In this document: positions 1-64,000 of the stretch, one piece after another | Numbering within the stretch: the first letter of the stretch is position 1 | Layout of the letters: each line of letters starts with the position of its first letter | Source of the DNA: the human T2T-CHM13v2.0 reference genome, Homo sapiens | DNA: 64,000 nt | Reading direction: 5' to 3' (one strand) | Assembly (NCBI RefSeq): GCF_009914755.1 | Contig: NC_060935.1 | Program-made: the position numbers and the translations under genes | The notes under the pieces: generated by a model | The model's database searches: none | The model's input: only the letters and a program-made list of their open reading frames with translations | What the model was told of the DNA's origin: nothing

Positions 1-624
1 TTAGCTTGCCTCCATTTTTCCTATGTAAATAGCAATAACATTGAACGCCTTTGTGAATAAAGCCATTTTTGCCTTCTGCAGTATTCCATACCTAAATCCT
101 TTAGAGTACAATTGCTGAGCAATGTACTATAAATGTTTAGAGGGTTTGATTCCTAAGGGTTGAACTAATGTCTTATGAATCAAATTGTGTGATCTTCATC
201 TTTTTAGTTCCGTCATAGTAATATTAATATTTTTAAAGACCAAGTCCAATAAACCAGTCTTGGTCACCTGATTAAGCAGTTCTCAAGCAGAAAATGAACC
301 TTTATGAGTTTTCTTTTAAAATATTAACTCTTTTATGTAAAGTATTTAAGTTCAATTTAATGTGGCAAATACTTGTATGTCTGTCATGTTACATCTTTCT
401 AGGTGTTTCAGATTCAGGATAAACAAGATAGACAAGCCTTGTTCCTGCCCTTAAGAAGCCCAGGACGAGGAATACAGACAAATAACACATTATTGAAATG
501 CCCTGATAAGTGCTTTTCATAGATAATACTATGGAATTACAGAGGAGGGGCACTTAATCCAGACTGGGAGGGGCATAAAAGGTATCCTTGAAGAAATCAT
601 AGCTAAACTTGGTAAGTCTTGAAC

Positions 625-2220
625 TTGGGTGGCCTGCGTTCTCCAACTTTGTCCTTATTTTTCAAGATTCTTTGGGTTTTCTAGGTCCTTTGCGTTTCCA
701 TATAAATTTTAGAATAAACTTGTTAATTTCTACCAAAAAAAAGCCTGCTAGGATTATGATTGAGATTATGTTAACTCCCTAGATCAATTTAGAATTAATT
801 GACATCTTTAGAATACTGAGTTTTCCAATCCATGAAAATGATCTATGTCTCTAATTTAAGAAGACTTTTAATTTCTCTCAGCAATGTTAATGTAGGTTTC
901 AGTGCAGAGGTCTTATAAGTCTTTGACGTATTCCTAAACATTTTGTTTTTTTATGCACATGTAAATAGTTTTATTTTTATAGTTTAACTTGGAACTGAAG
1001 AACAAATAGGAGTTAGGAAAAAGGAATATGGCATGCTAGGCAAAGGAAACAAAACAAGAAGGATATTTGTGTGCTGAGAGCTCAATATTACAAATGTCTG
1101 CTACAAACCTCTTTTATCATGCTGACATGGAAGAAATATTGCTGAGGTGAGTAACAAAAACAACAAAGAAGGCATATTCTTCTTTTTGAATTCCAGGGTC
1201 TACAACTATACACCTAATAATACTATCTAGTAGTATCTATTAGATTGATATGATTATCTAATAATAGAGCAATAATAACTAATAAGTTGCTAAGTTAGTT
1301 TAAGCCCTTTCAGGGCAGAATAAAGTTGGAGAATTTACACCATCTGACTTCAAGACTTATAAATATGCAGCAATTCAGTGTGCAGTATTAGTATTAGGAT
1401 AGACAAATAGATCAATGGAACGGACTATTTCTGCGGGCCCAGAAGTAGACCCACATTCATTTGATTTTCAACAAAAGCATCAAAGCAAGCCAATGAGAAA
1501 TGGAAAATTCCTTCAACAGGTGATATTGAAAAAACAGAATATACATCTGGAAAAATATCAACCTCAACCTGTATCTCACACCAAATATAAAAATTAATTT
1601 TAGCCTGGGCTGAGTGGCTCAGGTAATCCCAGAACTTTGGGAGGCCAAGGCAGGAGGATCACTTGAGACCAGGAGTTCAAGACCATCCTGGGCAACATAG
1701 CAAGACACTCTCTACAAAAAAATCTAAAAATATATATATATATTAGCTGGGCCTGGTGGTGCACCTGTAGTCCTAGCTACTCAGGAGGCTGAGGCAGGAG
1801 GATTGCTTGAGCCCAGGAGTTTCAGGCTGCAGTGAGCTATGATTGATTGTGCCACTGTACTCCAGCCTGGGTGACAGAGTAAGATCTCATTTCTAAAAAA
1901 AATAAATAAAATAAAATAAAAAAATAAAGCTATACAGCTTCTAGAAGAAAACCAAGTAGAATATATTTGCAACTTGGGAATAGGTAAAGATTTCTTAGGA
2001 TAGAGAAAGCATTAATCACAAAAATATAAAATTGATAAATTAGTTGTCATCAAAATTAACAACTTCTGCTTATCAAAAGACAGTCTTAAGAATCTAATTT
2101 GGTAAGCTATAGGTTAGGAGAAATTGTTTTCAAAATATATATCTGATAAAGAAGTAGTATCCAGAATATATATAGAATTCCTATAACACAATAATAAAAA
2201 GACAAAAACGAACCCAAAAA
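625..2220. mobile_element. Old L1 ORF2 fragments (minus ~625-980; plus ~1315-2220 split by an AluJ at ~1602-1925)
   Basis: Degenerate L1 ORF2 DNA: gacttcaagacttat, gatagacaaatagatcaatggaac, ccagaagtagacccacat, ctgataaagaa..tatccagaatatat. Confidence 0.75.
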
Positions 2221-3201
2221 ATCTACCGTTTTTTAAACTGCAAATGACAACACAAACTTAATCTAGCTTAAGTAGAAAATTGAGTTTTGGTACAACAATG
2301 TGAATGTACTTAATGCCACTGAACTATACACTTATTTTCAAATATCTATTTTTATATATAATTCAAAATTTAAAAAATTAAATGTCTTGGCATATGTACT
2401 GAGAAAGTCAGGAGTGGAGCCAGCTTCAGGGACCCCTGGATCCTGACATAAGGACTCTGTCTTCACCTTTCAGCTCCACTTCTGTTTCCTCCCAACCTCC
2501 CTTACTTATTTTTCAAAATAAGACAGTTGTGACTACATAGAGCTCTAGGCAAACATCACCCCAGCTAGCAACCCCAAAAAGAAAGACAAGATTTATCTCG
2601 CTGCTTCAGTAGATATAAATTTCAAGGAATAATTGGCCCAGATCGGGTTATGAGCCCACTACCCCTAAGGCCATGCCAGGAGGGTAATATGTTGAACCAC
2701 CCCATAAAAATCACATAAAATGAATAGTTAAGGAACCTTTCCCCAAAGGAAGAGCAGGGTTCTGTCACTGGGAGATGAAGAAAAGGGATGCTAAACAACC
2801 AAACAAACAGATCCCTTTAATAATGACTTGTTATCTATTCCTTGACTTTAAACAAATTATTTACCATCTGCCAGTCATTTTTCTCAATTCTTTCTGAAAA
2901 AAAAGATCATTTATTTATTCAGCAACTTTATATTGTGCACCTACTGTTGTGCTATGCACTGTTCTAGGGATGAGAGAGAAGAATGGTAAATAGACAAAGT
3001 TCTGGTACTCTTGTAGCATGAATGATTTTCCCACTTATAAAAGCAGTATTTGCCAGCTCCACATCTTGGCATTTCCAAACATCACCAGTAAAGAAACTTT
3101 TTTTCTCTGTTGAAAGAAAAAGTTAAGTCTACTACATTTGGAAGGTCAAAAATAACCTTTCACTTTTAGGGAAAAAGTATTCTGTACCTAGAGCCACTTA
3201 A

Positions 3202-12240
<9,039 letters not shown>

Positions 12241-12479
12241 AAAATTTTCCCATGCTGTCTCCTAGCTTTAATTAGTTTGCTTTCTTACTTATATATGTCT
12301 TAGATCTATTATTTAGGACAGAGAATATTTATTAAATGATCCATCTTTTGTCACTAATTTAAAATGTCATTTTGTCAGCTACTCAACTTTGGATCCATAC
12401 TGGTCTTTCTTTTCCATTCATGTGTCTGAAACAACATGCTTAGAATACTGTAGCTTTCTTATGTACTGTTTTTGTGGGG

Positions 12480-14215
12480 TAGTGTATGTATAGTTCTATG
12501 CAATGTAATCTCATGTATAGATTTGTGTAACCACCACTACAGTCAAGATACAGGACTGTTTCCTCACCACAGAGAAACTTCCTAGTGCTACCCCTCTGAA
12601 TTCACACCTTCACCCCGTCCTGTTCCTGACAAGTACTAATTTGTTCTCCATATCTATAGTTTTGTCACTGAGAATGTTATTAAGTGAAGTCATACAATGA
12701 ATAGTCTTTTGAAATTGGCTTTCTTTGATAAGCATAATGCCCTTGATGTCCATTTAGGCTGTTGTGTGTATTGCAAGTTTTTACCTTTTTATTTCTGAGT
12801 GGTGGTTCACAGAATGGATGTGCTGGAGTTTATCCATTCACCAGCTGATGGACATTTGGGTTATTTTCAGGTTTTTGCTATTACAAACAAAGCTTCTATG
12901 AACATTCCTTGAGGAATGTTGTTTTTCCTAAGTACAAAGTATTGGATTAAATATAATCCTTCATTTATGGTACACAGTCATCATTGGATCCATGCAGAGC
13001 CATCTTACTCATTTATTTTCATTTATCTGTACTAATAAATGAACACCTATGAACCCGCCACCTAAGCCAAGAACAAATAACTCACATCTTTCTTTGTTCT
13101 CCGTCCCTATCCCATCACTTTGCCTTTCCTTCAAAGACACCTACCCTCTTGAATTGTGTTCTTATCATTCTCTTTGGGGATGGGGTGTTTTTATCACATT
13201 CATTGTTAGCTTTACAAAAATACTTTAATAATCTGTATTACCTTCTGGGATTTGCTTTGCTGCTAAAGTTTTGTTGCTTGTGACTTAATTTTCTTCCTGT
13301 GTAATATTCCATTGTGTGCACATAGTAAGAAAATTTAGATTGTTTTTAGTTTTTGCAATATGATTGGTGCTGTTCTGAACATTCTTTAAGTGTTTCCAGG
13401 TACATATATGCTAAGCTTTCTTTGGGTTATATATCTAGGAGTGGAATTGCTAGATCAGAGAGGATGCAAATATTCAATTTCATGAGATAATATCACACAA
13501 TTTAACAAAGTAGCTGTTCCAATTTATACTCCCTCAGCAATGTGTCAGAGCGTCCTTTGATTCATATTTTCTTTAATGCTTTGCTTTTGTCAGACATCTT
13601 ACCTTTTACCATTTGAAAAGATAAAAAATGGCATATCATTGAGACCTCAATTTGCATTTTTCCAATTTCCAGTGAGGTTTATTGTATTTTCATATGTTTA
13701 TTAGCCTCATGTGTTTCTTCTGTGATATGTTTGATTATGTCTGTTGTACCTTTCACTATTGTACTATTTCCTTATTAATTGGTAAGAGTTTTTATATATC
13801 CTCGATATTTGTAGGATCTTTCAGCTTGTTGCTTGTCTTTTCACTTTCTTTAACGTGCAATCTTGGTTCTTAACCTCAGAACATACACAATTTATTTAAC
13901 CACTCTCCTACAGATGGACGTTTTTACTGCTTCCAATATTTTACCATTATAACAATGGGACCTTAGATATTCTTCTATCTATATTTTTGGGAACATGTGA
14001 GAGTATCTACAGGAAAAACCCCTAGAAATAGAGTTAATGCTGACAAGGGGTATGTGCATTTTAAGTTTTGACAGATACTGTCAAATTGCTCTCCCTAGGA
14101 GCTGTGCTTATATTCCTACCAACTGTGAGAGTGCCTCTTACCCTACATTCTCTCCAACATTGTAAAAAATGGTCATCTCGATTTGCATTTCTTTTATAGT
14201 CAGTGAAGATGAGTT
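12480..14215 (-). mobile_element. Old L1M 3' fragments
   Basis: gatggacatttgggttatttt, ttgggttatatatctaggagtggaattgct, aatttgcattt. Confidence 0.7.
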
Positions 14216-14525
14216 AAAAGCCCTTTGACATAATATTTTTATACTGTTATGATACAAACTTATATGCAGGAAAAATGAATAATGTTGGAACAGGTGCATC
14301 AGTCTTTTATCTGCAGGGTGAATATACAACCTTTGTGTAGATTTTTGTTTATTACTTGTTCTTTATTTTGGGCCTATAAAATGTAAAGTTGGACGATGAT
14401 GATTAGAGGATTTTCATAAGATCATTGGCTTTGGCGCAAATCCAAGCACATTATGCAGGTAGTTTTAAGAAGCCTTTGAACTCATGTTTTTTTCCTTCTT
14501 TCAAGCATATCATATTTATTATAAT

Positions 14526-15043
14526 GTATCAGGTAGAATAATGGCCTTCCAAAGATGTCCATATCCTAATTCCTGGAGCCTGTGAATATGTTCCCTTACA
14601 TGCCAAAAGGGACTTTGCAGATGTGATCAAGTTTAGGATCTTCAGATAAGGAGCATTATCCTAGATCATCCAAGTGGCACCAGTGTAATCACAAGGGTCA
14701 TTAACAGCAGAAGAAGGAGGAAGAAGAGATCAGAGAATGAAATATAATGATGGGAGCAGGGCCAGAGTCATGTGCTATGAGAACCTATCATTGCTGGCTT
14801 TAGAGAGAGAAGAAGGGCCCATGAGCCAAGGAAATCAGGAAGCCTCTAGAACTCGGAAAAAGCAAGGAAATGGATTCTCCCCTGGATCCTTCAGAAGGAC
14901 TTCATCCCTCCTGACACCTTGATTTTGACTCTATGAGACCCATTTTGAACTTCTGACCTCCAGGCATAAGATAATAAATTTGTATTGGGTTAAGTTATTG
15001 AGTTCATGGTAATTTGTTACAGCAGCAATGCACAACTAAAACA
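14526..15043 (+). mobile_element. MLT1 LTR (MLT1D-like)
   Basis: gaataatggcc..caaagatgtcca..tcctaat..gggactttgcagatgtgat start and gtaatttgttacagcagcaa end. Confidence 0.85.
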
Positions 15044-15082
15044 TATAGAAAATAAACAATATAAGCAAAATAAAGAAAATAA

Positions 15083-15382
<300 letters not shown>

Positions 15383-15779
15383 TGATCCACCTGCCTTGGC
15401 CCCCCAAAGTGCTGGGATTACAGGTGTGAGCCACCACGCCTGGCTGGTTTTGTGTATTTTTAAATTACACAAATAATTTTATACTTTATGCTCTTTTTGT
15501 AACTTGCTTGTCTCAGTCAAAATTACATTTATGGGATATCTTTATGTTGATAATGTAGCTCTCATTCATTTATTTAAAATTATGTATAATATTTCATGAT
15601 AAGAATTCACCATGTGCAGCTGCTGGGAACCTGAAGGTACTGGGTAGGTGCAGGCTGAGCAGACAGGGCTCTGGATGGGTTCCCAAGCAGTGAGGAGAGA
15701 TGGATCAAAACTACAGACCAACGATTCAGGCCTGGGGAGAGAAGGAAAATAGTATCAAGACAGCATCATTAGGTGACAT

Positions 15780-17860
<2,081 letters not shown>

Positions 17861-18904
17861 AAAAATTAACCTCAAGGTATCCAGTCCTTTATTGATAGAC
17901 ACTCACACTGTTTCCAAATTTTCCCTAATAATAAGCTATGTTACATTGAACATCCTTGTGCACCTTGGGCATATATGCAAGAGTTGCCTTAGGACAATGG
18001 TTCTTAACCTTAGCAGCATATTAGAGATTAAAATTTAAACACCTGATTCACATTTCCAAGAGATTCTTGTTTAATTGGTCTGAAGTGGAATCTGAATTTT
18101 TTTTTTTTTGAAGCAGGATCTTGCTCTGTTGCCCAGACTAGAGTGCAGTGGTGAGATCATAGCTCACTGTAGCCTCCAACTCCTGGGCTCAAGCAAAATC
18201 CTCTTGCCTCAGCATCCCATGTAGCTGGGATTAGAGGCAAGAGTCACTGCACATGGCTATCAGTATGTTTTTTAAAAATTTCTTTCAGGCAACTGAGAAC
18301 CACTCAATTGGGTATATACGTAGATGTGGGATGATCAGGTCACAGGATAGGCACGTCTTCACTTTGGTAATACTGATAAATTGTCCTTCAAAATAGTTGT
18401 ATCAATATACACTCCCAATGACAACATATCAGAGTTCCCATTTCCCCACATTCTCACCAACACTCTGTGTTTTTATTATTTGCCAATTTGGATGAGTGCC
18501 AAATTGTATGTCATTTTTGTTTTAATTTGTATTTTCCTGGTTTTTAATGATGTTGAGCATTTTTGTCATGTATTTATTGGTCTTTGGGGTTCCCTCTTCT
18601 GTGAATTGCTTTTTTAAAAACATCTCTTGTCCATTTCATAATTGTCATTTATCTTTTTCTCATTGATCTGAAGGAATTATTTATATATTCCGGATATAAT
18701 CCTTATTGCTTTGTTGTTGGCAAATATCTTTTCCCAATTTATGACTTGTCTTTTCGCTTGGTATTTGTAACATACAGAAGATTTCAGTTTAATATAATCA
18801 GATTTAGCAGTCTTTTCCTTTCGGTTTGTGCACCGTGTTTTCTTTTAAAAAATACTCTCTTAATTCTAATATCATGAAGACATTTTTAATATTTTTGTGA
18901 TAGA

Positions 18905-19346
18905 ATATTATAATAATGACTCCAGTGAATCACAGCATCCTGTATGCACATTCTTATGTAGTTCCCGCCCACATTGACTCTGGACTTGGCTAAATGAACT
19001 CTGTGACCTGCTCTGGCCAAGCCAACTTTGATGTAAATTGATGTAAGCAGAGATTTGAAAAGTGCTTGTGCATTGAAACTTGCATCTTGCATCTCAGCCA
19101 CCTTCAGGCTTGCCTGCTGGAGACAGTGGCCTAGTGAATGGCCAGCACCAGCTGCCAGACATGTGAATGAGGCTATCGTAGACCTCTCTGGTCAAGCTGA
19201 TCCTCCCAATGACTGCAGCATGGTGAAAACACTATAAGCAGCACCCAGCTCAAATTTCTGACCACAGAATTGAGAGCAAATAAAATGGTTGTTTTAGCCA
19301 CTAAGTTATGGGGTTGTTTGTTACGGAGCAATAGCTAAATAATACA
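18905..19346 (+). mobile_element. MLT1 LTR (MLT1G/H-like)
   Basis: cacattgactctggacttggc, gccagacatgtgaatgagg and gccactaagtt..gttgtttgttac..gcaatagcta motifs. Confidence 0.75.
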
Positions 19347-20130
19347 ATTTTCTTTTTTTTAGAAAAGAAACCCTTCTTCTTAAGTTTTGCTTCTCAGACT
19401 TGGATTTATAATTCATCTGCAATTTATTTTTGAGTATGGTAAGAGACAGGGGTCTTATTATATATATTATACATATATAAAAATTTCATATTTTTTCATA
19501 AGATTAGCCTATTTTTCTAGCACCATTTATTAAATAATCAATTTTTCCATTTGAAATGCTATTTTTTTTTTTTTTGAGACAGGGTCTTACCCTGTCACCC
19601 AGGCTGGGAGTATAGCAGCACTATCTTGGCTCACTGCAACCACTGCTTCCCCAGTTCAAGTGATTCTCCTGCCTCAGCCTCCTGTTAGCTGAGATTACAT
19701 CGTGTGCCACCATGCCTGACTAATTTTTGTTTTTTGTTTTAGCAGAGATGGGGTTTCACCACGTTGGCCAGGCTCGTCTCAAACTCCCGACCTCAAGTGA
19801 TACGCTCGCCTTGGCCTCCCGTGGTGTTGGGATTATAGGCGTAAGCCACTGCACCCGGCCTGAAATACTACCTTTATTATACAGCTAGTTCTAACACATC
19901 TTGGTCTTTTTCTAGGTTCTTTGTTTTATTACTTATTTAGCTATCTCTGCACCAATACCACATTGCTTCACATATTACGGCTTTATACAGTTTTCATATC
20001 TAATAGGAAACTTACTAATATGCCTATCCAATATGTCGTCTTTTCTCCCATCTTGATTAACGGAATATCAATTTTATTTGGTGTAGCCGTGTCTTCAGCT
20101 CCAGGCAATGGATCATGATCAGACTAACCT

Positions 20131-20430
20131 AGGGGTCAGCAAACTATGGTCCATTGGCCAAACCCATTTTACTCCTGTTTTTGTGCAACCCATGAGCTAA
20201 GAATTGTTTCTACATTTTTAGAAAAATATGATGTGAAAATTATGTGAAGTTAATAGTTTAGTATCCACAATAAAGTTTTATTGTAACACAGCTACATTCA
20301 TTTACATACTGTCTATAGCTGTTTTCACACTAAAATGAGAATTGAGTAGTTATGATAGAGACTGTATGACTCTCAAAGCCTAAAATATTTACTACCTGGC
20401 TATTTACAGAAAAAATTTGCCAGTCCCTGG
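20131..20430 (+). mobile_element. MER58 hAT-Charlie element (second fragment, minus strand, at ~21415-21507)
   Basis: ggggtcagcaaactatgg...aataaagttttattg..acacagc...tttacagaaaaaatttgccagtccctg. Confidence 0.8.
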
Positions 20431-20868
20431 TCTATGCCAACCTTATATGCAGTTGGATGACAATGCACATAGAAGATTCTTCCAGAGGACACATTCAAGG
20501 GCTGCCAGATTGGCTAACCAGAGAACTTAGCCCAGCAGGATTTAATATCTTCTTTGAACCGATGATTTACATATTTTCCATTCTTCCCTTTCTCAAATGG
20601 GAACTTTCACTGCGATTATCCTGTTCCTTCTCTGCTACAGTACATCGGGTGTGTTGGGAGCAGATAATTGTCTTCTAGCCTTAGGTTGCTGGACCACAGG
20701 ATCCATATTCAGACCTAGCAAAAAGGATTTGCACATCACTCAGAGATCTTTCACTTCAGGCTGGTTTATTTTTATGTAAAGCGTACATAGGAGAAAAAGA
20801 GTGTGTTTGGATGATTGATTGCCAAAGAAGTCAACTGGCAGATAGTGTTAGTTGCTACACAATACTGA

Positions 20869-21237
<369 letters not shown>

Positions 21238-22591
21238 TAGAGACGGGGTTTCACTGTGTTAGCCAGGATGGTCTCAACCTCCTGACCTTGTGATCCACCC
21301 GCCTCGGCCTCTCAAAGTGCTGGGATTACAGGCGTGAGCCACCGCACCCAGTCCACTCTTTTTTTTCTGCTAGGGAAGACTTATAATCTCATTCTAGCCA
21401 ATGAAAATATGTAAATCAATGGGGTTTGCTGTGTTCCAATAAAACTTTATTTACAAAAACAGGTGGCAGACCTGATTTGGCCCATGAGCCATAGTCTACC
21501 AATCTCTTCCATAGAACACATAAGAAGAAAGAGGGTAATGGGGGGCTGATAGTCTCTGACATGGTATCTAATATGAATTGCTTTAAACTTTATAAGCAGT
21601 TAAACACATTTTTGTTAAATTTAGCCAATTGTACAATTTGGTCACTCAGTAAATGGTCAATATGTAAGTCAATTTGTGATCTTGTGAGTGAACTCTCTAA
21701 AAATTATATAAGTGGTTGTTTTCTGTACATAGGAGAGCTATTGATTTTTGTATATTGCTCTTGTATTCACCAATCATGCTCCTATTGTCTCTGATAGATT
21801 GTCCATAAAGTCTGTTGGATTTTCTATATGAAATATTAAACTATTTGGAAACAATGTGTTTTGTGTCTTTTCAATTCCTTAAATCTTATCTTGTGTTTTC
21901 TTACCTTTTTGCATTGGCTAAGTCCTGCAGTATAATTTCAAATAGAAAGTCCTGTCTTTAAGCAATCTTTTTTAAAGTTATTATCTAAAAAGATAATTGA
22001 TATATGCAGTGTACATGTATGTGAATATGCTTTATAAAGGGATTATCACAAAATAATTTATATAAATAAGCCTCCTGATTTATTATTATATAAATAATTT
22101 ATATAATTTATATAAATTATAATATCACCTTAATCATATTTTATCTTCGTTTGACCCTCCCAGCATTTTCCTGTGATTATACAAGTATTGTTATTCCTAT
22201 TTAACAAAATAGGAAAGTGATACCCAAAGAAATAACAAAATGGTACTTTTAATATTATAAATTATATTATATTATAGTCTCATAGTTGTGTGGGAGACTT
22301 TTTCTCTTCTCCCAGTCACATGCCTCAACTTACAAAATAGAAGCTCCCCCAGCTCTCTAACTTTCTTCCCCTCACAGGAGAAGGAGGGACTTAATTGATT
22401 GGAGAAATTATGAGAGCATGACTTCCATTGGTTGCATCACTATTAAGTGATGTAACATGTTAGAATTTAACATGTTATAATATGCCAGATGACTAGATCC
22501 ATTATCTTTTCTCTCTGACCACTTAAAAAAAAACATAGTCAAAGTGATGTTTATTGATTTTTCAAGTTCAAAGTCTAAAAGAATCTACTGA

Positions 22592-23129
<538 letters not shown>

Positions 23130-25438
23130 TAAGAAAAACCTAAATGAAAAAGTAAATTATATTCATGAAATGGAAGATTTAGCCATGTAATCAATTTTCT
23201 CTAAACAGATTTATAGATTCAATACAATTCCAATTAAAATCCTACCAGATGTTTGATGAAACTTGGTAATTTTATTCTAAAATAATCTATATAAAAATTC
23301 AAAGACTCAGTCGGATGCAGTGCTCACTCCTGTAATCCCAGCACTTCGGGAGGCCGAGGCAGGCGGATCACCTGAGGTCAGGAGTTTGAGACCAGCCTGG
23401 CCAACATGGTGAAATCCTGTCTCTACAAAAAATACTAAAATTAGCCAAGCGTGGTGGCGGACACCTGTAACCCCAGCTACTCAGGAGGCTGAGGCCGGAG
23501 AATCGCTTGAACCTGGGAGGCAGAGGTTGCAGTGAGCCGAGATTGTGCCACACTGCACTCCAGCCTGGGAGACAGAGAAAGACTCCATCTCAAAAAATAA
23601 AAACAAAACAAAACAAAAAATTCAGAGAGTCAAGAAAATCCAAGATGCTCTTGAGAAAGAACAAGGTAGAAGGACTTGGTTTCACAGATATCAAGGTTCA
23701 TTATAAAGCTAGAGGAATAATGACAATATTGTAATAGTAAAAAAATAGGCATATAGACCCCTCAAACCTAATATGCAGCTCAGCAGCAGACTATTGTCTT
23801 AATAAACCAATAATACATGACAGAGATGATGTTGCAGATCAGTGGGAAAACAACAGATCTTTTCAGTAAATAGTGGCAGACTAGTTAGTATCCATCAGAT
23901 AAACTGAAATTGAATTCCTGCCTCACAATATGCACATCACACATACCAATTAATTTCAAGTGTATTAAAGACCTAAATGCAAAAATTAAACCAGAAAGCT
24001 TTTAGAAAATAATAAACGTGGCTGGGCACATTGGCTCACGACTGTAATCCCAGCACTTTGGGAGGCCGAGTCAGGCAGATTGCTTGAGCCCAAGAGTTTA
24101 AGATCAGCCTGGGCAACATGGCGAAACCCTGTCTCTACAAAAAGTACAAAAATTAGCTGAGTATGGCAGAACACGGCTGGAGTCCCAGCTACTAAGGAGG
24201 CTGAGGTAGGAGGATTGCTTGAGCCTAGGAGGTCGAGGCTGCATCATGCCATTGCACTCCAGCCTGGGCAACAGAGCAAGACTTTGCCTCAAAAAAGGAA
24301 AAAAAGAAAATAATAAACACAATGTCTTCATGGTCTTGTGTAGACTCTATGGAAGATTTTTTTTTTTTTAACAAACAGGAAAAAGGCATAAATCTAAAGG
24401 ATGAGGAATAACAACTCTTTTATATCAAGATTCTGTCTTCATTAAAGTCACCATAAAGAGTGAAAAAACAAGCTACAAAATAAGAGAAGATATTTACAAC
24501 TCAACTATCTGATAAAGGAATAGTATCCAGGATCTATAAAGAACTCATTCAGGGCAGGTGCAGTGGGTCACACCTGTAATCCCAGCACTTTGGGAGGCTA
24601 AGGCAGGCAGATCACTTGAGAACAGGAGTTTGAAATCAGCCCGGGCAACATGGGTAAACCCCCGTCTCTACAAAAAAATACAAACGTTAGCCGGGTGTGG
24701 TGGTGGCACACGCCTGTAGCCTTAGCTACTTGGGAGACTGAGATGAAAGGATTACTTGAGCCCAAGAGTTTTAGGCTTCAGTGGGCCATGATCATGCCAC
24801 TGCACTCCAGCCTGGGTCACAGAGTGAGACCCTGTCTAAAAAACAAAAAACAGAAAGCCAAAAGAACTTGTTCAAATTAATTAGAAAAAAATTTTCAAAA
24901 GACTTAAACAGGTGCTTCATATTTATTGGCCAATGTTAATGTCCAATAAATAGATTATAAGCACTTAACCTCAATAGTCATGAGGGAAATGCAAATTAAA
25001 ACCACCACGAAATATATCCACATAGTTACCAGATTAACAAATATTTTATTTATTTATTTATTTTATTTTTGAGACAGAGTCTGGCTCTGTTGCCCAGGCT
25101 GGAATGTAGTAGCACAATCTGGGCTATCTGGAACCTCTGCCTCCTGGGTTCAAGATATTCTCCTGCTTCAGCCTCCTGAGTAGCTGGGATCAGATTAACA
25201 AGTATTTTAAAAGATTGTCTCCTAATCTTAAATACTGGCTAAAATGCTGAGCAACAGGAACTCTCATACACTACTGGGTAGAAGTATAAGAGAATCAATT
25301 TATTAAACTGTTTGGTAATAACTTCCAAAGGCAAACATAGGCAGACCCTATGACCAAGCAATTTCACTTCTAGGTGTATACCCAACAGAAATGCATATAA
25401 AAACATCATTATTGGAAATAGCTCAAAAGTGGAAACAC

Positions 25439-25776
<338 letters not shown>

Positions 25777-25902
25777 GGAAACACCCCAGATGTCCATCAA
25801 CAGAAGAACAGATAAATAAGTTTGTAGAGTATTTCTAAAACAAAATACTTAGCAATGAAAACTAATGAACCACAGCTGTACATGAAAATATGGTTAAATC
25901 TC

Positions 25903-26270
25903 TGATATGGTTAGGCTTTGTGTCCACCCAAATCTCATCTTGAATTATAATCCCCAGGTGTTGAGGGAGAGATCCGGTGGGAGGTAATTGGATCTTGGGG
26001 GCGGTTTTCCCCCATGCCTTTCTCGTGATAGTGAGTGAATTCTCACGAGAGCTGATGGTTTTATAAGGGGCTCTTCTGCTTTCCCTCTCTGACTTGCTCT
26101 CTCTCCTGCTGCCTTGTGAAGAAGGTGCTTGCTTCCCCTTCTGCCGTGGCTGTAAGTTTCCTGCGGCCTCCCCAGCCATGTGAAACTGTGAGTCAATGAA
26201 ATCTCCTTTGTTTATATATTACCCAGTCTTGTGTAATATCTTTATAGCAGTGTAAGAACGGACTAATACA
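25903..26270 (+). mobile_element. MaLR solo LTR (THE1/MST type)
   Basis: Termini tgatatggtt...ggactaataca; 5-bp TSD atctc on both sides. Confidence 0.92.
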
Positions 26271-26359
26271 ATCTCATAAACATATATAGTTGTTATAGGG
26301 TTTGTCAAGTTTTCCCTCCCAAGAGATCTATAGGTCATTTTAGTGGCCAGACTGTTCTC

Positions 26360-27020
26360 TAAATTCAAATTGGACCTAGTGTATAATTATTTAATTCTAG
26401 AGAGTCAGTACCAGCATGGGATGAAAGCCTCATGAGAAAGTAGATGTAGAAGCCACTGCAGGGGTCTAGGTGTGAGGGGTGCTCAATGGGGCCAGGGAAA
26501 ATTTTAGACCCTGATGTAAAGTTCATGGCACAAATGTTGTGCCCTGTTGGAGGCAGTAAGTTCTGCTGCTGTGGGAATTTACCAAGGGTTGGATGGAGAA
26601 GCTACTCAGAAACCTGAGACTCCCATGGGATGTGATTGGCAAAGACGCTGAATAATATTCCTGGTTCACTCCTGTCTGCATGTCTCTGTTCTGTTCTGGT
26701 TCCTCAGTAGTCGCTATTGCTGCCACAAATGCTGTTGACAGTATTTGGCTCAGCAGTTCTTGAACCACACCTGTACTTTGTGCTTGGTCAAGTTGAGCTT
26801 TTTAGCCAGTTTTTCCCTCTCTTTGGAGCTTTGAGTACAGGTTATCCTCAAAGAGTTTCCCCAACTCTTTCAGATGTTCCCACTATAGATGGTGCATTCC
26901 TGATGCTGTCTCTGATAAGGGGAGGGGGCCATAAGCCCAAGCTGCTTCTTGCATCCTTTACTCTTGCACAGCTCCCTCTTGGGTGCCAGTTGTCTGAGTC
27001 CTTTGCTCTGGTCAACACAG
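26360..27020 (-). pseudogene. Decayed processed PRD-class K50 homeobox pseudogene, TPRX-like
   Basis: Homeobox at 26908->26729 reads QHQECTIYS(fs)EHLKELGKLFEDNLYS(fs)SSKEREKLAKKLNLTKHKVQVWFKNC*AKYCQQH. Upstream ATG CAA GAA at 26954. No intron between Q46 and V47. TPRX-like C-terminal motif downstream. Confidence 0.85.
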
Positions 27021-30000
27021 CATGAAGCCAACTTTGGTCTTCCATATGTCTGCTTGGGTAATTATGCTCTGCAGAAATAATGCTCCCCATGTGCAGGTTT
27101 AAAGCCTAGTCTTTGAGGGTGATCCAATTCATGTTCTCTAATTCAATTTCCCAGAAATAGATACCGTTTTAACTCTTCCCTGACATATATGTCCATTTCC
27201 AAATTATTTCAGCATTTAAAAGAGCAAAAGAGGATGGGACACCCATCAAATCTCAACAATTTTTAAAGGCTGATCTGAGGCTTGAACCTCATTCTCTTGA
27301 CTCAAAGGCCAGCATGTGTTCTATTGCACATGCAGAGTCCGTTAGTTTCTTCCGATACTAGAAACCATTTACAGAGCCCCTTCTATTTATTGCCAGCAAT
27401 GGTGCTAATTGCTTTATATACATTATCTTATTTAGCCCTCACAACTCTATAAGATCCTATTATCCAAATTTTATATATGAAGCTTAGATAAGTGACTTGC
27501 TCAACTTCATAGAGCTGATGAGTGGAAGAGTTGGAATTTAAACTCAGATTGCTCTAATTACAAAGGTCCTGCTGCTAACCATTAAGTTATAATTTAATAA
27601 TAATAATAATGCTTTAACAATAATGAAGTAATGTTATAATCTAATAACAAAAGTAATACTGTGGTTGCCCATCATAACACTGTTGCATGGGCCTGAGATG
27701 CTTTATGATAGCCTTAGCTTTTCACAGTCCTCCCTTGGTATACACAGGGGATTTTTAAGTGTACAATATAGTATTGTCATCTGTAGGCACAGTAGCAGTG
27801 CTTTACCATACCTGGAGAGCATATTGTTCTCTTTATTGAGCAAATTAAATACTCCCACCTGACTCAGAAATGCTAAATTGCTAACAACCTCCCTAAGGCC
27901 TTATCCTCTTCCCTTTTCTTAAGAAACTTCTCTCTGAGCTACTAAGAACTAGATTAAAATAGAAGCTTTTAGCCAAGTGTGATGGCTCACACCTGTAATC
28001 CCAGCACTTTGGGAGGCTGAGGTGGGAGGACTGCTTGAGCCCAAGACTTCGAGACCAGCCTGGGTAACATGGTGAAACCGCATCTCTACTAAAATACAAA
28101 AATTAGCTGGGCACAGTAGTGTGCACTTGTAGTCCCAGCTACTTGAGGGGCTGAGGTGGGAGGATCGCTTCAGTTGAGCCTGGGAGGTGGAGGTTGCAGT
28201 GAGCCAAGATTGTGCCACTGCACTCCAGCCTGGGTGACACAGCGAGACTCTATTCCCCTCACACCCATAAATAAAAAAAAAAAAAAAAAAAAAAGAGAAG
28301 AAAAAAAATACAGGCTTTTCTCCACTGCCCTGACAAAACCCAAAATATACAGGTCATTATAATCAGTCAATACAAAAGTACTTATTAAGCACTTTCTGGT
28401 GTCTCCTACTGTACTAGACACAAACATAACCATAATAGTCAGTGTGGATTATCACAGAGAAAGCAGGCTTCTATGCAACTGATTAGTCAAGCCCCAGGCA
28501 TTTGTTGTGCTACCTTCAAGGCCTTATGAGAGCTCCTACCAATGTATAGACTTTTATGAGTTGACTGTGATAAGGAGGAAAGCATTGAAGGAAATGATTT
28601 TATGGGTAGGAAATTTGGCAAGGTAGGTTTTGTAAGTCGACTGTAGAGAGCTTAGGACATCTGTGAATCTCAGTGTTTCTCTTTCCAGCCCCCTGGAGAT
28701 GAATACCCTACTTTGAGAAAACAGTAGCTGGGTTCAGTTAAATAGCAACAGCTTTTGGTAATCAAAATAGCATGGAGAGATGGAGAAAGAAGCTTCCTCC
28801 TGCAACTTCACAAAGCTATTAAGAGTTAACTACACTGAGTAATCTCAGAGTCTAAGGCTATGTTGGTTCTCACACCAACAATGTCTGTAAAAGTTAAGTA
28901 ATGTTTTCTAAATACATCTCTCTCCTACCCTGTCCCATCCTGAGGTACAGCGCAATGAGTAAGGGAAGGGAGGGAACAGGCCTGTGTGTTTTGATAAAAA
29001 GTGACACTTCACAACTTTAAGGCCCACTGGCCTAAGATAATGAGTATGGAGTACCCAGACTTTTCATGCATTGTTTTCTCCCACTGTACCAGAGAAGTTC
29101 AAGGAATGAGTCACTTTTTGGTCTACAGAGTTAGAGCAAGTATATAAGCTTGGATCCTGTGATTGTAAATCCAGTTTGTTTTTTTCCCCACTGTTCCATA
29201 GCTGCTTTATGGAACATTGTCCCCAGGGCCCTAAAAAGGAGTAGCTGGGAAACATGCATTGCTTTCTATTCTGAAATTCTGAATACTACTGAATTCTATT
29301 ATGTGTAGGGCCCTATAATAGAGCTTCAAGATAAATATATGTGCACATGTTTACACATATGTATGTCTATATTAAGGTCCTTGGTTTTATTAGTAGTTTT
29401 AATCTACTTAGGAAGATAGGACATATTCATAAAAGAATTTAAAAAATAAAGTTCTGTGTGCTTAGCCCCAAATAAGTGATTTAGACCACAGAAGCATGGC
29501 AAGTAATGTGTTGCTAATATTGAAGATGCAAGTTTTGCAAATAATTTCCCTTTAGAACAAATAAGGATAATAAAGACATTCTCATTCACTTGCATGTCAG
29601 TATGCCTTCTTAAATTGGGGATAAAGAGGTAGAATTATGACACCAACTAGACAGAAATTACAAATTGTGCATAACAATAAATAATTTTACATATAAAATT
29701 AATCTATTAGATTTTTTTTTTCCTGTCGGGATGGGGAAAAGCCTGAAAATAGTTAATTTATACATAGAACTTTGGAATTTCCTAGGACAGACAATTATTG
29801 CAAGCTAATAATTTTAAAAATTGTATAACATGAGACAGAAGAGTACAGCTGCATCTTGATTGGAGTGAGGGATTTATGTGGACTGTAGGAGATTATGGGG
29901 AGTAAGAGGAAGGCTTCACTCCAGGCCCAAGAAATGCAACGGAAACTAACATTGGAAAAATGGTGGTTGTATGGCAGGAAGTTTTTACATTATCTCATTT

Positions 30001-30149
30001 AATAATTACATATATTATCTCATTTAATACTTACAAGAATCTGGGACAATTGGGATTGCTCTCTCAATTGTAAACACAAAGAAACTGATCTCAGGAGAGA
30101 AAAAGTAAATTGTCCAAGGTAAGCCATCTAGGAAATGAGATAGATTAAA

Positions 30150-30450
30150 TAAAGCCACAAATTCTTTTCAGCTCTTCTCATCAAGACCAATATTTTAAAA
30201 AGCTGGTCTAGCTTTTGGGAGGATGACAGTCCACATAGAAGTCACCCCAGTCAAGCAAGATATGTGAGGTCATGGGCAACCTTCCAGCCCAGCCAGCCCT
30301 CCTGCTGAATGCAGCAGTGTGAGCAAGCTCAGGTGATACCAACAGAGAAGCTGCCCAGCCAGTCCATGTAATCATGAGAAACAAGAAATTGCTGCTGTTC
30401 TAAGAGTCTGTGTTATAGAGTGGTTTGTTATATAGTAATCGATAACTGAA
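30150..30450 (+). mobile_element. Partial old MLT1 LTR
   Basis: gctgaatgcagc..gaagctgcccagc..atcatgagaaa..gtggtttgttat..gataactgaaa 3' end. Confidence 0.65.
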
Positions 30451-30737
30451 AGAGCCAGACTTTGACTTTAGGGCCTCCTTGTTCCAAAGCTGATGTTCTT
30501 TCCATAACACATACCACCATTTTGTCATCTATAACATAGAAGTCTTTGATAAAATAATCTATAAGTCTCCTCTGAATTCTTCATAAAATCATATTCCAGA
30601 CACACAGAATTGGAAAAGTCCAAGGTCTATTCGGATAACAGGAAGAAGGCAGTCTAAACAAGACAGAAGGTTGCTGTAGAAGTAATAGAAGAGTCTTTTT
30701 ATTTTCTTTTTTCTTTTTTTTTGAGACAGGATCTTGA

Positions 30738-31019
<282 letters not shown>

Positions 31020-31925
31020 TAATAGAGATGGGGTTTCACCATGTTGCCCAGGCTGGCCTTGAACTCCTGAGCTCAAGTGATCCACCCACCTCAGCCTTCC
31101 CTAGTGCTGGGAATACAGGCGTGAGCCACAGCACCCAGCCAAAAGAAGAGTCTTATATAGCGTAGTGATTCAGAGCAAGAGCTGGGTTTGAATCCTGGCT
31201 CCACCACTCAGTTGCTTTGTGACTTTGAACAAGTCATGTAACCTCCCTGTGCTTTGATATTCCCATCTGTTAAAGGGTAGTAGAAATAGAACCTTTCTCA
31301 CAACCTTGTTGTAAATGAGGTAACATATGGAAAAACTTAGGACAGGGACGCCAAGTGGACTGAGACCAGAGGCAGAGTGTAACCTGCCATTGAGGTGAGG
31401 GAAATGTCACAAAGGCAGTGTTTGATGCTGGTGATGAAGTTTGCCTATGGCAGTAGCACAGCCCTTCCAATCATGTAAGAGTCTGGGAAACTTTCGTGGA
31501 TGGACTACTGAATATTTTTTTGGCATCTCCAAGCAGAGAAGGCTTTTATTATAGTGATAGATGGTATAATGAGTGCTTTTAGGATAACAAATCCTCAACA
31601 GCTACATAATGTCTTCACCTATAAAGTATTTCACATCCTTTTGTCATTTGATGGCTACTGTGCAAATAATTAGGAACCACAGAGTCAGTGTTCTAGTCAT
31701 TCATTCAACAAATATTTATGCAACATTTCCTGGAGGAAATAACGGTAAAGGGAATAGGAATGACCTCTGTTCTTATAGAAATTATAGTAGAATGAAGAAA
31801 AGAGACCCAGTAAGCAGGCAATGATTGTCTAGAGTGCTAAATATTTTACTGGGGGAGGTGTGGAGTACTATGAGTTGCATATAGAAAGTATTCCTCCTAC
31901 ATATTTTATATTTTACCATCTGAAA

Positions 31926-32298
31926 TGATATGGTTTGGCTCTGTGTCCCACCCATATCTCATGTCAAATTGTAATCCCCAATGTTGGAGGTGGGGCCTGG
32001 TGGGAGGTAACTAAATCATGGGAGTGGTTTCTAATGGTTTAGCACCATCCCCCTAGTGCTGTCTCATGATAGAGTTCTCACAAGATCTGGTTGTTTTAGC
32101 ACCTCCCCACCACCTCTCCTGCTGGCCATGTGAAGATGGGCCTGTTTCCCCTTTGCCGTCATTGTAAGTTTCCTGAGGCCTCCCCAGAAACAAAAGCCCA
32201 TACAGCCTGCAGAAGCATGAGCTGATTAAACCTCTTTTCTTTATAAATTACCCAGTCTCAGGTAGTTATCTTTAGCAGTGTGAGAATGAACTAATACG
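31926..32298 (+). mobile_element. MaLR solo LTR (MSTA-like)
   Basis: Termini tgatatggtttggctctgtgtcc...gaactaatac; flanked by a 67-bp duplication. Confidence 0.92.
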
Positions 32299-35200
32299 TA
32301 TGGGGTACTATGAGTTGCTTATAGAAAGTATTCTTGGTATACATTTTATATATTACCTTCTGAAATAAAGTGATCTAAATGGATATCTGGAAGGTAAGTA
32401 GGAGTTAGCCAGGATGATGCCTGCAATTTTGCTACAAGTTAAGACTAGCTTAAATAGTGAACTCCTGCTAAAGAGCAGTGAAGAGAATACTGCATCAGTA
32501 GGATGGGATCTCTGGTATTGGAATTTCATTCCTGATAGCAGAGGATAAGAAAACTGCTAGCTGACTGGGATCCAGAGGTGACTAAATAGGAGTATAGTGA
32601 AGCTGACCTTGATAAATCCTCTTAAAAAGTGACCCAGAAAGACGAAAGAACCAGAAGAAGGTGAGATTAAGAGGTGAACTACATCTCTTAGGTTATAAAC
32701 ATGCAGAAAAACAAAGGATGGTATAATAGAAAAAACACAAGTCAGATGACCTACAATCTGATCTTGTCTTAACCATGAACTCCCTTTTAGTGTATGATGT
32801 TAGATAATAAATTTTCCCTCTCTGGGACTCTGGCTTGTCCATTTATAAGATATGTGAGTTGGACTGCTTAAAAGGAGACAAGAAGGGGATGCTACAGTAC
32901 AAGAAGTGAAAGTGGTCAGACATGTAGTTCACAAACATTGCTCTCAAGCCGCAACCTGGCCAAAGCACAGAGGAATTTAGGACCTGACTTTGAGCAGGTG
33001 AAGTCATTTGCTATCAATCCTAGGAAGGGAATAAATTTTTCTAGACACAGGGCTCACTTCTCTGGTTATTTATTGCAGGTCTGCAGAGGAAAGCACACTG
33101 TGAGTTTACTTAGTTGCTTGTCCCTCTCCTGCACTTGGCACCCTTCTGTTCCCTTCCTTCTATTATAAGGAACTCAGGGTATATGAAAGAATGGTCCTAG
33201 AGGAGCACAGCCCAAACCAAAGCTAATTGATTGCTAATGGGAGGTCTCAGTGGGGGAATGATCTTTAGAAAATTGTAGTGGAAATCCTAGTACCTAGCCT
33301 TTCTTAGAACAGTACCTCCCTTCTTTTTGAACACTGATCCCCCACTTCAACTATATAGTTCCAGTAGGAGCTGGAAATCATAGAATCTCTCACCCTTGGC
33401 ACAGGGATGAACATGTCTCTTCCAGCCAGGGCCAAAGAGAAATTTTGCAAATTAGAGGTAAGGGGAAGGGCTCAGTCCCCCTCAGATAGCAAAAGTGTGA
33501 GATGGAGCCAGGAGGTATCGGTAGCCACATCCCTTGCAGTGTGGAGGAAGCCAGTCTGTAGTTGGTAGGCTGACAGATGGGGTGTGGTGGGGTGGGAGGT
33601 GGGGTGGGGATCGGGGGGAGGACAAGCATGCAATCTACCTTGTGGCATTATTGTGCCTATTTCCAGTTGTCCTGGAGGTCCAGCTATAACTTTACCCTTA
33701 CTTATATGAAAAAATAAATGTGTCTTTTGACATTTTGAGGTTTCTACCCTTAGCAACCAAAAAAGTATTGCTTGACCCAAAAATCATTAGTTTTCTGCCG
33801 GAGGTGACTACTTAACTATGTTCAGATGTAAGGTCACTCCTGGTCCTGGACCCCTTGTAGTCCAAGTTTCCTGGAATGGCCTATACTTCCCATGTGTTCA
33901 ATATTTTAATAAGTTTACCAAGTAATACTTCTAAACTACTCCGCATAATGACCCTCTGAGGTGGACAGGGTAGGGTTATCCCTATTTTACATCAAAAATA
34001 CTGGGGTGAAGTGACTTGCCAACATCGTGTAGTAAGTTAGAGGTAGAGCAAGGACTCAAACCCTGGACATGACTAGTACTCTATTATGACAAGCTCTCTG
34101 TCCACTTAGGCAAGAGCGTTGGAATGGCTGAGAATATGTTGCTTATTCATTCAACAAATACCATTGAGCCTGTGCTCGGGCCAAGCACCGTTCTGGGGCC
34201 CAGAGTACAGTGTCAAATGAGACACAGCCTCTGACTCACAAAAGCTGATAATCTAGACTGTGTATACACTAGTAAAAAGGCAATTAGAATAAAGTGTGGT
34301 AAATACCATGGTAGATGGAGTCCTTCTGGAACAGATAGGAGGGGCACTAAACCTGTTCTGATAAGAATTAGGAAAGGATTCTCAGCAAGGTCACTGCCAG
34401 TCCAGTACCTTTTTGTGAATCAGAGAAAAAAAGAGTGCTCTTTCCTTAAAACACCAACTGCCGGGACATTTTTATAAAAGCATATAAACCTGTAATATAT
34501 TTTCTGTGATCAGCACACCCTTGGTATGTGCAGCAGGCAACCAGTTCAACTGTGTGTGGCACCCTGCTTCCCAGAGGAAATAACATTGAAGCTGAGATCC
34601 AAAGGGTGAGTGTGTGTTAGCAGACAGCCTACCTGTCGGCTCCAGGCCTGTCTGAGAATTGGGTCTGCTGCCAAACATGCCATTATTTATTTAGGCAGCA
34701 CAGCCCTCCTGTGGCTGCTCCTATGTCCTCACTGACACCACAATCCCTTTTTTCTTTGCTTCAGTCTGGTCTCCCATGGATCCCAGAGGACTCTCTCCCT
34801 GCAGGTTATTCAATCTCCCTAGACCTGTTTGTCTACCAGGGACTAGATTAAGAGTTTGTGTTTCTGGACCGTAGCCCTCAGTGGTGCTTAATTCAAAAAG
34901 AAACCCCAAGAGAAAACCCGATCCTCTCTGGGAGGGCCCAGCCTAGAGGATAAAGTATCTAAAGGCCTAGGGATTGTACAGCCTTTTCCTGATTGGCTGC
35001 TAATTATGTTCTTCTCTTGACTGCAGTTTTTCATTTCGTTTTGGTTTATCTGTGGCATTTTCTGAGCTCAACGAGAGAAATAAATAAGAAGGGAGCATGC
35101 AACCCTGTTGTTGTTAGAATCCTAAAATAGTAGGACTGGGGGAAAAAAAAACAGTATGCTCTCCCTTCCCAGCATTCTTATCTAGGTGAAAACAAACTGC

Positions 35201-36519
35201 GAATGCAGATTTAAAGGGGAGTAGAAACGGCTTTTATAAGAGAAAACTGGAGGAGCGTTCAGGAAAGGACAGAGACAGTTCCATCTCTTTGCTTTAGTGA
35301 CATTAGGGGTTCATGTGTTGACGGAATGTATATGAAGCTCAGATCTTTTAGAATCAGCTGACAGGTGGAACTATTTTCCTTCCCAACCATCTGCACACTC
35401 TGTAAAGATAGAACAGCGTCACGTTTCAATGCACTGGATGTCTTGATCATGAAATTACCTCTACTTTAGAGATGTTACTGGCTCCCATTCCCAGATTCCC
35501 CCGCCTGTTGTAATGCTTGCTATGATTAGGTTAGGTTATTAGGTTGTATTATATTATTGCTCCTGAGTTCACAGGAAATTCTTTTTTATCCTTCCCCCGC
35601 CAACCCCCCCCCCGCCCCGCCGCCCATTTCATACTAGGCTCTTCCAAGATTATTTTAAGGAAGGTTGTTCGATTCCTAGACTGTTCAAATGGAAGAATTT
35701 TAGGTGTCTGGCTTAGCTCTGCAGATTACAGCCAAGGAGCACAGGCCCAGAGGGGCATTGAGTGACAAAGGTCAGCTGAGGAGTTAGCAGCAGAGCTTAA
35801 GTGTCCTCTCCAATGTTCTTTCTACCACTGACACTATCTCTTTTTTGGCAGGTGATTAGCCTGGGATGAATTCTGGCACGGTTCTGAAAAGCGTGCTGTC
35901 TTTCTTCTTCTAGCTACAAATTCCTCTTTTCCAGTTCCTTCCTCTTCTGTCTTTTCTCCTTATATTTTGAATCTCATCCAGCAGCCACAACAGGTGTTGG
36001 GCCTGCCTCTCAAAAAATCCTACAGCTTGGCTGGCAGGGTCCTAGGGGTGGAGCATGTCCTTGCACCACCCAGTTGGCTGCCAGATCAATTTCAAGGTCT
36101 CTCTGGTAGCCTCCAGGGCCAGTTCTACTAAGAAGCTCCTCCCTCCTTGGAGCATCCAGTGATTGGCATGTAAACTCTTCAAAAGTCTGCTCTGAGCGCC
36201 TCGTGTGAGGAATATTTTATTGCAAACTTAAGCTCCCTGAGAATTGTTCTCTCGTACTAAGCTTGACACAGTGTTAATCTATAATGGAGGCTGTTGTTGA
36301 CAATCATGGTAAGAAAAACTCACTTGTTTACCTGAAACCTTCCCAGACTAGTCCTTTTTCGCTTCGATTGTTCCACTGGTGAGGGTGGGGCTGCTGCTGT
36401 GCCAAGTGCAATACTTTTTGTACACTCAACAAAAAATTGTAATAAATGTACATTTGGGGCTCCGTTTGAGCTTAAATTATGTCCACTTTTGGAATTCACA
36501 CAGGTGTGGGTATTCGTGA

Positions 36520-36978
36520 TATGGCAGCCACCAGGAGTGAGCTGTTCAGGTCTCCCACAGGGAGCCTGCTGGGAGAAGAGCAGTTAGTGGCCGGCCTCAG
36601 GCAGCAGCACCTTTGGGCTCTCCTGCAGTGTTTACACCCCGGTTATGCTCACCCTGGCCTTCTCCCTGCCACTGACCAAGCTCTGCAGACGTATGAAAGT
36701 CAAGCCATTCCTGCCCAACATGGGACTCCTGTAATGGGCAGTCTCTGCTCTGGGGCTCCTCATCAGCCTGGCTGAGACTTTCTCAGAGCTGCATTGAAAC
36801 CTGACGCTCCTCCTGCCTGGTCCTTCTTCCTTCCCTCTTTTTTTCGCTGGTGTCAGATCTGCATCACCATCTGAGGCTCCCGCATCTACTCCTGCTCCCT
36901 CACAGGCATTCCCCACCCCAGTACATTTCTGGCACTTCTCACTCCATTTTGGCATCTGCTTCCTGGAGGAACCAATTG
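36520..36978 (+). mobile_element. ERVL LTR (LTR16 class)
   Basis: ccattcctgcccaac..gggactcct..gctgagactttctcagagctgc..ggtgtcagatctgcatc..ggcatctgcttcctggaggaacc. Confidence 0.7.
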
Positions 36979-38494
36979 GGCATATTCGACCTAGTAGGCC
37001 CAACTCACCCAAAGTCCATTTTTTGTGAGGGCTTTGGGTCTCTCCTGGGAGAGAACTCATCTTAAGGAAAGTAAGGAGATAGGCAACATGGATCCAGTAA
37101 TAGAATCTTCAAAATCAAGGAGGAATGAGCCAACATTTAACATTAGGTTTGTCATACAGATTTGTTTCTTGACCTTGCTGCAGCTCAGGCTTAGGAATTT
37201 GTAGAGGGAAACTGGGGTTAGGAAGGAATCAGCAAAATATAGAAGAGCTGCTTTACTGAAAGCAAAGGACATAAATATTACCCATTAGAAACCCATGTGA
37301 CAAAGTATAGCACGATGGGGAGAGAGAGTTTCCTCACCTCCATGCATTCCATGTAACAGATGCTATGTACTGGGAACTCCAGAAGTGTCCAAGTCACCTG
37401 GCATCTCATCAATTCAGCATGTGAGAATCACTCTCCAGGCCTCTCAGAAATTAAGAGGTGCATTTCTCAGGGAACTAGGGTCCTTGGTTAATAGGCAGAG
37501 GCAATAGGTCGCAAAACTGTATATAAATTTGAATCACAGACTATTATAGCTGAAAGGAACTATAGTTCCTTTCCCTATAGATTCTGTATAGATTTCATCC
37601 ATCCATATAGACTGGATGATCTATAGTAATCATCCAATCTGCTGATTTTCAAACTACATTCCATAGAGATTCTCAAAGTCCTGGGGGGAGAGTGCTACAG
37701 ATGAAATAATGGTAGTTCAACAAAGGGAGAAATTAATTTAATTTGATGCAAGAAGGTATTTGATAAAAGTAAAGTGACGAGCTGATGAATTGATCAATTT
37801 AGGTCAAACAGCTAATAAATGAAGGTGCTGAGATAAGAATCCTGATTTCCCAGCTTCTTATGTGACTTTATAGGGGACTTTGGCTATTACTTTTGCAATG
37901 TGATGTCTGTGAGCAAATTACCCAGAATGGAAAGAATTTTGGGATCCTAGTGTATGTTTTGTCTGTGTTCTACTCTTGGGAGAGAGGCATATTGCATCTG
38001 CCTTATGGATGCAGCTGGGTGACTCTAAACGTGTGCTTTTCCTGGAGTCTGGTTTTCATTATCTTTATATCCTCAGGCTCACAAGTCAGCTGGGACAGGG
38101 ATGCTGACAGAAAGGACTAGTGGAAATAATATATTTGCTTCTAATTTAGAATAAAAACAACCACACCCCACAGATCAAAACCCATGGAAACTTCCATCAC
38201 CCTGGGGCAGTGTTTAGAGTGGCATTTCTGAAAGAGTTCTGAGAGACGCTTAATATGCTCCTGCAAAAGGGTCCCACATCAAATACTTTTGTGCAATGTT
38301 TCATATTATATCCCTGTCTTGGAGACTCCTGTTGCACATAAAAGTCTCTGAAGAGCTCTGCAAAAGATGTCTCTTTAATCTTAATCCAGTGTTTTATAAA
38401 CTTGCTTGTTGATGGAAACTTTTATACATGGAATATCTATTATCATCATATAGAACACAGGCTTTGGAAATGCTGGGTAAAGACCACTGGCTAG

Positions 38495-38662
<168 letters not shown>

Positions 38663-38964
38663 TGAGTAGCTGGGATCACAGGCACATGCCACTGAACCTG
38701 GCTAATTTTTTAATTTTTAATAGAGACGGTGTTTCACCAGGTTGGCCAGGCTGGTCTCGAACTCCTGACCTCATGATCTACCCACCTTGGCCTCCCAAAG
38801 TGCTGGGATTACAGGTATGAGCCCCCGTGCCCGGCCCTGATTTGCATTTTTAAACTCTTCTTTGGACTCCAGTTTCCTCATCTGCAAAAGGAGAGGGTTA
38901 TAATCAGTGATCTAGAGAGAAAAAGGACTACAATTTATTGCAGACCCACTCTGTGCCAGGCTGT

Positions 38965-39100
38965 GGATGTGCCACCATGGCCTATGCTTACAAGGGCCCC
39001 CACACTTGGTTTAATACTCTGCTGTCACCATCTTTAAATTATCGGTAATTTTTGAACAAGGTGCCAGCATTTTCATTTTGTGCTGGGACTTGCATTTTTG
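38965..39100 (+). mobile_element. MER45A-like hAT-Tip100 fragment
   Basis: agggccccacacttggtttaatactctgctgtcaccatc..aatttttgaacaagg..cattttcattttg. Confidence 0.65.
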
Positions 39101-40925
39101 CACTTGTTCCATGTGACATTATCTCTACTCTTCATATTAGTCTAGAGAGAATGTGCATATATTTGTGATATACAGATATGGAAGCTGAGAATTAGGTTAA
39201 ATAAATTGCTCAAGGTCATATACAGAATGAATAGCAGAGCCAACATTCCAAGCTAGTCCACCTGGTTCTAAAGCTTTGCTCTTCCCTCTAGACCAGCTGC
39301 CAGTGCAAACATTCTATGATTCTAAGATTCTTTTGTTCTCTAAACTACAACTAGATCTGTCTCAATGTTTAAGGAACAGAATAACTGTTAATTCTATTTA
39401 CTGTCTGAGTGCATATCTGGCTAAACAGATTAGTAAATGATGGATTAGATGTCAGTCAATGAATGGCTAGACAACAGGGAATGAATGGCTATAGAAGTTA
39501 GACATGGAGTCCAACAAACTTGGTTTGCCATTTACTAACCATGTGACCTTGGGCAACCCACTTGACTTCTCTAAGTCTCAGTCTACCTCATAGGTATATT
39601 GTGAGGATTAAATGAAAGAATGCACTGCCTAACACGTGGCAACCCCTCAATAGAGTATTACTATTCTTTTATTAACCGGGCCAGGCTAGGTTTGCTATTG
39701 CGATGTCAGAGCTCCCAATATTGTAACCCATTTAATTTGCTCTATAGCAAGTAGAAGAACATTATATTTATTTATTTATTTCTGAATCAAATCAAACTTT
39801 TATCTGTCTAATTCAAATCCAATTAAATTTAGCTTCACCCCCACCTGCCAGGTTTGTGGAACATCTAATTTCAGAGACTTTGTGGGGATGCAAAAACCCC
39901 AGGGCTTACCCAATCCAGAAAACCTGGGGGACCATCTCAGTCCATTGCAGTTGTGGTGAAGGTGCTCATTGTCCAAGCAGGTGTGGAGCAGCCAGAGGTA
40001 TCTGGCCCACTTGCGTAAGATATTTACTGCTTCCATTGTAAACCTGGCCACCCAGAACTCCTGTATGGTCCCAAAGCTATGGTTTGGTAACTATCCCCCA
40101 GGTGTCTTTGTAGTCATCACTGCCAGAGATACTATGAGGGCAATGGGGGAGAGTTCACGGGCTGACTTCCACCACCCCTCCATCCTCCTGGTCTTGTAGA
40201 ATCCAGCTCTTGTCCCTTTAATCCTCAGAGTTTTCCCTCTCACAGACAATCTAACTCTGACCCTTGAGAAATTTATAGAGACCTCCCAATATTTTCCTCC
40301 TGAGGTAAGGGAAGTCCCCCAACCTACAAAGGACTGTCCTTCCAAATAGGGTACAGAAGAAAATTTCCTTTAAGTCTTTAAATAAATCCATGGTAGAAAT
40401 AATTCATTAATTCACTCAATTATACAATGTTCTCAAACTTTTTCATCTTCTGAGAAGGCTCTCATATCCCCTTTCTCCCTTGGCTACTATATTTTGCATC
40501 TAAGTCTGTGTGTCTTATCTTTATTACAAATTGGTGGGTGGGGGGATGGGGGGTAGAGAAAGTGGCAGAACTAGACAATATGTTGCTGATTCTCTCCATT
40601 CCTAGGTGAGGATGGTCACAACCAATTATTTGGATTTCACATTTCACATCTTCAGAGTCCCTTGAAACAATGAGAACAGTGGGTATTAAAAACAGGCTCT
40701 GGAAGCCTTGATTTATGGGAATAGGCTCATATGTAATGGCACGGGGGCTTGGTGCTGGGGTATTGGAACAGGCCAGGACACTGGTGTCTCCAGAATAGGT
40801 AAAAGAGAAGGAAGCATGGCCAACAATGTTCCCCCACTGTGTAGACAATTACACTGGATGTCTGCCAGATGAAGGGCAAAATTCTGTGCTCTAAAAAGTA
40901 GCAGCAGAGCTGTAAACCTGTAGTG

Positions 40926-40944
40926 TTGGGCCCTCTAGTGGCTA
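40926..40944 (-). promoter_or_regulatory. Candidate CTCF site
   Basis: TAGCCACTAGAGGGCCCAA closely matches the CTCF core motif. Confidence 0.5.
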
Positions 40945-41124
40945 GTTCTTCTTTTTCAATGAATATAGCTGGCTGTTTCCTACACTGCTGGTCTCTCACT
41001 GCCTTGCCATCTTTTTGGTTTGCTGGAACCACTAACTGCCTCATCTACATTCTATCATCCCATTGCTCAATTATCACTGGTACTGACTTTGGAATGGACT
41101 CCATGTTAGGGCACAGTTCTTGAG

Positions 41125-41460
41125 GAAGGGATGGATTCTCTTGGAAACAGACTGAAATGGAGAATCGCATGCAGAAGGTTGTTGGGGGAAGTACTCTTGG
41201 GAAATAGGAAGTGAGAAAGCAGGGGTGGGCGGAGGAAGAAGCTAATTCACAATGTGGTTGCCACTGAAGCCTCAGCTGATCCTATGGGGAATTCTGGAGC
41301 CAAGATGGCCTCTCAGAGTTGCCCCAAATCAGTGATGGAATCAGACCTTTGGATCCCTGTATCAGCTCCTCATTGGTTGTGAGCCGCTCCAAGAAGGAGC
41401 TGTAACCTTGGTGAGACAGCTCCCTGTGTCCCAGGGCAACAGGCAGTGAGGAATTCAGTT
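41125..41460 (-). mobile_element. ERVL LTR fragment (LTR16/LTR33 class)
   Basis: gcctcagctgatcctatggggaattctggagc..gatggcctctcagagttgcccc pattern. Confidence 0.6.
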
Positions 41461-42673
41461 GTTCATCAAATATTAATTTTTCTTTCCTGTTCATGAATTT
41501 CTGACTTTCTTGTTCCCAGGAGCTCATTCTCCATCACAGTTCAACCACTTCCACAGATGGTTCTCTCATTTCATCCAGGGAAATAATGTTCTTGGTTTCT
41601 TAGCAGCACCTGAAAGAAGATTCTTTTTCCATACAAGTTTGGCTGAAAGCCTTGCTTTGTCTATTTCTTCTATGCCTAAACCGAAATCTTGGATATTATT
41701 CTAATGAGAGGAGAGACCAGACTCACCTGTGCTAGAAAAAAAAAAAAAAAAAAAAGAGCACAAGTCACACTCCCAGGATAGGCTAAGTTATACTCTCAAA
41801 AGGCTCCCGTCTTCACCCCCTCCCTCCAAAACATGATCTAATCAGAATAACAGCACTTCTTCCTTCCCAGCAGGTTTATAAATGTTTTTATCTTGACTAA
41901 TCCTGCGGGGGAGAATTAGGAGGGTGGGGTGAAGACAGACTGTGGGGGAGCGTGAGGAGGGTGGGGTAAAGATTTCTGGGGCTGTCTACCAGAAATCATT
42001 CTCTCCTTATTCCATAGTGATAGATGTTTGGCTGGGACTTGACTACTCAGACAGGCACCTCATGTGCCAGCTCCCCTTGCAGCCAGTTTGTGGCCACGTT
42101 TTTTAAGCCGTCGTCAATGGAGCTGAGCAGAAGAGATGTACGCAGCTTTTGCCTTGCTTTCTTGAGAGTAAGTCCCTGGCCCTGGAATTCTATTCTGTTT
42201 CTTTCCTCACCAACCAGAAAATGCTTTGACAATGAGCGACCTTGGAAGCTACATGTTGAAGATGGCAGTTGCCATCCTCAGTCTCTGAATGTTTGAGTAG
42301 AGCGAAGCCATCCACCTACTTTGAACACTGAGCTTGGATCATACTATATTGGACCTTCATTTTTTATTTTAATTAATTAATTAATTTATTTTTTGAGAGC
42401 TGGAGTGCAGTGGTGTTATCACAGCTCACTGCAGCCACTTGACTTTCCAGGCTCAGGTTGATCCACCCACCTCAGCCTCCTGAGTAGCTGGGAGTACAGT
42501 CACACACCACCATGCCTGGCTTTTTTAAAAATTATTTTTAGTAGAGATGGGATTTTACCATGTTGCCCATGCTGGTCTTGAATTCCTGGGCTGGGATCCT
42601 CCTGTGATCCTCCTGCCTTGGCCTCCCAAAGTGCTGGGATTACAAGTGTGAGCCACCACACCCAGCCTACATT

Positions 42674-42714
<41 letters not shown>

Positions 42715-42715
42715 A

Positions 42716-42820
<105 letters not shown>

Positions 42821-42980
42821 TGAGTAGCTGGGATTACAGGTGCCCACCACCATGCCTGGCTAATTTTTGTATTTTTAGTAGAGATGAGGTTTCGCCATGT
42901 TGGCCAGGCTGATCTCGAACTCCTGACCTCAGGTGACCCACCCGCCTCAGCCCCCCAAAGTGCTAGGATTACAGGAGTGA

Positions 42981-43460
<480 letters not shown>

Positions 43461-43616
43461 TGATGCTTAATGATACTGTTTCCTACTTAGTTCTATTTGG
43501 TATTGTCTTATTTTTGTTCATTATTTGGTGTGTGCTTCTTGTCTCTTAAACTAGAAGGAGCTCCCAAGATGTGACACTCTGCTTCTACTTTCGTTTCCCC
43601 AACAGCACAGCTATCA

Positions 43617-44562
<946 letters not shown>

Positions 44563-45124
44563 GGCCACTGGTGTCAGTACTCTGCCATCCTTTTCCCAAA
44601 TCACTTTCTCATTCATCTCTGGAGACTGTTCAGATCCATGCTCTGGGCTGTGCGTACCATGGGACCTAAATTGGGCTGAAAGTACATGAAGGTGCTAGGT
44701 CAAAAACAACTGGGCTCTGTGGAAGTACTTGTAAGGAATACCTACTTACTACATAGGGTTGTTATGAGGGTTTTAAAAGCTAAATGAATTCAAGTGTGTA
44801 AAACGCTGAGACCAATGCCTGGCATGGAGTAAATGCTCTTAAGTATTAGTGCAGGGATTTCTGGGATGTTTTTGTTTACTTATGTATTCCAAGTGTGCCT
44901 AGGTGAATGCGTGGCACATAGTAGGCACTCAACAATACCTGTTGAATCCATGATTGGTTTTGCTTTGAGGGCTTAAGGCGATGTGCCGAGATTTGGCCAG
45001 CAGAGGGCAGAACCTGGGAAGACAAAGCTCCTACAGGCTTTGACCTACAAGAGGTGGCAGGACAGGCTCCCAGACGACTGGGTTGGAGGGAGGGCTGCGT
45101 GAAGTGCCTATACCATAGGATATG

Positions 45125-45523
<399 letters not shown>

Positions 45524-46272
45524 TAGGATATTAGAATGTTTAAATTTTACTCCCTTCAAATCCTAGATTTTTATTTAGTCCAACCTGGGTGTGTGTAAGG
45601 AAACATACCAAGTTCTTAGTTTGTGAATTCAGACAGATCCGTTGTTCCAGGCCCCGAGATCCCTGGAGTTGCCCTGGTGTCTGCAGCTCCTTCTTTAAAC
45701 TTTGAGCTACCCCATACACCTCAGAAATTCCCTTTTGTACTTATGCTAATATACATCAGGTGCCTGTAACTCACAACCAAAATAATTTGTATTATTTTAT
45801 GATTATGCCCATGGAGTGTGAGGACTGTGTGAAGGGGAGCCTTCTCCACTGGGGACACTGAAGTCATGGAGTAGCCCCAGGAGGCCTGCTTCCTGCTGTC
45901 TCCCCAGCCTACCTGCCCTCTCCAGGAGGGAGCTCCCCAACATCTGCCTCCAAGCTTCCCTGATCTTGATCCCTTCATTCACTCTGCCCATTTAGCTCTG
46001 TCCTAGCTTTCAAAGCCCAGTTCAAGTTCTACCTCTCTCAAGTTCTACCATGGGACCTAAACTGGGCTGAAGGTACATGAAGGTGCTACAGCAGAAACAC
46101 CTCTGTGGAAATACTTGTAAGGAATACCTACTTACTACATAGGGTTGTTATGAGGGTTTTAAAAGCTAAATGAATTCAAGTGTCTGACTCCTCCTAGTCA
46201 ATTTCATTTCTCAAAATCCTTATGGCATTCATCACCTAACCATTCATTCTTACACCCAATTGCGTTCCATAT

Positions 46273-46549
46273 TTTATTTGGAAGTTTGGGCTGGGTGGTG
46301 TCTAAAGTCCTATCCACGTAAATTTCTGAATCTGTTGTCTTCCCATATGTCACATCTCCTTAAGGAAGTCTCCACCTTCTCCCTCAAGAAGAGATGAGGA
46401 AGGGCTTGAGCAACAGGGCTCAGCACAGGTTTGCAGAGCATCAACATAACTGCATATGGCAGCAAATGTGTTCCATGATCCTCCATTCAAGAACCCAAAG
46501 GCTTTTATTTTTATTTTTTCAAAATAGAAGTACCTTTTTTCCTTTTATT
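46273..46549 (-). terminator. Candidate KCNE3 polyadenylation signals (AATAAA at 46544-46549, 46510-46515, 46504-46509, 46273-46278)
   Basis: tttatt hexamers on the plus strand downstream of the CDS; the distal one is the likely main site by recall of the mRNA end. Confidence 0.6.
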
Positions 46550-47117
46550 ATACAAGTAACATACTTACGGTCAAGTCAGTCAAATATTACATAAATTTAT
46601 CATGCGGAAAGGGAAAATCACCTATAACCCAATTCCTCAGAGATAACTGCTGTCAGAATATTATTTCAGAGTTCTGCTATACACAAATACGCATGTTTCA
46701 ATGGGTACTTCCAGGGACCGCATGGAGATCCCTTAAGTTGAAACTGGACAAACAGAACAGTGGATGGTTCTAGCTGAGATCTGGGATAGTTTCTGAATTC
46801 AGAAGTGTTCACCAGCCACATTGCATGTATTAGCTGGAACCATATATGAAACTACGATACTCAGCTGTTTCTAACCTACAAACACAGTGATTACATATGG
46901 CTCAACTTAATGTATATGAAGCCTAGAATGTCAGAACTGATAGAGCCTTAGAGACTTTCAAGTCTATTTCATTATGTTGAAGAGGAAAACGGATGAGGGA
47001 GAGAAGTGTCCAGCCTAAGATCATACATCACCTTAAGTGGTAGAATCAGGGCTGCTTCTCTTCCTACTGGACCATGTACCTGTCTCTCATACTCTGCTTC
47101 TTTTAATATAATAATAA

Positions 47118-47790
<673 letters not shown>

Positions 47791-48683
47791 AAGTTTCTCA
47801 CATCACTCAGTCAAAACTGAAAAGACTGCTTGCTTTGGAGGTAGTTTAGTCCTGTTGCCTGGCAATGTGGCTGGGAAGTGCCCTGTGACTTGGTTCAAGA
47901 AGCATATGAACCATAGAGCTAACGAGGCCTAACATTCAGGGTCCTGACTCACATGAGCTCCTTCTTAAGGTCCTAGCAGGGGCCCTAGCAACATATTAAT
48001 GTGGCAGTATATTTTCATAATGTTTGCAAAAGTAAGATATTTTAGAATTCTTTTTCTTAAAGAGAGTCCCCAGAATTGTATGACCTTCAGGCCTGGATCC
48101 ACTCCTGTGTAGCACAGAGTTTTGAAAAGCACTAGGCAAGGAGACCAGAGTTCCTGGGTTCCAATCATGGCACTATGCAGGCCCAAATGGGCAGCACAGC
48201 ACTTGCCCTGCTTTCTTCACGGGAGCGGGGGCAGGGTGGTGGTGGTAAATCATATCTGTGATATGGGATAGTCATCACTGCTTCTCATGGCTGAAGATAA
48301 CACATAAAAAATGTGTCCCCAGAGCATCTTCCTGTCTCATTTCCCTCTGCTACAACTTCTTCTCCGTTCTCCAATCCCCAGGCCCCTAATACTCCAGCCA
48401 CTGAACCAGTTATTGGTCATTATCTGTTGCTACTTTTATATGTTTGTTCATGGGCTCCCACTGTTTATAAAGTCTATCTTTTCCTGGGAAAAAATCCTTA
48501 TGCACAAGGCTTCGGTCTACCAGCCCCTCTTCTCCCACCCCAGTGACGACCTCCCTTAACCGTGTTTCTTGTTGATCTTACAGATAGGGACACTGAGACC
48601 TGATGCAGTCCACAGCAGAGTTCTGGAGGCCCCAGACGCAATCCCCAGGTGTCTTGGTCTTCCACCGTCCCAGCCCTCTCGTG

Positions 48684-48995
48684 TTAGATCATAGACACAC
48701 GGTTCTTGATATACACATGATAGGGGTCACTACGCTTGTCCACTTTGCGGGAGCGGGTGTATCCCAGGATGAGGCTGCCCACAGTTACAGCAAATAGAAA
48801 CATGACAAAGAGAATGTACATGTAGGAGTTGTCATCACGGCCAGGTAGGCTGGCCCGCCTCTCTTCAGTCTGGTTGTCTGGCCCCAGCCCTGGCCCTGGC
48901 CGGCAGAGCAAATTGCTGTGAAGAGTGGCATTTAGAGCCTTCAGCACGGCATGCAGGCTCTCATACCAGGTCTCCGTTCCATTGGTAGTCTCCAT
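48684..48995 (-). CDS. KCNE3: Potassium voltage-gated channel subfamily E regulatory subunit 3 (MiRP2), 103 aa
   Basis: ORF METTNGTETWYESLHAVLK...YMYILFVMFLFAVTVGSLILGYTRSRKVDKRSDPYHVYIKNRVSMI matches recalled human KCNE3. It has one TM helix (~58-78), N-glycosylation sequons at N5/N22/N41, the KCNE motif DPYHVYI and a good Kozak context (GCTATGG). Confidence 0.99.
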   Translation of the reverse strand: METTNGTETWYESLHAVLKALNATLHSNLLCRPGPGLGPDNQTEERRASLPGRDDNSYMYILFVMFLFAVTVGSLILGYTRSRKVDKRSDPYHVYIKNRVSMI

Positions 48996-49132
48996 AGCAA
49001 CAGGGATTGAGGTGGGGGAAGACTCGGTAGAAGCTCTGGTGGCAAAAGAAAAGAGAGAGGGGATGGCTCTGTCACCTGCAGCTCAAATGACCTCCTCCCT
49101 TCAGATCCCAGGTAAAATCTTAGCATCATGGC

Positions 49133-49495
49133 TGATATGGTTTGGCTGTGTCCCCACCCAAATCTCATCTGGAATCATAGCTCCCATAATCCCCATGTGT
49201 CATGGGAGGGACCCAGTAGGAGGTAACTGAATCATGGGGGTGGGTTTTTCCCATGCTGTTCTCATGATAGTGAATAAGTCTCACGAGATCTGATGGTTTA
49301 GAAAGGGCAGTTCCCCTGCACCTGCTCTCTTGCCTGCCACTGTTTAAGATGTGCCTTTGCTCCTCCTTCGCCTTCTGCCGTGATTGTGAGGCCTACCCAG
49401 CCGTGTGGAACTGTGAGTCCATTAAACTTCTTTTTCTTTATAAACTACCCAGGCTCAGGTATTTCTTCATGGCAGTATGAAAATGGACTAATACA
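49133..49495 (+). mobile_element. THE1 solo LTR in KCNE3 intron 2, antisense to the gene
   Basis: Termini tgatatggtttggctgtgtccccacccaaatctc...aaaatggactaataca; TSD atggc/atagc. Confidence 0.93.
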
Positions 49496-49898
49496 ATAGC
49501 TTATTCTAGCTGCTTGATTACATGTTTGTCTTCTCCATTAGACCATACACTAAACAATAAGGGCAGGGCCTATATTTGTTTTACTCACTGCTATATGCAA
49601 TCACTTATGACAGCATTCAATAAGTAAGTACTCAATAAATAATTGTACAACAAAGCCTTCCCTGACCATCAGAACCCATATTAATCTCTCCTTTCTTTGG
49701 ATTCTATAAATCACTGAACTTTAGATTAGAAGGAACTTAAGGATTATTTAATATAACTCTTGCCATTTTATACACAGGGAAACTGAGGCCTTGAGAGAAT
49801 AAGTGGCTTGTCCATGATCACAGAATATTGGAAGTAGAGCCAAGACAGAAAGCCCTGCTCTTTGTGGCTAGCTTAGAGCTGCTTCCACTTCCATGCTA

Positions 49899-50357
<459 letters not shown>

Positions 50358-50680
50358 TCATTTGCCCTCTCAAGCATCCTGTGTCCCAAAGACTAGATAT
50401 TCCTAGCTATTTGTAGAAATTCTGTTGGAAAGAGGTGGTCAGGGAAACGGGAACAGGTTGGTAACCACTGCAGGCACTGGAGAAGAGAACAGCAGCTTGG
50501 GCCTGAGGGCGGGAGAGTGAAAGGAGTTCTCAGTCTGGCTTGGGGTTTACCTGCCCACAAAAAGAAGACACAAGCACGCCAACTATCTTGTCTCCTGAAA
50601 TAAAGTCATTATGTACCTGGCATATAGTAAGTGATTATAAATGTTCCTTTCCCTTCTTCTCAGAGATCCTTAGTCTATAA

Positions 50681-50875
<195 letters not shown>

Positions 50876-53381
50876 TAGTAGAGACGGGGTTTCACCATGT
50901 TAGCCAGGATGGTCTCGATCTCCTGACTTTGTGATTCGCCCACCTCGGCCTCCCAAAGTGCTGGGATTACAGGCGCCCAGCCAGAAAGAACATCTTAAAA
51001 CAGACTTGCATCCTTGTCTCTGAAAAACCATATGTAATTCCCTATAAACAAGGCCCCACACTCACTTCCTTTAGGAAGCCTCCATTCAGTGCTCCCCACC
51101 TCTCAGCCACACTACACTGCCTTTATCATCACAGCCTTCCCTTCCCCCCAGCACTTACATATAAGGCAATATGTGGCTGTCCTCTTGTTTTTGATAAGGA
51201 TATCATCAGACCACATGCATCTGGTCAGCAGGGCTATGTCTCTTACCCCAGTCTGGAGGACTACCCTGAGACTGGGTGTTCTCCTTTCCCAGGGCACTAC
51301 CTTGAGACTGGCTGGGTATTCCCTTTTTCTAGATTGGCTGGGTGCTCTCCTTCTCTCAATAGTTTCTAGTAGAGATGTTCACTTTAAGGAATTCTCTATG
51401 GGCCAAGCATTCAGTCCTCCATCATATGGGTAGAACTGTTAACAAACTAATATGTGACTATTAACCATAAGATCTCTTCCCTGGAAAAGATGATCATTCT
51501 GACTATGAAAAATATTCATCAATGGCTCTATGAACACAATCAGCCAGGACTGGGCAGCATTTCATGCAAGGCCTTTGGGGCCTTCTGACATCTAGTACTT
51601 GTGCTGCCTTGTCTGGATGGAGGAGGGGAAAAGAACAAGAGCTCACTGAGTTAAGATCCAGGAGATACACGTTCTCATCTACTACCCCATGTGTCAGGCA
51701 AGAACTCTGTGGCTGCTGCTTCCCTCGTGTGGGCCAATAGCAAGTAGGAGCAGCATGATGAAATAAATAACTCAAAAAATAATCTAGATAGTTATCACCA
51801 ATATGGGCCACACCCTGTGATGGGAGTTCGGGGTGGCTCAGATCCAGTGCCTTCGCCCAGGGGCTCTGATACAATGCAGGGGACAAGCAAAGAGCTACTA
51901 AGGCTGAAAGGAATAAGTGATGGATACTGATCAGGGCTCAGAGAGTGTCCACAGTGATGGAGGCATTTGAGTTGGACCTTGAAGGGTTTTTAAGAGGCAG
52001 AAAAGATGAAGGAAACATGAGCAAAGGCAGAACAAGAAAGTGTGTAAATGTTTAGAAGAATGGAAAGTAGCATAAAGAGGTTGGAGTGTAAGATGTGTGG
52101 AAGAATAGTGTAGGATGTGGGGCAGGAGAGAGAGGATCCAGATCATGGGGGGCCTTGAGTGCCACGCTGTAGAGTTGGAACTTTATTCTGTAGCTAGGGA
52201 AAAGCCATGGAATGGTATCTTAAAAGAAGATAAAATGGTCAGATCTGTGCCTGGAAAGGATACTCTGGCTGTCATGTGGACTGGAGGGAGCTGGAATTGA
52301 GGCAGTGAGCCCAGCTACCAGAGTCTTGAAATAGTTTAGTGTAAGATGCTGAGTCATGAATTGGGGCAGAGAGGATAAAAAAGTAGGGAAGTGGGGGTAG
52401 AGACAGTCGTAAGACCTGAGGAGGAAATGGCTAAGTGAGGGTTGAAGGAGGAAGGGGCCTCAGGCAATTTCATAGGTAGACAACAAACAAACAGTGTAAG
52501 TGTCTTGATGAGCCTACTCTGAAGGAAATAAGTTCCTTTCCCTGGGTGGGCTTTGGTTTCCTCATCTACCAAAAGACATTATCATGGAGTTGTTGTATGG
52601 TAGGTATAGAGTTTCAATTTTACAAGATGAGGAGATTCTGGGGATCTGCTGCACAACAAGGTGAATCTAGTTAACACTACTGAGTGTACACTCAAGAATG
52701 ACTAAGATGGTATATTTTTATGTTTTGTGTGTGTGTGTGTGTGTGTGTGTGTTTTAAGCACAATTTTAAAAAATAGGCCAGCTGTGGTGCCTCACTCCTT
52801 TAATCCCGGTACTTTGGGAGGCTGAGGCCAGTGGGTCACCTGAGGTCAGGAGTTCGAGACCAGCCTGGCCAACGTGGAGAAACCCCGTCTCTACTAAAAA
52901 TACAAAAATTAGCCGGGTACACGCCTGTATTCCCAGCTGCTCAGGAGGCTGAGGCAGGAGAACCGCTTGAACTCAGGAGGTGGAAGTTGCAGTGAGCCGA
53001 GATCACACCACTGCACTCCAGCCTGGGCAGGAAAGCAAGACCTCTGTCTCAAAAAACAAACAAACAAACAAACAAAAAACCCCACAAAGAAAGATGATCA
53101 TCCTTTCCCTCCTCCTTCAAGGCTTGCTATGAGCATATACTTGTATTATGTAGAAGAGGATTAAAAACTTTTTTTTTATTTTCAAGAAGCAAATATGTAC
53201 ACATAGGTTTAAAAAAAAAAAAAAAGAATGGACGCAGCACATACAGTGAAGGTGAAAGCTCCTAGTCGTCCCAAGCTCCATCCCAGGGCAGGGCAGTTAC
53301 CATTCAGTTTTCTTAGGTATCATTGGAAAGGGGTTTTAACTGACAGGGAGAGGGAGGGAAATCTCAATCTGGAAGACTCAC

Positions 53382-53530
53382 CAGACTGCTGGCAAATCCA
53401 CTGGCTCTCAGTCAGTTTCAGGAGTCCCTTTGTGGACACACTAAGGCTCCTCCACCCCCGAGCCTCTTCAGGATGTCTCTGGACACATCTGGGATCTCAG
53501 TATTGACTTCGGAGCTGGGAAAGCCCAGAG
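53382..53530 (-). other. KCNE3: KCNE3 exon 2 (149-nt 5'UTR exon)
   Basis: Acceptor with polypyrimidine tract TTTCTAG|CTCTGGG at 53531/53530 and donor CAGTCTG|GTGAGT at 53382/53381. Confidence 0.88.
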
Positions 53531-56525
53531 CTAGAAAGCAGGAGAGAAGGCAGAAAAGGAAGGAACCAGACACAAAGCACAAACTTCAGAACCAGGGTGG
53601 ATTGCCCAAGGCCAGGCCCCAAGGATTATGCAACAGTCCTGCTGTGGGCTCTGACCCCCTCCCATGGCCCCTCCCCTTCCTGCAGCAGCTGGGTCAGGCC
53701 AGCCTAGGGTTGCAGTTAAAGGAACTGTGCAGTGACCAAAGGGCCTCTGATTGCTGTCCCCTACCTCCAGACTTACAGTGTCTTCACTGGGTGACTTCAT
53801 GAGAAACCTGTTTAAAATGTGGACTCCCACTCAGGGACCAGCTGATGGTGCAGCCTAAAACATTCCCTTTCCTAAGGGTTACCTTAGCAAGGTCCTTTTC
53901 GAATCCCAAGGGAATTGACATGAGTGGGAGAATGCCAACTGGCAGCTGGGTTGATATTTTACATAGGAACAAATGATGTGTTACCACCCAATCTATTCAG
54001 ATAGACAGGATATGAACACGGTCACAGAATGAACACTATCTGTAGCATAGCTTTGTTGTGAAAATTAAAGAACATCATGTAGTGCTTGGCACTAGACACT
54101 GCACATACGGTGGTTGTTTTTGTAGAGCAAGGCTGGAAGGGCCTTCAGAGCCCATCTAGGCTATATGCCCTCACTTTACGGTGAAGGAAATGGAAACCAG
54201 GGGAGTTGTCCCAGCTCAGCTGCTCCTTGTGTGACTTTGGACATAAGACTTCCCTTTTCTGGGCCTCAGCTTCTGTCCGCATCTGTAAAATGAAGGGGTC
54301 TCAGTTGGTTCTAACGTCCTGTGATGATACGAATCATGAAACCATGCTGTGAGACCATGGGAAGTTGGAGAGGCTGATGGGAGAGGCATTTTGGGGGCTT
54401 TCTAGAGCTTCTCAAATCCCAAGATAGAGAAGGCTGTGGACCTCTTCCTCACAGGTTAAGATGCTTCTGAGCCCTGGGACTGACTGACATCTAATATCCC
54501 AGTCGAGCCAAACTGAGAGATTTACTCATTTTTCCTCTTCACAGCTCACCTGCCAGGATGATCTAGCCTGAGGAGGGGATAGACTCTGCAGAAGGTGGGG
54601 GAAGGGGACAGTGTGGAGGGTAGGGTGGGCTTTGAGGCAGGGTTCCATGAGGGGAATAAAGATTCATGAGACCTTTCATGCCTCAGGGTCTCTCTGAATA
54701 GACTAGGATGTTTGTGCTTCTGACAGGAGGAGGAAAGGGGCCATAGTTCCACATCTCTAGGTGCTGGGTTTGTATGGGAGGGAAGGCTGGGGTGCCAGGG
54801 CCTCCTGTCTGCGTTAGGAGAGGCAGAAAGCTGATGAAGGCACAAGTTGGTTCTCTATGGGGCTCTGGGGCTGCCTCTGGGGCTCAAGCTGGGGACTGGC
54901 AGTCAGCAACAGGGGAGTTTTGCCACTGTTTCTGAGCTCCTTGGCTTCCCTGTCCAGGAGAGTCCCTGATTACTGAGATCCTTGGATGGGGGAGATGGAG
55001 CTCCTGCCCTGGAGAGGTCTTGCCTTGAAATAGAAGATAGGCCAGTGAGGAAGGAAGGTGAGCAGATGGCCAAGCTGAGAGGGACTTTAAGGATCATCTA
55101 GAATCTAGATTCCAGGCCAACCCCTCCATTTCGTAGATGAGGAAACTGAGGCTCAGAAGGGAGAAGTGACTAGTCCAAAATGACATGGCCCATAAATGGC
55201 AGCACTCAGACAAGAACCCAGGTGTTTGGGCTACTGTTCAGGTGCTCTTTCCACTACAAATGGCAGTGTTTCCTCACACCTAAGCTTCACATCACACCAG
55301 ACACAGCCTGTTAGTGTCATGGGGCATCATCTCCTCTAACTTCGTCACTATGGCCTTTTCATGCACCACAGATTCTCGCCAATCTTAGTCAATGATCCAG
55401 TGAGATGGAGGTTGGTAAGCTTGGGAGGAGGAGTTAGACTTCGTTTATGCTCTCATCTTCCATGCACCCCACTGCTCCAGACCTACTCCTGATTCCCCAG
55501 ATGAGCCAGGTTCACTCTCTGTTCCTGCTATTTCCCATACATTCACAGGTTCTCACAAACTGCACTTGCCTTACACTTGTCCAACCCCTAACTTGGAAGT
55601 TGGGGAATAAAGCTGTGATCTGAGGGATGAACTGGGGATCTTAGTGGGGTTTTCATTCAGGTTGCTCTGGGGAAAAGTGAAACTCTACCCTTGGGTCTTT
55701 CTTTCCCGTCACTCCGTTTCAGCTACTCTTTCAGAATGAGCGTCTTCAGTGTCTGGAAATGAAGTACAGAGAGGTAGGTAGAAAAAGTCACATAAAGCAG
55801 GTAGGTGATCCAAAGACAGTTCCTGGGGTGCACAGTTTTACCACTGTCCCCTTGGTGGTCTTACCACTCCTGTGGATTGGAGAGCTGGTGGAGTGGGAGA
55901 GGAGTTGAAGGAGTAGCCCTTAGCATCCAGTTGGAAGGACAAAGGAATAGAATCTGAGCTGGAAGAGATCTTCATGATCATGTTGTTGGTGCAACCCCCT
56001 CATTCAACCAGTGGGAAAATAGACCCTCCTCCCCAAGGGAATCACCTGCTTAAGGTCTCACAGCTCAGTAGTGGCAGAGTTGGAGCCAGAAACCAAGTAT
56101 CTTGACTTCCCCTCCACAGACCTTTCCACTATAAGTTCCCTTCTGCCAGTAGGGCAGACTCTAAACTCTTCTGATTACCACTGAAGCTCCTTGAAATGTG
56201 ACTCTGACACTGGCCTCATCTCCCCACAGCTCTTTTCAGTGGCCTGCACCCATGACACTGAAGTACAGGCCACTCTCCAAATATTCCTTGCACTTGCACA
56301 TCTCTTGCCTTTGCTCATGCTGTTTTCTTAAACAAGAATGCCCTTCCTCTTTTTACCTGCCTGGCAAACTCCTACTCATCCTTCAAGACCCAACTCCAAT
56401 TCATCTCTGCAGACCTTCTCCTGGGACTCCTCCTTCCTCACTCCCTAGCCAGTTAGTCTCTCCCTCTTGTTTTTTCCCAAAAGTGCTTTGCACGAAGGCT
56501 TATTAGAGCACTATACTGTACTGAA

Positions 56526-56529
<4 letters not shown>

Positions 56530-56563
<34 letters not shown>

Positions 56564-56584
56564 TGTGTGTATGTGTATGTGTGT
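56530..56584. repeat. (GT)n microsatellite in intron 1 (another in intron 2 at ~52726-52752)
   Basis: Direct reading. Confidence 0.95.
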
Positions 56585-58539
56585 AACTGTGCGCTTTAAG
56601 GTAAGAGGGCAGGGTCCTGTGCCTCATACATTTCTTTATTTCCCAGCCCTGATACCTAGCAGGCATTCAAGAATAAATGAATCAATGCCTCTTCTCTAAG
56701 AGCATTCCCCCGCTCTGGCACACGCACATACATTCATGAAAACAGTTTACAATATTTAAAAAGCAACCTCCAGGGCAGGGCAAAACAGATTTCATTTGGT
56801 CTGGGGAAGGGATGGCTCAAAGAAAAGAAGCCATCTCAGTCAGGTGGGGTGAGTCAGAGGAGGAAGAATTCTAAGCCTTCTTTGGAAGCCCAGATGCTCC
56901 CTGCACCTGGACCCCATTCAATCCAAAGGGCAAACATTCTTGGCCTCAAAACACCAGCAATGGCTTTGCAACCCTCTTCCCTGTGTACCTACCCAGGGTG
57001 TGGCCACATACACCCACCCACTGCACACACACACACAGTCCAACTCCCCAGTCCCTCAGCCTGTGATCTTGCCGTTCAAGTGTTCCTTTCATGATTCTAA
57101 TCTTGGCTGTATGCTTGGCTCTGTGTCCTTGAGCACTGCATTTACTTCCTCTGAACCTCATCTATAAGATGGGGATAATGATCCCTGCCCTGCCTACCAC
57201 ACATGAGAACTAGAGGAGACAAGAGATGGGAATGTTTTAGAAATTGCAAACATACAAGATAATTATCAGGCAGGCTGGTCACACTGTTTTCCTTTTCTGT
57301 CTCCACATCTTTCCTTTCCCCCCATATTACCAAGAACAACCATCTCTGTGTCTCCTTTCCCACTCCAGGTCTCCTAGCCTCAGAAGCAGCCAGGAGGTTC
57401 TTATTATTCTTCTTGATTCCCAGGAACCTCACCTTCTCCAGAAGCCTTCCTGTTTCCTACCCTCTATGATCATTCCCGCAGTCCCTTATCATTGAGGGGT
57501 ACCATTCTGTAGTCCTGTAGCTGGTGGAGAACACATCAGAGGGGGAATCAGGAGACCTGGGTTCCTGCCCCTACTAGGCCAACACGTCTAGCCGTGCGTT
57601 TTGGTTAAGTAACTTTATCACTCTAAGTCTATATCCCTCTAGGCCTCATTTTCCTCATCAGTAAGATGGAGTTTCTTGTCTTGCTTCCCTCTTAGAAGGT
57701 ATTTTGAGCACTCGCACATTAAGTTTATGGATGTGCTTTGAGACGTATAGACTGAGTGAGGGATGGAGAAGGTGATGGTTATCATCTCAAGGAGTCAAGA
57801 AAATCTGAAAGCAGCTTCTAGGCCCCCAGCATGGGTCTTCCTCCATCAGGAACAGACAAAGTGGACGGATGCAAGGAAATAAGGAGGAGCTCACACGTTT
57901 ACAACATGCCTTTGTAGGTGAAGTGGAGAGAGCCCTGGGCTAGGACTGAGGAAACTTGGGTTCTAATTCTGTTTGGTCTCTGTTGTAACCTTAGGTAAAT
58001 CATCTCCCCTGGGGCATCAGTTTCCCTATATGCAAATTAGTGGAGAGGATTTTAGGAGGGATACTCTGGTGGGCTTTCACGCAAGAACTAAACTCATTTA
58101 TTTTCGAGATAAGAGACTCTGAGGTCCAATCCCCCTTTCCCCTTCTGTCCCATGGGGTATGCAGGCAACAGGAGCAGGAGGCCCGTTTTACAAATGGTGG
58201 CCCAGGAAAAGCGAGCACAAGGCGCAGAGCTGAGGGATGACTGCCCGGGTTTACACAGCCTGTAAACTAGAACTCAAGTCTCCCGACTCCCAGCCTCGAC
58301 CTATGTTACTGGCAGCAGAAGATGCTTTTGGGAGTCACCAGGTTTCCCGGGACTAGGTCAGACAGGGTGAAGGACACAGTGAGGTGTAGAGGGAATGGGC
58401 AAGTCAGCTCCGCAGAGCCGGTGGCTCCAGCCAAATGAGACTGTGCTGGGTCCTGAAATGTCGTTTCTGCGTGTGCACTGGCTGCCAGCTGCAAGTGTTC
58501 GCTTGCACGTCTGTGGGTGTGGAGGAACTTTTCTTGTGG

Positions 58540-59280
58540 CCGTCTTGAGGGCTGGGAATAACGGCGCAAGTCCCCACGGTTTCCAGACGGGGAGCGCAGA
58601 GCCCAGCTCCCTACTCCCACATGCTGCTCCACGATCACTGCGCTCGGGAGGATCGGGGAGGATCCGGGAGGACTAGCTTGGTATTTGCAGCGCCCACCCC
58701 TCCCCCACTCCCCCTCGGTTCCACAGTCTCACGGAGAGCGCGCCGTGGCCCTTGGAAGGGAGGCGGGAAGACCCCTCATTTCCACCCCAGGCCGCAGCTC
58801 AGCCTTCCCAGCTGGGTGGGTGCCTTACCTGCCTCTCAGCAAGGCTCCGGGGCGCCCGTTTGCTCGCTGGACACGGCGCCCTCTGACCGAGGGTGGCCCA
58901 AGCGCTGCGACCCTGTGCATTCCACCAGCCCCGTTCCACTCCGCGGGTGCCCAGCACCGCCCAGCGCGCTCTCTGGCTCTGGGCTCCCACCCGCGCTCGG
59001 CTCCCTTTTCCCTCCCCCGGGCGTCCCCTCCCCCTGCCCCGCCCGGGCCCCAGCACACCCACTTCTCCCCGGGCTGGCCTGGAGTGCCTCCGCCCAGCTC
59101 CTTGGCCTCCCCCGGCTGTGGGCTCCGACCCTTCCGTCCCCTGCAGCGCCTGCTTCCTGGACCAGAGACCGAAAGCCTCTCGCTCCGCTGGGCCTCAGCA
59201 AGCCCAGCATGAGGCCGATCTCCAGGAGTCGGTTTTGCTCCAGTGTGGCTGTGTGGTGGTGGGCGAGTCGCTGCCCCTCA
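58540..59280. promoter_or_regulatory. CpG island / KCNE3 promoter with GC boxes
   Basis: High GC and CpG density relative to the rest of the window; GC boxes (cccgccc, ctccgccc) around exon 1; no obvious TATA box. Confidence 0.9.
58829..59040 (-). other. KCNE3: KCNE3 exon 1 (5'UTR; TSS approximate)
   Basis: Donor GAGAGGCAG|GTAAGG on the minus strand at 58829/58828 inside the CpG island; sequence agrees with recalled KCNE3 mRNA 5' end. Confidence 0.85.
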
Positions 59281-60439
59281 CTGGGCCTTGGCCTGGCTGT
59301 AAAGTTGGTACAGTTCCTCCATGCATTCTTCACAGGCTTATGGTTGAGGTCAGATGAGACCTTTGAGTCCAAAGTATTAAAACCAAAGGGTCAACAGCAA
59401 AATAATATGATTCTTACACAAACTCTTTTCCACACAGGACGCAGAGGCCCAGTTGGAGAAGGGATTTGCCCAGGTAGCAGAGCCCAGACCCAAAATCCAC
59501 TACACACCCCTCTGTCTCTGAGTAGCACCAGCAAATGTTTCCTCCACCAAGCCTCAAAAGTTCGTGACAGTGCCTGACCAACTTGTGTTCAGCCGCACCT
59601 TACTCATCTCTGTCCCAGAACAGTTTATTTTCCCACCACCATGCCCTCACTCAAACTGTTGTTTCCTTGCTGGTGACATTGCAGGCTTCAGAGAACTGGG
59701 GCAGCCGGGGCAGCTGAGGAATAAGAGCCAGGAGGCTAGTGGCAGAGGAAGGGACAGTTGCAGAGAATTTCTCCGGGGGACCCTGTGGGGTGCCCTTTTA
59801 CCAGCTCACTGCCTCAGAATAATTAATAACAGCCTCAGGCCAGCTCTTTCACTCCCTTGCAAAGGTCTGCTCCAGGATATCTGAAGCACATACTCTCAAT
59901 TACAGAATCCCAGAATATATCTAAGAAGTGCTATCGTTTTAAAAAGACCTACTACAAGGTGGGTATATTGTATATTGTATACAATATACAAGGTGGGTAT
60001 ATTGTACCCACCTTGTTTTGACCCTACTATTCCTTTTTCTCAGTCTGGAGATCACCTCTCAGAAAAGTCATCCTAATCACCTAAGCATGCAATCTCAGTT
60101 TCCTTCCTTCCTTCCTTTCTTTCTTCCTTCCTTCCTTCCTTCCTTCCTTCCTTCCTTCCTTTAGACAGGATCTCACTGTGTCACCCAGGCTGGAGTGCAG
60201 TGGAGTGATTATGGCTCACAGCAGCCTTGAACTCCTGGGCTCAGGTGATCCTCCTCCCTTAACCTCCTGAGTAACTGGGACACACCACTATGTCTGGCTA
60301 ATTTTTGTATTTTATAGAAATTGGGTTACTCCATGTTGCCCAGGCTGATCTCGAACTCCTGGGCTCAAGTGACCTGCACACCTCCACCTCCCAAAGTTCT
60401 GGGATTACAGGCATGAACCACTGTGCCCATCCTGCAACC

Positions 60440-60605
60440 TCAGTTTTCAATCTGCCTAAGAATCCCCTGGGGAGCTTGTTTTACTAAGTAGACTTTTGGG
60501 CTCCACTCCAGAGGTTCTAATTCAGGAAATCTGGAGTAGAGCCTAGAAATCAGCATTTTCAAACAAGATTTCCAAATGACTCTGATGCAAATGGTTCTTG
60601 AGACT
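60440..60605. mobile_element. MER5A (another copy, split by an Alu, at ~17994-18304)
   Basis: gaatcccctggggagcttgtt..ggctccactccagag..tctggagtagagcctagaaatcagcattttcaaacaag..tgactctgatgc. Confidence 0.75.
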
Positions 60606-61384
60606 AGCCATGAGGAAGCAGTCCTGGCTTGGTCAGGGTTCTTTCTCAGATCCTGCCCACGGCCTTGCATTTACTCTGTAGGACTGTCTATGACAGTTAT
60701 AGAAAGTAACCATTTGTCCACCCCATCTGCTAGGTTGTGAGTTCTTTGAAGATAGGGATTGTCTTTTGTTCTAATAAAATCTTAGAACCAAAGTCTTAGA
60801 ATCATATCATCTTAGGGTTCTGGAATGTAAATTGGAAGAACTCTCAAGAGTTTCCTAGTCAAATCCCTCATGAGCCTAACAGATTCTCCCATTTCTTTAT
60901 TTTTGGAAACATATCACCCAGGCTGGAGTGCAGTGGTGTGATCTCAGCTTACTGCAAACTCTGCCTCCCAGGTTCAAACAATTCTTGTGCCTCAGCCTCC
61001 TGAGTAGCTGGAATTACAGGTGTACCACCACACCCAGCTAATTTTTGTATTTTTAGTAGAGACGGGGTTTTGCCATGTTAGCCAGGCTGGTCTCGAACAC
61101 TTGACCTCAAGTAATCTGCCCGCCTTGGCCTCCCGAAGTGTTGGGATTACAGGTGTGAGCCACCACACTCTGCCTCTATTTCATTTTTGAAATGAGGCTA
61201 TCCAGCTTCTCTTGCACACCTCTAGGGAGCTCAATGCCTGCAAGGCAGCCAGACAGCTCTGATTGTTAGGATGTTCTCACATTTTAACAAAAACTGCTTC
61301 CTGTTGACTTCTACCCTTTGGTCCTTGCACCCATTGGAGACATGAAATAGAAGTCTGATCTGTGTTCCCTTTTACAGTCTTTCA

Positions 61385-61681
<297 letters not shown>

Positions 61682-61785
61682 TCAAGAAAAAAAAAATTTG
61701 CTGGGCGTGGTGACTCACGTCTGTAATCCCAGTACTTTGGGAGGTGGCGGATCACGACGTCAGGAGTTCAAGACCAGCTTGCTCA

Positions 61786-62012
<227 letters not shown>

Positions 62013-64000
62013 CTACTCCCCCTTCTCTGGGGTGAGGATAAGGCAGCAACCATGTCAGGGAAGGCAGCTGGCCATTGGAAAGGGGGCTGAGCTGCCTCAT
62101 GTTCCCCACCTGTGCCCTGGAGCCTTGCCAGCAGGCTTAGATGAAGTGATGCGTTTAATATGCCTGGAGCCGGGCCTAGCATGAGGCATAGGCTTAATAA
62201 ATGGCAGCTTCTATTGTCACTGGATGAGAAAGAGCAGGAGGAAACAGAGTTCCTGTCTCTGGGGATCTCTAGTCTGACAGGGACTTCAAGGAGCTCCCTA
62301 ATCCAAAGACATTGGAGACATGGCCCTGACCCTGGGAAGATGGGGGAGTGGGGTGGATGGAATTTGAGGGTAGGATGAGCTGATTGAAGGGATGAGGGGA
62401 AGACTCACCTAGAGACATGCCACAAACAAGTCTTGGCTTAAATGTTACCTTCTTGGTGAGGCCTTCCCTGAGCATCCAATCTATAAATGCTAATTCCTCC
62501 CTTCTCCTGCCTCCCTACCTCCATCCCCTGCCTTGTTTTTCAGTAACACCTTAACAGATGATTCTGATATATTTCACTTACTTAAAAAAAAAAGTCTTTT
62601 GTTGTTGTTCTTGCTGCATCTTCAACTGAGGCCCACAGCTCCCGCTGCCCTCAGCCCTATCTTAGAGCTCTCCCTGAGTCTGGATTCCTGTAACCACCTC
62701 CTTCTCTTTCCTCTTCAGTCCTAGGGGTGGTAGTGATGCCCAGGTGCTTTCAGCTCCAGGATACCTCACAACCCCTGTGGTTTCCCCACTCCCTGCCCAT
62801 CTCTGAATAGAGCCTTCTTGAATTATCCATATGAGATGGCCATCTTCTTCCTGCAGGACCTGGCTGGCACAGAAGCCCACTTTCTCTGCTCCTACAGCCC
62901 CTCGGGCTTTCCTCTCACACAGCACTTACCATTCTGTGTTACAATTGTCTCCTCTATCGGTTGACTCCACACCTAGAACATAAATTCATTGAGGGCACTA
63001 AGCCATTCCCAGCACCAAGCCTAGCACAGAGGAGATCTTAGTAAAAATTTGTTGAATATATGAGTGAGTGAATAATGGTCATGAGAGGGAAGATCCCTAG
63101 GAATTATGTTATCAGAGAAAGCTTCCAAGAAGAGATAGAACCTGAGAGAGCCTCAAAGGTCAGTAGGAGACTTTTTCAACCTCTGGGCCAAACCTTTCCT
63201 CTGAGCATCGAACTCCCATATCCAACAACCTCCCTGATGTCTCTGTTTGGATAATGTGGGGACTGGGACTCTTGACTTCTTTCCCTTTCACTTTCCTATG
63301 TCTCAGTCAATGGCACCATCATCCATCCAGTTCCCTGTTTGTTTTCTTCATAGAACTCAACCCAATCTTCTGTTTATCTGTTTGGGGCCTGCCTTTCCCA
63401 TTGGACTGGAAGCGCTATGAGAACAGAGACCAGTTGTTTCTTTTCCACCTTGGTATCCCTTGAGTTACATCTTGATTTTTCAGTAACGCCTAACCAGATG
63501 ACTCTGATATATTTGATGTTCCTAACTTAAGGTCTAGGAAGTGGGGGGAAAATGTTGAGAGGTAGGGTGAGTGTGGATGGTACCTGTCAACAGTTTCAGA
63601 AGACTGGGTCACCAGGGGGAAATGCAGTGTGACTCACAGAGGAAGTTTCACAGTCACATCAAGTTACTTTATTCTATTATTCATGAGGAGCCCGTGTCTG
63701 TGCCTTCAGGGTCTTATCTCCTCCTGGCTTGTCAGTTTGGTCCTTAATCCCTTGCATTCCCCAAATCTGAAATGCTACAGCCCAGAAATCAGCTCGTTCC
63801 CTCTTCTCTATCCCCTCTTCTTCTCTCTCTTCCAAATCCCTCTCTAAGGGGAGTGCTACATCCTTCTCACTGATGTGTTTATGAGGTGTCTGAAGATGTG
63901 CGTCTCATTCTGATTCCAACAGCAAATATTCATCTTTGGCGGAACTACTTGTCCTCTCTGGACCTGTTTCCCTCTCTGCACAGGATGGTGTGAGACTGTC

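What the first reader, a model, noticed from the sequence alone, without database searches (positions are those of the whole stretch)
26729..26954. Hidden TPRX-like homeobox retro-pseudogene, invisible in the ORF track
Seen in sequence: minus strand 26908->26729 is exactly 180 nt. With one 1-nt deletion (codon 10) and one 1-nt insertion (~codon 27) it reads QHQECTIYSxEHLKELGKLFEDNLYSSSKEREKLAKKLNLTKHKVQVWFKNC*AKYCQQH. Hallmark residues L16, F20, Y25, R31, L34, L38, L40, W48, F49, K50 and N51 are in register. The lost arginines look like CpG decay (R5 TGC, R52 TGC, R53 TGA, R2 CAT). Established: K50 with VQVWFKNRRAK marks the OTX/CRX-derived PRD class. The reconstructed N-arm RQRQERTIYS and upstream AGG ATG CAA GA..GGCCCCCTCCCC resemble recalled TPRX1/2 (MQDPG..GPPL..RRQRQERTVY), which are eutherian embryonic-genome-activation genes. 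The PRD-class intron between residues 46 and 47 is absent. Inference: this is an old processed retrocopy of an ancestral TPRX mRNA, implying germline or early-embryo expression of the parent. I do not recall a TPRX pseudogene catalogued at this locus.
Basis: partly seen in the sequence, partly recalled or inferred. Interest (0 to 1): 0.85.

Follow-up and report, generated by a model that had tools for sequence, protein, structure and literature searches.

The report
Old TPRX homeobox processed pseudogene
This is a decayed, intron-less copy of an early-embryo homeobox gene of the TPRX family that was pasted into chromosome 11 long ago; it is a dead gene relic of an ordinary kind, missing from the RefSeq annotation.

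Summary
On the minus strand, 26908-26729 is a 180-nt homeobox broken by a 1-nt loss (about codon 9/10), a 1-nt gain (26831) and a TGA at codon 53. The 33-residue C-terminal piece alone passes Pfam Homeodomain (E 4.6e-9, 36.4 bits, cut-off 22.9).

The TPRX reading is supported:
- nhmmer aligns a TPRX1 exon-joined mRNA (E 1.9e-13) and TPRXL (E 7.7e-19) from just before the ATG through the homeobox. A second, collinear hit covers the TPRX C-terminal region.
- The ATG (26954) lies 25 nt before the TPRX1 exon 1/2 junction. That junction and the homeodomain 46/47 junction are both uninterrupted, so two introns are missing.
- In a 30-homeodomain ML tree, chr11 sits inside the TPRX branch (100/98). 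AU tests reject CRX/OTX and ARGFX/DPRX/LEUTX (p 0.010 each).

It looks old: CpG o/e is 0.06, and K2P to TPRX1/TPRXL is 0.44-0.48, against 0.21 between those two. It has no tetrapeptide array. The age cannot be fixed without other mammalian genomes.

It is absent from RefSeq and from the 2007 and 2011 homeobox catalogues. Two more unannotated TPRX-like relics turned up on chr2 and chr3/chr15. Verdict: real, ordinary, low interest.

The parts
26955..26990 (-). Last bases of the 5' UTR remnant (limit of detectable homology)
   Evidence: nhmmer alignments start at 26970 (TPRX1 mRNA), 26984 (chr3 relic) and 26990 (chr15 copy). The apparent extension to 27250 against TPRXL was not significant when tested alone.
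26952..26954 (-). Start-codon remnant (ATG CAA GA., as in TPRX1 and TPRXL)
   Evidence: The same ATG context is found in TPRX1 exon 1, TPRXL and the chr2 relic. The chr3 relic has ATA there.
26929..26930 (-). Position equivalent to the TPRX1 coding exon 1/exon 2 junction, uninterrupted here
   Evidence: The TPRX1 ATG-to-donor distance is 25 nt, and exon 2 starts GCCC. chr11 has 25 nt from the ATG and then GCCCC without a break.
26729..26908 (-). Homeobox remnant, 60 codon equivalents, K50 paired-like type
26880..26882 (-). First frameshift (one base missing, codon 9 or 10)
   Evidence: Frame change. The nhmmer alignment places a 1-nt gap here.
26831..26831 (-). Second frameshift (one extra base after codon 26)
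   Evidence: Frame change back. nhmmer places an insert here.
26750..26752 (-). In-frame TGA at homeodomain codon 53 (CGN in TPRX1 and TPRXL)
26768..26773 (-). Homeodomain codons 46/47, the PRD-class intron position, uninterrupted here
   Evidence: TPRX1, TPRX2, CRX, OTX1/2, PITX1-3, GSC, GSC2, DMBX1, ARGFX, DPRX and LEUTX are all split here in the reference. chr11 reads straight through.
26543..26588 (-). Post-homeobox block matching the TPRX 'ILPAAEP.ICSLHQ' region
   Evidence: The same block is hit in TPRX2 (z 3.9), TPRX1 (z 1.0, weak) and TPRXL (z 0.6, weak, but at the same motif), and strongly in the chr2 (z 11.2) and chr3 (z 6.8) relics. It lies at a similar distance from the homeobox in each.
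26376..26542 (-). Remnant of the TPRX C-terminal conserved region
   Evidence: Second, collinear nhmmer hits: TPRXL E 0.0047 (26542-26376) and TPRX1 mRNA E 0.0071 (26606-26395).

Best explanation
A spliced mRNA of a TPRX-family homeobox gene was reverse-transcribed and inserted on what is now human 11q13.4, about 19 kb beyond the 3' end of KCNE3 and on the same strand. TPRX genes are CRX-derived, K50 paired-like genes whose living members are expressed in cleavage-stage embryos.

The copy had no promoter of its own that can be seen, and it has decayed neutrally since. It has lost almost all its CpGs (turning Arg codons into Cys, His and stop), picked up frameshifts, stops and small deletions, and was later flanked or cut by an LTR-type repeat and Alus. 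It does nothing today that the sequence shows.

Shown by tools: the homeobox remnant; TPRX affinity by DNA profile, N-terminus, post-homeobox blocks and tree; the absence of two parental introns; and the disabling lesions.

Inferred: retroposition through LINE-1 machinery in the germ line or early embryo; an old, probably pre-anthropoid and possibly early-placental date; and lack of function.
For: - Pfam homeodomain on one fragment: E 4.6e-9.
- nhmmer against a TPRX1 exon-joined mRNA: E 1.9e-13, mRNA 46-308 to window 26970-26718. Against TPRXL: E 7.7e-19. Second collinear C-terminal hits at E 0.007 and 0.005.
- Control ranking of nhmmer scores on the same target: TPRXL 57.2, chr3 relic 54.2, chr15 copy 50.1, chr2 relic 40.3, TPRX1 mRNA 36.9. 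Well below these come OTX2P1 25.2, DPRXP3 15.4, DPRXP4 14.2, ARGFXP1 13.3, DPRXP2 11.9, DPRXP6 10.6, ARGFXP2 9.6, DPRXP5 1.7 and OTX2P2 0.3. DPRXP1 and DPRXP7 gave no listed hit.
- blastn: the only alignment that spans almost the whole homeobox is to TPRXL (174 nt, 67%, E 6.6e-8).
- ATG context, and an uninterrupted exon 1/2 junction at 25 nt.
- Uninterrupted 46/47 junction.
- ML tree of 30 homeodomains: the branch holding the 18 TPRX rows plus chr11 has support 100/98.
- AU tests reject chr11 with CRX/OTX (p 0.0103) and with ARGFX/DPRX/LEUTX (p 0.0101).
- DNA tree of 15 human rows: TPRX1, TPRX2, TPRXL, chr11, chr3 and chr2 group at 91/93.
- Age indicators: CpG o/e 0.06, against 0.30 for TPRXL and 0.61 for TPRX1. 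K2P from chr11 to TPRXL is 0.44 and to TPRX1 0.48, against 0.21 between TPRXL and TPRX1.
- No tetrapeptide array lies between the mid block and the C-terminal block. The array is present in the tarsier and anthropoid TPRX proteins fetched and absent from the whale, sheep, mole and cat proteins.
Against: - Plain homeodomain identity does not separate TPRX from CRX: best is cat TPRX at 28/57, CRX is 26/57, human TPRX1 is 22/57.
- The last five homeodomain positions look more like CRX/OTX than like human TPRX1.
- The chr11 terminal branch is long (1.31) and its composition deviates, so its exact place in the tree is unsure.
- The mid-block match to TPRX1 and TPRXL is not significant taken alone (z 1.0 and 0.6). 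The C-terminal hits are only E about 0.005-0.007.
- No poly(A) tail and no target-site duplication were found. Of the 7 direct-repeat families, two are duplications flanking the two Alus, two are Alu-internal and three are short two-copy matches that do not bracket the relic.
- A PARGFX sequence was never obtained, so that family was not compared directly.
- A primate-age origin is not rejected (AU p 0.231).
Confidence: 0.85

Rival explanations
1. It is a retrocopy of a different CRX-derived gene. One candidate is PARGFX, which humans have lost and of which Maeso et al. 2016 say a retroposed copy exists in primate genomes. Another is one of the 'ghost' CRX duplicates that paper infers.
For: - Maeso et al. 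2016 (PMC4904359; passages read) report a retroposed PARGFX copy in primates and two ghost duplicates.
- chr11 keeps CRX/OTX-like states at the end of the homeodomain, and OTX1 gives an 82% match over 44 nt there.
- Identity to CRX equals that to most TPRX.
Against: - The tree puts chr11 within TPRX at 100/98. AU tests reject the ARGFX/DPRX/LEUTX and CRX/OTX placements at p 0.010.
- The ATG context, the 25-nt first coding exon, the mid block and the C-terminal block all match TPRX genes.
- ARGFX retro-pseudogenes score only 9.6-13.3 in nhmmer, against 37-57 for TPRX members.
- The PARGFX sequence itself was not available, so the exclusion is indirect.
Confidence: 0.07
2. It is a TPRX retrocopy, but a young one (primate-specific, of TPRX1 or TPRX2) that only looks old because of fast local decay.
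For: - The AU test does not reject chr11 grouped with the primate TPRX rows (p 0.231).
- The chr11 terminal branch in the DNA tree is only 0.12.
- The homeodomain has only 60 columns.
Against: - K2P to TPRX1 and TPRXL is about twice the TPRXL-TPRX1 distance.
- CpG o/e is 0.06, against 0.30 in TPRXL.
- There is no tetrapeptide array, although tarsier and anthropoid TPRX have one.
- The free tree places chr11 outside the haplorhine clade (87/86) and outside the TPRXL-plus-anthropoid clade (95/93). Sister to TPRXL is rejected at p 0.034.
Confidence: 0.2
3. It has been co-opted, for example as part of a non-coding transcript or a regulatory element near KCNE3.
For: It lies on the same strand as KCNE3, about 19 kb downstream (operators' annotation). 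The related chr2 relic sits inside an annotated lncRNA.
Against: No RefSeq transcript or functional element overlaps 20000-34000 of the window. The reading frame is destroyed. No expression or conservation data were available.
Confidence: 0.03
4. It is a chance resemblance, not a real homeobox relic.
For: Two of the 3 frame pieces gave no Pfam hit on their own.
Against: E-values of 4.6e-9 (Pfam, one piece), 1.9e-13 and 7.7e-19 (nhmmer), and collinear matches over about 600 nt.
Confidence: 0.01

Closest known systems
TPRXL (3p25.1), the known intron-less TPRX retrocopy
   Same: Both are intron-less and have the same ATG context and N-terminal peptide layout, a K50 homeobox and a C-terminal block. 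TPRXL is the best DNA match to chr11 (nhmmer 57.2 bits; blastn 174 nt at 67%).
   Different: TPRXL keeps an open homeodomain frame, a poly-Q/tetrapeptide-derived tract and CpG o/e 0.30, and is annotated and transcribed. chr11 is frame-broken, lacks any repeat tract, has CpG o/e 0.06 and is unannotated. Sister relationship to TPRXL has AU p 0.034.
TPRX1 / TPRX2 (19q13.33, flanking CRX)
   Same: N-arm RQ.QE.T[VI]Y, Y at position 8, a 25-nt first coding exon, the mid block and the C-terminal block.
   Different: The parent genes have introns after codon 8 and at homeodomain 46/47, plus a long PIPG-type repeat array. Their homeodomains are identical to each other and only 22/57 identical to chr11.
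TPRX1P1 / TPRX1P2 (10q22.3)
   Same: They are named retrotransposed TPRX pseudogenes in Holland et al. 2007 (PMC2211742; passages).
   Different: That paper states that they lack a homeobox. In nhmmer, TPRX1P1 matched the window only through Alu sequence plus two weak hits outside the homeobox. TPRX1P2 is not in the RefSeq gene table and was not examined.
Unannotated TPRX-like relics on chr3 (ULK4 intron, plus 4 chr15 duplicates) and chr2 (127.46 Mb)
   Same: Both share the intron-less layout, ATG context, homeobox and post-homeobox block. K2P to chr11 is 0.40 for each. chr11 and chr3 pair in the DNA tree at 87/91.
   Different: Their flanks differ, so they are separate insertions. Both have larger deletions inside the homeobox (149 and 174 nt left).
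Other ETCHbox and OTX retro-pseudogenes (DPRXP1-7, ARGFXP1-2, OTX2P1-2)
   Same: They are the same kind of object: processed pseudogenes of germline- or embryo-expressed paired-like homeobox genes.
   Different: They belong to different parent families. nhmmer scores against chr11 are 0.3-25, against 37-57 for TPRX members.

Membership tests
Homeodomain (Pfam PF00046) | Profile match above the curated cut-off | tested here: met
   The C piece alone gives 36.4 bits against a cut-off of 22.9, E 4.6e-9, profile positions 26-50. The other two pieces gave 0 families.
PRD class, K50 paired-like | Lysine at homeodomain position 50 within WFKN, and paired-like helix 3 | tested here: met
   VQVWFKN is in register. 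This feature is shared with OTX, CRX, PITX, GSC and DMBX1, so it is not family-specific.
TPRX family | Homeodomain groups with TPRX in a phylogeny | tested here: met
   The branch holding 18 TPRX rows plus chr11 has support 100/98. AU tests reject CRX/OTX (p 0.0103) and ARGFX/DPRX/LEUTX (p 0.0101). PARGFX is not in the tree.
TPRX family | Short first coding exon beginning MQ[DE]P.. and N-arm RQRQERT[VI]Y | tested here: met
   ATG CAA GA., 25 nt to the junction, and an N-arm with two CpG-type changes. That this layout is TPRX-specific rests on the human paralogues and the 12 further proteins fetched, not on a curated definition.
TPRX family | Post-homeobox mid block and C-terminal block | tested here: inconclusive
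   Collinear nhmmer hits at E 0.0047 and 0.0071. Mid block z is 3.9 (TPRX2), 1.0 (TPRX1) and 0.6 (TPRXL).
TPRX family | Tetrapeptide (PIPG-like) repeat array that gave the family its name | tested here: not met
   No array lies between 26543 and 26542. The array is also absent from the whale, sheep, mole and cat TPRX-like proteins, so it defines primate members, not the family.
Processed pseudogene (retrocopy) | Parental introns precisely absent | tested here: met
   Both of the 2 coding introns of TPRX1 are absent: the exon 1/2 junction and the homeodomain 46/47 junction.
Processed pseudogene (retrocopy) | 3' poly(A) tract | tested here: not met
   No A-run follows the C-terminal remnant. An LTR-type repeat starts at 26275. 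A lost tail is expected for an old copy or one truncated by a later insertion.
Processed pseudogene (retrocopy) | Target-site duplications | tested here: inconclusive
   One search found 7 direct-repeat families in 24700-27300. Two are duplications flanking the two Alus (14 and 19 nt), two are Alu-internal and three are short two-copy matches. None brackets the relic, and its 3' end is not defined.
Processed pseudogene (retrocopy) | Disabling lesions, no open frame | tested here: met
   Two frameshifts and one stop within the homeobox, a further frame change and an 11-nt shortfall between the ATG and the homeobox, and stops downstream.
PARGFX retrocopy (Maeso et al. 2016) | Closest to PARGFX; Otx-specific domain after the homeodomain | not testable with these tools
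   No PARGFX sequence was reached in 3 of 3 protein searches. No match of the post-homeobox region to the ARGFX, LEUTX, CRX or OTX loci appeared in the 45 best rows (cut-off E 20).

The most novel reading that the evidence does not exclude
The chr11 relic is one of at least three independent, uncatalogued TPRX retrocopies (chr11, chr2, chr3) that date from around the base of placental mammals. On this reading they are fossils of the TPRX mRNA from soon after it split from CRX. They would predate the primate tetrapeptide expansion and the TPRX1/TPRX2 gene conversion. They would also give direct evidence that TPRX was already transcribed in the germ line or cleavage embryo about 100 million years ago.
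Probability: 0.35. Interest if true: 0.4.

Novelty: new member of a known kind. Interest (0 to 1): 0.27.

Why it matters
ETCHbox genes (TPRX, ARGFX, DPRX, LEUTX, PARGFX) evolve fast, and TPRX1 and TPRX2 blur each other by gene conversion. Old neutral retrocopies are therefore among the few records of their earlier states. They are also indirect proof of germline or early-embryo expression, an argument already made in general terms by Lewin et al. 2021.

One more such relic adds little by itself. Its main practical value is as an annotation gap in RefSeq. With the chr2 and chr3 relics, it could also serve as an outgroup or calibration point for TPRX evolution.

Tried and rejected
- Whole-genome DNA search with the locus found only itself.
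- Genome-wide searches with PF00046 and with the mole TPRX-like protein were swamped by HOX and DUX4 copies. Each scored only 150 of its 1257 or 1414 candidates. One search showed no TPRX-type locus at all. In one search TPRXL was the top hit, but no further TPRX-like relic appeared.
- The middle piece as a protein query found only itself.
- An apparent 5' extension of homology to TPRXL (to 27250) was tested alone and gave no hit in the window or in the TPRX1, TPRX2, chr2 or chr3 loci. I rejected it.
- A marginal '3' UTR' hit at 25265-25193 (E 0.02) lies in what I recognise, from recall and not from a tool, as an old L1 3' end. I did not count it.
- Protein searches reached only primates at first: 1 hit, then 24 of 154 candidates. 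The profile search gave 52 of 1095 candidates, including 7 non-primate rows that I used (whale, sheep, mole, cat x2, tenrec, squirrel). PARGFX was never reached.
- Rows dropped from the tree: the macaque TPRXL fragment (P0001, lacks helix 3), Aotus P0015, PITX3 (identical to PITX2), and the non-TPRX hits P0048-P0053 except cat P0050.
- I did not open supplements. Lewin et al. 2021, Table S3a/b (human ETCHbox retrocopies and their positions), and the additional files of Maeso et al. 2016 may already list this locus or the PARGFX retrocopy.
- Papers. PMC2211742, PMC4904359, PMC8208926 and PMC3141429: passages found by term search only. All others: search listings only. Booth and Holland 2007 (Gene) was not seen. 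It is cited only through Holland et al. 2007.
- The claim of 'no chr11 TPRX locus in print' rests only.
- The family names of the LTR-type repeat at 25865-26275 (MaLR-like) and of the L1 are recalled, not tool results.

Full report
**What is there.** On the minus strand, 26908-26729 is a 180-nt stretch that reads as a homeodomain in three frame pieces. One base is missing at about 26882-26880, one base is extra at 26831, and codon 53 is TGA (26752-26750). The ORF list shows only fragments of 20-80 aa, which is why an ORF view hides it. The 33-residue C-terminal fragment alone matches Pfam Homeodomain at E 4.6e-9 (36.4 bits, cut-off 22.9). The two other fragments gave nothing on their own. The stretch 26276-27966 is not repeat-masked and carries no RefSeq feature.

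**Which family.** I fetched the human K50 paired-like genes and their named pseudogenes from the same reference and compared them in scripts.
- tblastn showed that the N-arm and the residues before it match TPRX1, TPRX2 and TPRXL.
- blastn gave an alignment spanning almost the whole homeobox only with the intron-less TPRXL (174 nt, 67%, E 6.6e-8). All other genes matched only the last 25-44 nt around helix 3.
- nhmmer with an exon-joined TPRX1 mRNA aligned mRNA 46-308 to window 26970-26718 (E 1.9e-13). TPRXL gave E 7.7e-19. Both gave a second, collinear hit in the TPRX C-terminal region (window 26606-26395 and 26542-26376; E 0.007 and 0.005).
- As a control, retro-pseudogenes of other families scored far lower on the same target: OTX2P1 25.2, DPRXP2-6 1.7-15.4, ARGFXP1/2 13.3/9.6, OTX2P2 0.3. 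TPRX members scored 37-57.
- A short block after the homeobox (26588-26543) aligns to the 'ILPAAEP.ICSLHQ' region of TPRX2 (z 3.9). It aligns weakly to the same spot in TPRX1 and TPRXL (z 1.0 and 0.6).

**Phylogeny.** Three protein searches yielded primate TPRX1/2 proteins plus TPRX-like proteins of tarsier, sperm whale, sheep, mole, cat, tenrec and squirrel.
- In an ML tree of 30 homeodomains (60 columns), the 18 TPRX rows plus chr11 form one branch with support 100/98.
- chr11 falls in the unresolved base of that group. It is outside the haplorhine clade (87/86) and outside the TPRXL-plus-anthropoid clade (95/93).
- AU tests reject chr11 with CRX/OTX (p 0.0103) and with ARGFX/DPRX/LEUTX (p 0.0101). 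They marginally reject chr11 as sister of TPRXL (p 0.034). They do not reject chr11 with the primate rows (p 0.231).
- Plain identity is uninformative: cat TPRX 28/57, CRX 26/57, human TPRX1 22/57.
- The chr11 branch is long and compositionally odd, as expected for a decayed sequence.

**How it arose.** The TPRX1 first coding exon runs 25 nt from the ATG to its donor, and exon 2 starts GCCC. chr11 has ATG CAA GA. at 26954 and, exactly 25 nt later, continues into GCCCC without interruption. The homeodomain 46/47 junction is also uninterrupted in chr11, although it is split by an intron in every intron-bearing K50 gene examined. Two of two parental coding introns are therefore missing, which is the signature of a processed retrocopy. 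I found no poly(A) tail or target-site duplication. An LTR-type repeat begins at 26275, about 100 nt after the last detectable homology, followed by an Alu with its own 14-nt duplication. Retroposition implies that the parent was transcribed in the germ line or early embryo. That step is inference from established knowledge of processed pseudogenes.

**Age.**
- The relic retains 2 CpGs in 615 nt (o/e 0.06). TPRXL has 0.30 and the TPRX1 mRNA 0.61.
- K2P from chr11 is 0.44 to TPRXL, 0.48 to TPRX1, and 0.40 to each of the chr2 and chr3 relics. TPRXL and TPRX1 differ by 0.21.
- There is no tetrapeptide array. Among the proteins fetched, the array is present in tarsier and anthropoids and absent in whale, sheep, mole and cat.

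Together these point to an insertion well before TPRXL arose, possibly near the placental radiation. Without other mammalian genomes I cannot date it, and a primate-age origin is not formally excluded.

**What is known.** Holland et al. 2007 list TPRX1, TPRX2P, TPRX1P1, TPRX1P2 (both at 10q22.3, stated to lack a homeobox) and TPRXL, with nothing on chromosome 11. Zhong and Holland 2011 give the same set. RefSeq has no gene here. Maeso et al. 2016 mention a retroposed PARGFX copy in primates without giving its place in the passages I read. Lewin et al. 2021 state that every species has ETCHbox retrocopies and list the human ones in a supplementary table that I could not open. The locus may therefore be catalogued there. 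I rate it a new member of a known kind, with that caveat.

**By-products.** The C-terminal fragment used as a query also hit two other unannotated, intron-less TPRX-like relics. One is in a ULK4 intron on chr3, with four duplicated copies on chr15. The other is on chr2 at 127.46 Mb, inside a lncRNA. Both share the ATG context, homeobox and post-homeobox block with chr11 but not its flanks. chr11 and chr3 pair in a DNA tree at 87/91.

**Verdict.** The object is an ordinary ancient processed pseudogene with no sign of present function. Interest is low. It would be modestly higher if the relic proves to be a placental-age fossil of early TPRX.

Noticed in passing
L007:1363-1722 (G000 chr3, about 41.899 Mb, ULK4 intron); copies in L003-L006 (chr15 at 27.92, 28.39, 28.45 and 30.21 Mb): An unannotated intron-less TPRX-like homeobox relic with stops and a roughly 28-nt deletion in the homeobox. 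It was carried along with the ULK4 pseudogene segmental duplications to four places on chr15. nhmmer to chr11 scores 54.2 bits, and K2P is 0.40.
   Followed up: partly
L009:1355-1770 (G000 chr2, about 127.459 Mb, inside lncRNA LOC105373604): A second unannotated intron-less TPRX-like relic, with its own ATG context, a degraded homeobox and the shared post-homeobox block (z 11.2 against chr11).
   Followed up: partly
window 25865-26275: An LTR-type interspersed repeat (also present in a LEUTX intron) abuts the relic's 3' side. Only 26162-26275 is masked in the supplied repeat track. The family name (MaLR-like) is recalled, not tested.
   Followed up: no
window 25439-25770 and 25049-25190: A full Alu flanked by a perfect 14-nt duplication, and an Alu fragment flanked by a 19-nt duplication (18/19). 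Both were inserted into what looks (by recall) like an old L1 3' end on the minus strand.
   Followed up: no
P0013, P0039, P0044, P0045, P0050; P0015, P0040, P0046: Public names that look wrong for TPRX-like proteins: 'cone-rod homeobox X1', 'RAX2-like', 'MIXL1' (twice) and 'paired mesoderm homeobox 2-like'. Three gene models read through the 46/47 intron as coding sequence.
   Followed up: no
L019 and L021 (TPRX1, TPRX2): The human TPRX1 and TPRX2 homeodomains are identical over all 60 residues. This fits the gene conversion reported by Maeso et al. 2016 and Lewin et al. 2021.
   Followed up: no
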